DNA of 64,000 bases, taken from NCBI GenBank assembly GCA_965223265.1, contig OZ244999.1:8704001-8768000 (forward strand), in the 5' to 3' direction. This document shows, piece after piece, positions 1-64,000 of this stretch. Position 1 is the first letter of the stretch, and each line of letters opens with the position of its first letter. The DNA comes from Planctomycetota bacterium (lineage in GTDB: Bacteria > Planctomycetota > UBA8108 > SXIK01). The notes under the pieces are model-generated. The model saw only the letters and a program-made list of their open reading frames with translations. It was not told the origin of the DNA and made no database searches. A program made the position numbers and the translations under genes.

Positions 1-2
1 AA

Positions 3-2441
3 CTCGGCAAGTTGCCGGAACTCGGCGATTTTTACCGCGAAATGGCGAACGCGTTTTACCAGAAGGGCGATTACGCGCATGCCGTCGACAACTATCAACG
101 CGCCTTGAACGAGTTTGAAGCCCAGAAATTGAAGAGCCGGCAAGTTGCCGTGCTCGATGACCTCGGTCGCGTCTACCTCGAGCGCGGCAACTATTTCCGC
201 GCCGCGCGTTATCTTTACCGATCACTCGAGATTCGACGCAGCGACCACGACGTCGCCGGACTCTGCCGCTCTTACGACCAGCTCGGTAAGGTTTACTTGC
301 GCAGCGGTGACTACTTCAAGACGATCGAAAATCTCAATCTGAGCCTGAGCCTCAAGGAGCGTATCGGCGACTTCCCGGGCCTCAATCCGACGCTCAACAC
401 TCTTGGCGATCTCTATGCTCGCCTGGGACTCTATCAGAGCTCCATCGAGTATTTTCGTCGTGCCGTCGCCAACAGCGAAGCGCTTGGAGACACACGCGGT
501 CTCGTCGAAGCATTCGCCAATCTCGGTCGATGCTCCTTCGAACTCGGTGATTTCAAACAGGCTGCGAGTTTCGCCAAGCAAGTCGGAATCCTTTCCTCCG
601 AGTTCAAGCTGCGTCTAGAAGAGGCTGATGGGCTGCTGCTGCAGGGATGTCGCGACGGCCTGGACCGGGAGTGGGCCGATGCGGAAAAGCGGCTCAAGCA
701 GGCGGTTGAAATTTACGCCAAGCTGGGCAATCGACGCCGTGAAGCGTCAGCGTACCTGGAACAGGCCGAGATCAAGCTACAGCGCGAGCTTTTCGATGAA
801 GCGCTGAAGATTGTTTCGAAGGGCCACGTGATCGCTGAAGATCTCAAGGCGCTCGACCTGCAGGTGCGCGCACTCGTGATCAAGGGCAACATTCATCGGT
901 TTCTCAAAGGCGGCAACGTTGACCGCGCGCGGGAGTTTTTTCAGAAAGCGCTTGAGTTGAGCCAAAATTTTGGCGACGTCGGCCTCCTGTTCTCGCTCTT
1001 TTACTCGTTCGCAAAGCTGTGCCACGGCGAGCGAGACTTTTCCGAGGCAGCGAACTACTACAGTAAAGCGGAGCTGATCCTCAAGCAAATCGGGAACAAT
1101 CTTACAGAAGATCTCGCGGCGCGATTCATGGAGGATCGACGGCGTAAGGTCTTCACGGAAGATCTGGCGCGATTCCGTCGCGAGTCCGTCGGCCGCGACT
1201 CCGGCGCTGCTGTCGATCTGCGCGGCGCCGAGGTGGTGTCGAGATCGGTGAAGGATCGCCCGATCGGCGTCGGCGACTACAAGGATCTTCAGTCGCGGGT
1301 ACTGCGGCTTCACGCCGGCATGAATCAACTCCACTTCTACGAACGCATCCTCGATGACGCGCTGGAGCTCAGCGGTGCGGACCGGGGTTTCGTGCTGCAG
1401 GTTCAGAACCGTCAGTACACGCCGGTCGCTTTTCACGGTTTTGGCAAGCAAGCGACACAGCACCCCGAGTACATGGTTGCGAACCAATTGGCGCAGGAGT
1501 CCGTGCGCAAGGGACGGTCCATCGTCGCTTCTGGCGCGAAGGCGGGCACCGACGACGCGCGCGGCGACCGGCAGTTGCAGCTCGGCTACCTGGTCCACCG
1601 TTCGATCTTGACCGTGCCGTTTTTGACGGACGAACGCATTTTTGGCGGTGTCTATCTCGACAAGCCGGTGTCACTCGGCGAGTTTGGCGCACGGGATCAA
1701 GTGCTCCTCGAGGCTTTCGCACATCATGCCGCTGTCGCGCTCAATAATCGGCGCGAATTCGAGATTGCAATCCGCGAACCACTCACAGGGTTCTACACGC
1801 CGAGCTACTTCATCGACCGACTCGGTGACGCTTATCGACTCTACAATCTTCATGACAAAGCGTTCGCACTCGTTGGATTCTATCTGCCGAATCTCGACGA
1901 CATGCTCGCGGATGGGCGCGGACAGCTCGGAAGCAATCTGTTGCGTGAATTAAGCGAAGTCCTCGCGCCTCGAACAGCTGTCTGTTGGGGCAGTCCGGTC
2001 CTTTATCTCCTTCTTGAGGATGGTGACGTGCCGCTCATGGAAGACATCGCTGTGCGTGTTCGGGAACGACTTGCCCAGACGCTGAACGACGACGTGGCGA
2101 TGGAACTCAATGTGTCGAATCGGCAGTATCGCAGCGGTTCGGACATCTACTTCCAGATTCGCCAGCGACTGCTTCCGGCGGAGTGCGATCACCGAACACT
2201 CAGCGCGCTGCGCTCAGTGCTCGCCAGCGATGTGACGCTGCGAGATTCTAAACGCATCGTGGAGAAGCATAAAATTGAGTCAACGCTCCGCAAGACAGGC
2301 GGCAACATCACCCACGCCGCGCGAGAGCTTGGGATTCATCGACCGCAGCTGTCGAATCTTCTGAAGAAGTACAAGCTGAAGCGGGAGCTTTTCGAGTCGA
2401 ACGGCGACAGTGGCAATGGCGTCGGCGACTCGGAGGCATAG
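3..2441 (+). CDS. 5'-truncated TPR-repeat / GAF / degenerate GGDEF-like / Fis-type HTH regulator
   Basis: Frame is open from the window start. It has many TPR-like helices (e.g. LGRVYLERGNYFRAARYLYRSLEI), a GAF-like segment (SGADRGFV...RSILTVPF...GGVYLD), a GGDEF-like start (AIREPLTGFY) lacking the GGDEF motif, and a C-terminal Fis HTH (GGNITHAARELGIHRPQL). Confidence 0.8.
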   Translation, partial: LGKLPELGDFYREMANAFYQKGDYAHAVDNYQRALNEFEAQKLKSRQVAVLDDLGRVYLERGNYFRAARYLYRSLEIRRSDHDVAGLCRSYDQLGKVYLRSGDYFKTIENLNLSLSLKERIGDFPGLNPTLNTLGDLYARLGLYQSSIEYFRRAVANSEALGDTRGLVEAFANLGRCSFELGDFKQAASFAKQVGILSSEFKLRLEEADGLLLQGCRDGLDREWADAEKRLKQAVEIYAKLGNRRREASAYLEQAEIKLQRELFDEALKIVSKGHVIAEDLKALDLQVRALVIKGNIHRFLKGGNVDRAREFFQKALELSQNFGDVGLLFSLFYSFAKLCHGERDFSEAANYYSKAELILKQIGNNLTEDLAARFMEDRRRKVFTEDLARFRRESVGRDSGAAVDLRGAEVVSRSVKDRPIGVGDYKDLQSRVLRLHAGMNQLHFYERILDDALELSGADRGFVLQVQNRQYTPVAFHGFGKQATQHPEYMVANQLAQESVRKGRSIVASGAKAGTDDARGDRQLQLGYLVHRSILTVPFLTDERIFGGVYLDKPVSLGEFGARDQVLLEAFAHHAAVALNNRREFEIAIREPLTGFYTPSYFIDRLGDAYRLYNLHDKAFALVGFYLPNLDDMLADGRGQLGSNLLRELSEVLAPRTAVCWGSPVLYLLLEDGDVPLMEDIAVRVRERLAQTLNDDVAMELNVSNRQYRSGSDIYFQIRQRLLPAECDHRTLSALRSVLASDVTLRDSKRIVEKHKIESTLRKTGGNITHAARELGIHRPQLSNLLKKYKLKRELFESNGDSGNGVGDSEA

Positions 2442-2699
2442 AAAGTTTTCGATCTCGACTCGCACTCTCATGATTCGACCGCGCGTCGAACCTTGAGGGT
2501 GAGGCGGCAGACGCACACCGTTCCCAACGTGGAGGAATCTGCGGAATCCGAACGGAACGTACGATCAAGGACGGAGCGGAAGACCGGCTCGCCGCACGTT
2601 GCCGCCCGAATGTGTGGTTGCCCAGGCGAACTCGTTGTGCGTGAAGCGCATCAGCAGTATTCTGAGCGTGTTCACCCCATTCAACGGAGTAGGCATCAC

Positions 2700-3887
2700 A
2701 TGGAACGCATCCATCCCACGCGCCGTTCGTTTCTCAGGACCTCGGCTCTGTCGGGCCTTGCTGCACTTTCCTATTCGCACGTGCTCGGAGCGAACGAACG
2801 ACTGCGCGTCGGGTGCATCGGCGTCGGCCAGCGTGGTCGCAATCGTCTGCGCTCGGCGCAAGACCATGGCGCAGAGATCGTCGCGATCTGTGACGTCAAC
2901 CAGCTGATGCTGCGCGAAGCGGCGGCGCTCGTGCGCGGGTCTCGCCCGAAAGAGTCTCCGTACCACGAGGAGGTTCTGGCGCGACCTGACATCGATGCCG
3001 TCATCGTCGCCAGTGCGGATCACTGGCACCGAGATCATCTCATCGATGCGGTAGCCGCAGGAAAAGATACCTATATCGAGAAACCGCTGACACGCACGAT
3101 CGAGGAAGGACAGGAGGTCGTTCAGGCAGTCTCGAAGAGTGACCGGATCGTTCAGGTCGGCAATCAGCGCCGCAGCGGCAAGCACTGGGAGAAGGCTCGA
3201 GACATCGTTGCCGCGGGTGGTATCGGAGAGCTCCGTTTCGTCCGCACGTGGGATACCCGCTACCGCCCCATCGATCCGTACGTGCAGCGAGCGAAGAAAT
3301 TCAAAGCGAAGGAGATCGACTGGGAGCGCTTCCTCGGTCGCGCGCCGTCACGGCCCTTTGATCCCGTACGCTGCTCTGCCTGGCGTTGGTTCTGGGACTT
3401 TGGCGGTGGACTCATGACCGACATCGGCCCTCATCGACTCGATGTGGCCCACTGGATCTCTAGCTCGGAGGGACCGCGTTCCGTCGTCTGCAATGGCGGC
3501 AACTATCACTCGCCGGAGTGGGAGACCCCCGACAACGTGCACGCGATCCTTGACTGCGGGACGTTTTGTATCAACTTCAACGTTCACTTCATGAACGGCT
3601 ACGACAGCGGCGGCGCTGGTTACTACGGCACCGGTGGCACGATTTTTCAGCAGCACGCCAAAATGATCCATGCTGACACCAAGGGGAACGTTGTTGAGGA
3701 GTGGGAAACTCCTGGGGAAGGTGAGCTGCACATGCAGAACTTCCTTGAATGCGTCAAGTCCCGCCGAGCGCCGAACTCGCTCGTCGAGGTCGCCAACAAG
3801 GTGATCATCGGAGCTCATCTTGGCAACATCTCTTATCGCACGGGTCGCCGCGTTCACTGGGACGTCGATCAAGAGAGGATTCTGTAG
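2700..3887 (+). CDS. Gfo/Idh/MocA family oxidoreductase, Tat signal
   Basis: TRRSFL Tat motif; GCIGVGQRG Rossmann motif; DHWH, YIEKP and QVGNQRRS motifs; GGAG upstream of ATG 2700. Confidence 0.9.
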   Translation: MERIHPTRRSFLRTSALSGLAALSYSHVLGANERLRVGCIGVGQRGRNRLRSAQDHGAEIVAICDVNQLMLREAAALVRGSRPKESPYHEEVLARPDIDAVIVASADHWHRDHLIDAVAAGKDTYIEKPLTRTIEEGQEVVQAVSKSDRIVQVGNQRRSGKHWEKARDIVAAGGIGELRFVRTWDTRYRPIDPYVQRAKKFKAKEIDWERFLGRAPSRPFDPVRCSAWRWFWDFGGGLMTDIGPHRLDVAHWISSSEGPRSVVCNGGNYHSPEWETPDNVHAILDCGTFCINFNVHFMNGYDSGGAGYYGTGGTIFQQHAKMIHADTKGNVVEEWETPGEGELHMQNFLECVKSRRAPNSLVEVANKVIIGAHLGNISYRTGRRVHWDVDQERIL

Positions 3888-3936
3888 CAGCGACTCGCGC
3901 GGCGGCATAGGCCGGACGCGAAATCGCCAGGCCGGG

Positions 3937-4803
3937 CTAACGACGTGGAGCGAAGTCGCCGCAGGCCCGCTCCCAAGCGGCGGCCACTTCCATGTCGAGC
4001 AGGTGCGACGGGCGCACGTTTTTGAGTGCCGCGAGCATCACCTCGCGCACCTGCGGGTTGTCGCGCTCAAGTCGCCTAAGGAGCCGGCTCATCTCGACGC
4101 GTTTGAGGTCTGACTGGGACCCGCAGAGGTTACAGGGGAGGATCGGGTAGCCGGCGATGCTGGCATGCTCTCTGATTGCATCCTCAGAACACTCGATGAG
4201 CGGTCGGATCACATCGAAGCGGTCATCGTTGGTGCGATAGCTTGGTGGCATGGACTGCAGCTTGCCGCCGTAGAAAAGATTGAGCAGCAGTGTCTCGAGA
4301 GCATCGTCGCGGTGGTGTCCGAGCGCGATTTTGTTGCAATCGAGCCTTGCCGCGGCGCTATAGAGTATGCCTCGGCGCAGGCGGGAGCAGGGCGCACAGT
4401 AGGACTTCCCAGAGGCGGCTGCTTGTTCGACGGCGAGAGAGTAAGTGTCCTGGCGTTCGATTTCGAAGCGCGTCCCGCGCGTCTCGAGCCACTTTCTCAG
4501 GGCATGACCGTCGTAGCCAGGGTGGCCTTGGTCGAGGTGGAAGGCGACGAGCTCAAAATCGACAGGCGCTCGTCGTTTGGCCGCGGTGAGGAGGTCGAGC
4601 AGCGTGTAGCTGTCCTTGCCGCCGGAAACAGCAATGAGGATGCGGTCGCCAGCTTCGATGAGGTGATACTGGGCGACGGTCCGCAGCATCGTGCGGCGCA
4701 GTTTCTCTTGTACTCGGGACGGCGCCGATGGTGCCGCCGCCGTTGGCGCTGCGGGCACAGAGGCGTCGTCTTCGGGTTGGTGCAGATCGGTCGGTGTGTT
4801 CAT
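3937..4803 (-). CDS. ttcA: tRNA 2-thiocytidine(32) synthetase
   Basis: PP-loop SGGKDS; CAPCSRLRRGILY; ALGHHRDD; PCNLCGSQ. Confidence 0.93.
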   Translation of the reverse strand: MNTPTDLHQPEDDASVPAAPTAAAPSAPSRVQEKLRRTMLRTVAQYHLIEAGDRILIAVSGGKDSYTLLDLLTAAKRRAPVDFELVAFHLDQGHPGYDGHALRKWLETRGTRFEIERQDTYSLAVEQAAASGKSYCAPCSRLRRGILYSAAARLDCNKIALGHHRDDALETLLLNLFYGGKLQSMPPSYRTNDDRFDVIRPLIECSEDAIREHASIAGYPILPCNLCGSQSDLKRVEMSRLLRRLERDNPQVREVMLAALKNVRPSHLLDMEVAAAWERACGDFAPRR

Positions 4804-5089
4804 GTCGTTCGCTGCGGAACCACACTACACTGAGGCGGTCGACGTTCTCAACGGAATCCGCCGAGCCAGCCGTCGTCTCAGCTCGACGGGACCGTGGTTC
4901 TCCGCCAGGGAGAAATGCTTGGGCGTGCGGCCCGCGATGAAGAGAATGGACTCCGTCGGTCGTTTGGCCGAGGTTGGCCGGTCGCTCCATGCCGTAGGAA
5001 GAAACCATAGCGGACGGCGCAGAAGTTTGCGTGCGTGTTTGTTGCTGGAATTGTTTGACTCGAGAGTTGAGAGGCCAGTCCAGGCTCGA

Positions 5090-5138
5090 CGTGAAGCGGC
5101 CGGATTCGTAGCCGCACGACGTTTCAATGGGCTGTTAG
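5090..5138 (-). mobile_element. Degenerate terminal remnant of MITE family A
   Basis: cgtgaagcggccggattcgtagccgcacgacgtttcaatgggctg+TTAG resembles the reverse complement of the family A left end (cgtgaagaggccagtttctcggccgaatgactttttcaacgggctg). Confidence 0.55.
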
Positions 5139-5141
5139 CTT

Positions 5142-5963
5142 ATGGATCGTTACACGAAGCTCAGCGACGACCTCCCACCCGTTTGTCGCCTTGGTCTGGC
5201 GACTCGGGGGAACACGCATCTTGAGCCTCTCGACGTTCATCGTGCTATCGACGCAGGGGTGAACTATCTCAACTGGTGCGGGTATGCCGACGGCATGAGC
5301 CGTGCGATTGCCGCGATGTCATCGCGCGAACGAGATCACGTCGTCGTCGCCAAGCAGTTCTTTGCCCACAGTGCGAGTGAAGCAGCCGCCGAGCTGCGCG
5401 AGACGCTCACGACGCTAGCGAGCGACAGACTTGAGGTTGTCACCCTCTATTACATCGAGTCCGAAGGCGAGTGGGAGAGGCTCGCCGGCCACAATGGGGC
5501 CATCACCGAGCTGCAGAAGGCCAAGCGCGCCGGAGAGATCGGGCTCATCGGGTTGACCACGCATCAGCGACGGTTGGCGGTACGTTGGGTCGAGACTGGA
5601 GTTCTCGACCTCGTCATGGTGCGCTACAACGCGGCGCACCGCGGCGCTGAGGAGGACGTCTTTCCGGTCACCGCGCCCCGCGGCACTCCTGTCGTGGCGT
5701 TTACGTGTCAGCGCTGGGGACACCTGGCGCGCTCGACGCCGGAAGATCCGCAGGGTTTTCAGCCACCGCCGGCACCGGAGTGGTACCGTTTCTGCCTGGC
5801 CCGACCGGAGGTTGCCGTTGCGCTCATGGCGCCGAACGGTACCGAAGAACTGCGCCAAGGTCTCGCTCTCCTCGATGATTGGAATCCCCCGAGCGCGAGC
5901 GAGTTGGAGGCGATGCGTGCGCATGGCGCGCGCGTTCGGCGTTCGGCGGGAAGTTTTCCGTGA
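5142..5963 (+). CDS. Aldo/keto reductase family protein
   Basis: RLGLAT...RAIDAGVNY; GLIGLTTHQR; MVRYNAAHRGAE, all typical AKR-fold segments. Confidence 0.8.
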   Translation: MDRYTKLSDDLPPVCRLGLATRGNTHLEPLDVHRAIDAGVNYLNWCGYADGMSRAIAAMSSRERDHVVVAKQFFAHSASEAAAELRETLTTLASDRLEVVTLYYIESEGEWERLAGHNGAITELQKAKRAGEIGLIGLTTHQRRLAVRWVETGVLDLVMVRYNAAHRGAEEDVFPVTAPRGTPVVAFTCQRWGHLARSTPEDPQGFQPPPAPEWYRFCLARPEVAVALMAPNGTEELRQGLALLDDWNPPSASELEAMRAHGARVRRSAGSFP

Positions 5964-6007
5964 CGACGCAGTCAGACTTATGCCACATAGTAGTTAACGG
6001 CAGAAGC

Positions 6008-6036
6008 CGGCCGAATGACTTTCAACGCACTGCTAA
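6008..6036 (-). mobile_element. Degenerate terminal remnant of MITE family A
   Basis: cggccgaatgactttcaacgcactgctaa compared with family A end cggccgaatgactttttcaacgggctgctaa. Confidence 0.5.
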
Positions 6037-6057
6037 CGCCGAAACACTGGGAAAAGC

Positions 6058-7527
6058 ATGTACCGCAACACAGCAGAGTTTACGTCGCCAAGAATTCGTC
6101 ACGCCGTTGCAATTCTTGTTGCCGCGGTTCTCGTGTCGTTCTGTGGTTCCATCATCTTCACGACAGAAACCGAGACCCGCGTCGCTACTGAAGACTTTAG
6201 CCATGATCCAAATTGGGACGGCCGAAACCAAACACCCCCGGATTCACATCGGCGCACGATCGAGCAGGATTTTGGTTTCAGCTCGACGCGGCACGCAGGT
6301 GGCGAGGCGGGCGAAATCGGCGGCCGCGTCAGTCGCTCCGTGCGTCCTGCGACGTACGCCCGCTCGGTCTTCAATCGAACACTCAACGACCGGTTGTCCG
6401 CCTCGGGACGCTTTGCGGTGACGAAGAGCGAGGGAGGCAGTGGCGTCCTCATCGGTTGGTTTAACTTTGCCTCGCGCGGTTGGCGCACGCCGAACTCGCT
6501 AGTGTTTCGAATTGATGGTGAGGACGGTCACTTCCGCGTCTTTTTCGAGTACGGCACTAACAACTGGAAGACCGGCGGCGGGACGACGTTCGAGGGGCGC
6601 TATCAAACAACGTCGACTCCGATGTTCGTTGCCGACGGCACGCCGCATCGGTGGCGGCTCGACTACGATCCGCTCGGGGCAGAAGGCCGCGGCGAAATCA
6701 TTTTCACTCTCGACGATCATACCTACCGAGCGGCGTTGGCACCGGGACATAAAACTGACGGTGCGATTTTCAATCGCTTCGGCATCCTTAATCAGCAGAC
6801 TGTGGGCGAAGGAATGACCATCTACCTCGACGACGTCGTCATCGACGGCCGCCACTACGATTTTGCGAGCGACCCGAATTGGGAAGGCGTCGGCAACCGA
6901 GTCCGCTTCGATGGCGGCTTGACGCGCGCGATTCACGACTTCGGTTTTCGCGACAGCGCGCACGCCGGTGGCAAAGCCGGTGAGATCGGCGGCTTTGTGT
7001 GGAGGATTGAGAGCATGCTTCCCGAGCGGGCTTTCTTCTACGCGGCGCCAATTGAGGCACTGACATTGGACATTGGGCTCGTAGCGAGCGGGAGAATCTC
7101 GCTTCACAGCGCGGCGGCGGACAGCGCGGTTTTGATCGGGTGGTTCAACTCGCACACGGCGGCTGGTGCGCCACCGGCAAACTTCGTCGGCGTCTTGATC
7201 GAGGGGCCGAGCCGTATCGGGCACTACTTCCGCCCGGTGTACGCGACGTCTGAGGGCCAAGGCGTCGTGAAGCCGACCGGCCCGCTGATTCGTCCCGACG
7301 CTCGCAGTCGGACTTGGCACATTCACTATGATCCAACGGCTGCCGACGGACAAGGCGTCGTGCGTGTGACCCTCGAGGAAGAAACGGTAGAACTCGAGCT
7401 GGGGGCAGGGGCACGACAGGCGAACGCGGCGCTGAATCGTTTCGGCGTCGTCAGCTGGCATCGCGGGGGCCACCACGTCGAGTTATACCTCGACGATCTT
7501 AGCTTCACGGCGGCGCGGAAAAAGTGA
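6058..7527 (+). CDS. Secreted hypothetical protein with internal two-domain duplication
   Basis: N-terminal hydrophobic segment; two homologous halves (DFSHDPNWDG..DFGFSSTRHAGGEAGEIGG / DFASDPNWEG..DFGFRDSAHAGGKAGEIGG). Confidence 0.8.
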   Translation: MYRNTAEFTSPRIRHAVAILVAAVLVSFCGSIIFTTETETRVATEDFSHDPNWDGRNQTPPDSHRRTIEQDFGFSSTRHAGGEAGEIGGRVSRSVRPATYARSVFNRTLNDRLSASGRFAVTKSEGGSGVLIGWFNFASRGWRTPNSLVFRIDGEDGHFRVFFEYGTNNWKTGGGTTFEGRYQTTSTPMFVADGTPHRWRLDYDPLGAEGRGEIIFTLDDHTYRAALAPGHKTDGAIFNRFGILNQQTVGEGMTIYLDDVVIDGRHYDFASDPNWEGVGNRVRFDGGLTRAIHDFGFRDSAHAGGKAGEIGGFVWRIESMLPERAFFYAAPIEALTLDIGLVASGRISLHSAAADSAVLIGWFNSHTAAGAPPANFVGVLIEGPSRIGHYFRPVYATSEGQGVVKPTGPLIRPDARSRTWHIHYDPTAADGQGVVRVTLEEETVELELGAGARQANAALNRFGVVSWHRGGHHVELYLDDLSFTAARKK

Positions 7528-7562
7528 CGGGGTCGACTCGAAATCACTCCCGGAGCGGCGAC

Positions 7563-8783
7563 TCAAGAGGAACGGTTCGGTCCGATCACATCCAGCAGCC
7601 AACGAAACTCGCGTGCGATGCCGCTCACGAGCTTCTCCTCGTTGCGTAGGATCGGCCACGTATACGTCTCGATCACCAGCTGGGACGTCGCTCGTCGCCG
7701 CAGGACATCGAGCACGGCGGCGCGCGTTTCGTCTTGAGTCGTCGCGAGTCGTTGCCATCGTTTCATGTAGAGCGGCACGTGATAGTGTGACCGTAGCTCG
7801 GCGACGTCGGGATGTTTCCCGCGCACCAAGCGGCGTGGCAAGCGATCGAGATCGAGGTCGCGCCACCGCACGTCGCCGCCGGCGTCCACACCGCAGAACT
7901 GATGGAAGTAGCGCGGCTCATGCATGCCACGGAAATCTTCGTAGGCTGCGGGGCTGCGGTAGGGGTTCTTGAGACGGATTGCGTTAGTCACATGCAGCTT
8001 ACCGACGGCGATGCCGGCCCCTCGCAGCCGCTTGAAACTGTCGATGAGATCCTCAAAGAGTACAGAGAAGTGGCACGTATCGACGTTGACCGTAAAAAAC
8101 TTCCGTAGTCGATTCTCGATCGCGCTCTTCGTCAGGCCGCCGCGGCGCCATTTCTCTTTGGCAGCTGGCCAGAGATAGTTCTCGAAGAAATCGATGACTT
8201 CGGCGGCAGTCTCAAGCGACGTCTCAGGCTCCGGCTCGACCGCAAGCACGACCGTTCTGCCTGTCTTGGCTTCGATCTGCGCCAACTTCTGGAGCGTCTT
8301 CAGATAGCCCGAAGCGATGCGACGGAACGTCCGCGGGTCGTGGCTGGTGCGGCGATAGACACCGGCGGAGGTGCTGACAGAACCGCTCAGGCCTGCCGGC
8401 AAGAGATCGGCGAGTATTTCCGCGATGCGGTTCGTCCATCTCGGACGATCGGTTTCGATCCAAGACGGTCGATAGACCTGCTCCTTGACGCGTCGTGCAT
8501 GAAAGTCGAGGAGAGGAAACGCGTTAATCGAAAAGATGTAGAGATTCTGCTCGCCAAGGAATTCCGCAAACTCGCGCCGCGCCCTGACGGCGGAGAGTTC
8601 CTTCGCCGTCCCAATGCCGAAGCGAAGCTCGAGTCCACCGCGCTGGCCGCGAAAAACCCGGTCACGCACCGGGATCGTAAAACGCGACAGGAATGCGTAC
8701 AGATCCTTCAACTTCTCGCCGCGATGCACGTTGGTGCTGTAGGCGAGATGGAGCGAGTCAGTTTTCTTGCGTGATGCGCTCAT
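7563..8783 (-). CDS. eboE: Metabolite traffic protein EboE (xylose-isomerase-like TIM barrel)
   Basis: LAYSTNVH, INAFP..FH...VKEQVYRP, LAVEPEP, DTCH, EPRYFHQ, RSHYHVP and IETYTW motifs. Confidence 0.85.
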   Translation of the reverse strand: MSASRKKTDSLHLAYSTNVHRGEKLKDLYAFLSRFTIPVRDRVFRGQRGGLELRFGIGTAKELSAVRARREFAEFLGEQNLYIFSINAFPLLDFHARRVKEQVYRPSWIETDRPRWTNRIAEILADLLPAGLSGSVSTSAGVYRRTSHDPRTFRRIASGYLKTLQKLAQIEAKTGRTVVLAVEPEPETSLETAAEVIDFFENYLWPAAKEKWRRGGLTKSAIENRLRKFFTVNVDTCHFSVLFEDLIDSFKRLRGAGIAVGKLHVTNAIRLKNPYRSPAAYEDFRGMHEPRYFHQFCGVDAGGDVRWRDLDLDRLPRRLVRGKHPDVAELRSHYHVPLYMKRWQRLATTQDETRAAVLDVLRRRATSQLVIETYTWPILRNEEKLVSGIAREFRWLLDVIGPNRSS

Positions 8784-8956
8784 GTGCAGGTCTTCTCGTG
8801 ACCCCACATCTTAGCGCGTCTTCACTGCCGAGATCGAGGCCGATTCCACGCGGTATCGTGGCGGCCGCGTCGCCCTCATCCGTCGGAAGCGACTTTCATC
8901 GCGAGACGCTCGAAGAGTCCCGGTGGGACCTCTCCCGTGTTACAATACCGGACCTT

Positions 8957-9802
8957 ATGAATGCTGACGCCGACAGCGCCGAACGCACGCCGAGGGAAGG
9001 CCTCACTGTGGTCTTGGCGGTAAAAAACGAAGCCGATCAGATCCGCGGTGCCCTCGAGCAGCTCGAGTTTGCGGACGAGCGCGTCGTCGTCGACATGGGC
9101 AGCACCGATGGGACGCTGGAGATTTGTCAAAAAATTGCCGATAAGGTCATCGAGCACGACGGCGGCCCGCACGGCCTGATACACGTCAACAAGAACGTAG
9201 GGTTCCAGAATGCGACGCAGCCTTGGATCCTCAACCTGGACGCGGACGAACGTCTCAGCCTCGAGCTCAGAGAGGAGATTCTGGCGATGCTGTCCAGTCC
9301 GAATCCGGACGTCGCGGCCTACCGCTTACCGTTCACGCACTACTTCTTCGGCCGCTACCTGCGCCACGGGGGGTTTGACGGTGCGCTTGTCCGGCTCTTT
9401 CGCCGTGGACGGCTGCGTTACCCGGAAGATCGCGCCCACTCGGCTCCGGTCGTCGACGGCGCCATTGCTTCCATGGAGCACCTCGTGGTGCACTTCAACC
9501 ATCGCTCCATCGCACACTTTGTCGACAAAATGAACCTCTACACCTCTTCGGACGCGGCGCTCATGACGACCCACGGCCACGGTGGGCTGCGAAACCGTCC
9601 GGTCCCGTCGGCGCTTGGGCGCAAGCTGTTCACCGCGCCGCTTTCGGTGTTTTGGAACAGGTACGTCCGCCACCGCGGTTTTCGCGACGGCGTTCACGGT
9701 CTTGTGGTGGCGGTGCTCATGGCGTTCTACCAGTTCGTGGAGTACGTCAAAGTGTGGGAGCGACTTCACGCCAAGCCGGCGCCGCCTGAAGACTCTCGTT
9801 GA
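8957..9802 (+). CDS. Glycosyltransferase family 2
   Basis: KNEA..I; VVDMGSTDGT; WILNLDADE; C-terminal GFRDG..GL. Start placed at ATG 8957. Confidence 0.9.
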   Translation: MNADADSAERTPREGLTVVLAVKNEADQIRGALEQLEFADERVVVDMGSTDGTLEICQKIADKVIEHDGGPHGLIHVNKNVGFQNATQPWILNLDADERLSLELREEILAMLSSPNPDVAAYRLPFTHYFFGRYLRHGGFDGALVRLFRRGRLRYPEDRAHSAPVVDGAIASMEHLVVHFNHRSIAHFVDKMNLYTSSDAALMTTHGHGGLRNRPVPSALGRKLFTAPLSVFWNRYVRHRGFRDGVHGLVVAVLMAFYQFVEYVKVWERLHAKPAPPEDSR

Positions 9803-9816
9803 GGCAACCAGTCTCC

Positions 9817-11865
9817 ATGTCAGACCCTACGCCGCAGACCGTTACCCCCGCTCCGGACGGCGCTTCGCCGACGCGGGCCGATGTGCCTGAATTCAGATCT
9901 GATTCCGTTTGGCAGTTCTACGGTGCAGTCGTCAAGCACTACTGGAAGCGGTTTTCTGGCATGATGTCGATGACCGTCGTGTACACCGGCATTGACAGCA
10001 TGCGTCTCCTTCTTGTGGGAACGCTTATCGCTGCGATTGAGATCAAGTCAGATCGGGAAGGCGGCTCGTCCAAGATTCTCGAAAAGGTCGAGTCCGCGTG
10101 GGCATTTCTTTCAGGGCAAACACTCGATCTGACTGGAAGACTCCGTTCTCAGGACGAAGAGTTCTTCTACAACTTCGTGGTCTCGATCGCGGTCGTGTTT
10201 GCGATCTCGGCGTGCCTTATGGCGGCCGCGTACTTCATCAAGGAGTACATAGCGCAGGCGATCACGATGCGGGCGACGGTCGATGTGCGCAAGGCGCTCT
10301 TCAACCACCTGACGCGGCAGTCCGTCTCGTACTTCAACCGGCAGCAGTCGGGCGACGTGATCTCGCGTCTGACGAACGACGTTGGACTCGTGCAGCTCAG
10401 TTTTCGCTTCTTCTTCGTTACTCTAATTCAAGAGCCGGTACGAGTCGTGGTTTTGCTGTCGGTGGCGGCCTGGGCGTCACCCGTCCTCTTTGTCATCACG
10501 GTCCCGTTCTATGTGCTGATCATGTGGCCACTGGTGCGTGCGTCGCGAAAGGTTCTCAGGCACGGCCGTGGTCGCCAAGAGAAGCTGGGGGTCGTTACCG
10601 AGGCGATCCAGCAGCTCTTTGGAGGGATTCGCATCGTCAAGGCGTTTGGCATGGAGGCGAGCGAACAGAGCAACTTCGCCGGCAAAAACAAGGAGTTGAT
10701 CCGCAGCAGTCTCCAAATGGTGCGTGCCAAGGCCAAAGGGCAGTCGATCCAGGAATTGCTCTACAACCTGGGAGTTGCGGCGTTTGTTTTTGGCGGTGTC
10801 TGGCTCTTTACCAAGAACGTGATCGATTTGGCGATTTTGTCGGTGTTTATCGGCGCGCTGATTCAAACTTACCGCCCCATCAAGGCGATGTCGCGCGCCT
10901 GGAACATACTGCAGGAGTCGCGCGCTGGCGTCGAGCGTGTCATAGAAGTCCTGCAGGAGCAGCCGGCCATTGTCGACGATCAGCACTTGCCTGAGTTTCC
11001 GGGTGTCGAAAACGAAATCTGTTTCGACCGCGTCTCGTTCTCGTATGAGCGCGAGTTGGCGGAAGAATCGCCAACGTTTCAGCGAGAAGTCTCAGGCGCC
11101 GAAGAATCGTCTCAAGAACGAGCCGGTGGGAAGAAAGCGGACGCGCAAGACGACGCTCGACTCCCCGCGGTGCGGAGTGTGTCTCTGCGCGTGCGACGTG
11201 GTGAAGTGGTTGCGATCGTCGGACCGAGCGGTGCCGGAAAGTCGACGCTTGTCGATCTATTGGCTCGCTTCTATGACCCACAGGATGGCGCGATCCTGGT
11301 CGATGGCGTCGACATTCGATCGTATCGACACAGCTCCTTTCTGCGTGGCATCGCCGTTGTCTCCCAAGATCCCTTTCTGTTCAACACCACGATTCTCGAG
11401 AACATCCGCTACGGCCGAGAAGATGCCGCAGAGGCCGAGGTCGTTGAAGCGGCGAAGGCGGCGCTTGCGCATGAATTCACGCTCGAGCAGCCTGACGGCT
11501 ACGAAACCGTCATCGGTGACCGAGGCGTGCGCCTTTCGGGTGGGCAGCGACAGCGGCTCACGATCGCGCGAGCGGTGCTCAAGAATGCGCCGATCCTGAT
11601 CCTCGACGAGGCGACGTCGTCTCTCGACACGCAGTCCGAGCGCGAGGTCCAGCGAGCGTTGAACAACCTCATGAAAAACCGAACCACGTTTGTCATCGCC
11701 CATCGCTTGTCGACGGTTGTACACGCCGACAAAATCGTCGTGCTCGAGGAAGGATCTCCGGTCGAGGTCGGCCGCCACGAGGAGCTCTTGGCACGGCGCG
11801 GACGCTATTTCCAGCTCTGGCAGTCGCAGTCACTCGAGCGCGAAGAGGACGGCTCGGCGGCGTAG
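9817..11865 (+). CDS. ABC exporter, fused permease/ATPase (MsbA-like)
   Basis: TM domain followed by Walker A GPSGAGKST, LSGGQRQR signature, ILDEATS and IAHRLST. Confidence 0.92.
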   Translation: MSDPTPQTVTPAPDGASPTRADVPEFRSDSVWQFYGAVVKHYWKRFSGMMSMTVVYTGIDSMRLLLVGTLIAAIEIKSDREGGSSKILEKVESAWAFLSGQTLDLTGRLRSQDEEFFYNFVVSIAVVFAISACLMAAAYFIKEYIAQAITMRATVDVRKALFNHLTRQSVSYFNRQQSGDVISRLTNDVGLVQLSFRFFFVTLIQEPVRVVVLLSVAAWASPVLFVITVPFYVLIMWPLVRASRKVLRHGRGRQEKLGVVTEAIQQLFGGIRIVKAFGMEASEQSNFAGKNKELIRSSLQMVRAKAKGQSIQELLYNLGVAAFVFGGVWLFTKNVIDLAILSVFIGALIQTYRPIKAMSRAWNILQESRAGVERVIEVLQEQPAIVDDQHLPEFPGVENEICFDRVSFSYERELAEESPTFQREVSGAEESSQERAGGKKADAQDDARLPAVRSVSLRVRRGEVVAIVGPSGAGKSTLVDLLARFYDPQDGAILVDGVDIRSYRHSSFLRGIAVVSQDPFLFNTTILENIRYGREDAAEAEVVEAAKAALAHEFTLEQPDGYETVIGDRGVRLSGGQRQRLTIARAVLKNAPILILDEATSSLDTQSEREVQRALNNLMKNRTTFVIAHRLSTVVHADKIVVLEEGSPVEVGRHEELLARRGRYFQLWQSQSLEREEDGSAA

Positions 11866-12065
11866 GACGCTCTGACGCGCCTTCTCTGCGCGGCGATTGC
11901 CTCCGAATCACGATGCGTCCCTGCATCCGCTCCCCGTGTTTCGGCGTTGCCTCCACGACCGCTCAGTCCTCCAGCGCTCAGGTTGCGAGCGCCCCGGTCT
12001 GCTCTTATGCTCACGTTCGCCGACACACACTCAGTCGACGACCGCCGCAGCGAAAGGTCAGAGCA

Positions 12066-12680
12066 ATGACGCAGGCAGCTCAACGCCTCGAGCGTGTTGT
12101 GCGGTCTTACGAGAGCTCGCTAGTGCGCGTGATCTTTGTCGCCGTCGTGGAACTTTCCGAGGCAGACGGGCGCGGTGTGAGTGTCCGGCAGCTGAAGAAC
12201 TTTTTGCGGGGAAATGATCGCCCGCGGGTGAACGCGCCGGACCAGGTCCGCCCCGTGTTCGGTCTCCTCGCAGGCTTTGAGGATCGGCGCCTCAACGAGA
12301 TCATCGAACACCTTGCCGAGTGCGGCGAGCTTCAGTGTGTGCCTGGAGCAACGCAGCGCGTCGAGCTCGCTGCCAGCGCGCGACAGTTTTTAGGCCGCGG
12401 CCACGGGTGCTGGCGGGGGAAACTACCCTCTCGGCCGCGGCTCGGCGAATCTCCGGTGCTCGAGGCGTCGCTTTGGAAACTGCGAGACCGGCTCGCACGC
12501 CGCGAGGGCCGAGCGCCGTACAGCGTCTTTCCGAACCACGTCCTCGCGGCGGTCGCAACACGCCGGCCGAAGTCGATGGGTGAGCTCGCAAGCATCGACG
12601 GACTTGGGGAGGCGCGGCTGAGACGCTACGGACGGTCGATTCTGCGGGTGGTGCGAGCGCAGGCGCGGCAGACGACATGA
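12066..12680 (+). CDS. Stand-alone RQC (winged-helix)-HRDC domain protein
   Basis: HRDC motif LWKLRDRLARREGRAPYSVFPNHVLAAVATRRPKS..EL..IDGLGEARLRRYG; RQC-like LKNFLRG...FGLL. No helicase core. Confidence 0.72.
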   Translation: MTQAAQRLERVVRSYESSLVRVIFVAVVELSEADGRGVSVRQLKNFLRGNDRPRVNAPDQVRPVFGLLAGFEDRRLNEIIEHLAECGELQCVPGATQRVELAASARQFLGRGHGCWRGKLPSRPRLGESPVLEASLWKLRDRLARREGRAPYSVFPNHVLAAVATRRPKSMGELASIDGLGEARLRRYGRSILRVVRAQARQTT

Positions 12681-12757
12681 GGCGTGGTGGGTACAGGCAG
12701 AGTCGGAGGCGGATTGCAGAGATCAGATAGAGAGTCAGATACAGATGCAGAGTCAGA

Positions 12758-13330
12758 CCCTACAGTTGCATAAGTTTTCGCAGGAAGGGCTCAGAAACCC
12801 TTTCCCTGAGGTTCGATCGGCAGTTGAAGGACGTCGCGGCGGACTTCACGTTTGGTGAGGTTTGCCGGTGTGTCGTGTTCCCCCTCGCCCACGCCCACGC
12901 AAACCCACACCCACACGCACACGCACACGCACACCCACAAGCACACGCACACGCACAAGCACACGCACACGCTCACACAAGACCGGACGGCACACGGGAG
13001 TGTGCCTGCTACTTTCAGCACACGCACACGCACACGCACACGCTCACACAAGACCGGACGGCACACGGGAGTGTGCCTGCTACTTTCAGCACACGCACAC
13101 GCACACGCTCACGCTCACACAAGACCGGACGGCACACGGGAGTGTGCCTGCTACTTTCAGCACACGCACACGCACACGCACACGCACACGCACACCCACA
13201 CACAAGACCGGACGGCACACGGGAGTGTGCCTGCTACTTTCAGCACACGCAAACGCAAACGCAAACGCACACCCACACCCACACGCAATTGCGCACGGTC
13301 TTGAGGCGCGCCTCTTTTGCAACGTTGGGG
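12758..13330. mobile_element. Putative non-autonomous element family D, copy 1 (REP-carrying)
   Basis: First ~120 bp is homologous to 24813-24936. Ends are CCCTACAGTTGCATAAG and CTTTTGCAACGTTGGGG (13/17 inverted match). Flanks are TCAGA/TCAGG, and it interrupts a CAGAxx hexamer tract. Confidence 0.55.
12976..13250 (-). repeat. Tandem array of four GTAG-type REP units separated by (CACACG)n
   Basis: Identical 50-bp units start at 12976, 13047, 13118 and 13201. The minus strand reads GTAG-CA-GGCACAC-TCCC-GTGTGCC (GTAG plus hairpin). Confidence 0.9.
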
Positions 13331-13457
13331 TCAGGGTCAGATGCAGAGGCGGAGTCAGATGCAGATATCAGACACGGACACTCAGATGCGCATTGTAGAT
13401 TCGGATGCTAGACACAGCGGCTGACGTCGGAACTGGACCCCCGACGCTCACGCTCGT

Positions 13458-13563
13458 AAGACCGGAAGGCACGCGTGCCCGCTACGTTGAAGAGACGCCC
13501 ACGCCGACGCCGACGCCCACGCAAACGCAAACGCAAACGCAAACGCAAACGCAAACGCAAACG
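13458..13563. repeat. Degenerate REP copy followed by (ACGCAA)n microsatellite
   Basis: aagaccggaaggcacgcgtgcccgctacgtt, then ACGCCG/ACGCAA hexamer runs. Confidence 0.75.
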
Positions 13564-13587
13564 GGCTCGGCCGGCACGCTCTCCGCG

Positions 13588-14724
13588 CTACAGCCTCCGA
13601 GTGCGCAATAGATACAAGAGCGCGTGGTGCCGGCTCAGCCAATGGCGGAGCGGAAACACTACTGCGAACCCGCAGACGAAGCCCGCCACGTGGGAGGTCC
13701 AGCCGACGGACGTCTGCTCACCTGTGGGATCGGCGACGCTCCAGAATATCTGGACGACGAACCAGACTCCGAGCCAGATCGTCACCGGCACCTTGAGCTG
13801 CAGTACGACGAGCATGAAGGTCAACTTGGCGTTATGAAAGAGAATCAGGTACGCGGCCATGATCCCGGCGATGGCGCCGCTGGCGCCGATGAGTGGAACG
13901 TCCGTGCCGTAGTTCAGCGCGATGTGGGCCCCTGCAGACGCAACGCCGCAGAGCACGAAGAGGCCGAGGAATCCAAGCGAACCGAGGACGTCTTCGACGT
14001 TGTCTCCGACGACGTATAAGAAGTAAGCATTGCCGATGAGGTGGATCCAGTTGCCGTGCACGAAGAGGTAGCCGAGCAGCGTGATCATGCCGCGCGGCGA
14101 CTCGAACGCTTGCGGGCGGACGGCCAGGGCGTGAAACACTCCGAAACCGCCCAGGATATGGATGACCACACAAATGAGGACGAGGGTTAGGGTGATGATG
14201 GGAAAGCGCTTGGGTGGCACGTTGAACTCGACCGGCAGGCGCAGGAGAAACTGAAAAAACCACGCACCCCAGCTCGTTGGGCGCTCGGTTTTCTCGCGAT
14301 GCGCTTGCCATGTGCGGAGCGCTTCTAGATATTCCCATTCGCGGAAGTCAAACCAGACGCCGGCGCAGCGATCGCACTGGTCGATTTCGAGATGTTCCAC
14401 AGCGTCGACGCGGAGCAGCGTCAGCGGCACGTCGCAGCGCGGACAACGGATTTCGCTGGGACCCTTTGAGACAATGTCCGGCGCCCGCTCCAGAAATGGA
14501 CCGACCGCCGGTGGGTCACCGAGTCGCTCTGTGTTCCAGGTCCACGGTTCGCACCACAGGCCTCGGCAGCGTGTGCAGATCTGGAGCGGTGAACCTTCGT
14601 GGTCGCATTCATCAAGTCGATTTGACGCGCAGCGGGGACAGGGAAGCGAACGCGTGTGCCGTCGTCTTCGACTCAGGGTAGTGTCGGTCTGGCCCACCTG
14701 CTCGCTCTTCCTGGCTGCTGGCAT
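13588..14724 (-). CDS. Rhomboid intramembrane serine protease with N-terminal zinc ribbons
   Basis: Two CPRC...CxxCxG(L/V)W zinc ribbons; HLIGN; catalytic GASG and SHVAGF. Confidence 0.9.
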   Translation of the reverse strand: MPAARKSEQVGQTDTTLSRRRRHTRSLPCPRCASNRLDECDHEGSPLQICTRCRGLWCEPWTWNTERLGDPPAVGPFLERAPDIVSKGPSEIRCPRCDVPLTLLRVDAVEHLEIDQCDRCAGVWFDFREWEYLEALRTWQAHREKTERPTSWGAWFFQFLLRLPVEFNVPPKRFPIITLTLVLICVVIHILGGFGVFHALAVRPQAFESPRGMITLLGYLFVHGNWIHLIGNAYFLYVVGDNVEDVLGSLGFLGLFVLCGVASAGAHIALNYGTDVPLIGASGAIAGIMAAYLILFHNAKLTFMLVVLQLKVPVTIWLGVWFVVQIFWSVADPTGEQTSVGWTSHVAGFVCGFAVVFPLRHWLSRHHALLYLLRTRRL

Positions 14725-14784
14725 AGATTCACGTCGTCGCCATTATGGATCGAGTCGCACGAAAACGCTACGACACGCCGGCGG

Positions 14785-16131
14785 TCACCGTCGCCGTGGG
14801 AGCCAGCGCTCAAGGACGTCTTCGATGGTGTCGAAGACACCATGTGCCTCGGTGTCGGTGATGGCGTACGGCGGCAGGAAGTACAGAACGTTACCGAGCG
14901 GACGCAACAGGATCCCGCGACGCAGGAATTCGGCTGCGAGCTCTGGGCCTGAGCTGTCGAGGTAGCCGCCTTCGCGGTGTGCTTGAAGTTCGATCACCGC
15001 GAGAGCTCCAATGCCGCGTGTCGACGCAACCACCTCCAAGCGGCGCAGGCGACTCAGTCGATCGCTGAAAAGAGCTTCTAGACGATGGATGCGTTCGAGC
15101 GTACCCTCTGCCGCGAAAATCTCCAAACTCTCGAGCGCCAGCGCGCACCCGAGTGCGTTACCTGTGAATGAATGCCCGTGAAAGAACGTGCGGGAACGAT
15201 CTTCGCTCAGAAACGTCGAGTAGATCTCCTCGGTGACAAGAGTGACTGACATCGGCAGGTAACCCCCGGTCAAGCCTTTCGAGAGACAGACGATGTCTGG
15301 CTCGATGGGGCCGTGCTCACAGGCGAACATCTTTCCCGTGCGGCCAAATCCGGTGAAAATCTCGTCGGCGATCAGCGGGATCCCGTGCTCGCGTGCGAGT
15401 GTCGCCACGTCACGTAGGTACTCCTTAGGCCAAATGATCATGCCGCCAGCGCCTTGCAGCATCGGCTCGATGATGATCGCGGCGATGCGGTCGGCGTGGG
15501 CGTGCAGAATCGCCTCGAGGGTCGGAGCACTCGACGTTGCGTGTGTCTGCGACTCGGTACCGCCAGTGCCCCCTCCCGACGGACCCCGCGCGTGGAGAAC
15601 CTCGAAAAAGAGATCGCTGAATTCGCGATGGAACACGTCGACGCCTCCTGCAGCCATCGCCCCAAAGGTGTCACCGTGATATGCGTGCTCAACCGCGACG
15701 AATAGATTGCGATCGTTTTCTCCGCGCTGGCGCCAAGACTGGTACGCCATCTTGAGTGCGACTTCGACAGCCGTCGAACCGTCATCCGAAAAGAACACGC
15801 GCTGCATCGAGCCGGGGGCTATCGCGACAAGATTCGCCGCAAGTCGCGCCGCTGGTTCGTGTGTCATGCCGGCGAAGATGACTTGAGCCATTTGCTCCGC
15901 CTGCCGCGTGAGCGCGCTGTTGAGGCGGGGGTGATTGTGTCCGTGCACATTGACCCACCACGACGAAATCCCGTCGAGAATCTTCCGGCCGTCGTCGGTG
16001 CAGAGGTAGACGCCCTCGGCGCGGACGATCGGAAGCGGCGCAGGGGCTGTCAGCATCTGAGTGTAGGGATGCCAGATGTGGCGGCGATCGAACTCGGTCC
16101 AGTGGGGTGACGTCGGCGAGCTGTGCGTCAT
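14785..16131 (-). CDS. bioA: Adenosylmethionine-8-amino-7-oxononanoate aminotransferase
   Basis: IWHPYTQM; DGISSWWVNVHGH; GSTAVEVALKMA; YHGDT; DEIFTGFGRTG; SKGLTGG. Confidence 0.96.
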   Translation of the reverse strand: MTHSSPTSPHWTEFDRRHIWHPYTQMLTAPAPLPIVRAEGVYLCTDDGRKILDGISSWWVNVHGHNHPRLNSALTRQAEQMAQVIFAGMTHEPAARLAANLVAIAPGSMQRVFFSDDGSTAVEVALKMAYQSWRQRGENDRNLFVAVEHAYHGDTFGAMAAGGVDVFHREFSDLFFEVLHARGPSGGGTGGTESQTHATSSAPTLEAILHAHADRIAAIIIEPMLQGAGGMIIWPKEYLRDVATLAREHGIPLIADEIFTGFGRTGKMFACEHGPIEPDIVCLSKGLTGGYLPMSVTLVTEEIYSTFLSEDRSRTFFHGHSFTGNALGCALALESLEIFAAEGTLERIHRLEALFSDRLSRLRRLEVVASTRGIGALAVIELQAHREGGYLDSSGPELAAEFLRRGILLRPLGNVLYFLPPYAITDTEAHGVFDTIEDVLERWLPRRR

Positions 16132-16156
16132 CGTCTCGTCTCTTTGCCTCTTCAAG

Positions 16157-16822
16157 TCACACGAAGTATTGCTCAAGAACCGCTTTGCCGTCGAAGCTTC
16201 CGGCTGCGGCGAGAAGTCTCTCTTGCGACAACGGTTGAAGGGGTTCGAGCTCGCCAACCACCACCACGTCGCCGAACTTCTCGATCGCTTGCCTGTTGTC
16301 GCGGTTCTTGGGACCGTTCATCACGACTCCGGCGATCGGTATGTCTCTTGCCCGCAGGGCCTCAAGCGTCAGCAGCGTGTGGTTGATTGTCCCAAGTTCA
16401 CTCGAGGCGACGACAACGCAAGGAAGGTGGAGATCCTTAGCTAGGTCTGCGACGAGGTAGCCGTCGTCGTTCACCGGAACAAGAACGCCGCCGATGCCTT
16501 CGATCACGAGTGACCGGTCCTTGTCGGCGAGCGCAAGATGCAGGAGCTCCTCGACGATGCGCTCAGAGTCGATCCTCCGGCGAGCGCGTCGCGCCGCGAG
16601 GTGAGGCGAAACCGGGGGGTCGAATAGATATGATTCGTCGATTACGTCGACCAGGTGTCCGCAGAGCCTACGCACTTCCAGCGTGTCGCGCCCCTCGACG
16701 GCGCCAGTGGCGATGGGTTTCCAGTAGGCTAGCTTCGTCCGTTCGGCGTAGCGGGCAAGAATGAGCGCGCTGACGACCGTCTTGCCGATCTCCGTACCGG
16801 TGGCTGTAACGAACAAACTCAT
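16157..16822 (-). CDS. bioD: Dethiobiotin synthase
   Basis: TATGTEIGKT; SPHLAA; IEGIGG; LGTINHT. Confidence 0.96.
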   Translation of the reverse strand: MSLFVTATGTEIGKTVVSALILARYAERTKLAYWKPIATGAVEGRDTLEVRRLCGHLVDVIDESYLFDPPVSPHLAARRARRRIDSERIVEELLHLALADKDRSLVIEGIGGVLVPVNDDGYLVADLAKDLHLPCVVVASSELGTINHTLLTLEALRARDIPIAGVVMNGPKNRDNRQAIEKFGDVVVVGELEPLQPLSQERLLAAAGSFDGKAVLEQYFV

Positions 16823-17997
16823 GGCTCGAACGTACGGCTCGCTGCAGAGACCTGCTGCGCTTCGGCGGTTTTACCGAGGAGATCCACGAGTGCTGCGATC
16901 TGATCGTCGGTGTGATCGGCGTGCAGTGAGAGCCGTAGCCGCGCGGTACCCGGCGCGACGGACGGTGGGCGAATCGCGCGCACATCGAAGCCGCCGCGCT
17001 GGATTGCGGCTGCGACTGAGGTTGCGGTCGCATTGTCCCCGAGGATCACGGGGATAATTGGCCCCGAAGAGTTGAGGCAGTCGAAACCGCCGCGACGTAG
17101 GAGCTTTCGGGTCTTGTCCGCCAGGGCGAGGAGATGACGCCGTCGGTTCACACCTTGAGCGACGAAATCCAGTGACACGTTCATCGCACGAGCGAGGAAC
17201 GGCACTGGCGCCGTTGTGAAGATGAAGGGGCGTGCTCGGCTTACGAGGTAATCGATCATCACTCGTGAGCCCGTCACCATCGCGCCGCCCAGCGCGAAGG
17301 CTTTGCCGAACGTGGAGACGATCGCCAGGGGCTTGCGGGCAGCATTGGCCACTTTGGCGAGGCCGGCGCCGCGCTCAACAGAAAACACCCCGGTTGCATG
17401 CGCGTCATCGAGAATGAGCTCGGCGTTGTAGCGTTCAGCGAGTGCGGCGTAATCGTCGATGGGGGCGATGTCGCCGTCCATGCTGAAGAGCGTTTCCGTG
17501 ACGATAAAGGTCCTTCCCGGCGTTTGCTCTTTTCGCTTCAGAAGTTCCTCGATGTGGGAAAGATCCAAGTGACGAAAGATCTGCTTGTGACACCGGGAAA
17601 GTCGAAGACCATCGATGATGCTCGCGTGGTTCTGCTCATCGGAGAGCACCGTATCGTCGGGACCGATCAGCGACGCCAGGACGGCGAGATTCGCCGTATA
17701 ACCACTCGAGAAGAGAAGCGCCGCTTCGCAACCTTTGAACGCGGCGAAACGCGCTTCGACTTGCTCGTGCTCGCGGCTGTTCCCACTGAGCAAGCGCGAC
17801 GCGGGCGAGCTGAACGTATCGATCGGACATTCCTGAATCGCCGCGAGCACGGCGTCCCGAAACGCCGCATCTTTACCGAGCCCGAGATAGTCGTTCGAGG
17901 CGAAATCGACTCCAGATCCAACGACGAGCCGCCGCTCCAAACCGCAACGACTCAAGTCGTCAAGGCGCTCGCCCAGCTCTTCCAGGAAGTTCTTCAT
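16819..17997 (-). CDS. bioF: 8-amino-7-oxononanoate synthase
   Basis: FASNDYLGL; SGYTAN; NHASIIDG; FSMDGD; DDAHA; TFGKA; AIRPPSV. Confidence 0.96.
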   Translation of the reverse strand: MKNFLEELGERLDDLSRCGLERRLVVGSGVDFASNDYLGLGKDAAFRDAVLAAIQECPIDTFSSPASRLLSGNSREHEQVEARFAAFKGCEAALLFSSGYTANLAVLASLIGPDDTVLSDEQNHASIIDGLRLSRCHKQIFRHLDLSHIEELLKRKEQTPGRTFIVTETLFSMDGDIAPIDDYAALAERYNAELILDDAHATGVFSVERGAGLAKVANAARKPLAIVSTFGKAFALGGAMVTGSRVMIDYLVSRARPFIFTTAPVPFLARAMNVSLDFVAQGVNRRRHLLALADKTRKLLRRGGFDCLNSSGPIIPVILGDNATATSVAAAIQRGGFDVRAIRPPSVAPGTARLRLSLHADHTDDQIAALVDLLGKTAEAQQVSAASRTFEP

Positions 17998-18017
17998 GTC
18001 GGCTGCGACTCTCTAGT

Positions 18018-19010
18018 TTACGGTGACGTTGCTGGCGACAGCCCGAGCTTCTCAAAGAGCGCGAGGTCTTGGTCCTCCTCGGGGTTCGGCGTCGTGAGAA
18101 GGCGATCGCCGGCGAAAATTGAGTTGGCTCCAGCGAGGAAACAGAGCGCTTGCGCCTCGTCGGTCATCTCGAGTCGTCCCGCGCTTAAGCGGACGCGGCT
18201 GCGCGGCAGCACGATGCGTGACGTCGCGATCACTCGTACGAGCTCGATGGGATCAGCCGGTTTTTGGTGCGCCAAAGGAGTGCCGGCGACAGCGACTAGG
18301 GCGTTGATGGGTACGCTCTCCGGATGGGGTGTCAAACGTGCAAGCGTGCCGATCATAGAGACGCGGTCGGCAACGGATTCACCCATGCCGACAATTCCGC
18401 CGCAGCACACCTGGATTCCTGCATCCTGGACGTTGCGGATGGTTTCGAGTCGATCTTCGAACGAACGCGTGGTGATGATTTCCGCGTAGTGTTCGGGGCT
18501 GGTGTCGATGTTGTGGTTGTAGGCGGTCAGGCCGGCGTCGCGGAGGCGTCGCGCTTGCCCGGCGTCCAACATGCCGAGCGTGCAGCAGACCTCGAGGCCT
18601 AGGTCGTGCACGTGGCGAACCATCTCGAGAACGCTATCGAACTCTTTCCCGTCCTGCACCTCACGCCAAGCGGCGCCCATGCAGAAGCGAGTTGAGCCCT
18701 GTTCGCGGGCGGAAGTCGCTGCTGCCTTGACTTCGTCGAGATCGAGGAGGTCCGCGCGATCGACGCCGGCATCGTAGTGGGCGCTCTGCGGGCAGTAGGC
18801 GCAGTCTTCCGGGCAGCCTCCCGTCTTGATGCTGAGAAGAGTGCACTTCTGCACGCGACGCGGATCGTGGTGTCGCCGGTGCACTTTCTGCGCGTAGAAG
18901 ATGAGATCCGGCAGCGGCAGATCATGGATGCGCCGGAGCTCGTCGTTGGTCCAGTCGTGGCGTTCGACCTGCGGAGAAGCAGGCGGCGCTTTTGACTCCG
19001 AGGCGCCCAT
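18018..19010 (-). CDS. bioB: Biotin synthase
   Basis: Radical [11 protein letters not shown]; RFCMGAAWR; YNHNIDT; ESVPIN; RLSAGR; GANSIF. Confidence 0.97.
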
Positions 19011-19220
19011 AGAGTGTCCTTCAACCCTTCAAATCGTCGTTTCGTCTCGTCGCATCTCAGACGGTTGTCAAAGCACTGCCACCGAGCTGACGCCAATTGG
19101 TATTGACGTGGTACTTGCAGGTGGAGGCTTGTTCACACGCCCAAGATCTTGCAAGATCGTGCGAGCAGAATCAATGCTGGACGTTGATCAAGCCACGCAC
19201 GACCCGGTGACGCGGCGCTG

Positions 19221-20708
19221 GTGGTATGGAGAAGGATTGATCCGATCGTGTCTCGTGTGACCGCAGCAAGGCGACCTGTTTCGGGGCTGCCCCGAACGAT
19301 TTGGTACATGGGTGCGAAATCGCGCGTGCTCGACGGTTTTCTCGATCGAGTCGTCACCAAGGCTGTGCCCGCCGGCGGCACGATCGTCGACCTCATGAGC
19401 GGTACCGGTGTTGTGGCCACTTTTTGCGCCAATCGGTATCGCGTTTTGGCAAATGACGTGCAGAAGTACTCGCAGGTGATCGCCAGCAGCTTCATCGAGC
19501 ACGATGAATCGACTAAGGAGGAGTTTCTCGCGCGGCTGTCGCCGCAGCGCGACCTACGCCAGGTTTATGATAGCAACGTCTCGGAGCTGACGCGGCGATT
19601 GGGAGGCTTGCTGGACGAAGAAGACGAGCTGCTCCGGATAGCCGACGCGAAAGGCGCTGACGGGGCATGGTGCCGGCGCTACCGTGCGTTTCTCGAACGC
19701 AGTGGCGCAGGTGATTTCGACGGGTTGACCGCTGGCGGCCACGAAGATCGCGCCTGGCCGTTCGACAGCGCGTTGATCGAGCGCTACCGTAGCGGCGCGA
19801 ACCGCACGCCTGCATGCCTCACCACGGCGTACTATGGCAACCTCTACTTCGGATTGCGTCAGGCGGTCGTGATCGATTCGATCCGCGCCGCTATTGCGGA
19901 GCTTGACGGCGAAGCGCGGTTTGCGTCCCGGACGCGAAACCACTACCTTGCGGCGCTGCTCTACGCGGCGTCGACCTCGACGTCGGGAACGTCTCACTTC
20001 GCGCAGCCGCGCCATCTTCGCAAGGACAGCGAGCTCCGCGCCATGGCCCAGCGCCGCCAGTCCTGCGTTTGGTCGATCTTTCTCAACGCCTCTGAGGAAA
20101 TCAAAAACAGTGTGGCGCGGACGTCTTTTCGCCCTGGAAACCGCGCGACGGCGCGCACCTACTCCGAGTTCTTCGCCAACAGCCCCGACGTGAGCAACGC
20201 TGCCGCGGGGACCGGGTACGTTCCGTTCGAGTTTGAGGTGACCCCGGACCTTATCTACCTCGATCCACCCTACACTGCCGACAATTACTCTCGCTTCTAT
20301 CACGTACTTGAGGTCCTCGTGACGTACGATTACCCGCCACTCGCGACTGACGCGCATGGAAGGACGCTCCGGGGGCGCTACCCAAGCCTTGAGAAGCGGT
20401 TTCAGTCGGAGTTTTGTCGAAACTCCGACGTCGAAGACGCGTTTCGCCGCGTCATCTTCGGCGCCGCTGGTGTTGGTTCCAAGCTGGTGATCAGTTATTC
20501 AAGCCCAACCGGACTGCTTCTGAAACAGTACGCGCGTCGGTATCCCGGTGAAGACCCGGTCACGCGCTTCGCCGCGCTCTGCGAAGAGGCCTACCAGGAC
20601 GTTTCGGTGTTGAGAAAGCCGATGATGCATTCGGGGCAAGGCGACTCCAATCTCGCGATCGAGGAGCTACTTCTCGTCTGCTCTCGTTCGAAGGCTCATT
20701 CAGTGTAG
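19221..20708 (+). CDS. Orphan DNA adenine methyltransferase (alpha/D12-like motif order)
   Basis: YMGAKS; DLMSGTG (motif I); ANDVQ; YLDPPY (motif IV); YSRFYHVLE. Start codon uncertain. Confidence 0.85.
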   Translation: MVWRRIDPIVSRVTAARRPVSGLPRTIWYMGAKSRVLDGFLDRVVTKAVPAGGTIVDLMSGTGVVATFCANRYRVLANDVQKYSQVIASSFIEHDESTKEEFLARLSPQRDLRQVYDSNVSELTRRLGGLLDEEDELLRIADAKGADGAWCRRYRAFLERSGAGDFDGLTAGGHEDRAWPFDSALIERYRSGANRTPACLTTAYYGNLYFGLRQAVVIDSIRAAIAELDGEARFASRTRNHYLAALLYAASTSTSGTSHFAQPRHLRKDSELRAMAQRRQSCVWSIFLNASEEIKNSVARTSFRPGNRATARTYSEFFANSPDVSNAAAGTGYVPFEFEVTPDLIYLDPPYTADNYSRFYHVLEVLVTYDYPPLATDAHGRTLRGRYPSLEKRFQSEFCRNSDVEDAFRRVIFGAAGVGSKLVISYSSPTGLLLKQYARRYPGEDPVTRFAALCEEAYQDVSVLRKPMMHSGQGDSNLAIEELLLVCSRSKAHSV

Positions 20709-20835
20709 CGGCGCAGTCGTCGACAGGCACACTTTCGCCGATCGCTCCGACGTGTGGCGATCGATTCCCATGTCGAAGGCTGTGCTCCACGCGGTAGAAT
20801 AGCCTGCCGGTTTATTACGTTCGCAGCAGCAATCG

Positions 20836-21975
20836 ATGGCACGACAACCGCATCCTCAACGAGTTCTCAAGAGCTATTCCAGCGTCGCGATCGTGGGCAT
20901 CGGGCTAATCGGCGGATCGCTGGCCGTGTCGCTCCGGCGTCTCAAGTATCCGGGGCGGATTCTCGGCGTCAGCAGTGATGCGACGATCAAGGAGGCGCTG
21001 CGCCTGGGCGTGATCGACGAGGGCTTTGGCTACACACAGTTGATCGACGCTGTGAAGGACACAGACCTGGTGGTGTTCGCAGGGCCAATTTCTGTCATCC
21101 TCGAGCAGATTGAGGCCGTCGGGAAGTGCGGCGAGCAGCTGAGATCCGGGCTCGTCTTGACCGACGTCGGCAGCACGAAGCGCGAGATCGTTCGCGCCGC
21201 GGACGACCACTTGCCAACGCATGTCAAATTTGTCGGTGGACACCCGCTCGCCGGGTCAGAGCGAACAGGACTGTCGGCGGCGGACCCTTTCCTGTTTCAG
21301 AACGCCTACTATGTCCTGACACCGAGCGAGTCGGCCGGCGCCGAGGACGCCAGGCGCCTTGGAGATTTTCTGTCGGCACTGGGGGCGCACATCGTTGTGC
21401 TCGACGCCCTAAGCCACGACCGAATTGCAGCCGCCATCAGCCACGTGCCGCAGCTATTGGCCGTCGCGCTCGTTCGATCGCTCGATTCTTTGGGTGAACA
21501 CTCCGAGCATGCACTGAGGCTGGCCGCGGGTGGATTCCGGGACATGACTCGCATCGCGTCGAGCCCATTCCCCGTTTGGCGGGATATCATTTCTACCAAC
21601 CGCGACATGATCGCGAGCCTCCTCGGCGATTTCTTTGCGCAGACAGAAAGTGAGCTTGGAGATTTGCAGACGGAACAGCTAGAAGCGGCGTTCGAAGCCG
21701 CAGCGCAGCTCCGCTCGACGATTCCTAGCGACACGAAGGGTTTCTTGACCCGCCTGTGGGACGTCCTTGTCGTTGTCGAGGATCGTCCGGGGGTGATTGT
21801 CGACGTGTGCTCGCCGCTCGCCGGCCGTGGGATCAATGTGCAGGACATCGAGGTACTGAAAGTTCGAGAGGGCGAGGGGGGGACGCTCCGCCTCGCGTTC
21901 CGCACGCGCGAAGTTGCGGAGTCTGCGGTTGGAGTTTTGACCCAGAAGGGATTCACAGCGCGTCTGCGTGAATAA
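20836..21975 (+). CDS. tyrA: Prephenate/arogenate dehydrogenase with C-terminal ACT domain
   Basis: GIGLIGGSLA; TDVGSTK; GGHPLAGSE; HD...AAISHVP; GFRDMTRIA; EDRPG ACT domain. Confidence 0.92.
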   Translation: MARQPHPQRVLKSYSSVAIVGIGLIGGSLAVSLRRLKYPGRILGVSSDATIKEALRLGVIDEGFGYTQLIDAVKDTDLVVFAGPISVILEQIEAVGKCGEQLRSGLVLTDVGSTKREIVRAADDHLPTHVKFVGGHPLAGSERTGLSAADPFLFQNAYYVLTPSESAGAEDARRLGDFLSALGAHIVVLDALSHDRIAAAISHVPQLLAVALVRSLDSLGEHSEHALRLAAGGFRDMTRIASSPFPVWRDIISTNRDMIASLLGDFFAQTESELGDLQTEQLEAAFEAAAQLRSTIPSDTKGFLTRLWDVLVVVEDRPGVIVDVCSPLAGRGINVQDIEVLKVREGEGGTLRLAFRTREVAESAVGVLTQKGFTARLRE

Positions 21976-22245
21976 GCTCGACGCGCCTCGAAATACGGCT
22001 GGCGTGGGCGGCGACTCTTTTCTATCATGCCGCACCTTGGTTCATTGGCGGCTCACTGAGAGGCGGCCTCACGGAGGTTCCGGGTCCGCTCGCTCGTTGA
22101 TACTCAATGCCAGGAACCAGCGGCGGTGGCGGCGCGCGCCTCTGTTGTTTTCGATCGCGAGCGCGGAGCGGGAGTTCAGCTCAAAGTCATTGGGAGGGTT
22201 TTACCGGGTGCTCAGCTCGAACGGCTTTCGGGGAGGAAAGCGGTC

Positions 22246-24207
22246 ATGAAACCGTCGCGGCCGAACACGAGTTGGTTGGATCGTTGCGCGGCGGCTACCC
22301 ACAAGGCGGAGGTCGTTGAGCCATTTCGTGCCAAGTTGGAGGGTTGTCAGCAGCGTTTGGAGCGCCTGACGGCGTCCGCGGCGACACGCGATCTGACCAC
22401 GCTCGAGCTCTTCAACGAGCTCTCGATCGAGCTCTGGAATCTGACGAGCGTCGTTGCATTCTTGCAGAACGTTCATCCTTCCCTGGAGGTTCGCGAGGGC
22501 TGTGAGCTTGCAGAGCAGGAGGCGCACCGGTTCATCAACGAGATGACGCTCAACCGGGACCTCTACGACGCATTCGATGCGATCGACGACACCGAGCTCG
22601 AGCAGGACGCGCGCCGTTTGCGCGATCGGTTGCTGCGGGATTTTCGTCGCGCGGGTGTCGATCGTGACGACGAGACACGCGCCACGGTCCGACGGCTGCG
22701 CGAAGAGCTCGTCTCGTTAGGACAAGAATTCGTCCGCACGATTGCCGCTGACACCCAGTACATCCAGCTCGCAGATGAATCCGAGCTCGCAGGTCTACCA
22801 GCCGACTACGTCCGGGAACGCCGCGCTGACCCGAGTGGCATTCGCATCACGACCGACTACCCGGACTATAACCCCTTCATGAGCTACGCCGAGAGCGGTG
22901 AACGACGACGCGAGCTCTACGTGGCGTTTCGCCGTCGCGGGTACCCAGAGAACCTTGACGTTCTCGACAAGATCTTGGCGAAACGACATCAGCTTGCGCT
23001 GACTCTTGGCTATCAGAACTGGGCCGACTATGCCACTGAAGACAAGATGATCGGCAGCGCGGCGGGAATTGATGCGTTCATCAACCGCATAGCGGACACT
23101 GCGCAAGACGCAGCCAAGGCAGAGTACGAGATCCTACTGGAGTCGAAACGGGCGGTGGAGCCGGACGCCACCGTCGTCTATGACTGGGAACGCCTCTACT
23201 ACGAGAAACGCGTCGAGGCGCAGCGGTTCCAAGTCGAAAGCAAGGAAGTCAGGCAGTATTTCGAGTCAGGCAGAGTCAAGGATGGACTCTTGCGCATCAC
23301 CGAAGAGTTCTTCGGTGTGCGTTTCGTTGCCGCTCCCGACGCAGTGAGTTGGCACGAAGCCACCGAGGTTCTCGACGTTTTGGAAGGCGATCAGGTCATC
23401 GGTCGAGTCTACCTCGATCTCTACCCGCGCGACGGCAAGTTCAAGCACGCGGCGATGTTCGGTCTGCAGTCTGGGGTGCGCGATGTGCAGCTGCCCATGG
23501 CGGCGCTTGTATGTAATTTTCCCGATCCATCGACGTCAGAAGAGCCGGTGGTGATGGAACACGCGGATGTCGTCACGTTCTTTCACGAGTTCGGGCATCT
23601 TCTGCACCATTTGTGTGCGAGGAACCAGCGCTGGATTGAGTTCAGCGGCACCGCGACGGAGTGGGATTTCGTCGAAGTCCCGTCGCAGGTCTACGAAGAG
23701 TGGGCCTGGGATGTCGATGTCTTGAAACAGTTTGCCGTGCACACGCGCACGGGCGAAGTGATCCCGTCCGCGCTCGTAGCTAAGCTCTGTCGGGCGCGTG
23801 ATTTCGGCCGCGCCCTGAGAACGCGGCATCAGATGTTCTACGCCGCCGTTTCGTATGCATGCCACACAACGGCGCCGCAGGACGGGGACACAACGAGGCT
23901 CATGCGCGAGCTGCAAAACCGCTACAGTTATTTTCCGTACGTCGATGGCACTTATTTTCAAGCCAGCTTCGGCCATCTTGAGGACTACTCGGCGCTCTAC
24001 TACACGTATATGTGGTCCTTAGTCATCGCCAAGGACTTGCTCTGCGCACTCAAGAAGAACGGTACCTTCGACGTCGAGCTCGCACGCCGATTCCGCGACG
24101 CCATCCTGGCACCGGGAGGCTCCAAGGACGCTAGCGACTTGGTGCACGACTTTCTCGGTCGCAACTACTCGGAAGACGCCTTTGCGACGTGGCTCGCCGG
24201 GGAGTGA
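22246..24207 (+). CDS. M3 family metallopeptidase (thimet oligopeptidase-like)
   Basis: FFHEFGH; DFVEVPSQ..E; YLDLYPRDGK; FGHL..YSA.YYTYMW; GGAGGA RBS. Confidence 0.93.
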   Translation: MKPSRPNTSWLDRCAAATHKAEVVEPFRAKLEGCQQRLERLTASAATRDLTTLELFNELSIELWNLTSVVAFLQNVHPSLEVREGCELAEQEAHRFINEMTLNRDLYDAFDAIDDTELEQDARRLRDRLLRDFRRAGVDRDDETRATVRRLREELVSLGQEFVRTIAADTQYIQLADESELAGLPADYVRERRADPSGIRITTDYPDYNPFMSYAESGERRRELYVAFRRRGYPENLDVLDKILAKRHQLALTLGYQNWADYATEDKMIGSAAGIDAFINRIADTAQDAAKAEYEILLESKRAVEPDATVVYDWERLYYEKRVEAQRFQVESKEVRQYFESGRVKDGLLRITEEFFGVRFVAAPDAVSWHEATEVLDVLEGDQVIGRVYLDLYPRDGKFKHAAMFGLQSGVRDVQLPMAALVCNFPDPSTSEEPVVMEHADVVTFFHEFGHLLHHLCARNQRWIEFSGTATEWDFVEVPSQVYEEWAWDVDVLKQFAVHTRTGEVIPSALVAKLCRARDFGRALRTRHQMFYAAVSYACHTTAPQDGDTTRLMRELQNRYSYFPYVDGTYFQASFGHLEDYSALYYTYMWSLVIAKDLLCALKKNGTFDVELARRFRDAILAPGGSKDASDLVHDFLGRNYSEDAFATWLAGE

Positions 24208-24296
24208 AGACGGCGCGGCCTCCGGAAGTTCTGAGAGCGTTCTGTCGACACGCGTCGGGCGACCTTCGCTTCGTTTTCAGCCTCACGCCCTTTAGC

Positions 24297-24549
24297 CTCG
24301 AGTTTGGCCATTTCGCGCCGGCCTGGCCGGACGAGTTTCGCGGGAATTCAAAGGCCCTTTCGACTTTTTAGTACCCTGAGAACCCTTGTGCATGTTCAAA
24401 AACTCCTGTCCGGCCCTTCGGGGAACGCCAGGAGCGCCGATGCCTGCGTCGCTCCTCCGCCACGATCGCAGCGGGATCGCGTTGTCGTCGCTCCTTGGCC
24501 TCGACGCTCCTGGCGCTGGCAGGCTCGACGCGAAATGGCCAAACTCGAG
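24297..24549. mobile_element. MITE family C
   Basis: Perfect 21-bp TIR CTCGAGTTTGGCCATTTCGCG. TTAG lies at 24292-24295 (plus one C) and at 24550-24553. No coding capacity. Confidence 0.8.
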
Positions 24550-24553
24550 TTAG

Positions 24554-24712
24554 CAGCCCGTTGAAAAAGTCATTCGGCCGAGAAACTGGCCTCTTCACGC
24601 CCAGATCGACCGCGGCGAGCCTCGAAAATCTCGGAGATTACCTACGTGCGCCGCGGCCGATCTGGACGCGAAGCGACCAGTTTTCGACTCGAAGCACTTT
24701 TTCAACAGGCTG
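24554..24712. mobile_element. MITE family A, copy 1
   Basis: TIR CAGCCYGTTGAAAAAGT (16/17); TTAG direct repeats on both sides; highly similar to 50590 and 63291. Confidence 0.92.
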
Positions 24713-24812
24713 TTAGGCGACCTGCGGACGTCGTGTGAGACGCCTTTCACAAGGAGCGCTCGCAGGTTGCCTTCTGCAGGCAGTTGAGGGTGACCTCATG
24801 GCCCGCATCTGT

Positions 24813-25283
24813 CCCGACAGTTGCATAAGTCTTTCGCAAAAAGGACTCGGAAACCCTTGTCCTCAGGCTCGATCGGCAGTTGGGGGACGTCGCGGCGAAC
24901 GTCACGCTTGGTGAGGTTTGTCGATGTGCCGTGTTCGACCAATTCGGACCATCGACCGAACTGGCGTCCGTTGGTGTGACCCGCGTCCTCCACGCACGCG
25001 CACACGGAGAGACTGTGAAGGTTTAACACGTGCCGTCAAAACTTGCGCTCCGCACGGTCACCTCCGGAACGCACGACTTTTTTAACTGCTGTTGCAGCTC
25101 GCGGACACCCGGAACGGCACACGGCGTGTGCCTGCTACTTTGAAGAGCGTATCGGCGACGTCTTTATAGTAGCAGGCACACGCCGTGTGCCGTTCCGGAG
25201 AGTTGCGATGGCAAGTCTCGAAGAATTCACAGCCTCGGAGTGTGCCTGCTACTTGAGCACTCGCACTCGCGTAAACATTGGGG
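24813..25283. mobile_element. Putative non-autonomous element family D, copy 2 (REP-carrying)
   Basis: Shares the ~120-bp left end with 12758 and ends AACATTGGGG. Flanked by TCTGT direct repeats (24808-24812 and 25284-25288). Confidence 0.6.
25109..25198. repeat. Inverted REP doublet (REPIN-like)
   Basis: Perfect 31-bp inverted repeat CCGGAACGGCACACGGCGTGTGCCTGCTACT with a 28-bp spacer; a further partial copy lies at ~25236-25254. Confidence 0.9.
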
Positions 25284-25303
25284 TCTGTGTCCGATCGGGG
25301 CGC

Positions 25304-26383
25304 TCAATGGCCCTCGACGGTGACTTTCAGGTCGTAGTTTCCAGACGCGCCGCCTGGATTCCAGATGAATGAGACGACGCCGACGTAGAGGCGGCCCGTC
25401 GACTTGGCTGTCCCTTTGTAGCTGCTGCCGATGAGAAAAGGCTTGCCGGACTTGCCGATGCGGCCGACGAGGGACAGTGTTGGAAAGCCATGAAAGCTAC
25501 GGTTGTTGCGGTAGTTGTTGGTACCGTCCGGACCGCAGCTGACACCGTAGTTGCTGACCGAGATCTGCCCGGAAGCGCTCATGCGGACTTTCTGACCCTT
25601 CTCGACCTCAAATTTGGTGTCGAGCCACTTGCCGGGTAGTTGATAGCTCGCCGCGACCGCGATCTTTTTGTTCGCTGGCCCAGCGACGCTGAAGACGATT
25701 CCAGAGAGCTTGCTCGTGGCAACGTCGAGCGTGCCATAAGGACTGCGCACACGAAAGCTGTCTTGAACGACTGTGCCGCGGATCGTCATGCGCGCCGACA
25801 CGACCTCGTCTTCGCGGCCGTACACCTTTTTGACTGAGTCCTCCTCGACCTCTCCCTGCTCCTCTTCTTCGGCGTAGATCTCAGTGATGAGCTCCTGCGA
25901 CCGCGATTGAATCTCCTCGTTTTTAGACTTGGAGGCCTGGCGCAAAAACGGTAACGCTTTGGCTCCAATCTCCGCCAGCTTCTCGGTAGCCTCCTCGCGT
26001 GTGTCGAAATCCTCGCTGCCGAGTTTCTCGATCCAACCTTCGATGCGCGCCCGCAGCTCTTCGTCGGTGCGTTCAGCGAATCGAATGCGGATAAGATCCT
26101 TGGTCGGCACCTTCAACACCCCGTACGCGGTCTTCACAGCGATGCTGTCAATGTCCGGCTGGCCCGCGAGTTTGCTGTTGTCGCGGAAATAGAAGAGAGG
26201 GCTTACCTTCTTTTGGTCAGTGTTCCCTGGAGTTGCCGCTGCGGGCTCTGCCGCGGCACTCGATGGCGCAGGACCGCCGAGCACAGCTCTGACGCGTCCG
26301 CGACGCGCTTGTGCAAACAGCGAGGAAACACAACAGGTGACGAGAACGAGCGCTGTGACGCCGACTTGCTGGCGCATCATCAT
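25304..26383 (-). CDS. Secreted protein with HEAT-like helical repeat and C-terminal PA-IL/LecA-like beta domain
   Basis: Signal peptide; IEKLGSEDFDTREEATEKLAEIG; WLDTKFEVEKGQKVRMSASGQI...LVGRIG...FLIG...GRLYVGV. Confidence 0.7.
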   Translation of the reverse strand: MMMRQQVGVTALVLVTCCVSSLFAQARRGRVRAVLGGPAPSSAAAEPAAATPGNTDQKKVSPLFYFRDNSKLAGQPDIDSIAVKTAYGVLKVPTKDLIRIRFAERTDEELRARIEGWIEKLGSEDFDTREEATEKLAEIGAKALPFLRQASKSKNEEIQSRSQELITEIYAEEEEQGEVEEDSVKKVYGREDEVVSARMTIRGTVVQDSFRVRSPYGTLDVATSKLSGIVFSVAGPANKKIAVAASYQLPGKWLDTKFEVEKGQKVRMSASGQISVSNYGVSCGPDGTNNYRNNRSFHGFPTLSLVGRIGKSGKPFLIGSSYKGTAKSTGRLYVGVVSFIWNPGGASGNYDLKVTVEGH

Positions 26384-26615
26384 CTGAAGCCCCTTTCATT
26401 GCGAAGAGCAGGGAAAAAACGGCGCGGTGAAGCCAAGGTCAACAGTATCTTAGTGGGCATCCAGAACCCTGTCCACAAAGGCAGAAGCCCTCGCCGTTGT
26501 TTCGACGAGCGGCGGCGAAGCACGGCCCCCCTTATCTATCGGCTGACGGGCGCTTTGGGGCTTGATCGAGCTCGGAAGAATCCCTCGTTCGTTTTCCGGA
26601 AGTGACAGAAAGCCA

Positions 26616-27830
26616 ATGAGTTGTGTCGAGTTTCAGCCGCCGGCGGCGACCACTTTTGTCATCGGCGGCGGTGTCCAAGGCTTGGCGTTGGCGCGCGAGC
26701 TGCGGCATTGGGGCGTGCCTTCCGTGGCTATATTGGAGCGTGGTCGAGTGGGTGAGAGCGCCCGGGGCGTCGCCAGCACCGCGGCTATGGGACTCCTGCT
26801 GCACCCAGGCGATCGCCGGTCGCTGTTGGGTCGACTGCAGCGGCAGAGCTGCGAGAGATACGAGTCTTTTTGTCGTCGTCTCGAGAACGAAACCGGAATC
26901 AACTCAGGCTATCGCCGTCTTGGCGCGCTCCACTTGCGGGATCGCGCGCCGACACGTCAACGCGGTCGCCGCTTGGTCGAGTCGTACGCTCGCTGTGGGC
27001 TTAGGGCGCGCTGGCTCACAGCAGACGACGCAGCAAGCCTAGTGCCAGGACTCGACTCCGGGTCGTTCGGAGCGGCGCTGCACGTCCCTGGCGAAGCTGT
27101 CGTGCAGCCGACGTTGCTGCTCGCGGCGCTCAGGGAGTCGTGCCAGCGCGCTGGGGTCGTCGTCCGTGAGGGAGTTGGCGACGTCCGCATCGTTCTTGGC
27201 GAAAGCGTGCGCATCGAGTGTGAGTCTGCTCCGGCGATGGTTGCCTCGCGAGTCATTGCTACAGCTGGTGCATGGACGACTGAGCTCTTCGAGCCGGGGA
27301 TAGGTGTCGAGGGGCGCGTCGTCCCTGTGCGTGGCCAAGCGCTAGCGTTGGAACTCGATCTTGGTGGTGCGCCGGCAGTGCACTGGAGTGCCGGGGGCGG
27401 AACGTACTACCTCGTGCCACAAGAGGACGGCACAACATGGGCGGGAAGTACGGTCGAGCACGTCGGGTATGACACTGCCACGTCGTCGGCCGCGGTTGAT
27501 GAGCTCGTCGCGGCGGCGCGCGCCGTGGTGCCGGCGGCCAGGAAGTCCAGGGTCACCGGAGTTTGGTCGGGGCTGCGGCCGCAAGCTCGCAGCCGCGGTG
27601 GTCCGTTCCTCGGTCCTGTGCCCGGGCGTCGCGACGCGTGGCTCGCCTGCGGACACTACAAGAGCGGGATCCTTCTCGCGCCGTTGTCGGCGCAGCTGGT
27701 CGCGGCTCAGCTGATTGGGGATGGGGGTATCACGCCTGGCGGCGCGGGCGCTAACGATCGACCGACGGAGATCTCGTTTGAGCTCGAGGAACTCAAAGCG
27801 CTGTGGCTGGAGAACCGTCGCGACGACTGA
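26616..27830 (+). CDS. FAD-dependent oxidoreductase, glycine oxidase ThiO-like (DAO family)
   Basis: VIGGGVQGL; AS.AAMGLL; PVRGQ; WSGLRP; GHYKSGILLAP. Confidence 0.82.
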   Translation: MSCVEFQPPAATTFVIGGGVQGLALARELRHWGVPSVAILERGRVGESARGVASTAAMGLLLHPGDRRSLLGRLQRQSCERYESFCRRLENETGINSGYRRLGALHLRDRAPTRQRGRRLVESYARCGLRARWLTADDAASLVPGLDSGSFGAALHVPGEAVVQPTLLLAALRESCQRAGVVVREGVGDVRIVLGESVRIECESAPAMVASRVIATAGAWTTELFEPGIGVEGRVVPVRGQALALELDLGGAPAVHWSAGGGTYYLVPQEDGTTWAGSTVEHVGYDTATSSAAVDELVAAARAVVPAARKSRVTGVWSGLRPQARSRGGPFLGPVPGRRDAWLACGHYKSGILLAPLSAQLVAAQLIGDGGITPGGAGANDRPTEISFELEELKALWLENRRDD

Positions 27831-27899
27831 GGCATCGTCTGGATCGCTCCAGGCGAGGTCTTGTGATCGCGCGCAGGTTGACCACCAAGCCCGTGCGAT

Positions 27900-28253
27900 C
27901 TATGCCTGCCCACCAAACGCGGTGCCGGCCCAGTTGAACTCGGGCTGCGTATAGACCTCGATGTCCCCGGTCACCTTCGTCTGGCACGACAGCCGTACTT
28001 CATGCTCGTGTCCGATGCTGAAGAACCCCATGGCGGTGCGCGCTTTCTCCATCAGCGTTCGCTGGTTGGTGTTCTCCATTCCCGCTTTGATGTAGACGCG
28101 GCATTCGCCGCACTGCGAGAAACCGCGGCAATTTAGGTACTTGTGCACGCCTGGGTAGAGCTGGATCCCCGCGTCGAGCGCGACCTTGCGCAGGTTCGCG
28201 CCTTCTGCGCATTCGACTTCTTTGTTTTCGCGGATGAATCGAACTTTCGGCAT
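27900..28253 (-). CDS. 2Fe-2S ferredoxin
   Basis: NCRGFSQCGEC...RLSCQ. Confidence 0.9.
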   Translation of the reverse strand: MPKVRFIRENKEVECAEGANLRKVALDAGIQLYPGVHKYLNCRGFSQCGECRVYIKAGMENTNQRTLMEKARTAMGFFSIGHEHEVRLSCQTKVTGDIEVYTQPEFNWAGTAFGGQA

Positions 28254-28488
28254 GGCTTCGTCTCTTTTGGTGGACTCGAGGCGCCCGAGCTCTGCGGACG
28301 AGCTCTGCGGACGATGTGAGGCGCGCGGCGAATGTGCTGCGCCGCCCTCTTCCTAACAAATAGCCGTTTGAAGTCGCGGGTTGGCAACGCGGGGCTTTCT
28401 CGGGAGCTCCCCGCACGGCGACGTCCCCCTCGGGGCCTGGTCGGACCGCCGAGAGAGCGCGCTATTTTAGAGTCCGACGAAGCGGCTT

Positions 28489-29457
28489 TCAACGGGGAGC
28501 CGGTGGCGATGAGATCTCCGCCATGATCTTCTCAAACTGCTCCCGATACTCCTCGTCGGTCAGAGCACCCTCGCTCCGCAGCTGTTTGATCCAGCGCAGG
28601 CGCCGCTCTATGTCTTCGAGGCGCGCTGCCTCCTGGGGGTCCGCGGTTGCCGCGGCGTTCCCGCCTGGGACTGTGGCCGCGGGAGCGGGCGTCGCGGCAG
28701 AGGCCGCTGTGCCCGCAGAAGGTGAGTGCGGCAAGCTCGTCCTGCTCGGCGGCACGCTTGGGCCCGGGGCGACCGCAGCGCCGAGTGCCTGAGGCGACGT
28801 GGGTGGGGGCTGAGGCGCAGGCGTCACCGCCGCGATGTCGATTTCCAGCCAGCTGCGACGTTTTTTGCCGTTTTCGTCGACATGAAATTTGGCACCGGCG
28901 ATTTGGAAGAGCTCCTCGCTGCGGTCCTTTTCGAGCGGGTCGTACGGGAAGACCATGGATTCGGGTCGACCATCTTCTGGGGTCGAGATGCGGTCGTTGA
29001 TCGCATCAAAAGCGACGTCAAGAAAGCCAGGAGCGGTCGAGAACATAACACCGGACGTCCCGGACAGGCCAACGACGATGCTCGCCCAGTCGCTTTGCGC
29101 GACGACAAAGCGCAGCCGCTGGTTCGGGGTCAGTGTGGCCAGGGCGGTAGAGAACGCCTCTGCGAGTTGGCCGACGTCCTTGGGGCGGAAGACGTAACGG
29201 GTCTCAGCGCCGCGGAACAGTGGCTTCTCGGCGTACGTCAACTGGCTAAGAATCAGGGCGATTTTCTCCGTTGATATCTGCACCGGGTGCTCGAAGCCGA
29301 AGGGCGTCTCCCCGCCCTCGTCCGTCTCGAGATACTCGGAATAAAGGACGGTGTCGTCGATGTGAAAGAGCGGAGTGCGTTTCCACGGTGACGCACACGC
29401 TGAAAGCGTCAGCGTCGCCGTTAGCAAGGAAATCGACAGCAGGCGCACGGGCAACAT
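28489..29457 (-). CDS. Lipoprotein with Pro/Ala linker and C-terminal SHOCT domain
   Basis: Lipobox LSAC; RLRWIKQLRSEGALTDEEYREQ is SHOCT-like. Confidence 0.75.
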   Translation of the reverse strand: MLPVRLLSISLLTATLTLSACASPWKRTPLFHIDDTVLYSEYLETDEGGETPFGFEHPVQISTEKIALILSQLTYAEKPLFRGAETRYVFRPKDVGQLAEAFSTALATLTPNQRLRFVVAQSDWASIVVGLSGTSGVMFSTAPGFLDVAFDAINDRISTPEDGRPESMVFPYDPLEKDRSEELFQIAGAKFHVDENGKKRRSWLEIDIAAVTPAPQPPPTSPQALGAAVAPGPSVPPSRTSLPHSPSAGTAASAATPAPAATVPGGNAAATADPQEAARLEDIERRLRWIKQLRSEGALTDEEYREQFEKIMAEISSPPAPR

Positions 29458-29781
29458 CGGCAGTCTTCTTTCTGGTTTTCTGTGGTTCGCGTCTCGGCGG
29501 TCAAAGGTGCCAGCTTGTTTCCGTAGCATCAAGGTGGTTGTGAGTGCATTCTTCGCCTTGCACCCCACTGGGCTGCTGGGTAGGGTAGAACCCTAACGTC
29601 TACAATGAGATGAAGGTGAACCGTCGTTGGCGCTCCGACGCGAACGCGGTGTTCGTCGTCTTCGTAGTAGGTGTCAGGCTACCCGTTGCGGTAAGCGCGC
29701 TGCGTCGACTCTCAGATTGAACCACGGATCAAATCCGGATCGCTGCGTAGCCCAGCTTGCGTCTGAGCTCTTTTCGGGAGC

Positions 29782-30987
29782 TTGTCACTCGGAGCTGAGA
29801 TTTTGAAACCAGATCTTTCACGACGTAGATTTCTCGTCCACTCTGCGAGTGTCGCGGGCGCCTCGCTCGCCCTCAGCAGCCGCCGCGCTCAGGGCGGCGA
29901 CGCCGAGCGCACCGTTCGCCTCGGTGTCATCGGCTTGGGCGATCGTGGCCGCAACCTCCTTGCTGCGCTCCTTCGCCTCGAGGAGTCGTCAGAGACGATC
30001 ACGCCGCACGTGGCTGCGCTTTGTGACGTCCACCCGCAGCGTCTGCGGCGTGGGCTCGACATGGTCAAGCGCCGACAGTCGTCGCCGGCGTCTCGGGCAG
30101 GGTCAGGCGGCGGTGTCCGGGGTTTCACGAACTACCGGCAGTTGATCGACGCGCGAGACATTGACGCGGTCGTTGTCGCGACGCCCGTACAGCTCCACGC
30201 TGCGCACGGCACCAGCGTGCTCTACTCCGGTAAGCACCTCTATCTCGAGAAGCCACTCGCTGCCACGATCAGTGAGTGCTTGGAGCTTGAAGCTGCATGC
30301 TGCGCTGCGCAGCAACGAGGCGTGCTCTTTCAGGTTGGACTTCAGAAGCGATTCAATCCGCGCTATCAGATCAGTATCGACCATCTGCGGAAGGGGAGCA
30401 TCGGCGCACCGCTCTACGTGCGCGCTCAATGGCACGCAACCGGGAACTCTCCTAAGGACAAGCCGTGGATCTTCCAGCGCGACAAGTCGGGCGACATAGT
30501 TGTCGAACAAGGGTGCCACCAGCTCGACATCATTAACTGGGCGCTGGGTTCGACACCCGAGCGCGCGTGTGGGCTCGGTGGCATCGGTTGCTACATCGAA
30601 CAGCCGCCAGGACGAGATACCATGGACCACTACGGTCTCGTCCTTGAGTATCCCGGTGGTGTCACTGTCAATATCAGTCATCTCAGTTTCGCGGTTCCCG
30701 ATCGAAGGTTTTCCGGGATTTACGAGCTTGTTTTCGCGTCGCAAGGTGGTGTTGATTTGCAGAACGCGCACGCCTGGACTCGCGACGGGAAGTCGTATCA
30801 CCTGGAGGCCGCCCGCGGCAACGACACGGAATTGGCGCTGGCGTCGTTTCTTCATTCCATCCAGAGTGGCTCGCCACCAACAACCGGGATCGAGGTGGCG
30901 AAGTCTGCGGCGTTCACTGCGATTATGTGTCAGCGAGCGCTCACGGGTGGACGCAGTGTGTCGTGGCGGGAGGTCGACAGCGCGTGA
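29782..30987 (+). CDS. Gfo/Idh/MocA family oxidoreductase, Tat signal
   Basis: SRRRFL; GVIGLGDRG; YLEKP; QVGLQKR. Confidence 0.9.
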   Translation: MSLGAEILKPDLSRRRFLVHSASVAGASLALSSRRAQGGDAERTVRLGVIGLGDRGRNLLAALLRLEESSETITPHVAALCDVHPQRLRRGLDMVKRRQSSPASRAGSGGGVRGFTNYRQLIDARDIDAVVVATPVQLHAAHGTSVLYSGKHLYLEKPLAATISECLELEAACCAAQQRGVLFQVGLQKRFNPRYQISIDHLRKGSIGAPLYVRAQWHATGNSPKDKPWIFQRDKSGDIVVEQGCHQLDIINWALGSTPERACGLGGIGCYIEQPPGRDTMDHYGLVLEYPGGVTVNISHLSFAVPDRRFSGIYELVFASQGGVDLQNAHAWTRDGKSYHLEAARGNDTELALASFLHSIQSGSPPTTGIEVAKSAAFTAIMCQRALTGGRSVSWREVDSA

Positions 30988-32729
30988 GTTCCGCGGTTGC
31001 GAGTCGCCACCACGTTCTTGTGGCGCTCGTGTCGCTCCTTGCATTCGTCCTGCCGAGTGCGCTCTACGATCTGCAGCTTCCGGACGAACCGCGTGTCGCG
31101 CACACAAGTCTAGAAACCGCTCGCAGCGCTGGCGTCGTCGTACCGACCGTCAACGGCGAGCCGTTTCTGCAGACGCCGCCGCTCTACTACGTGACGCTGG
31201 GCCTGTGGCAGCGTACTTTTGGCGTCGAGCCTGACGGCTTGTCGCGCGGTGTGTCGAATGTCTGCGCGATCCTCACGCTTGTGGTAACGATGACGCTCGC
31301 CTGGCGCTTCTTCGGCCGCCTTGGTGCGTTCCTGTGTGGCACAGTCCTCGCGTCGACGTTTCAGTTCTGGGACCTGAGCCACCGCGTCGTCGTCGACATG
31401 ATGCTGACGCTCTTCAACACGATCGGGTTTGTCCTCGTCGTTGAGATTCTGTCTACGCACCGCCCGCGCTTGGTGCACGGTCTGTTGCTCGGCTTCGCAC
31501 TCGCCTTGTCGTTCCTGACGAAAGGGGTGCCGGGGCCGTCGTTTCTCGCTGCGACGACGGTCGCCGTCTTCATGGTCTATCGCCGCGCGTTGACCCCAGC
31601 GCGTTTGCGTGTCTTCGGCGTGGCCGTGATCGCCGCCGTCGCTGTCGTCGCGCCGTGGGTGTGGGCGCTCTACCAGGTCGACCCCAGCTACCCCCGAGAG
31701 CTGTTGCTGGCGCACGTCTTGGACCGAGCCATGCGCGGGACCTCCCACAATCCGCACAACTTCGACTTCGCGCATCGCGCGCTCCTCCATATCCTGCCGT
31801 GGACACCGTTTCTTTTAGCCGCCCTTGGGAGCCGCCTCCGCTCGGTTCGTTGGCGTAGGTTAGGTCGACGCCGTTGGTCCGAGCTTGATCAGCACCAAAG
31901 ATGCGCCACCTTGGCGTTGCTCTACGTTTTAGTGCCAGCCGCACTGCTCGCCTTGTCGCGGGCGAAGCGAGATCTCTACTTGCTGCCGTGCGTTCCGGCG
32001 GTCGCCCTTGTTGTCGCCGCTTGGCTGACGACGGTTTCGGACACCCGGTGGTTCGCCCGTCTTGGCCGTGTGTGTGGCTTCCTGTGCGCCATGCTCGTGC
32101 CTGTTGGTGCGGCGCTGATTCTGGCGACACCGAACGGCGGCGGTTCGAAGTTGGTGTTCGCCGCGCTTGGGACGCACTTCTTTCTGCTGATCCGCTACGA
32201 GCAACGTCGCCGCCGCGGGCAGCTGGCAACGAACCAGGTCTCGCCTGCATTCAGGGCGCACGACGCCACGCCAACCGATTCGTTGGCCTCGCGACCAGGA
32301 CTGACGACCACCTGTCTCTGTTTGGTGCTCACGGTGGCGATGTGGGGGACGCTGTATCGAATCGGTCGCAGCGTCAAAAGTAGTGCGGCTCCGCTGGGTC
32401 GCGTAGTGGCAGCGCTGGATGCTGGAGGCGCGGAGATTCTCGGTTATCAACTTTCTGAGCGCGAGATCGCCGCTGTGGCATGGTACCTTCGCCATCCGTT
32501 TCGAGCTTTCAGCTCCGAAGCAGAACTGCGCGAAGAGGTCGGTGCTAAGTCGCGGACACGGCGGGGTCTCGTGATCGAGGAGGGCGAACTCGAACGGCTA
32601 CGGCAATCAAAGCGCGGCTTGATCTTGTCAGCCTGGATCGAAAACCTCGCCGTGAATTTGCGTCGCCGGCGGCTGCTCGTGCTCGTGCACGAGCCAGAGG
32701 TGCCGGAGAACGTAGGAGGTGATCAGTGA
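30984..32729 (+). CDS. ArnT/PMT-like GT-C membrane glycosyltransferase
   Basis: DEPR; PTVNGEPFLQTPPLYY; LTKG; KR.LYLLP; multiple TM helices; GTGA overlap with upstream gene. Confidence 0.82.
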   Translation: MSSAVASRHHVLVALVSLLAFVLPSALYDLQLPDEPRVAHTSLETARSAGVVVPTVNGEPFLQTPPLYYVTLGLWQRTFGVEPDGLSRGVSNVCAILTLVVTMTLAWRFFGRLGAFLCGTVLASTFQFWDLSHRVVVDMMLTLFNTIGFVLVVEILSTHRPRLVHGLLLGFALALSFLTKGVPGPSFLAATTVAVFMVYRRALTPARLRVFGVAVIAAVAVVAPWVWALYQVDPSYPRELLLAHVLDRAMRGTSHNPHNFDFAHRALLHILPWTPFLLAALGSRLRSVRWRRLGRRRWSELDQHQRCATLALLYVLVPAALLALSRAKRDLYLLPCVPAVALVVAAWLTTVSDTRWFARLGRVCGFLCAMLVPVGAALILATPNGGGSKLVFAALGTHFFLLIRYEQRRRRGQLATNQVSPAFRAHDATPTDSLASRPGLTTTCLCLVLTVAMWGTLYRIGRSVKSSAAPLGRVVAALDAGGAEILGYQLSEREIAAVAWYLRHPFRAFSSEAELREEVGAKSRTRRGLVIEEGELERLRQSKRGLILSAWIENLAVNLRRRRLLVLVHEPEVPENVGGDQ

Positions 32730-33286
32730 GAATCACGAAAGTCTACACGCGGAAGGGAGACGGAGGTGAGACGCAGCTGGGAGGAGGGCAAACGGTCTCC
32801 AAGGCGGATGCTCGCATAGCGGCGTGCGGCGCAGTTGACGAGCTCAATAGCTCCATCGGAGTTGTGATCGCGGGTGGGGACGATGCAAGATCGCAGCGCA
32901 TGCTGAGCCGGGTGCAAAATGACCTCTTTCATGCTGGGTCCGAATTGTGCATGCTCGAGGAAGATCAGAGAAAGTGGGACATCCCGCGCATCAAGCAGTG
33001 TCATGTGGATGCGCTCGAGAGCGAGATCGACACTCTGCAGCAAGATCTCAAACCGCTGGAGGAGTTTGTCCTTCCCGGCGGAACGCCAACTGCCGCCCAG
33101 CTTCATGTGGCGCGTGCCGTGTGTCGGCGCGCGGAGACCTGTGTGGTTGCACTGGCACAAAGCGAGGCGGTTTCGGCGCCTCTCATTGCTTACCTCAATC
33201 GTCTTTCAGATCTCCTGTTTGTCATGGCACGCCACGACAATTGGACCAACCAGCGTGCGGACGTCCTGTGGGACAAGAAGGCGTGA
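32726..33286 (+). CDS. PduO-type cob(I)alamin adenosyltransferase
   Basis: KVYTRKGDGGET; GAVDELNS; FVLPGG; RAVCRRAE; YLNRLSD. Confidence 0.93.
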   Translation: MRITKVYTRKGDGGETQLGGGQTVSKADARIAACGAVDELNSSIGVVIAGGDDARSQRMLSRVQNDLFHAGSELCMLEEDQRKWDIPRIKQCHVDALESEIDTLQQDLKPLEEFVLPGGTPTAAQLHVARAVCRRAETCVVALAQSEAVSAPLIAYLNRLSDLLFVMARHDNWTNQRADVLWDKKA

Positions 33287-33288
33287 GT

Positions 33289-33303
33289 GTCCAATTCTTG
33301 GAC
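33289..33303. promoter_or_regulatory. Candidate enhancer (bEBP) binding palindrome
   Basis: GTCCAA-N3-TTGGAC, about 115 bp upstream of the sigma54-like motif. Confidence 0.35.
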
Positions 33304-33416
33304 GAGGTGGCGCGTTCTGCTCCGTGTCCGTGCGCGGAACGCTGCTCGCTAGCGGTGAATGCGGCGTAAATGCTGACGTCATCGACCTCGGGCTGCGGCC
33401 TCCGATCGGTGTGTGG

Positions 33417-33431
33417 TGGCATGTGGGTTGC
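33417..33431 (+). promoter_or_regulatory. Candidate sigma54 (-24/-12) promoter
   Basis: TGGCATGTGGGTTGC matches TGGCAYG-N4-TTGC with exact GG-N10-GC spacing, 116 bp before ATG 33548. Confidence 0.6.
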
Positions 33432-33547
33432 GGAATGGAGGTGGGGCTCCGTTTCTGCAGAGGAGCACGACAGTCCGGCCGGACGCCGCGTCCAAGCCTC
33501 AGTTCGGTTTGTGTCAGCGCCGGAAACCTCCACCGCAAAGAGCGATC

Positions 33548-33811
33548 ATGCCAAAAAGCGACCATGACTCTGACCGCGACGACACCGAGCAGATGGCTGG
33601 CCAAGCGCCTGCGCCTGTCGCGGAGACGACGTCGATGGTTTCGGCCGACCCATCGGTCGAGGCACGGGCTCGCAAGCGAAAGGACGTTCCGCGTCCAGTA
33701 GGTCGCGTGGAGGTTGGCGTGTTTGAGATCGACTACGATCGGGAAATGGCCTACCTCATCGACGAGGGCCGATTTGGGCCGGAGTGCCGCCCGTTGGGTT
33801 TTAAGAAGTAG
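33548..33811 (+). CDS. Small hypothetical protein (87 aa) upstream of the actin-like gene
   Basis: ATG-started ORF ending 16 bp before the next gene; acidic/disordered N-terminus and ordered-looking C-terminus. Confidence 0.6.
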   Translation: MPKSDHDSDRDDTEQMAGQAPAPVAETTSMVSADPSVEARARKRKDVPRPVGRVEVGVFEIDYDREMAYLIDEGRFGPECRPLGFKK

Positions 33812-33827
33812 GGGAAGTGTTGCGGCA

Positions 33828-34889
33828 ATGCGGCATGAAGCACTAGTGGCATCTTCTGACGGGGGAGCCCCGCGCGTTGGCGTCGATTTCGGCAGCTGCG
33901 AAACCAAGCTGGCCTTGCCGTTCGCCTCGACGGCGCCGCAGCCGCATTATCTTCATGTGCCGACGCTCATCAGCTACTCCCGGCCTGAAGCCGAGCCGAT
34001 TCAATTCTCCTGTATCGGCAATGCTGCTGTGGATCGGCGAGACCATCTCGACCTGCAGAATCCACTGACGGTCCCCGCCGCGGAGCGTGGCCGCGTGCTC
34101 AAAGACTTCGCCATGCACCTCCGCGATCTGATGCAGAAGCGGAAAGAGCCGAGCGCGTGGGGCGTTGTTGGGTGTCCGAGCGATTTGGACGGTCCGGAGG
34201 CGATGGCGCGCCGAATGCTAGCGAACGAGCTCTTCGAGCGTGTTGTTTTCGTCGACGACATGTTCCTTACCGCGCTCTCGGTGGCGTCACAGGAGGTGCG
34301 GCAACACAGCATTCTGGTGGACGTCGGCCACGCTTCGATTCGCGGGGTCTTGATGCAGGGAATCGCTCCCGACGCGGAGCATCGAGTTCATGTCGATTTC
34401 GGCTGCGATCGGCTCGTCGATGCCGTCGGAAAGGCATTGTTGCTGCGCTATCCTGAGCTTGTGTTGACGGACGTCACGCTCGAGCGCCTGAAACGGAAGC
34501 TTGCGTTCGTGCACCCGGCGCGCCGGCGGTGTAGATTGCGGCTACGCTTCCGAGGCCGAGCCAAGTTGATCGACGTCACCAGGGCGGTCGAGGAGGCGTG
34601 TGCGCGCATAGTCGGTCCGGTTCTCAAGGCGACTCGCGAGATTCTTGCGCGTTGTCCGTCCGACGACATCGAGTCGTTTCAGCGCCACATTCTCCTGGTC
34701 GGGGGCGGTGCACACATTCCTGGTCTCGCAGCCCGCGTCCAGGACGAGCTTCGTGCGGACGGCTTTGAGTGCGCACGCGTGCGGTCGGCAAAGAACGCGT
34801 CTCGCTTGGTCGCCCGCGGTGCGTTCGAGTGGGCTCAGCAGCTGCCGCCCGAGGAGTGGTCGATTCCGCTGTTCTCGTTCGCCGAGTGA
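33828..34889 (+). CDS. Divergent MamK-like bacterial actin (MreB/MamK superfamily)
   Basis: Phosphate-1 GVDFGS; phosphate-2 VDVGH; adenosine LVGGGAHIPGL; MamK-like segments HLDLQNPL, LRYPEL, DVTRAVEEAC and RGA...AQQLPPEEW. Confidence 0.8.
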   Translation: MRHEALVASSDGGAPRVGVDFGSCETKLALPFASTAPQPHYLHVPTLISYSRPEAEPIQFSCIGNAAVDRRDHLDLQNPLTVPAAERGRVLKDFAMHLRDLMQKRKEPSAWGVVGCPSDLDGPEAMARRMLANELFERVVFVDDMFLTALSVASQEVRQHSILVDVGHASIRGVLMQGIAPDAEHRVHVDFGCDRLVDAVGKALLLRYPELVLTDVTLERLKRKLAFVHPARRRCRLRLRFRGRAKLIDVTRAVEEACARIVGPVLKATREILARCPSDDIESFQRHILLVGGGAHIPGLAARVQDELRADGFECARVRSAKNASRLVARGAFEWAQQLPPEEWSIPLFSFAE

Positions 34890-35175
34890 GCACAGCCACC
34901 CTCGAGCGGATTCTGCCCATGTCTCGAGCAGGGGGGAGTCGTTTTTTGCCGACCTCTTTTGCGCGCGTTGCGGTTAAACTGCGGTTTCCGAGAGAGCCCG
35001 CCGGCTCGCGCAGAAACATTGCTTGGCGCTTCAGTCGCCACCGGTGAGTGGCCGAAGAGGACGACGGGGCGAGCTTTCTGAAGCATCCGCCGAGGGCTTG
35101 GATCTTTTTCGCCGTCAGCTACTCGATTGCAGAGCGGCCAGCGGGCTGCTGCTAAGTTAGGACCTGCCGAGACCT

Positions 35176-36006
35176 GTGACGACGCCATCCGAAGTCGGGA
35201 TTTACGATTCTCACATGCACACACCGCTGTGCCGGCATGCAGTCGGCGAGCCGAGCGAGTATGCCGCCGTTGCGTCGGAGCAGGGGTTTACCGGAATCAT
35301 CTTCACCTGCCACAACCCGACGAACGACGGTTGGTCCCCCCAGGTGCGAATGCAGCTCGAGGAGCTCGACACGTACCTTGAGATGGTTGCCGCGGCGCGA
35401 GCTGAGTGGGAAGGACGGCTCGACGTGCTCCTCGGCCTCGAGAGCGACTACTTTCCTGGCGCCGAGAGATGGCTTGAAGAGTTGCATGGCCGCGCATCGT
35501 TTCACTACGTCCTCGGGTCTGTGCATCCACACCTGCCGCAGTATCGTGAGCGCTATTACACGGGCGACGACGACGCCTTCCGCCTCACCTATTTCGAGCA
35601 CCTGGCGTTGGCGGCAGAGTCAGGGCTGTTCGATTGCCTGGCGCATCCCGACCTCGTAAAGAATGAACGGCCTGCGACATGGAATGCTACCGACCTCTTG
35701 CATCGCATCAGACCTTTTCTTGATCGCATTGCGGCGACCGGAATCGCGATGGAACTCAACACGTCGGGACTCAACAAGCGCCTGCCAGAGATGAACCCAG
35801 GGCCAGAATTGCTCCGTGAGATGCGAGAGCGCGGTATCCCGGTCGTCGTCGGTTCAGACGCGCACCACCCGCGCCGCGTCGGCGCAGACTTCGGCGCAGC
35901 GTTCGACCAGTTGGTGGCGGCTGGGTACTCGCATGTCAGTCGTTTCGTCGAGCGTGAGCGTCAGGACGTTCCGATTGGCGATCTACGCGTAGCACTGCCG
36001 TCGTGA
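35176..36006 (+). CDS. PHP-family histidinol-phosphatase (HisJ/HisK type)
   Basis: DSHMHTPLCRHAVG; GLESD; LGSVH; AHPDL; ELNTSG; GSDAH. Confidence 0.9.
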   Translation: MTTPSEVGIYDSHMHTPLCRHAVGEPSEYAAVASEQGFTGIIFTCHNPTNDGWSPQVRMQLEELDTYLEMVAAARAEWEGRLDVLLGLESDYFPGAERWLEELHGRASFHYVLGSVHPHLPQYRERYYTGDDDAFRLTYFEHLALAAESGLFDCLAHPDLVKNERPATWNATDLLHRIRPFLDRIAATGIAMELNTSGLNKRLPEMNPGPELLREMRERGIPVVVGSDAHHPRRVGADFGAAFDQLVAAGYSHVSRFVERERQDVPIGDLRVALPS

Positions 36007-36155
36007 TTCCAGGTGCGGGGCCGAGTTCTCTGTCGGGAACGCGGATCCGTCCAGCGCCGCGTTGGGCGGTTGGGACATTGGGCTGCGTTTCGGACCAGTG
36101 CGCTCGCGCCATATGAGTGTGCAAACGCACTAGTCCGACACTTCGCGTAGATTGC

Positions 36156-36602
36156 CTACGCGTGATCCGACTCGAGCTCGCGAGCCGGAAGCGTGATCTG
36201 CTGTAGGCGCCAACCGGTTGGCGACAGGCTGAACTTTCGACTGTGCGTGAGCGTCGTTTCAATCGCTTGACGCAGTCCGGCAGTCGACTTGCGTTTCGCC
36301 TCGACTTGAGCTTTGACCTTCGAGAACAGGTCGTCCTCGGACACTGCACCATCGACCCGAAGAATTGCCTCGATCGCATCCTCGAGACCGCGTGAGGTCA
36401 TTTGCTGCTGCTTGCTCGTCTTCTTCGCTGGCGAGCGCTTGGACGTGCGGCTCTTGCCCTCGAGGCCAGAGATGCCGGCTTGGATGCGGCGAATCTCCTT
36501 CTGCAGCTGCTGTTCCTCCTTCTTGAGTTCAGCCAGCCGTTCTCGGGCGCGCTGTTCTTCCGCCTTCAGCTCTGCGACGACGTTCGTGATCTTCGTATCC
36601 AC
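36156..36602 (-). CDS. Hypothetical coiled-coil protein with possible C-terminal winged helix
   Basis: GGAGG RBS before GTG; heptad-rich N-terminus; basic linker; short alpha/beta C-terminus. Confidence 0.6.
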   Translation of the reverse strand: MDTKITNVVAELKAEEQRARERLAELKKEEQQLQKEIRRIQAGISGLEGKSRTSKRSPAKKTSKQQQMTSRGLEDAIEAILRVDGAVSEDDLFSKVKAQVEAKRKSTAGLRQAIETTLTHSRKFSLSPTGWRLQQITLPARELESDHA

Positions 36603-36818
36603 TCTCGGTACCTCCTGATCGGGTGACTCAGATCGCGCGCCGCCGCCAACCGTGGCCACTGCCACGGCGGAGCGTTCACGCCTTTCCCAAGTCTTCCTGC
36701 CGGCGAGCATGGCGTCGACCGAATTGGATTATCGGAACCAATTGCGGCGCTGTCGCCGCATTCGGCGGTCGCATCGCTATGGATCGCTATCGGCGGTTGG
36801 TAGCTGAGTCGAGGCCGA

Positions 36819-37613
36819 TCAGTAGCGGGCCGTCTCCGAATCGGCGGCGAGCCCAAGTTCGTTGACTGCAGCCTTGGCACCTCGATTCAGGAAGAAGAGA
36901 TCGCTTCCGAGGGCGATAAAACGCCAGCCTTCCGCAACCCGGCGCTGAACGGCCTCGACGCTGCCGGTATGGAGTCCCGGCGCAACGCCGTGACGCTCCG
37001 CCGCCGTGCGCAGAGTCTCGAGAGCATCGCAGAACTCCTGGGAGTCGCTTTCCATCGCCGGCGTTCTTCCCATCGACTGAAGCAGATCGTTGGGGCCGAT
37101 GAAAATCGCATCGACCCCCGGCGTTGAGCAAATCTCGTCAGCGTTTTCGACGGCCTTGACATGCTCTGTCTGGACCGCGACAAAGATTTCCTCGCTGGCG
37201 CGGGCGTAGTAATCGGCAGGTGCCGCGCCGTAGTTGAGGCAGTGCAGGCTGCCGCCAACACTGCGATTGCCGTGTGGATGGTAGCGTGTCGCCGCAACTG
37301 CGTGTTCGGCTTCTTCGCGGCTGTTCACCATCGGGACGACGATTCCCTGCGCGCCGTTGTCGAGAACACGCTTGATGTGGTCGTGTGAATTGCACGGTAC
37401 TCGCGCCAGCGGGGTACAGCCGGCATCGGCGATTTGTGCAAACATGAGTGCTGCAGTTTCCCAGTTGACTGGGCTGTGTTCGATATCGACAGTTAGCCAC
37501 GGAAAACCGCTCCGCGCCATGAACCGCGCCACGATGGGGCTGCACGTGCTGAGCCATGTCCCGACCTGCGATTCGCCACGCGCGAGCGCCGCTTTCACTT
37601 GATTCGATCTCAT
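36819..37613 (-). CDS. HpcH/HpaI aldolase family protein
   Basis: VDIEH; RVLDNGAQGIVVPMV; GNRS; QTE; IFIGPNDL; AGGAG RBS. Confidence 0.92.
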   Translation of the reverse strand: MRSNQVKAALARGESQVGTWLSTCSPIVARFMARSGFPWLTVDIEHSPVNWETAALMFAQIADAGCTPLARVPCNSHDHIKRVLDNGAQGIVVPMVNSREEAEHAVAATRYHPHGNRSVGGSLHCLNYGAAPADYYARASEEIFVAVQTEHVKAVENADEICSTPGVDAIFIGPNDLLQSMGRTPAMESDSQEFCDALETLRTAAERHGVAPGLHTGSVEAVQRRVAEGWRFIALGSDLFFLNRGAKAAVNELGLAADSETARY

Positions 37614-37834
37614 AGAAGTTCTCCTGAGTGGTCCGATGACGAGCGGCGCGCGGCGGTCGAGCTTGGACCCCAACACGGCTTTCGCTCCGCCGGGCGAACT
37701 GTTCTCGCGGACACTTCGCTGCGGAGGTTCAAATTCGAGTCTAACGGAGGTGGCCGCCGGTTGACAAGGTCGCCTGGAACGATTCGATAGTGGTCGGCGT
37801 TCTGGAGAAGTGATCGACGACACGCGGAGAAGCA

Positions 37835-39454
37835 ATGGGCGACAACGACGATAGGCCAGTGGTGACGGACCGCGATGAGATGGGCACGGAGGAGAGAGAC
37901 TCCGTGCGCGGTTTTTGGTGGGCAACAGCGATCTCGCTTCTGGCGCTGTGTCTTGTGCTGACGATTTGTTCGTTCACGTTTGTCCACGGTGAGAATCATA
38001 CAGAGCGCCCGATTGTCGAGGTTGTTTTGCTGCTCGTTTTTGGTGGTGCGCTCTATTCCTTGGCTGCAGCTCGATCTCGGTCGTCGGCTCCGGCGCTTCG
38101 ATGGGTCGTTGTCATCGGAGTCGCGTGTCGAGTGATCTTGCTGGTGGGCAGCCCCATTCAAGAGGATGACATCTACCGCTACATTTGGGATGGCCAAGTC
38201 GCGAGTCTGGGAGTGTCGCCGTACGCCCACGCACCAGCAGACGTGGCTGCCGCTGCGCTAGAACTCGGGCTTGCAGAGTTTACGCTCGGCTCTCCCAGCG
38301 CGGACGAAGAGGCTGCTGGCGAGCGCCTGGGCTTCGGCCCGGACTTGGTGAGACTGGCACATGCCTCTCGGCGTGCAGCTTTAGCGCCTATTTTCTCCAA
38401 GATCAATCACCCGGAGTATCTCACCGTCTACCCGCCGGTGACCCAAGGCGTCTTTGCGCTTCATGCGGCGCTTGTTCCAGCAAATTGGGGTGTCCATGCG
38501 CATTTGGTCGCAATGAAGGCGCTCCTCACCGCGATCGACTGCGGTGTCATCATCGTTTTGATTGGCCTCTTGCGACACTGCGGTCTGGCACCCGGCCTCG
38601 TCCTCTTCTACGCCTGGTGCCCGATCGTGCTGAAGGAGATCGCCAACTCGGGTCACATGGACGCGATACCAACGCTTCTCCTCGTCGCGGCGGTGCGCTC
38701 ACTCGTCAGCGGACGTAGTTTACTAGCCGGCCTCATGCTCGGAGCAGCGATCGGCGCCAAATTCTACGCCCTGGTTTTGCTGCCGATTTTTCTATGGCGG
38801 CTCGGGTGGCGAAGTGGAGTGATCTGCGCCGCCGGCACCATGATGGTCCTCGCCGCCGTACACTTCGGCATCGGATCAGGGATCGAGGCGTACCGCGGTA
38901 CACTTGTGGCGTTCTCCCTCAATTGGGAAAACAACGACGCGGTTTTCACCGGAATCTCCGCGTTCTGGTCGAGTCTTTTCGAAACCGAGAAGAGCGTAAC
39001 GATCTCGGTGGGCTCGTTCTCGCACACCGCGACGCTGTCGCACCTCTTCTCTTTGGCGACGGCGGTCGCAGTCACCGGGGCCGTCCTCGTGTCGACACTT
39101 CACCGCCTACGTACCGCGACGTCGCGAGAGGTCGTTCGGCGTGTTTTTCTTCTGCTCGTCACTCTCGTTCTCGTCGGGCCGGTTGGATTTCCTTGGTACT
39201 TCATCTGGTGTCTCCCCTTCATCGCCTGGACGCACCTACGCAGCTGGACGCTGCTCGCGTGTGTACTGCCGCTCTACTACCTTCGGTTCTGGTTCGCATA
39301 CCACTACGAGGAAGGCCTGGCTGGATTCGAGTACGGACCTGAGTTTTTCGACTTCGTGGTCGTGCCTATTGAGTTCGGCGTGCTCTTCGCGGCACTGATC
39401 GTCGAGGCGGCGCTCGCGCGGCGTCGGCAGGCGCAGGAGACCGAGCGCGTGTGA
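37835..39454 (+). CDS. GT-C membrane glycosyltransferase (family 87-like)
   Basis: EDDIYRYIWDG; INHP...TVYPP; YAWCP...E...SGHMD; FPWY; many TM helices. Confidence 0.82.
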   Translation: MGDNDDRPVVTDRDEMGTEERDSVRGFWWATAISLLALCLVLTICSFTFVHGENHTERPIVEVVLLLVFGGALYSLAAARSRSSAPALRWVVVIGVACRVILLVGSPIQEDDIYRYIWDGQVASLGVSPYAHAPADVAAAALELGLAEFTLGSPSADEEAAGERLGFGPDLVRLAHASRRAALAPIFSKINHPEYLTVYPPVTQGVFALHAALVPANWGVHAHLVAMKALLTAIDCGVIIVLIGLLRHCGLAPGLVLFYAWCPIVLKEIANSGHMDAIPTLLLVAAVRSLVSGRSLLAGLMLGAAIGAKFYALVLLPIFLWRLGWRSGVICAAGTMMVLAAVHFGIGSGIEAYRGTLVAFSLNWENNDAVFTGISAFWSSLFETEKSVTISVGSFSHTATLSHLFSLATAVAVTGAVLVSTLHRLRTATSREVVRRVFLLLVTLVLVGPVGFPWYFIWCLPFIAWTHLRSWTLLACVLPLYYLRFWFAYHYEEGLAGFEYGPEFFDFVVVPIEFGVLFAALIVEAALARRRQAQETERV

Positions 39455-39499
39455 GTGAGGGGCGTTCTTGAAGTGGCGGGCGCGCGTTTTGTTGCCGTC

Positions 39500-39571
39500 T
39501 GTTTGTGTGGGCTATTGCGATTGCGTGTGCGTGGGGGTTTGCGTGGGCGTGAGCGTCAGCGTGTGCGTGGC
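39500..39571. repeat. Degenerate hexamer tract (GCGTGT-like)
   Basis: gcgattgcgtgtgcgtgggggtttgcgtgggcgtgagcgtcagcgtgtgcgtgg lies between convergent genes and is the reverse-strand relative of (CACACG)n. Confidence 0.6.
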
Positions 39572-39679
39572 AGTATTTTGCTTCTGCCTCTCCGCCGTGC
39601 TCGAACCTCTCAAGAGTGCCCCCGCTGCGCTCGGCGCTTCGCGCTCTGCGTGAGTGTGTGGAGACGTCCCAGTCGAGTC

Positions 39680-40384
39680 TCACCCCGGCGGTCGGCGCAG
39701 CGGGCGGATTTCGACTTGGCTGATGCACGTCGCTGCTGGTGTGGTCAGGATCGCATGGCAGACCTCACCGACTTCTTCTGGTTTCACTTTCCACGAATGG
39801 TCGGTGTCGGCATTGTGCCGGTGAGATTCGCTGTCGACCGAGCCAGGGAAAATGGTCGCAACGCGGATTCCGTCGTCGCGGACTTCGTGGAAGAGTGATT
39901 CGGAAAACCCGGTGACCGCGTACTTGGTCGCCGCATAGCCGCTGCCTCCGGGAAGTGGCACACGGCCTGAAATCGATGAGACGTTGATGACAACGCCACT
40001 TCTCTGTCGCTTCAGGTGCGGAAGCACGCTGCGGGTTGCATAGAAGAGACCGTTGACGTTGGTCTCCACCATCGCGTGCCATTCATCTAAGGAAAGTGTC
40101 GACGCGTCTTTGCGGATCACCAAGCCGGCGTTGTTGATCAATGCGTCGACCCCCTGCAACTCGGCGACGATATGTTCTACAGCGGCGTGTGTCTCTTGCC
40201 AGCTGCGCAGATCGCACGGCGCCGCCGCGCAGCGGCCGAGTCGGTGCACACCGCACGCAGCGCTGAGCTCGTCTAAAAGCTCGCTGGAGCGAGCTATGAG
40301 GCCGAGGTCGTGACCCTTCGCAGCCAGCGCCGCCGCGATGCCACGACCGATTCCCTTGCTGGCACCCGTGATGATCACTTTCAC
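39680..40384 (-). CDS. Short-chain dehydrogenase/reductase
   Basis: TGASKGIG; NNAG; YAATK. Confidence 0.92.
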   Translation of the reverse strand: MKVIITGASKGIGRGIAAALAAKGHDLGLIARSSELLDELSAACGVHRLGRCAAAPCDLRSWQETHAAVEHIVAELQGVDALINNAGLVIRKDASTLSLDEWHAMVETNVNGLFYATRSVLPHLKRQRSGVVINVSSISGRVPLPGGSGYAATKYAVTGFSESLFHEVRDDGIRVATIFPGSVDSESHRHNADTDHSWKVKPEEVGEVCHAILTTPAATCISQVEIRPLRRPPG

Positions 40385-41562
40385 GGTTTCGTTCCCTTCG
40401 CTTCCTTGGCTATGGCGCGTGCAATGACCATCCGGTGGACTTCCGACGGACCGTCGTAGATGCGGAACGCGCGTGACTCGGTCGCCATCTGGGCGAGAGG
40501 TAGCTCGGTGCTGATTCCCAGCGAGCCACAGATTTGAATCGCCCGATCGATCGTCCGATGCACCGCTTCAGCGACGAACACTTTGCACATCGACGTCTCG
40601 AGTCGGGCCTCGCTGCCAGCATCGAGCTTCGCCGCGGCATCGGCGATCATGAGCCGTGACGCATGCAGCTCAGTCTGACTGTCGGAGAGCATCCAGCCGA
40701 CACCCTGATGCTCTGCGAGGGTTTTACCGAAGGCTTCCCGCTCGATGGCCCGCTGCGTCGCGATCTCCAGAGCCCGGGTGGCGGCGCCGAGCCAACGCAT
40801 GCAGTGGGTCATGCGTGCAGGACCAAGGCGCCGCTGCATGAGCGCGTAGCCTTGACCGACGTCGCCGAGAACGGCGTTGTCGTCAACCGCACAGGCGGTC
40901 AGCTTCACTTCGCAGTGACCGCCTGGCGTTGCGTGTCCGAGCGTGGGAACCTCGCGTACGACCTCAAAGCCGTCCGCCTCCGCGTCGACAAGAAACAACG
41001 TCATGGCGTCGCGTGGTGGCGCATTCGGGTCGCTGACGCACGCGACGATCGCGAAGGCCGCGCCTACCGCGCCTGTGGAGAACCACTTGTGACCGTCGAG
41101 CACCCACTGATCTCCTCGGCGCACAGCCCGTGATCGCATCATGCGCGGATCTGATCCGGCTCCCGGAGCGGGTTCCGTCATGCAGAACGTCGAGCGGATT
41201 CTGCCCTGCGCTAGTGGCTCCAAGTAGCGTGCTTTCTGCTCCGGCGACGCGGCCAAGTGCAAAACGTGAGCGTTTCCCTCGTCGGGTGCGGCGCAGCCGA
41301 GACACAACGGGCCGAGGAGGCTTCGTCCGGCTGCCTCGAGCATTGGGAACGCTTGGCTCAGGTTCAGTCCGAGCCCTCCTACCTCGCATGGCAACTGCGG
41401 CGCCCAGAGGCCGCTATCCTTGGCGCGCGACTGGACGGTCGCAATCTGGGCCGCGGCGGCGTCACTGCTCAGCGCCTCGAGCGGCAGCACGAAGTGATTG
41501 ACGAATTCCCGGACGCGCGACGCGAGATCGTCGCTGCTGCGGTCGGTTTTCACCCCATCCAT
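40381..41562 (-). CDS. Acyl-CoA dehydrogenase (ACAD10/11, LvaC-like)
   Basis: APDEGN; FCMTEP..GAGSDP; GHKWF; RLGPARMTHCMRWLG; RIYDGPSEVH. Confidence 0.92.
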   Translation of the reverse strand: MDGVKTDRSSDDLASRVREFVNHFVLPLEALSSDAAAAQIATVQSRAKDSGLWAPQLPCEVGGLGLNLSQAFPMLEAAGRSLLGPLCLGCAAPDEGNAHVLHLAASPEQKARYLEPLAQGRIRSTFCMTEPAPGAGSDPRMMRSRAVRRGDQWVLDGHKWFSTGAVGAAFAIVACVSDPNAPPRDAMTLFLVDAEADGFEVVREVPTLGHATPGGHCEVKLTACAVDDNAVLGDVGQGYALMQRRLGPARMTHCMRWLGAATRALEIATQRAIEREAFGKTLAEHQGVGWMLSDSQTELHASRLMIADAAAKLDAGSEARLETSMCKVFVAEAVHRTIDRAIQICGSLGISTELPLAQMATESRAFRIYDGPSEVHRMVIARAIAKEAKGTKP

Positions 41563-41573
41563 GGTCGTTCCGT

Positions 41574-42344
41574 CTAACTTTCTGGCGGCTCATGGGCGCC
41601 TCGTAGCTCAGAGTCCGCGAGGCTTAGGAACGCGCCGAGGTTGTTGTGAAAAAGGCTCTCCATCGTTGTGAGACGAAGGTTGTTCTTGAGCGGCTCGTAC
41701 GGTGTGAAATTCATCAGGCGGACGAGAAAGCCACCGTCTTCGTCGACATCGATGATGTTGATGCAGCCCGCATCTTGTTCCAACTGCCCGAGGGAGTCGA
41801 GCGAGCTCGAAAGGGTGTGAGATAGGATCACTCTGTTGGCACCGCCGTGCGCAACGACGAGTAAGTGGCGCCAACCGTCATCCGCGAGCAACGCGTCGAA
41901 TGTCGGTAGGACTCGGTCCTGAAACTCCTGATATGACTCGCCGGCGAGAAACCGGTCCTCAGGACGGACGCGACGGCGAAACGTCCCGGTGAAGAACTTT
42001 GCCAGTTCCGTGGGCGATGGGCCGATCTCGCCGATCCAGTCTACGAGCTTCCCGGCCCGGATTTCGTTGAGCCCGGCACGCCGTTCGATGTGCAGATCAC
42101 GCGCGCCGAGAAGGATCGACGCGGTCTCGACGGTTCGTCCCAAGTCGCTCGTCACGACACGATCGAGAGGCACGCCATCAAATGTGTCGTGAAGATGCTT
42201 CGCTTGATCGCGGCCGTCGGCATTGAGGGGCACCTCGTCGGGACGCTGCGGCGTGCCGTCGTCGGAGAAATAGCTGACCTCAGCGTGACGCACGAGATAC
42301 ACGCGACGCCGGCCGGCCAAGAGTTCGTTCATGGGCAGTTTCAT
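41574..42344 (-). CDS. Histidine phosphatase family protein
   Basis: LVRHAE (variant of RHG); SDLGRTVETA; LNEI; VAHGG. Confidence 0.85.
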   Translation of the reverse strand: MKLPMNELLAGRRRVYLVRHAEVSYFSDDGTPQRPDEVPLNADGRDQAKHLHDTFDGVPLDRVVTSDLGRTVETASILLGARDLHIERRAGLNEIRAGKLVDWIGEIGPSPTELAKFFTGTFRRRVRPEDRFLAGESYQEFQDRVLPTFDALLADDGWRHLLVVAHGGANRVILSHTLSSSLDSLGQLEQDAGCINIIDVDEDGGFLVRLMNFTPYEPLKNNLRLTTMESLFHNNLGAFLSLADSELRGAHEPPES

Positions 42345-42470
42345 GCTCAGAGCCTAACCGGCAATTCTCATGAGTTTCTACTACGACGCTGCTGGTTTCT
42401 CGAGTCTACTGCAGACCGACTCCCCCGAGGCCCTGCGCGGCCATCGAGACGGCAGAGAAGGCGAAGACAA

Positions 42471-43553
42471 GTGGCAGCGGACGGACCGGAAGAACATAGC
42501 GTCGAAAAGCGGGCCGAGATTTTCCGAGAACGTCTCCGCGACTACCTCGAGACAGAGCTCGTGAGCGCCATCGAGCTCACCGCTCTCGCGCCGCTTGCTG
42601 GCGGCGCGTCGCGAGCTGCATTCGCGTTCGACATCAAAGTCGAGGGCGGTCCACACGTCGGCAGCTACGCCGCCGTGTTGCGCCTCGACCTCGGCGGAGA
42701 GATCTACGCATGGGCGCTTTCGCGGCGACAGGAGTTCGAGATCCTGCGCGCCGCTCGAGCCGCGCGTGTCCCCGTGCCCGAGCCCTACTGGGAATCGAGC
42801 GACGAGGCCATTCTCGGTCGTGATTTCTTCGTTATGCAGCGAGTCGAAGGCGAAACGATCGGTGCTAAGATCGTGCGCCGCAGCGACCTTGCAGCAGCTC
42901 GAGACGTCCTACCGGCGCAAATGGGTGAGGCGATCGCGCGCATCCACGGTATGGAGTTCGAGGCGTTCGAGTTTTTGTCTCGACCCGACGACGCGGGCGA
43001 CCAGCGGGGTCACGCCGCCGCCACGTGGGTTTTGCGTCGCACACGGGAGGAGCTCGACCGCATCGGTTCGGTGTCGCCCTCGATCGAGGCCATCTGCTCT
43101 TGGCTGGAGAAGAACGCCCCGACGAGCGCGGAGCTGGTGCTCACCCACGGCGACTTCCGACTCGGAAACATGATTGTCGCCGCCGACGGGTTGAAGGCCG
43201 TCATCGATTGGGAGTTCGCGTGTGTCAGCGATCCGCATGAAGATCTGTCGTGGCCTTTTGTACGCGATTGGCGATTTGGCCGCGATGAGCTGCGTTTCGC
43301 GGGGATTTCGCACGGCGAAGATTTTCTGCGAGCCTACGAGGCGGCGAGCGGCCGGAGCGTGGATCGCCGGTGTCTGCGCTACTGGGAGATCCTCGGAAAT
43401 CTGCGCTGGGCCGTCGGGTGTTTGACCCAGGCGCATCGGCATCTGAGCGGCCGGGAGCGGAGCGTGGAACTCGCCAGCCTGGGCCGCCGTTCGGTCGAGA
43501 TGCAGCTTGAAGCGATGCTGCTCATCGAAGCGTTTGAGAACGATTTCGCCTGA
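42471..43553 (+). CDS. Phosphotransferase (APH family, LvaA-like)
   Basis: LAGGASR; HGDFRLGN; IDWEF; DPHEDL.W...R.WRFG; ELASLGRR. Start codon uncertain. Confidence 0.88.
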   Translation: MAADGPEEHSVEKRAEIFRERLRDYLETELVSAIELTALAPLAGGASRAAFAFDIKVEGGPHVGSYAAVLRLDLGGEIYAWALSRRQEFEILRAARAARVPVPEPYWESSDEAILGRDFFVMQRVEGETIGAKIVRRSDLAAARDVLPAQMGEAIARIHGMEFEAFEFLSRPDDAGDQRGHAAATWVLRRTREELDRIGSVSPSIEAICSWLEKNAPTSAELVLTHGDFRLGNMIVAADGLKAVIDWEFACVSDPHEDLSWPFVRDWRFGRDELRFAGISHGEDFLRAYEAASGRSVDRRCLRYWEILGNLRWAVGCLTQAHRHLSGRERSVELASLGRRSVEMQLEAMLLIEAFENDFA

Positions 43554-43706
43554 AATCTGCCCCAGGACCGAAGAGAGGTCGACTTCTCTCGACCGACGCC
43601 CGACTTGTTCTGTTGAACGCGCCGAACGTCGGTCGAGGGAATTCACGCCACCTTGCTTGTAGAAGATCGCGGCGAAGACAAAGTGTCCGTGGTGCGGAGA
43701 GACCGG

Positions 43707-45548
43707 TCACGGGCAGGAAGAGTCGCTACAGAAGGGAATCAGATCTGGCGTTGGGTCGAGGGCGCAGAAACGGAACGGCGCGGGCGGTGGTGGGAGTCCG
43801 AGGAACAGGAAGTTGAGCAGCCACAGCGGGTCTGAAATGTCGAGGGCGCCGTCGTCGTTTGCGTCGCAAGCATCGAGGCACGTGCAGATGCGACCGAAGA
43901 ACCCGCACTGGAGCATGCGGACGGCGTCGGAGATGTCGTCGCTACCATCCTGGTTGCAATCGGCACGACTGAAGCGCTTGTTGACGGCAAATTTCCCTGA
44001 CTGTAGTGTCGGCCGGATGCTGCCGCCGGTTGACTGCAGTCGCATGATTTCGTTGTGCGTGAACGGCGGGTCCATCGCGTCCCAGAAGCAGAAGTGGGTG
44101 TACTCTTCGTCGAAGGTGAGTGGGTCTGCGTCGATCTGGAGGACGGGGACGTTGGTGCTCGGTGGTAGTGATGAAACGAAGTCCGCCGAGAAGAAGATAC
44201 GCTCGCGCGCAGCGTCCACGAAGATGGTCGGTGAACCCGATCGCAGTGGTGGCAAGCCTGGGGCTGGCGCGACGTTGACGATCGATAGACGACTAGGATC
44301 GTACGCGAGATGCACGGTGACGCCGTCTGCGGCTGTGGAGTTGGTCATCTTCACCGTCACTGTGCCCGTGACACCGTCTTCGAATTCACCATCGTCGATG
44401 GTCAAGCTGTCGAAACCGGAGCGTGCGGGCAAAGTCTTCATCGGTGCGAAGCCTGCTGTTGGGTGCGGTGCGGGCGGGAACGGGTAGCCGAGGAAGTATG
44501 CCCCAGTGATGGTCAACGCGTCCGCGTACGTCAGCAGCCCATCGTCGTTGGCGTCTGCCCCGATGCGACTTCCGAGTGCGGCGGAGCCGTTGAGGAAACT
44601 GAGCAGGTGAACGGTATCGGTCGCTGGCACGATGGCGCCGTCGCCGTCGGTGTCGCCGCGGATGAACGACGTGCCCGGGTCGATCGTTACCTTCGAGTGA
44701 ATCTTGACTGGTCGCACCATCCGCGCGTTCATCACCGCTTCGGTAAAGAGACTTCGATCGGCGCCGCTAAAACTCGAGAAGGCATCGTCGACGATCTTGA
44801 TTCCCGTCTCGAGTGGCGCACCGGCCGGTGGTGTGTTCACCATGAATGTCAAAATCGCAATCGCGATGTTGTCACCAGGGTCGAATCCGACGTCCAGATC
44901 GATGGCGTCGAAAAGGACGGCTACGCGTCCTTCGTCGGCTCCGACGAGCGGCGCGGCGATTTGTGGACTGAGCGCAGCAACACTGCTAGGTAGGCTAATG
45001 CTTTGTAACGTCAGGTAACTTGGATCGAACCGGAATCCGACGGTATAGCTTGAGATCTTAGGTGGAACAGCCTCGCGCTGCAGATACGTCATGAACACTG
45101 GAACCGTGAGCGTCGCTCCCGGGGCGCCGGCGGCGTCCTCGATTTGAAAGCGCACGAATCGGCTCTCGGCTGGCGGTGCCGGTGTCGGTGGTTCGCCGGG
45201 AGTTGGAAACGGGGCGGGAATGGGTTCGCCGGTGAGAAAGAGATGACGGGAGAGAAGGAAATAGTCGCTCACTGAGCGGGCGCCGTCCGCGGTGACATCG
45301 AAGGCATCGATGTTGTCGGCAGTGAACGGGCCGAAGCCGCCGAAGTAGTAATCAAGTAGATTGTTGAGGTCGGTGATGTTGACGATTTCGTCGCCGGTAA
45401 TGTCTCCTCGCACGTAAGGCTGCGCTGTCAATGGCGCGCTGCAGAGCATAGCGGAGACGATCGCGAAAGTGCGGGCCAGGCGGCCGGCGGGTCGCGGCGC
45501 ATAGGGTTGATCTCGACGAGCGAGCGGTTCGGGCACGGTGGCGTGCAT
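43707..45548 (-). CDS. Secreted protein with alternating dockerin-like and cohesin-like modules
   Basis: Three RG(A)D-started double EF-hand-like modules, separated by two beta-rich modules containing FRFDPSYL and LAYDPSRL. Confidence 0.78.
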   Translation of the reverse strand: MHATVPEPLARRDQPYAPRPAGRLARTFAIVSAMLCSAPLTAQPYVRGDITGDEIVNITDLNNLLDYYFGGFGPFTADNIDAFDVTADGARSVSDYFLLSRHLFLTGEPIPAPFPTPGEPPTPAPPAESRFVRFQIEDAAGAPGATLTVPVFMTYLQREAVPPKISSYTVGFRFDPSYLTLQSISLPSSVAALSPQIAAPLVGADEGRVAVLFDAIDLDVGFDPGDNIAIAILTFMVNTPPAGAPLETGIKIVDDAFSSFSGADRSLFTEAVMNARMVRPVKIHSKVTIDPGTSFIRGDTDGDGAIVPATDTVHLLSFLNGSAALGSRIGADANDDGLLTYADALTITGAYFLGYPFPPAPHPTAGFAPMKTLPARSGFDSLTIDDGEFEDGVTGTVTVKMTNSTAADGVTVHLAYDPSRLSIVNVAPAPGLPPLRSGSPTIFVDAARERIFFSADFVSSLPPSTNVPVLQIDADPLTFDEEYTHFCFWDAMDPPFTHNEIMRLQSTGGSIRPTLQSGKFAVNKRFSRADCNQDGSDDISDAVRMLQCGFFGRICTCLDACDANDDGALDISDPLWLLNFLFLGLPPPPAPFRFCALDPTPDLIPFCSDSSCP

Positions 45549-45809
45549 ATCAACGGTCCTCCTTCCGAATGAAACCCAACCGTGGAGGTTGCTGCGACTG
45601 TGCGGCGACAGTGCCGGAGTCGCTTCATAAGGAGGGAGCGCCGAAAAGTTGGAGGTCTGCCCGCCAAAACGCTCTTTTTCTAAACTGTTGCGGCACGCCA
45701 CCGCTGCGGCCCCTCCAACGGGGCCGGGCTGTTCGATAATCGCCGCCCGTCCGAGCCGCGGGCGTCTCGATGCCCACGACCGTTCAGAAGGGTGCAACAG
45801 ACGGGGGCT

Positions 45810-47132
45810 TCAGCTGACGTTCGGCAGAGACCACTTTGCTCGATAGTCGCGAGTTAGGTATCTGTTCGCGGCCTCGTCCGTGCCGAACTGATGCATCTCC
45901 AGGTCGAAGTGTACCTTCTGGTTCAAACGCCAGGCGATATTCCCCAGGTGACAGGCGACGGTGGCTTGGTTGCCGATTTCGATGTCGCATACGGGGCGCT
46001 CGCGTGAGCGGACACAATCCAAGAAGTTACGTTTGTGCGCCGGGTCTTGAATCTTGTTGGTCGACGAGCTGCCGACGACCGTCGGCTCGCCGCCCGGACC
46101 GAACGCGCGCCAGGTGCCGTTGGCGATCACCACATAGCCGTTCTCACCATAGACGGCAGCGCCTTCGCCAAAGCCCTCGAGCGGATAATTCACCCAAATC
46201 CGCATCTCGTAAACCATCGTCGCGCCCGGGTAGTCGTAGGTGACGTACAAGTTGTCGGGCCATTCCTGCGCGTCGTCGAAGAAATGCTTGCCGCCGCTTG
46301 CCGCAGCCGCGCTGGGATAGGTGACCGGTTCTTCGCCCTGCGCTTCGCGCGCGGCATTGAGTCCTCTGATTGCATAGTCGAGGCGATGGACACCGTCGTT
46401 CCCTAGGTCTCCGGTGCCAAAGTCGAAGAACCAGCGCCAATTGCCGTGGAAACGCAGAGGGTTAAAGGGACGTGGCGCTGCGGGGCCAAGCCACGTGTCG
46501 TAGTCGACTCCTTGCGGAACTGGCTCGTCAGCTGGACGGCCGAGATTGCGCTGATGCGTGCTCTCCCACGCCTTGACGAAACAAACTTTGCCGAGCTTTC
46601 CGCTACGGATGTAGTCGTACGCCTCCGCGTGATGTGGGCTCGAGCGCGATTGGATTCCGACCTGCACCACCCGCCCGTAGCGTCTCGCCGCTTTCACCAT
46701 CACGTCGCCTTCGTGAATGTTGTGCGAACAAGGCTTTTCAACGTAGGCATCCTTGCCTGCCTGACATGCCATGATCACAGGGATTGCATGCCAGTGGTCG
46801 GGCGTGCCGTTCACGACCGCATCGATCGTCCGGTCGTCGATGATGCGGCGAAAGTCTCCAAGCGCTGTGGGTTTCTTACCTTGTTGGCGTTCCGCGACTT
46901 GATCGACCGCCTTGCGCAGACGATTGGAGTCGATGTCAGAGATGACCGCCGCATCGACGTCGGGCATCTCTGAGAAACCGCGCAGAAGGCTGTTCGCACG
47001 GCCGCCGACACCGATGAACCCGAGGCGAACCTTTTCGTTCGCACCGAGCACGCTGCCCGATGGAACAAGCGCTGGAAAAGCGATAGCACCAGCCGCTGCC
47101 GCGGACCGCTTGAGAAAGTCTCGTCGCCTCAT
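45810..47132 (-). CDS. Gfo/Idh/MocA family oxidoreductase, Tat signal
   Basis: MRRRDFLK; GFIGVGGR; TPDHWH; YVEKP; WRWFFDFGTG. Confidence 0.92.
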   Translation of the reverse strand: MRRRDFLKRSAAAAGAIAFPALVPSGSVLGANEKVRLGFIGVGGRANSLLRGFSEMPDVDAAVISDIDSNRLRKAVDQVAERQQGKKPTALGDFRRIIDDRTIDAVVNGTPDHWHAIPVIMACQAGKDAYVEKPCSHNIHEGDVMVKAARRYGRVVQVGIQSRSSPHHAEAYDYIRSGKLGKVCFVKAWESTHQRNLGRPADEPVPQGVDYDTWLGPAAPRPFNPLRFHGNWRWFFDFGTGDLGNDGVHRLDYAIRGLNAAREAQGEEPVTYPSAAAASGGKHFFDDAQEWPDNLYVTYDYPGATMVYEMRIWVNYPLEGFGEGAAVYGENGYVVIANGTWRAFGPGGEPTVVGSSSTNKIQDPAHKRNFLDCVRSRERPVCDIEIGNQATVACHLGNIAWRLNQKVHFDLEMHQFGTDEAANRYLTRDYRAKWSLPNVS

Positions 47133-47388
47133 GTCATCCTCTCGATCAAGAAGGGGCTTGTCTCAGTGTCGTCGCGCTCGAGACACCGGTTGACAGAGCA
47201 ACAGTTGATGGGTCATTCGACCGTCTGAGCACTCCTCTACAAATATCAGTCGCGCGCTGGTGCGTAAACCGCTGCACTGTAAAAATGGTTTGCCGGAGGG
47301 CTTCGGCGGACGGTTTTTGCGGGCGTGAGCGACGACATCGGATAGTCTGAGTCCAGCGCTCCGGGAGAATTTATCTCCCGACATAGAC

Positions 47389-47579
47389 CCCAACGCCTGC
47401 AAAAAAATGACGGCAAGAAACGCCTTCGGCTCGGTGAATAGCACGCCATTAGCGACGTTCGAACCGCGTCGGCAATGCTCACGTACAGTGAAGTACGCTC
47501 CGCGTGCCGCCACGGTTCAAACGCCGCTACCGACGCACTCTTCACCGTTCTTACTCGCCATTTTTCTGCAGGCGTTGGG
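47389..47579. mobile_element. MITE family E
   Basis: TIR CCCAACGCCTGCARAAAAATGRCG; 6-bp direct repeat ATAGAC at 47383-47388 and 47580-47585; internal arms also complementary. Confidence 0.85.
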
Positions 47580-47609
47580 ATAGACTGGCAACGAACACAG
47601 GTAACGGAC

Positions 47610-48707
47610 ATGGCGGAGAAGTACCGAGTCGGAATCATCGGGCGGACCGGCCGCGGCAACTACGGCCACGGTTTGGACACCGTATGGGAGGCAATCCCCA
47701 GCACAGAAGTCATCGCGGTGGCTGACGAGGACGCGGACGGTCGCGCCAAGGCTGCGAAGCGCACGGGAGCACACCACGCATACGCTGACTACCGGCAGAT
47801 GCTGGCGAAGGAGAAGCTCGACATCGTCGCCGTGGCGCCGCGCTGGATCGACTGCCATCGCGACATGGTGCTCGCGGTCGCTGCGGCGGGTTGTCATATT
47901 TTCTTGGAAAAGCCGATGAGTCGGACGCTCGCCGAGGCGGACGAGATGATCGACGCCTGCGACCGCGCCGGGGTGAAAACGCTGATCGCGCATCAGACGC
48001 GCTACAATCCGGTCATCGCCCAAGTCGAGAACCTGATCCGAGAAGGCAAGCTTGGAGATATCCTCGAGCTACGTGGGCGTGGCAAGGAGGATCGACGCGG
48101 CGGTGGCGAAGATCTTATGGTGCTCGGCACACACATTATGGACCTGATGTGCCTATTCAGCGGCCGGCCGAAATGGTGTTTCGCGACGGTCAAGGAAAGA
48201 GGCAAGCCGGTCACGGCGCGGGAGGTGCGCGACGGCAACGAAGGCATCGGACCGCTCGCGGGCGACGAAATTCACGCCATGTACGGCTTCGACAGTCCAG
48301 CGATCGGTACGTTTTCGACGCACAAAGCGCAGCACGGTGCGTCGAGTCGATTCGCGCTCCACATTCTTGGTTCGTTGGGCATGCTCGCCATTCGCACGAG
48401 CGCCGAGGTATATTTCTGCGCGGACCCGTCGTGGAATCCTGCCCGAAGCAAGACGGACTGGGTGCGGGTGACGAGTCAAGGAGTCGGGAAACCGGAGACG
48501 CGCGACGACCTTCGTCTGCATTGCGGCAACGTTTTTGCGGTGACAGACCTTTTGCATGCGATCGAATCGGGTGCTCGCACGAAGGGCGGACTCGACGAAG
48601 GCCGCGCCGCACTCGAGATGATTCTCGCCGTCTACGATTCTCATCGCAGACGCGCACCGGTCCCCATGCCCCTAACGGAACGTCGCCATCCGCTCGAGCT
48701 CTTGTAG
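47610..48707 (+). CDS. Gfo/Idh/MocA family oxidoreductase
   Basis: GIIGRTGRGNYGHG; FLEKP; GGEDLMVLGTH. Confidence 0.9.
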   Translation: MAEKYRVGIIGRTGRGNYGHGLDTVWEAIPSTEVIAVADEDADGRAKAAKRTGAHHAYADYRQMLAKEKLDIVAVAPRWIDCHRDMVLAVAAAGCHIFLEKPMSRTLAEADEMIDACDRAGVKTLIAHQTRYNPVIAQVENLIREGKLGDILELRGRGKEDRRGGGEDLMVLGTHIMDLMCLFSGRPKWCFATVKERGKPVTAREVRDGNEGIGPLAGDEIHAMYGFDSPAIGTFSTHKAQHGASSRFALHILGSLGMLAIRTSAEVYFCADPSWNPARSKTDWVRVTSQGVGKPETRDDLRLHCGNVFAVTDLLHAIESGARTKGGLDEGRAALEMILAVYDSHRRRAPVPMPLTERRHPLELL

Positions 48708-48738
48708 TTGTCTGTCGCCATAGGTGAGTCTTCGTCTC

Positions 48739-49122
48739 ATGCATGATCCGCCGTCACTTCCCGAGTTGCTCCTGAGCGTGCGCCACTTCTTGCAAAATGA
48801 GGTGCTGCCGCAGGAAGTTGAGCCACGTTTCAAGTTTCGGACACTCGTGGCAGCCAACGTCTTGGCTATCGCTGCGCGTGAGGCGGAACGCTCGCAGCCG
48901 ATCTGTGAGGGCGAAGCTGCTAGGCTGCAATCCTTGGCGTCGCGGTTCGGTGCAAGCACCGACGCAACGCTTTCGGAGCTCTCTGCGTGGCTGGCCGGGG
49001 AGATACGCGCCGGAAATCTTGATTGCGCTCCTGGCAGCGAGATCTGGAGGCACCTAAAGGAAACGGTCATGGAGAGCCTCGAGGTTTCCAATCCATCTTT
49101 TCTGCGCCGCGTCAGCTCGTGA
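48739..49122 (+). CDS. DUF6285-like small protein (LvaB-like)
   Basis: MHDPPS..ELL.SVR.FL...V.P......F..LVAANVL.IA.RE; C-terminal L.VSNP. Confidence 0.75.
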   Translation: MHDPPSLPELLLSVRHFLQNEVLPQEVEPRFKFRTLVAANVLAIAAREAERSQPICEGEAARLQSLASRFGASTDATLSELSAWLAGEIRAGNLDCAPGSEIWRHLKETVMESLEVSNPSFLRRVSS

Positions 49123-49227
49123 TGTATGGCGGTAGGGGAACGGGCGACGCCGTCCCGATGTGACTGAATCGTCACGCGGGTCGCCGCACGAACCATAGGA
49201 ACAAGTGAGTCACACCGAGGAGGATCC

Positions 49228-50589
49228 ATGGAGCACGGACGACGAAGCTTTCTTCAGCAGCTAACGAGTGGCGCGGCTCTGGCAGCGCTTGCAGCAAGTT
49301 GGTCTCCCTCGCGTCGCACCTTCGCCGGTGCTGCAGCGGTTGCAGAAGATAATGGTGAGCAGCAGAATTCGGGGCTGCGCATAACGAAAGTGCGCGCCTT
49401 CCTGACACAGCCAGCTGGTAGCCGGTTGATCGTCGTCCGTGTTGAGACCAGTGAACCGGGGCTCTACGGTCTCGGCTGCGGCACGTTTACGCAGAGGGCG
49501 CGGACCGTCGTCACCGCCGTCAACGATTACCTGGATCCTTTCTTGCGCGACCTTGACCCTGCCAACATCGAAGATCTTTGGCAGGCCATGTTTCAGAGTT
49601 CGTACTGGCGCAACGGCCCAGTGTTGATGAACGCCCTGAGCGGGGTCGACATGGCGCTTTGGGACATCAAGGGAAAGCGCTGCGGCCTTCCTCTTTACGA
49701 TCTTCTCGGCGGGCGTTGTCGCACCGCGGTGCCAGTATACCGCCACGTTCACGCGGCGACCCCAGAGCAGGCTGCCGATGGTGTGCGCGCGTTCATGGAG
49801 CAAGGGGTTCGCTATGTCCGCGTCCAGTTTCCGACCCCAGGAAACACCAACTACGGCGCCAGAGGTGAGGTCAAACGGGTTGCCGGACACTTTTCGGGAC
49901 AAACGTTCGAGCCGCGCCCCTATCGCCTGCTGCTGCCGAAGTTTTTCGCCCGACTGCGGGAGCTTTTGGGCGACGAGATCGAGCTTCTTCACGACGTTCA
50001 CGAACGCATGCACCCGATCGAAGCGATTGGTGTCGTCAAGGAGCTGGAACCGTATCGCCTGTTTTTCCTTGAGGACCCGTTCGCCCCTGAGGACGTTGGA
50101 TACTTCCCACTTTTGCGCCAACAAACCTCGACGCCGATCGCCATGGGGGAACTCTTCAACAATCCGAACGAATGGGTCGAGCTGATCTCGAAACGATACA
50201 TCGATTTCATTCGTTGCCACCTGTCGCAGATCGGTGGTGTGACGATGGCGAGAAAGCTCGCGGCGCTGTGCGATTTCTTCCGTGTTCGCACGGCGTGGCA
50301 TGGACCTGGCGACTTGACGCCGATCGGGCACGCAGCGAACGTTCACGTCGATATGGCGACTTGGAACTTCGGCATTCAGGAGTTCATCAGCTTCAACGAC
50401 GCCACGCGGGAAGTCTTCCCGGGTGCACCGTCGATGCGCAGCGGCGCGGTCGATCTGCCGCGGACGCCGGGGATCGGTGTCGACTTTGACGAGAACGCCG
50501 CAGCCAAGTATCCCATCCGCGACAACCCGCCGTTTGACCTACAGTGGGGACAGCTGCGGGGGCTCGATGGGACGATCCGCCGGCCTTAG
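49228..50589 (+). CDS. Enolase-superfamily acid-sugar dehydratase (ManD/RspA-like), Tat signal
   Basis: GRRSFL; YWRNGP; DMALWDIKGK; LHDVHER; FLEDP; MGE; TAWHGP; GGAGGA RBS. Confidence 0.9.
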   Translation: MEHGRRSFLQQLTSGAALAALAASWSPSRRTFAGAAAVAEDNGEQQNSGLRITKVRAFLTQPAGSRLIVVRVETSEPGLYGLGCGTFTQRARTVVTAVNDYLDPFLRDLDPANIEDLWQAMFQSSYWRNGPVLMNALSGVDMALWDIKGKRCGLPLYDLLGGRCRTAVPVYRHVHAATPEQAADGVRAFMEQGVRYVRVQFPTPGNTNYGARGEVKRVAGHFSGQTFEPRPYRLLLPKFFARLRELLGDEIELLHDVHERMHPIEAIGVVKELEPYRLFFLEDPFAPEDVGYFPLLRQQTSTPIAMGELFNNPNEWVELISKRYIDFIRCHLSQIGGVTMARKLAALCDFFRVRTAWHGPGDLTPIGHAANVHVDMATWNFGIQEFISFNDATREVFPGAPSMRSGAVDLPRTPGIGVDFDENAAAKYPIRDNPPFDLQWGQLRGLDGTIRRP

Positions 50590-50749
50590 CAGCCCGTTGA
50601 AAAAGTCATTCGGCCGAAGAAACTGGCCTCTTCACGCCCAGCTCGACCGCGTCAATACTCGAAAATCCCGAAGATTGCCTCCGTTTGCCGCAGCCGATCT
50701 GGACGCGAAGAGACCAGTTTTCGGCTCGAAGCACTTTTTCAACAGGCTG
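50590..50749. mobile_element. MITE family A, copy 2
   Basis: Same TIRs and TTAG direct repeats; the left TTAG contains the stop codon of the dehydratase. Confidence 0.92.
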
Positions 50750-50803
50750 TTAGGGGTTTCTCGTGCGGCTCAGGCGTGGATCTCGTTTTCGTGTGCGGGC
50801 TAG

Positions 50804-50820
50804 AGTAGCAGGCACGCTCC
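50804..50820 (+). repeat. Degenerate GTAG-REP remnant
   Basis: agtagcaggcacgctcc matches the start of the REP unit. Confidence 0.5.
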
Positions 50821-50894
50821 GCGGTCGGTCCCGACCTGCCGCGGCAATGGGAGTCCCGTGCGCCGATTCGCCTCTTTCTCTCGCCTGCGGCCGT

Positions 50895-51734
50895 CTATTT
50901 GGCCGGACCCGCCGAGAGCGGCGCAACTTCGCGCACAAGAGCATCGCCCTTGGCCGAATCTGCGTCGAGAAACGCGAGCAATCCAGGGGCGATTTCGCTC
51001 CAGGCACGCGACATGGTGAGACCACCGCGGAGTTCCACCGTGATCGTCGGTGTGGCCAGGTCGAGCCCCGCGTAGCTGCCGAGAGATCCCGGGGTTGGAT
51101 AGCCGATGTCCTCCTTCACCCGATACGGGGTGCGGCGGGCGACCCGATAGGCGAGTCCTGCTGCTGGGCCATCGTAGTTGATGCACTGCAGTGGTGAATG
51201 GATGGTGAGAATGCGATGCGGTTGGTAACGCTCGATCAGAGCGACGATCGCGCGGGTTTCTGGTTCGCTGGCAGGATTTGGGCCATGCGTTGATGCGCCT
51301 CTCCAATCACGTGACGGGAAATTTCGATTCAGATCGACTCCGCGCGCATTGTGTCGGGTCTTGCGAGCGAGTCCGTCGGGGTTCACTGTCGGAACGATGA
51401 CGACGCGACAGTGGTGCGTCAGTCCAGGATCTCGGATCAATGTGTCGGTGAACAAGTCGAGGATCGGTTGACCGAGTGGTTCGTTACCGTGGACGACGCC
51501 CAGAATCAGGTAGGTGGGACCGCCGTCACCGATCACCGTGGCGGAGATTGGACGCCCCTCGACCGAACGACCGATCACTTCTGTCGGACCAGCGAAGGGG
51601 TTGAGACGATGGACGTCGAACTGCTCGCAGCCGATCCCGAGAGCAACGAGCGCCACAGCAGAGGCTCCGATCAAGTGTCGAAGCGACGATCGGGTGAGGT
51701 ATTCTTGGTCAGCCATGCCCCGCTTATCGGTCAT
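50895..51734 (-). CDS. M14 zinc carboxypeptidase, murein peptide amidase MpaA-like, probable lipoprotein
   Basis: GRSVEGRPI; HGNE; NPDG; NARGVDLNRNF; EPET; IHSP; GYPTPGSLG; lipobox LGIGC. Confidence 0.88.
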   Translation of the reverse strand: MTDKRGMADQEYLTRSSLRHLIGASAVALVALGIGCEQFDVHRLNPFAGPTEVIGRSVEGRPISATVIGDGGPTYLILGVVHGNEPLGQPILDLFTDTLIRDPGLTHHCRVVIVPTVNPDGLARKTRHNARGVDLNRNFPSRDWRGASTHGPNPASEPETRAIVALIERYQPHRILTIHSPLQCINYDGPAAGLAYRVARRTPYRVKEDIGYPTPGSLGSYAGLDLATPTITVELRGGLTMSRAWSEIAPGLLAFLDADSAKGDALVREVAPLSAGPAK

Positions 51735-51831
51735 GGCGTTAAAACCTGTTGAGTTCTCGCAGCCGAGAATAACTTATCGGATGCTTTGCGATGTGCCCTC
51801 ACACCGTTCCGTGAGGAGTGAACACGCTCAC

Positions 51832-53280
51832 TCAGGGACGGTCGCCGGCCTCGAAGGCGTCGAAGCTCCAGGAGTCGATAGGGATTCTGCCGGCGAAATC
51901 GATCTCACTCGCGTACCCGAAGCCGAGAGCGTCGACAACACTGCCGATCTCGACGCTGCCGTCCACGACGCGCAAGAAAACACTCCCCTCGCGCTCTTCG
52001 TAGAGATCGCTGTGGATCGCTAAGGCACTCTCCGCCTCTTTTGACGGTAGGTAGTCAAGCCCGTGGTAGTAATGATGTCCGTTGCGCTCGCAGTGTGTGA
52101 TGCCAAGTGCTGCCAGCGCTGCGAAGTCCTCCTGCACGGGAACCACCGCCACGTTTGCCAAGTCCTCGCCGCTTTGGAAGTACTTCTCTTCACCGCACTC
52201 CGCGTTCAGTTTCTGAATGCGGTCACGGTTCAGCAGCGATTTGAAAACACCTTTGCAGTTCTTGTGAGAAACACCTTGGTAGCCAAGCTCGACGGACTGC
52301 TGAAAGGAGTCGAGGCGGTCGTCGCTCTCATCGATGATCACCGCCTTCATTTCAGAGAGACGCTTGACGCCTTTGGCGGCACGCTCCTTGAGAGCTATGT
52401 CGCGGTGGAGTGGTTGTTCGACGAAGAGGACGGAATCGAAAAACTCCTGACCATATGGCCGCGACTTGAGGTCTTCGAGCAGCTTCTCGAGCTGCTCGAG
52501 GTCCCTATACTGCTCGTTGCCATCGATGGTGACGTGGTAGCCGTTTGAGCACCTCTGACTGAACAAAGCGGCCATACGCGTCAGGCGCTCGAGATCATGA
52601 TCGTGCTCGCCCGAAATCTTGATCTTGAAGTACCTCAGCCCGTAGAACTCGATGTCTTCTTCGAGCGCCTGCGGCAGGTTGTCATTGAGACGTTCGTCGG
52701 GCGGGATTTCGCCGACCGTGATCGGGTCTCCCAGGCCGATCGTGTGGCGACACCACAAGCTGGTCTCCGGCTTCGGCGGGACGATCTTTGACGTCTTTAG
52801 GCCGAGCACGTCCTTGCGCAGTGCGTCGAAGAAAGAGACTCCACGCAGTCGGCAAACCGCATCGATCACCGCGCGTTCCAGAAAGGAACTACCGAAACTG
52901 GCCGTCAGGGCGTTGATCCCAGCCGCGTGCGCTTCGTCGATGACACGCGGAAACGCCGCTTGCCAGAGTTCGTAGACGGTCTGACCTGTTCGCCCGAGCA
53001 GCAGATAGATCTCTCGCGCCTGACGAAAGGCCGTCAACTGGTCATCGACGTTGCGCCGATAGTTCTTGCTCGTGTCCTTGTCGAACCATAGAGGCGGCAG
53101 GCAGTCCGCTGCCATTCCTAACGCCTGTTCCCCACCCGGCCCTTCGATCTGGACGGACACGTGGAGGATTGGAGCCTTCGTCAAGCACGCGTTTCCGTAC
53201 CTAAACGGCATGCGAGTGTGAGCCTCGTTGATACTGGCCTCGCAGGCCGCCACCTGGATTTTCGGGGCACTGGATTTCAT
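51832..53280 (-). CDS. Enolase-superfamily-like hypothetical protein
   Basis: RMPFRYG N-terminus; YFKIKI; IDGNEQ; VEQP; IDES; SHKNCKG; ERNGHHY. Confidence 0.75.
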   Translation of the reverse strand: MKSSAPKIQVAACEASINEAHTRMPFRYGNACLTKAPILHVSVQIEGPGGEQALGMAADCLPPLWFDKDTSKNYRRNVDDQLTAFRQAREIYLLLGRTGQTVYELWQAAFPRVIDEAHAAGINALTASFGSSFLERAVIDAVCRLRGVSFFDALRKDVLGLKTSKIVPPKPETSLWCRHTIGLGDPITVGEIPPDERLNDNLPQALEEDIEFYGLRYFKIKISGEHDHDLERLTRMAALFSQRCSNGYHVTIDGNEQYRDLEQLEKLLEDLKSRPYGQEFFDSVLFVEQPLHRDIALKERAAKGVKRLSEMKAVIIDESDDRLDSFQQSVELGYQGVSHKNCKGVFKSLLNRDRIQKLNAECGEEKYFQSGEDLANVAVVPVQEDFAALAALGITHCERNGHHYYHGLDYLPSKEAESALAIHSDLYEEREGSVFLRVVDGSVEIGSVVDALGFGYASEIDFAGRIPIDSWSFDAFEAGDRP

Positions 53281-53466
53281 CGGGCGACAGATTAAGTCTC
53301 CGGCTGGCGCTTGTCAAACTCAGGCCGCCGGTGACTGGGCGCTTCGCAGACGAAGGACCGCTTGCCGCTTGATCGTCCGCTCGGATTGTGGCCTATTATG
53401 GCGGCTGTGGACTCCTGGGCCGAAGAGAGAGGACGTCGTCATGCAAGCCACGTCGAGCGAATCGCG

Positions 53467-54258
53467 GTGAAGCCGCCCGTTGGCGTCGTACTGTCGGTGT
53501 TGGTGGTCCAGCTGCTCACGGGTTGCCGTGCTGGATTCTCGCGCATCCACGAGGGTGCGGCCGTCGATCCGAAACTTCAAGGTAGCAACGGACTCATCGA
53601 TCGAGCCACGCCAGGCACAGCCCTGCGCCAAGCGCTCTCCCACTCCGACGCCGGCAACGTCGTCCAGCGAGTCATCGACCAGCATGGCGGCTGGGATCGC
53701 TGGCGCCGCCTGCAATCCGTCGAGTATGTCGTTCATCGCCGCGAGAGCGTCGAAAGTGGGGTCGATGACACAGTCGCCGACCCTGACGATGCAGCCCAGT
53801 CTGTTGTGAAGAAGGACCTTGAGCCAGCCCGGGTTGTGTTCGACGCGAGCCGCTGGGACGACTACCGCGAGGAGGAGAAGTGGCTTTTTTCACTGCCGTT
53901 TTTACTCGCGCAGCCACGGTACGGCGTGAAGTATCTCGGGGTTGAGCTCGATCTCGCTGAGTCAGCAGCGTTTGACAAACTCGAAGTCAAAGGCTCGCTG
54001 CCGGGGCGAAGCGACACGGACTATTTGGTCGTCTACGTCAATCGTGCGACGGGGATCGTAACGAGGGTGCTTTCCCAGCGCGCCGACGGTGCCTGGACGC
54101 TGACGGTGCTCTCTGGTTGGCGAACGACGGCAGGTTTTCGCGTGCCGACACGACGCCAAGTGTTCGCCTTGCCGGGCAGGTTTCATCGAGTTCGGGATCA
54201 GTACTTGGCGCGCCACGAGGAGATCGAACAACTTCAGCTTGACGTCGAATCCTCGTGA
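53467..54258 (+). CDS. Hypothetical lipoprotein
   Basis: Hydrophobic stretch plus LTGC lipobox; IDQHGG.D.W..L. Start codon uncertain. Confidence 0.6.
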   Translation: MKPPVGVVLSVLVVQLLTGCRAGFSRIHEGAAVDPKLQGSNGLIDRATPGTALRQALSHSDAGNVVQRVIDQHGGWDRWRRLQSVEYVVHRRESVESGVDDTVADPDDAAQSVVKKDLEPARVVFDASRWDDYREEEKWLFSLPFLLAQPRYGVKYLGVELDLAESAAFDKLEVKGSLPGRSDTDYLVVYVNRATGIVTRVLSQRADGAWTLTVLSGWRTTAGFRVPTRRQVFALPGRFHRVRDQYLARHEEIEQLQLDVESS

Positions 54259-54343
54259 CGTCTGCAATCACTTAGTTTTCACCTAGAAGCTTTCTTTCAA
54301 CGGCTAAACCGGTGATTCCACTTCAGCGAACGTTGTACCTCCA

Positions 54344-54727
54344 ATGCCGAGTCATCTGAAAATCGTCACTGCACTGTCAAGTTGTCGTTCCCTCATCGGA
54401 GTCGCCCTGGCCGCGTTCATCTTTTGGAAGATGCGGACTCTCGAAGAAATCGCTAGTGGCGACCGTGTCGTGTTGCTGAGTGCAGCGTCACTTCTTCTCC
54501 TCTTTTCCGTAGTGCGCGCTTGCGTTGCGGTCGGGGGTGTTCTGCGTCGACGTTGGAGCCGACGGCTTGGGCTTGCACTGGCGGCGTTCGACTGTGTGAA
54601 TCTCGTCCTCTTTCCGCTCTCGACGGCGTTGGGTCTTCAGGGGCTGGTGGTGTATCGACATCCGGAAACCGTGCATTACTTTGGCCACGGCGAGGCTGCG
54701 GCCGGTAGATCGGATCGTTCGTCGTGA
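54344..54727 (+). CDS. Small membrane protein
   Basis: Three to four hydrophobic segments; FPLSTALG...L....HPET..YF tail. Confidence 0.6.
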   Translation: MPSHLKIVTALSSCRSLIGVALAAFIFWKMRTLEEIASGDRVVLLSAASLLLLFSVVRACVAVGGVLRRRWSRRLGLALAAFDCVNLVLFPLSTALGLQGLVVYRHPETVHYFGHGEAAAGRSDRSS

Positions 54728-54921
54728 ACGTCGCCGACCATGTAAGACGTCCACGACCAACGTTATCTTCTCTTGACGACGCCCACGATACTTAGAGAAT
54801 GGTCGTTTTCGCCGCCAGCGCTGCCGGCTTTGAAACGGCTACCTACCGCGCCTCTGCGTGAGTGGTCGTCGAGCCCAGCGGTTGTCCAACACTGACCGAC
54901 GCGCACAGGACCGACTCACCT

Positions 54922-56178
54922 ATGGGCTCGAAAATACAGGCATATCAGACCAACTACGACATTCCAGAGAAGACACTGGTGTGGCAGCTGTCGGGCAAGG
55001 GGTTCGAGAACTTTGCGCTGACGGAAATACCCGTGCCGACGCTCGGACCGAAAGACGTCATGTTTCGATCCGACTCCAACGGGATCTGCTTCTCAGACGT
55101 CAAGATCATCAATGCTGGTGGCGACCATCCGCGATTGAGCGGCTACGATATAGCCAACGACAAAGTCGTTCCTGGCCATGAGATTTCGATTACGATCGTG
55201 GCCGTTGGGCCGGAGGCGAATCCGCAGATTAGCGTCGGCGATCGCTATATCGTCCAAGCGGACATGACCGAGTATGAGACCGCCGTCGGCTATCGCATCT
55301 GGGGCGGTATGATGCAGTATGGCGTCTTTGATGAGCGCGTTCAGGAGTATCTCATCAAGATCGAAGGGGACGATGTCGGTTACTCGCAGGCGTCACTCGT
55401 CGAGCCATGGTCCTGCATCGAAGCGTCCTATGAGCGTGCCGATTTTCATCCCGCCGACGACATTGTCTGGGTTCTCGGTGGCGGCGGCCCTATGGGGCAG
55501 ATGCACATCCATCGCGTCGTCAGCATGAAGGAGAATGGGAAGCTCCCCGCCCTCCACACTGTGCTAATTACGGATGTCAGTGAGGAGCGGCTAGACGCTG
55601 TACGCGACAGATTCGGCGCACGACTAGCGGCTGCGGGCGGTCGATTCGAGACGTTGAATCCGACGGCACACGATTTTGAAGATTCGATGCGCCGCATAGC
55701 GCCGGACGGAGTCGCGTACTTGATTGCTTGCGCGCAAATCCCCGAGGTCGTCACTGGTGCACTGAAGAATCTCAGGCGCTACGGAGTCTGTAACCTGTTC
55801 GCCGGAATCAAGCGTGGCACCGGTGAAGTCTTCCTCGGGGACATCCACTACGATCAGCACACGATCACTGGCAACTCTGGGTCCCGTATCGAGGACATGG
55901 AGAAGGTGCTCCGCATGACGGAGCGTTACGAGATGAGCACCGATGAGTCTACGGGTGCGGTTGTCGGGATGAAGGCTTGCGTTGACGGCGTCAAAGCGGT
56001 CGCTGACGGCACGATCACCAACAAGACGATTCTCTATCCGCAGCTCACGGATTTGCCGCTCACCCCGATCGAAAAGCTCAGTGAGTTCGTAGAGTTTTCC
56101 CCAGAAGTGAAGAAACAGGTCGAGGCGAGGCGCTGGACCGCGCAGGCGGAGCGGGAGATGCTCGAAGCGTTGCTTTGA
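54922..56178 (+). CDS. Zinc-binding dehydrogenase (MDR; sorbose-1-phosphate reductase-like)
   Basis: GICFSD; VPGHE; RYIVQAD; SLVEPWSC; GGGGPMG; NLFAG. Confidence 0.82.
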   Translation: MGSKIQAYQTNYDIPEKTLVWQLSGKGFENFALTEIPVPTLGPKDVMFRSDSNGICFSDVKIINAGGDHPRLSGYDIANDKVVPGHEISITIVAVGPEANPQISVGDRYIVQADMTEYETAVGYRIWGGMMQYGVFDERVQEYLIKIEGDDVGYSQASLVEPWSCIEASYERADFHPADDIVWVLGGGGPMGQMHIHRVVSMKENGKLPALHTVLITDVSEERLDAVRDRFGARLAAAGGRFETLNPTAHDFEDSMRRIAPDGVAYLIACAQIPEVVTGALKNLRRYGVCNLFAGIKRGTGEVFLGDIHYDQHTITGNSGSRIEDMEKVLRMTERYEMSTDESTGAVVGMKACVDGVKAVADGTITNKTILYPQLTDLPLTPIEKLSEFVEFSPEVKKQVEARRWTAQAEREMLEALL

Positions 56179-56305
56179 CCTGGCGCTTGCGATCCGCTCC
56201 GAGTGCTTCGATCAATGGCGTCGGCGCTTCTGACGCGTCAGATGGCATTGGAGACTCGGCGCGAATGGCCAAATTCGAGTCAACAAGCGAAGGAGCATAC
56301 GAAGG

Positions 56306-58426
56306 TTGAGGTCGCCGTCGCGTCGAACCAAGTCGAAGGTACCGTCACGACGCAGCCGTCCGCTGCCCGCAGCACTGCGAGAATTGATTCAGATCTCTGC
56401 TGCTGTGGGTGCTGACCCCGACCTGGCGCAGGGCGGCGGCGGGAATACATCGGTGAAAACTGCCTCCGGCCGCTCATTTTTCGTCAAGGCGTCCGGTGCC
56501 TGCCTGGCCGACGTCGATCGTTCGCACGGATGGGTCGAACTCGAGCTGGCCCCTGTTCGAGAGCTTGCCCGCGATGCGCGGCTGCTCGATCTCGATGCGC
56601 ACGTGCGCGAGTCACGAGTCGCGGGGCTGCTGTCGGCGTCTCTGATTCGTCCACTTGGCGCCCGAGCATCCGTTGAGACGACATTGCATGCGCTCCTCGA
56701 CCGAGTCGTCATCCACACGCATCCGGCACAACTCAACGTGATTCTTTCCTCTCGCGCTGCTCGTCGCGTCTGCGGTGAGTTGTTCGCACGTCTTGAGCGG
56801 CCGCCACTCTACTTGCCGTATCTCGACCCTGGTTTCGTGCTGGGTGAGAGGCTCGGGCGGGAGATCGATCGCTACCAGAAGGAGCATGGCGTCCCGCCTG
56901 CCGTTGTCTTGCTTGAGAATCATGGCCTCTTCGTCGCGCACTCGAACGTCGATGGATGTCTCGATCTCCACCGCCGAGTGGTTGCGATCGCCGCCAAAAC
57001 TTTGGGGCAGCCGCGGGTCAATCCGTTCGACTTTCCCCCGGTCGTTGACGAGGCTCCACCGAAGCGTCGTCGTCGCCGCGGTGCGGTCGTGCAGCGATCG
57101 GCCGTGGAAACGAGTTCGAACGCCCACGGCCTCGACGTCGCCGTTGGCGACGCGGTAGCCACCGCGAACGACGAAGTTGCGCCTCTAGTCCGTGGGGCGC
57201 TGCTTCGCGCTGGCGTCAGCCATCACATCGTTCGCCGCGATCGAGAAGACATCGCGAACGAATTCGTCCGCCGCCCGGCCGCGATCAAGGCTGCATGCCG
57301 CGGTGCCTTCACCCCAGATCAAATCATGTACTGTCGCAAACTGCCGTTGCGCCTCGATGCGCGGCGTCCGGCGGAGTGGACCGCGGCGGTGACGCGTTAC
57401 CGCGACGAGCACGAGGTTGATCCGCGTGTCATCATCGTGGCGAACGAAGGCGTCTTCTACGCGGCGCCAACGCTGAGGCAGTTGCGTGTGGTTGCTGACG
57501 TTTATCGCAGTGCCATCGCAGCTCTCTTGGCAGGGCCAACGTACGGTGGGTGTCGGTTCCTAACAGCCAAGCAGGCGGGCTTCATAGAAAGCTGGGAAGC
57601 GAAAGGCTATCAGGCGAAGATGCAGGCGCGTCAGGGGGACAGCTGTCTGGAAGGACAGGTGGCGCTGGTGACTGGCGCCGGGAGCGGGCTCGGCAAGGGG
57701 ATTGCGCACGGTCTCGTTCGCGCTGGCGCCAGCGTGGTCGGATGCGATCTCAGTGCCGATGGCCTGGCGGCAACGGCCGCAGAGATGCCAACGCTGCAGT
57801 TCCTTCCCGTGGTTGCAGACGTGACGCAGGAGGACTCCGTTGCCGGCGCCGTGCGCGCCGCTGCCGGTTCGGCGGGCGGGCTCGACATCCTCGTTAACGC
57901 CGCTGGTATCGCGCCCGCGCATCTTCTCGTCGATTTTCCTCTCAGAGCTTGGCAGCGCACTCTCGACATCAACCTCACTGGTTACTTCCTTTGTGCTCGG
58001 GAGGCCGCGCGCCTGTTGCTCGCGCAGAATGCAGGTGGCAGCATCATCAACATCACGAGCAAGTCAGGCCTGGAAGCCAGCAAGGCGAACTCTGCTTACA
58101 ACGCGACCAAAGCAGGTGAGATTCACTTGATGCGCGGCTGGGCCATGGAGCTCGGGGCGGCGGGCATTCGAGTCAACTGTGTTGCACCAGGAAACGTTTT
58201 TCGGGGCTCGCAGATTTGGAACGCGGAGTACATTCGGGCCGCGGCGAAGAAGAAAGGAATTCGACCTGAGGAGGTCATTCCGTACTATACTTCCCTCTCA
58301 CCTCTGCAGCAGGAGATCGAGCCTGAAGACGTTGCCAACGCTGTGGTCTATCTCGCGTCCGACGCGGGGCGCAAGTTGACCGGGCAGACCTTGGTGGTCG
58401 ACGGCGGTCAGGTGATGGTGCGCTGA
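56306..58426 (+). CDS. Bifunctional class II aldolase / short-chain dehydrogenase fusion
   Basis: GGGNTSVK, SVET.LH, HTHP and LENHGL (aldolase II); TGAGSGLG and YNATK (SDR); AAGGAG RBS before TTG. Confidence 0.9.
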   Translation: MRSPSRRTKSKVPSRRSRPLPAALRELIQISAAVGADPDLAQGGGGNTSVKTASGRSFFVKASGACLADVDRSHGWVELELAPVRELARDARLLDLDAHVRESRVAGLLSASLIRPLGARASVETTLHALLDRVVIHTHPAQLNVILSSRAARRVCGELFARLERPPLYLPYLDPGFVLGERLGREIDRYQKEHGVPPAVVLLENHGLFVAHSNVDGCLDLHRRVVAIAAKTLGQPRVNPFDFPPVVDEAPPKRRRRRGAVVQRSAVETSSNAHGLDVAVGDAVATANDEVAPLVRGALLRAGVSHHIVRRDREDIANEFVRRPAAIKAACRGAFTPDQIMYCRKLPLRLDARRPAEWTAAVTRYRDEHEVDPRVIIVANEGVFYAAPTLRQLRVVADVYRSAIAALLAGPTYGGCRFLTAKQAGFIESWEAKGYQAKMQARQGDSCLEGQVALVTGAGSGLGKGIAHGLVRAGASVVGCDLSADGLAATAAEMPTLQFLPVVADVTQEDSVAGAVRAAAGSAGGLDILVNAAGIAPAHLLVDFPLRAWQRTLDINLTGYFLCAREAARLLLAQNAGGSIINITSKSGLEASKANSAYNATKAGEIHLMRGWAMELGAAGIRVNCVAPGNVFRGSQIWNAEYIRAAAKKKGIRPEEVIPYYTSLSPLQQEIEPEDVANAVVYLASDAGRKLTGQTLVVDGGQVMVR

Positions 58427-58557
58427 GGCGTGGGCGCACGACGTTGATCTCGATCGCTGCATGGGCGGGATACGGGTCGGCTTCTCGCCACGACAGAGCG
58501 TACCTCGCTACGCATCATTCCCCCAAAAACTCAACGCTCTATCGGTAGGATCGTGCC

Positions 58558-61500
58558 ATGCATTTTAGTTCCCTTGGGGCCCTGATTCTCTGCTCGAGTT
58601 TTCATGCGCCGGTGCTGCTTGACGACCGCTTTGATCTTCCGAGCGGCTTTCACATCTACAAAATCGCTAGCGGTGAAGTCTGTGGTGGATCCTATGACAT
58701 CACGTTCGATGGGGACGGAGAGCTTCTTGTCGGCGACTCCCAGAACGTGCGTCGCTTGAAATGGAATGACGCGGCAGGCGTCTACGATGGATACGAAGTC
58801 ATCGCCGACGGCCTGGGGCCGCGTGGGCCACAGGGGCTCCTCGTCTTTGGCGATCACCTCTACGCGGTCGGTGGTGACGGCATACAAATGTTTCGAGGCT
58901 ACGCCGCGAGTCGACTAGATCGAACAACGGAGCGGAACGCGCGTTTGGATCACGTCGGCCGCATCGGTGCTCCGTTTCGCACTGGAGGTGATCATGCCGC
59001 GCATGCGATTCTTCGCGGTCACGACGACTATCTCTACTTCATCACTGGCGACGGTGGCGGCACGAAGGACCGAGATCACATCACCGAAGTCACGTCACCT
59101 TCCCGGATAGAACGGAAGTGCTCCGTCTTTCGCATCAGTCCTGACGGCGAGAACTGGGAGTGTATCGCCACCGGTGGACGCAATGCGCCGAACCTTGGGA
59201 TCAACTACCTTGGCGAATTCTTCAGTTTGGACAGCGACATGGAGTGGCATGTCGCGCAGCCCTGGTGGCGTCCCGTGCGACTCAACCACTGGGTGACCGG
59301 AGGCGATCATGGCTGGCAGTCCGTTGGGGCCTACCCGCCGTACTACGTCGATTCACTCGCGGGAATCTATGACGTCGGCCGTGGCTCTCCTGATTGGGGA
59401 GTTTTCTATGAGCACGATCAATTGCCGGCAAAGTATCGCGACGCGTATCTGGTTTGCGACTATCGTTCGAAGTCGGCGACGACGGGTGGCTACACGACGA
59501 GCGGTAAACTGCTTGCGTTCTTTCTCCAGCCCGACGGCGCCACGTGGAGCGCGCGAATGGAGGTGTGCGTGCAGCCGAAACCTGGAGCAAAGGACGAGAG
59601 TGGAGAGCTGATCAACTTTGCGCTCGTCGACATCGATGTGGCACCGGACGGCAGTTTGTTTCTTTCTGATCGCGCTCAAGGCGTCTGGCGCGTGTACTAC
59701 GATGGCCGCGCTGAGGCGCCGCCATCTTCTGCGCCGCAGGCGCCTTCGGTGTCGCAGGCGCTCGATCGACTCGCGCGCGTCGGCAGCGACGCGACGCCCC
59801 TAGAGATTGTTGACAAGCTGTTGGAGCTGCCGCAGCGCGGCGCCGAGTGGAGTCGTGTGCAGCGCGATCGATTGCGACAGATGCTGGGTTCAGATTACCA
59901 GCCGCGTTTGATCGCGGTGGCTCAGGCGTCGGACCAGCCTGTGCGACGGCGGCTCGTCGCGATTCGGCAACTCGCCGCGGAGTTCGCGTTGCTGCCGAGC
60001 GAGTTCGTCTCTCGCTTGGTGCGTGATCGAGACGAACACGTGCGCGCGCAGGCGGCTTGGCTCTTGGGTATTCGACGCCGCGGGGGGGAAGTCGGTCTTC
60101 TTGTGGAGCTCGCGAGTGACGCCTCAGCGCTCGTGCGCCGTCGAGCGCTCGAGTCTCTCATGCGCAGTCCACCGTCGTCGCCGCAGTTGCCTCAGATCAT
60201 CAACTTGCTGGAAGATCCTAGCCGGGTCGTCGCCTACACGGCGATGATGACGCTGTCGCACCACCCTCGCTCCGACTGGTTTTCGCGCGCCGTGCGTCGC
60301 GACGGGGTGCAGACTCGTTTACGCGCTTTGATCGCGGCTGATCTTAGGGACGAGCTGAATCGTGAGGACGCTGTGCCCGTTCTTCGCGATCTTATGGGGC
60401 AGATCGGGCGACGAAGCCGGCGGCAGGACCGGCTCGACCTGCTTCGAGTGATCGGGCGCTTGCGGCAGACGTGGGTCGCCGACGACGCCTTGCGAGAGTC
60501 GATCGTGGAGAAGTTGGTGACGGAGTTTCCCGACGAGGACAGAGACATCCGCTGGGAACAGGCTCGCCTTCTTGGCGAGTATCGCGTCTCACAGGGTTTC
60601 GAGCCGCTTCTCGCCGTGCTCGAACGCGAGGAGGATCCCGTCACGCAATTCCACCTGGCGCAGGCTCTGGCCCGCATCCCCAGCGGCTGGAGCGCGGAAG
60701 CAGAGTCTCGTTCCGTCGGTTGGTTTTTGGCGCAGCAGAAGGGATGGTTTGCGGAGTTCGATGGCAAGGGTCTACAGTTCCCGCAGTTCTGGGGCACGGT
60801 CCTGTCGGACTTTGTGCGCCACCACGCAGCCGCCGTGTTGACGCGCGGCGAGGACATCGTGCTGACCAGTCAGCTCGGCCGCGAATATCTGCAATTGCTG
60901 GCGGCGAGCGACGAGGTGGCGACGCGATTTATCGAGCTCTATGCGGAACGGCGCGAGCCCCAGTATCGCCTCGAACTCATGAAGACGCTCGGGCGCGTCG
61001 ACGACGAGGAGATCGCTGACTTTCTTCGTCGTGAGTATGGCTCGGTTGGAGATCCAGACCTGCACGCCGCACTTCTCGTCAGCCTTGCTGCACAGTCCCC
61101 CCATGAGCGAAGTCGTGGTCTGCTGGAGTCAGGCGTAGAGAACGAAAACGTCGAAGTTGCGCGCACGTGTGCGTTGGCGCTGACGCGTTACCGTCCTCGT
61201 CTCGGCCAGGAGCTCGCGCAGACCTTGATCACTCGTATGCTCGAGCACCGCGCACTGGTTCGCAGTTGCGAGCGATTGTTGGTACACCTTTCGGGAAAGA
61301 AGCGCGAAGACTACACGCCGGAGGCCAATCCTCAGGACCGTGCAGAGTTTGACGAAGCGACTGCCGCCATCGACTTTTGGCGGCACTGGTTCGCCAAGGA
61401 GTTCGGAGAGGAATTCGAGCCGCTGCGCGACGATCTGATCGTCGAGAAATCGAACGCTGAGGTGCGCGCGCAGATCCTGGCGACGACAAACGGTGGTAGT

Positions 61501-63039
61501 GCTCGTCGTGGGCAGGGAATTTTCACGGCGCTCTGCGTTAAGTGTCACGGTGGGCCGAGCAAGGGAGAAAATAAGGCGGCGATTTTCGGCCCGGACTTGA
61601 CCGGAGTGACGCGACGACTGAGTCCGGAGGAGTTCGCCGATGCACTGGTCAATCCGTCGAAGGTTGTGGCGGAGCGCTACAAAGCGATGGTCGCGCAGCT
61701 AACCGACGGCCGCGTTCTCACAGGCTTCGTCACCGAGCAAAGTGAGAAGCAAGTCATCCTCGCGACTCAGGAGCGGATCGAACGCTTGGCGACCGAGCGG
61801 ATCGTACTCCTCCTGCCGCAGGACGTGTCCTTGATGCCGGAGGGGCTCCTCAATCGACTTGACGACCGAGAGCTCCGCGATCTCCTGGCATTTCTGCGGG
61901 AACTCGGAGCGACGGCACCGGTGGGAGAGGCTGCAGCAGCTGCTCGCGGGCAAACAGTGGGAGTTGCCAAGAGTGTCGTCTTTCGCAGCGGCGAGGAAGG
62001 CTACCACACGTTTCGAATTCCTGCCGCGCTGACGACGCCTGCTGGAACGCTTTTGGCGTTTTGCGAAGGGCGCAAGCGCAGCGGCTCTGACCACGGCGAC
62101 ATCGACCTGGTCATCAAGCGCAGTCGCGACGGCGGACGCACATGGGGCGAGCTCGAGATCGTTCACGAGGAGGGCGGCGACGCTACCGTGACTATCGGCA
62201 ACCCTTGTCCGGTGGTCGACCCAGACTCGCAGACGATCTGGCTTCCTTTCTGCCGTGACAACGACACTGTGTGGATCACCCACAGTCGCGACGACGGCGT
62301 CACATGGGCGTCACCACGCGAGATCACCGCGACGGTCAAGAAGCCGTCGTGGAAGTGGTACGCCACCGGCCCCGGCGTCGGCATACGCATCGGTGCCGGG
62401 CCTCACCGTGGTCGACTGGTGATACCGTGCGATCATTCCGAGGAGGTGGGCGGCAAGCGAGTCATGGTGTCGCACGTTTTCTACAGCGATGACGGCGGTA
62501 CGAGCTGGCAGCTGGGTGGCTCCGCTGATCATCACACCGATGAGTGTCAGGTGGCTGAGCTCTCCGACGGACGTCTTCTCCTCAACATGCGGAATTACTG
62601 GGGCCGCGACGGCGGACGACCGGACCGCGGACGACGACGAGCGCTGGCGTGGAGTGACGACGGCGGCGTTTCGTGGTCGCCACTTGATTTTGACGCGACG
62701 CTCGTAGAGCCTATGTGCCAAGCGAGCTTGCTGCGTTACGAAACCCAGGGGGTCGGGGTGCGCTCAGGCGAAGCCAGTCCGCCGCCGCTTCTGTTTTCGA
62801 ATCCGCCGCATCGAGATGCCCGGCGCGACATGACCGTTCGTTTGAGCGGGGACGGCGGTAAGTCCTGGCCGTTCGCCCGTCGTCTGCACGATGGTCCAAG
62901 TGCCTACTCATCGTTGACTGTCTTGCCCGACGGGACGATAGGATGCCTCTTCGAGGCTGGCGAAAAGAGCGCCTACGAAAGCATCGTTTTCGCCAGATTC
63001 ACCATCGATTGGCTGGAGTCTGGTTCAATCCGTCCATGA
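58558..63039 (+). CDS. PVC-type heme-binding protein: beta-propeller + HEAT repeats + cytochrome c, fused to C-terminal GH33-like sialidase
   Basis: LPSGF..., GRNA and GRGSP propeller; HEAT repeats; CVKCH with GPDLT and SLMPEGL; FRIP motif; Asp boxes [32 protein letters not shown] and SGDGGKSW; AYS.L. Confidence 0.88.
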
Positions 63040-63064
63040 CGCAATGTCACCTCCGTGCTGCTAG

Positions 63065-63286
63065 CCCGCATGTCTCACCAGATTCCTACTGCGGGCCGTA
63101 AGTCGCGCTTTCGTCCTCCCTCCTCGGTCGGACTCAACTACGTCAGACTTCACGACTCGATCCTCAATGTGCAGAAAGCACCTTCGCCCTCCCGCCTTGG
63201 TCGGCCTCAGCGGTCGAATCGCAAAGTCTTCCTTGCCACGACACGACTTACGGCTCCTCGCTACGGATTCTGGTGAGACATGCGGG
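63065..63286. mobile_element. MITE family B (IS1380-like ends)
   Basis: TIR CCCGCATGTCTCACCAGAWTCC (21/22) plus inner arm GCCGTAAGTCG; CTAG direct repeats at 63061-63064 and 63287-63290. Confidence 0.88.
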
Positions 63287-63290
63287 CTAG

Positions 63291-63449
63291 CAGCCCGTTG
63301 AAAAAGTCATTCGGCTGAGAAACCGGCCTCTTCACGCCCAGATCAGCCGCGGCGAGCCTCGAAAATCTCGGAGATTACCTGCGTTCGCCGCGGCTGATCT
63401 GGACGCGAAGCGACCAGTTTTCAACTCGAAGCACTTTTTCAACGGGCTG
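63291..63449. mobile_element. MITE family A, copy 3
   Basis: Perfect 17-bp TIR CAGCCCGTTGAAAAAGT; CTAG direct repeats. Confidence 0.93.
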
Positions 63450-63999
63450 CTAGAATCGATTCAGCGTAGCGTAGCTCCCCGGTGCGCCCGTCGAAGTAAC
63501 GGAAGATCACCTGCGGTCTCGGGTAGGCAACCCAGCGTTCATCGCCGAGTCGTTGTGGGTTGTTGAACGCGTTGTTGACCTGGACGACACAGTACGAAAC
63601 ATGGCGCAGCTGACTGCGTGGAATGTCGGTACGAAAGTACGTCGACCAGCGGATATCGACTTCTCGAGGGCCGTATTTGAAAGCACCGTTGGCCGGCCGA
63701 TCGCCCTCGTCGCTCGCCCAGTGGTTGTTCGAGTTGTGAGGTCCAGAGGCACATTCCCAGACGTTGTCGGTGACCTTAATCACGAAGCTGTTGTGGAGAT
63801 CGCCTGTCAGGAGCAAGACAGGCTGCGGTAGGTCGTCCCAAAAGTCGATGAGCGCCTCACGCTCGTCGAAGAAGACGGTCCAGGCGTCATCTTTGTTCTC
63901 GGCGCGAATCTTACCGCCGCCGATGTGAGGCACCATGAAGTTGACGGACGAGACGACGAAGAGGAATTCTGCCTTGCTTGCGCGCATCCCGTCGATTAG
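63439..63999 (-). CDS. 5'-truncated PhoD-like metallophosphoesterase (C-terminal part)
   Basis: Frame is open to the window end; FVVSSV..., DDAW...ERE.L and LLTGDLH motifs. Confidence 0.7.
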   Translation of the reverse strand, partial: LIDGMRASKAEFLFVVSSVNFMVPHIGGGKIRAENKDDAWTVFFDEREALIDFWDDLPQPVLLLTGDLHNSFVIKVTDNVWECASGPHNSNNHWASDEGDRPANGAFKYGPREVDIRWSTYFRTDIPRSQLRHVSYCVVQVNNAFNNPQRLGDERWVAYPRPQVIFRYFDGRTGELRYAESILAAR

Positions 64000-64000
64000 C

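Follow-up and report, generated by a model that had tools for sequence, protein, structure and literature searches.

MamJ is the linker partner of the bacterial actin MamK, and the C-terminal peptide of ParR binds ParM in its barbed-end cleft, between IA and IIA, with ParR itself carrying a DNA-binding domain. BeeR (Opitutus terrae B1ZZL4; PDB 8R2N; NCBIfam NF053558) forms three-stranded tubular filaments and was described in 2025 with no role, interaction partner or mode of regulation assigned to it (Bergeron et al., 2025; PMC11929497); the terms Planctomycet, operon, neighbo(u)r and upstream occur nowhere in its preprint. For MamK (PDB 5LJV/5LJW/5JYG; NF040964), one report describes static filaments for the E143A and D161A variants and states that other actins lose their ATPase activity when the catalytic Glu is mutated (PMC5059902). 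A further actin of this kind, saltatorellin, is MamK-like, comes from Saltatorellus ferox and, according to its preprint, makes filaments in E. coli (bioRxiv 10.1101/817700).

Here we describe a gene pair from a Planctomycetota bacterium that encodes an actin-like protein and a micro-protein, located in a window of 64,000 nucleotides (the whole stretch of DNA that was analysed). Our preferred reading, which we hold to be somewhat better than even, is that the pair produces a sigma-54-induced, slowly or non-hydrolysing filament together with a dedicated docking partner. The features on which this reading draws are collected in Table 1. The two ORFs proposed in the initial annotation, and the 16-bp gap between them, were recovered at the coordinates given there.

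Table 1. Features of the gene pair and its upstream region, numbered within the window.
Feature	Position	Strand	Remarks
Sigma-54-type -24/-12 element TGGCATGTGGGTTGC	33417..33431	+	GG 33418-19, GC 33430-31; 117 nt before partner ATG
Partner gene, 87 aa	33548..33811	+	Acidic low-complexity variable N-terminal part; conserved motif in C-terminal part
Partner docking motif, residues V58-F85 (VFEIDYDREMAYLIDEG...P..GF)	33719..33802	+	Conserved in two alignments; predicted actin contact
Actin-like protein gene, 353 aa	33828..34889	+	Assigned to an undescribed BeeR-side clade
D143-D144	34254..34259	+	D144 opposite MamK E143 / BeeR PEP Glu (alignments)
Remodelled phosphate-2 loop D165-V-G-H-A-S-I-R172	34320..34343	+	Canonical DIGAGTTD (alignments)
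Subdomain IIB helix + beta-hairpin, residues 210-247	34455..34568	+	Predicted docking surface; co-fold interface 210-227, 231-247
Conserved C-terminal tail W344-S-I-P-L-F-S-F351 (W-x-IPLFSF)	34857..34880	+	Alignments

The larger protein had been read as a divergent, MamK-like actin, and its actin fold was borne out. An AF2 monomer model (pLDDT 88, pTM 0.87, with low pLDDT in the C-terminal tail) shows the four subdomains of the actin/ASKHA fold, and D20-x-G22, D165-x-G167 and G292-G294 are present. Foldseek ranked BeeR first (8r2n; E 1.7e-27, TM 0.81), MamK second and MreB fifth, and a sequence search of the PDB gave the same leaders (8r2n, 4.5e-26; 5ljw, 7.3e-20; MreB, 6e-06). The likeness to MamK holds against MreB (121.2 vs 22.1 bits), yet the BeeR model outscores both, at 155.6 bits; in the genome-wide search the MamK model gave the protein 120.8 bits. 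Each of these scores lies below the curated cut-off of its model (BeeR NF053558, 155.6/530; MamK NF040964, 121.2/400; MreB TIGR00904, 22.1/365.75), while true BeeR representatives reach 506-562 bits with NF053558. The DnaK/Hsp70 models had no match to the protein at E<=1.

Trees built without ParM, AlfA or saltatorellin place the protein outside MreB, in a window clade of 18 rows (support 100) nested within a 35-row clade (support 96) on the non-MamK side. The split between the MamK and non-MamK sides has an SH-aLRT of 91-94. BeeR itself is monophyletic (support 96, or 98 under a mixture model), with the window clade outside it, and a quick mixture-model run left the topology unchanged. The nearest described family is BeeR rather than MamK. 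By profile scores and tree position the protein is a member of neither, and falls in a so far undescribed clade of planctomycete sequences within the MamK/BeeR superfamily, on its BeeR side.

BeeR is the top match by HMM, PDB sequence and fold, falls with the window protein on one side of the tree and, like it, appears to lack a magnetosome context; it differs in having PEPF where the window protein has DDMF and DIGxGxxD where it has DVGHASIR, although the window protein retains the Asp and Gly needed for binding. BeeR also carries a disordered N-terminal extension of 30-50 aa, in contrast to the 15 residues that precede the first strand here (E16-21 in the AF2 model), its hydrophobic tail is shorter than the IPLFSF tail here, and it is found in Verrucomicrobiota rather than Planctomycetota. 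MamK belongs to the same superfamily, has the RYPEL and PPxxW segments in common with the window protein and likewise pairs an actin with a dedicated acidic partner, but it falls on the opposite side of the split and its E143 is Asp here. Saltatorellin, another MamK-superfamily actin that is planctomycete-related and not magnetotactic, is placed close to MamK by its paper; the MamK-like copy in the present genome is a different gene from the one in the window.

The 87-aa ORF is a genuine gene; it makes up a two-gene unit with the actin gene, and both this unit and the -24/-12 element ahead of it are conserved. The C-terminal motif of the partner (VFxLDYDRExAYLxxEG) occurs just upstream of the actin gene in 7/7 loci of the window clade that have 300 nt or more of flank (the window's own, L053, L054, L055, L010, L071 and L072), and upstream of paralogs too (L063 and L057 by pattern, L062 by eye, and L011). 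It was found at none of 12 canonical BeeR-like loci, and one locus at 45% identity (L073) has no motif within its 162 nt of upstream sequence. At three BeeR loci (L012, L015 and L051; 3/19 in a crude ORF listing) the upstream partner differs, the ORF there ending in an FDDIPxxID-type motif. A metagenome scan yielded at least three loci. In the six-frame genome, the strict motif pattern occurs in three places, one of them at the pair, and a loose pattern in seven.

Around the pair (~29.8-39.5 kb), three ORFs were scanned with Pfam (a cobalamin adenosyltransferase, a PHP protein and a coiled-coil ORF); the remainder, assigned by eye only, are an oxidoreductase, glycosyltransferase-like membrane proteins and an aldolase-like protein. 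Synteny in close relatives is limited to the upstream cobalamin adenosyltransferase and membrane protein. The downstream PHP gene was considered as a member of the unit and rejected, being missing at every other locus compared. A scan for terminators was uninformative (three terminator-like sites vs 2.3 in shuffles), and a scan for sigma-70 promoters returned no promoter-like sites.

The -24/-12 motif had been described as exact. Its position and the GG/GC spacing are right, but the word slightly overstates the case because TGGCATGTGGGTTGC has one mismatch to TGGCAC-N5-TTGC. It is one of 36 TGGCAY-N5-TTGC sites on both strands of the 9.18-Mb genome, and an exact TGGCAC-N5-TTGC, of which there are 19 genome-wide, is found at the second pair of this genome (C1:3.17 Mb). 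In 9/9 loci a GGCAC-N4-CTTGC island lies ahead of the pair, 12-143 nt from the next ATG and between flanks that are not conserved; these loci include the paralogous pair from the same genome, and because they are related the count overstates their independence. The genome encodes two rpoN genes (403 and 377 bits), as the initial annotation's sigma-54 proposal calls for, and approximately 33 enhancer-binding proteins (PF00158 matches above 120 bits), with no such gene found in the window using the PF00158 profile. Taken together, these sequence features suggest that the pair may be transcribed from a sigma-54 promoter in vivo; promoters of this type imply expression under specific conditions. 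An upstream GTCCAA-N3-TTGGAC palindrome had been put forward as an enhancer; the palindrome is indeed present (33289-33303), but as enhancer evidence it was rejected as chance-level, with 26 perfect 6-N3-6 inverted repeats in the window, and no shared sequence was seen by eye at its position when the upstream regions of four orthologs were inspected.

These data bear on whether the two genes are merely neighbours, with a -24/-12 match that is fortuitous or unused. The ortholog promoter filter does match by chance, at a background of 0.234 per kb per strand. Against this, pair and element recur together at all nine loci while the flanks do not, and the predicted complex of the two products passes its controls (below); we therefore regard simple adjacency as very improbable.

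We next consider the nucleotide pocket, whose divergence (DDMF and DVGHASI) had been pointed out before and was confirmed by alignments to 5ljw and 8r2n, in which HMMER sets D143-D144-M-F against S-E143-P-F of MamK and P-E-P-F of BeeR. The position of the catalytic Glu is Asp in 17/18 clade members and His in the remaining one, and the last position of the phosphate-2 loop is Arg in 34/35 rows of the wider clade. Residues for nucleotide binding are kept (D20, G22, D165, G167 and G292-294). Loss of the Glu is not unique to the window clade, as it is missing sporadically from representatives of MamK (4/26) and BeeR (4/14), and in the related L063 group the position is taken by Asp, Pro or Gly. 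In a 13-row sister group, Arg and Glu occur together in 11/13 rows, which indicates that the Arg predates the Glu-to-Asp change. A natural Glu replacement fixed across a clade offers a probe of the extent to which a bacterial actin depends on hydrolysis.

Two readings of this pocket can be weighed. In the preferred one, gene 2 would encode an actin fold altered at three places (Glu to Asp, the preceding Pro or Ser to Asp, and the last Asp of phosphate-2 to Arg) that most likely binds ATP and polymerises, with hydrolysis slow or absent, so that the filaments would be long-lived. Alternatively, D143, D144 and R172 could be a substitute catalytic trio in a fully dynamic, ATP-hydrolysing filament, with the small protein acting as a cargo adaptor in the manner of MamJ or ParR. 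The conservation of the three residues, each at 90% or more, suggests that a functional site is under selection and not decaying; the earlier arrival of the Arg, and the variable N-terminal part of the partner, as expected for a docking peptide whose cargo ends can be exchanged, speak in the same direction, and Asp144 could still serve as the catalytic base, against slow hydrolysis. In contrast, the filaments of MamK E143A are static (PMC5059902), the His in one clade member and the Asp, Pro or Gly of the L063 group argue against a strict catalytic need, and the locus comparison found no cargo gene conserved beside the pair. We consider a dynamic filament possible but doubtful. Polymerisation, low ATPase activity, the role of the partner and sigma-54 dependence in vivo are inferences here.

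The partner has no Pfam or NCBIfam match, and a search of the ESM Atlas gave no usable match; only eight relatives were found among 5.8 billion proteins, the named ones being 'hypothetical'. Its N-terminal part differs by locus, taking the form of an acidic tail, a coiled-coil-like segment or a STAS-like one (22.0 bits vs a cut-off of 22.6), and in the partner encoded in the window its composition suggests that it may be disordered. Gene 1 would thus encode a variable acidic N-terminal part followed by a conserved docking peptide of ~28 residues.

Co-folding with the small protein, as had been advised, gave an actin-partner complex that passes its controls (ipSAE 0.72 vs 0.00 for the best control), a mark attained by 58/80 solved complexes and 2/110 mismatched pairs; the complex was built from small custom alignments (20 and 8 rows), for which this calibration holds roughly. 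Runs had at least 86% of contacts in common, with a partner pLDDT of at least 71. In the model, partner residues 53-73, 75-76 and 82-85 contact the actin: a beta-strand (V58-D64) is predicted to add to the IIB hairpin at 236-242, and a short helix to pack on the helix at 214-225. As in ParM/ParR, a small partner would dock through a short peptide, but the predicted site here is the IIB hairpin, and the partner is without a recognisable domain. Charge covariation between hairpin and motif showed no clean trend over nine pairs.

BeeR residues N246, I277 and L284 make cross-strand contacts (PMC11929497) and correspond to positions 210, 241 and 248 of the window protein in an ungapped alignment block. 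The partner motif on subdomain IIB is thus predicted to cover the positions of BeeR's strand-to-strand contacts. The equivalent BeeR surface is where the neighbouring strand binds, and the partner would therefore govern how strands associate laterally (their number, or bundling) or use its N-terminal part to decorate the filament. Put together, the preferred reading envisages a bicistronic operon under a sigma-54 promoter, with filaments made only when an enhancer-binding protein fires. A narrower version, to which we assign a small chance, is that the micro-protein plugs the IIB socket of this hydrolysis-impaired, sigma-54-induced actin, the socket that receives the C-terminal tail of the neighbouring strand in BeeR, and so sets whether protofilaments are single, paired or tubular. 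If true, this would be a form of bacterial actin regulation for which no counterpart has been described, and the BeeR branch would gain its first functional handle. More generally, a sister lineage of BeeR gives three experimental handles in its promoter type, its docking micro-protein and its Glu replacement.

The co-fold also places the partner against actin residues 71-72 (IB) and 298, contacts through which it could cap or clamp a monomer. This touches on a further alternative, the capping actin of the initial annotation, in which the window protein would be a non-polymerising or capping subunit that modulates the filament of a canonical BeeR-like paralog, or a monomer held by the micro-protein. 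The genome does encode a canonical BeeR-like paralog (C1:5231363-5232250), in which PEPF and DIGAGTTD are intact, and a MamK-like paralog besides, and a peptide touching both IB and IIB could span the pointed-end face. However, the canonical paralog is not linked to the window pair in the genome, the tail and the regions for longitudinal contacts show the conservation seen in filament formers, and the characterised relatives, BeeR (PMC11929497), MamK and saltatorellin, all polymerise. A capping role is in our judgement quite improbable, and we retain the slowly or non-hydrolysing filament as the preferred reading.

The earlier remark that mreC is absent from the window is correct, and no canonical mreB was found there either: MreB (426.9 bits) adjoins MreC at C1:3.936-3.938 Mb. 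A search of the genome for canonical mamK and mreB, also suggested at the outset, succeeded for MreB, but the MamK cut-off (400 bits) is reached by none of the genome's proteins; the MamK-like copy, separate from the window gene, lies at C1:3900376-3901386 (391.9 bits). With four MamK/BeeR-type actins besides MreB, the genome is a good case for the separation of paralogous cytoskeletons.

The 353-aa actin-like protein (P0001) most closely resembled BeeR, described in the main text of PMC11929497 (2025) as a three-stranded tube of unknown function from Verrucomicrobiota. It scored 155.6 bits against the NCBIfam BeeR model (cut-off 530), 121.2 against MamK (cut-off 400) and 22.1 against MreB (cut-off 365.75), and its sole Pfam match was MreB_Mbl (34.4 bits). 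PDB sequences ranked in the same order (BeeR 8r2n, 4.5e-26; MamK 5ljw, 7.3e-20; MreB, 6e-06), as did a fold search with its AlphaFold2 model (pLDDT 88, pTM 0.87), which returned 8r2n first (E 1.7e-27, TM 0.81), followed by MamK 5ljv (7.6e-24) and MreB (6.8e-20). The initial annotation was therefore right that the protein tracks MamK better than MreB, but BeeR is closer still.

An exhaustive HMMER search of 1.84 billion representatives found only 210 homologs at E≤1e-3, with 26 at E≤1e-30. Our main tree (97 rows) comprised P0003-P0135 of 300-470 aa, P0001, three paralogs from the same genome and that genome's own MreB as outgroup; shorter fragments, longer fusions, P0017 and P0018 were excluded, and clades were labelled from an NCBIfam scan of 10 members. 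Its clades included MamK with 26 rows (P0068, 508 bits) and BeeR with 14 (P0059, 562 bits), as well as a canonical BeeR-like planctomycete group (P0021, 378 bits). P0001 lay in a clade of 18 rows (the window clade; support 100) within a wider clade of 35 rows (support 96), whose remaining rows form a sister group of 13 and a further group of 4 that holds a second paralog of this genome. A 50-row tree (LG+C20+F+G4, quick search) agreed, with support of 94 for MamK, 92 for the rest, 98 for BeeR and 99 for the window clade. P0001 falls outside MamK and BeeR in both trees and below both model cut-offs; it is therefore a member of neither family and represents a BeeR-side lineage that is so far undescribed. 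Of the 58 other genomes in the class, orthologs with 43-55% identity occur in all three that share its family and in one more.

Saltatorellin, the subject of the preprint 10.1101/817700, is described there as a MamK-like actin; the P0001 clade is not what that preprint describes. Among the matches listed for MamK-like actins and Planctomycetes, none concerned the P0001 lineage by title or opening of the abstract, and the main texts of the BeeR paper (PMC11929497) and its preprint make no mention of operons, neighbours or Planctomycetes. The lineage, its fixed catalytic replacement, its docking motif and its promoter are undescribed.

The divergence noticed earlier in the catalytic segment (the Glu143 position and the DIGAGTT loop) was confirmed by our motif table and is fixed across the clade. 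The position of MamK E143 is Asp in 17 of 18 window-clade rows and His in one; Glu is kept in 11/13 rows of the sister group and in 0/4 of the 4-row group. The preceding residue is Asp in the window clade and Pro or Ser in canonical proteins, and the last phosphate-2 loop residue is Arg in 34 of 35 wider-clade rows and Asp in canonical proteins. In the clade alignment, conservation reaches at least 90% at D143, D144 and R172, and P0001 retains the nucleotide-binding residues D20, G22, D165, G167 and G292-294. Loss of the catalytic Glu is not peculiar to the window clade, being seen also in 4/26 MamK-clade and 4/14 BeeR-clade representatives. In the MamK work (available text of PMC5059902), E143A and D161A gave static filaments; we infer that P0001 may hydrolyse ATP slowly or not at all. 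Degenerate catalytic sites recur across the MamK/BeeR superfamily among the motif-table representatives, and a 5-row group around P0085 has Gly at this position in 3/5. The window clade also shares an invariant-looking C-terminal tail, W-x-I-P-L-F-S-F, which is disordered in the P0001 monomer model.

The 87-aa ORF (P0002) ending 16 bp before the actin gene, on the same strand, is a real gene. Its C-terminal part was found directly upstream of every ortholog (tblastn and ORF listings), with the motif present in 7/7 window-clade loci having at least 300 nt of flank and in 2/3 metagenome loci among the matches listed; locus L073, whose flank is only 162 nt, showed no motif. A motif profile run against the six-frame genome gave one strong copy (E 6e-21; remaining matches E > 6). 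Strict and looser patterns occurred at 3 and 7 places in the genome, and within fetched loci solely directly upstream of actin genes. The N-terminal parts are mutually unrelated, being acidic, rich in Pro/Ser/Glu, or helical. A search of 5.8 billion proteins yielded 8 family members, named, where at all, only 'hypothetical'; the family has no Pfam domain.

Related motifs precede the actins of L063 (the second divergent paralog of this genome), its ortholog L062 (by eye) and L057. In locus L011, an ORF preceding a canonical-type BeeR-like actin carries the motif behind a STAS-like domain (22.0 bits to Pfam STAS, cut-off 22.6), which hints that a docking-type motif may tether a signalling domain to actin there; the other canonical BeeR-like loci lacked it (0/12). 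In a crude ORF listing, a different tail motif, R/HFDDIPxxIDxxL, was shared by ORFs that stop 100-200 nt short of the BeeR gene in 3/19 loci (L012, L015 and L051, from Verrucomicrobiota and other BeeR loci).

We co-folded P0001, using an alignment of 20 rows, with the C-terminal 45 residues of P0002, using one of 8 rows. The pair passed its controls, with ipSAE 0.72 versus 0.00 for the best control, at least 86% of contacts agreeing between runs and partner pLDDT of at least 71; the ipSAE mark, an approximate calibration using our own alignments, was reached by 58/80 solved complexes and 2/110 mismatched pairs. The tightest predicted pairs join partner V58-D64 to actin 236-242 as an added beta-strand and partner 66-70 to actin helix 214-225; predicted contacts also include actin 71-72 and 298. 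In BeeR, the cross-strand residues are N246, I277 and L284, with Leu385 from the adjacent strand buried in the I277/L284 pocket (PMC11929497). Since these three map to P0001 210, 241 and 248 (ungapped block, offset 36, verified on R242, N246, I277 and L284 of the 8r2n chain), within or beside the predicted interface, the partner is predicted to occupy the socket that serves lateral contacts in BeeR.

The -24/-12 motif described as exact is present, but carries one mismatch. When 9 loci were anchored at their best match, an island emerged, GGCAC-N4-CTTGC, with at least 7/9 agreeing at each position and almost no agreement at that level in the flanks; from the element to the next ATG the distance is 12-143 nt. 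The filter, which allows up to 2 mismatches but none in GG or GC, has a background of 0.234 per kb per strand, or ~0.04 per 12-143 nt interval, which is not a probability as the loci are kin. Loci L057 and L011 had no convincing element. Genome-wide, both strands hold 19 exact TGGCAC-N5-TTGC and 36 TGGCAY sites; one exact site stands 143 nt before the L063 partner gene. Two rpoN genes, both full-length, are present in the genome (403 and 377 bits), along with 33 strong matches to enhancer-binding proteins, none of which falls within the window; several of these sit in ORFs 1600-2000 aa long. Together they make up a large sigma-54 regulatory system. The palindrome GTCCAA-N3-TTGGAC, proposed as an enhancer, was rejected: it is one of 26 such repeats in the window, and nothing equivalent was seen in the upstream sequences of the orthologs examined.

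Features of the pair, its surroundings and related loci (C1, the single 9.18-Mb contig of the genome; the window spans C1:8704001-8768000)
Feature	Position	Strand	Remark
PduO-type cobalamin adenosyltransferase	window 32726-33286		upstream of pair; Pfam 198 bits
Sigma-54-type element TGGCATGTGGGTTGC	window 33417-33431		one base off TGGCAC-N5-TTGC
Partner gene P0002	window 33548-33811	+	ORF, 87 aa
Actin-like gene P0001	window 33828-34889	+	ORF, 353 aa
PHP-domain protein			287 bp downstream of pair
Coiled-coil ORF	window 36156-36710	-	184 aa
rpoN	C1:7157987-7159354	+	
rpoN	C1:5073831-5075234	-	
Second divergent actin paralog	C1:3174385-3175410; locus L063 1498-2559	-	35% identity
L063 partner P0171, related motif FVLDFRYEVACM	L063 2599-2952	-	117 aa; upstream of actin
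L063 promoter	L063 ~3109		exact TGGCAC-N5-TTGC
Near-MamK paralog	C1:3900376-3901386; locus L002 1411-2481	-	391.9 bits, cut-off 400
Acidic coiled-coil ORF	L002 2693-3883	-	396 aa; precedes near-MamK paralog
ORF with motif FAVDLDEEAAYLESEG	L011 601-1251	+	
Canonical-type BeeR-like actin	L011 1370-2488		

Across ortholog loci, synteny was limited to the upstream adenosyltransferase and a membrane protein, in close relatives only, and the downstream gene was not syntenic in the compared loci, which leaves the promoter and the two genes as the functional unit. This combination of promoter, small partner and divergent actin is real and conserved. The coiled-coil ORF farther downstream has weak, sub-threshold Pfam matches and is not kept beside the pair in other loci.

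MreB and MreC are encoded elsewhere in the genome, outside the window, as is a canonical BeeR-like paralog. No protein of the genome reached the MamK cut-off; the near-MamK paralog carries canonical SEPF and DLGAGTTD motifs.
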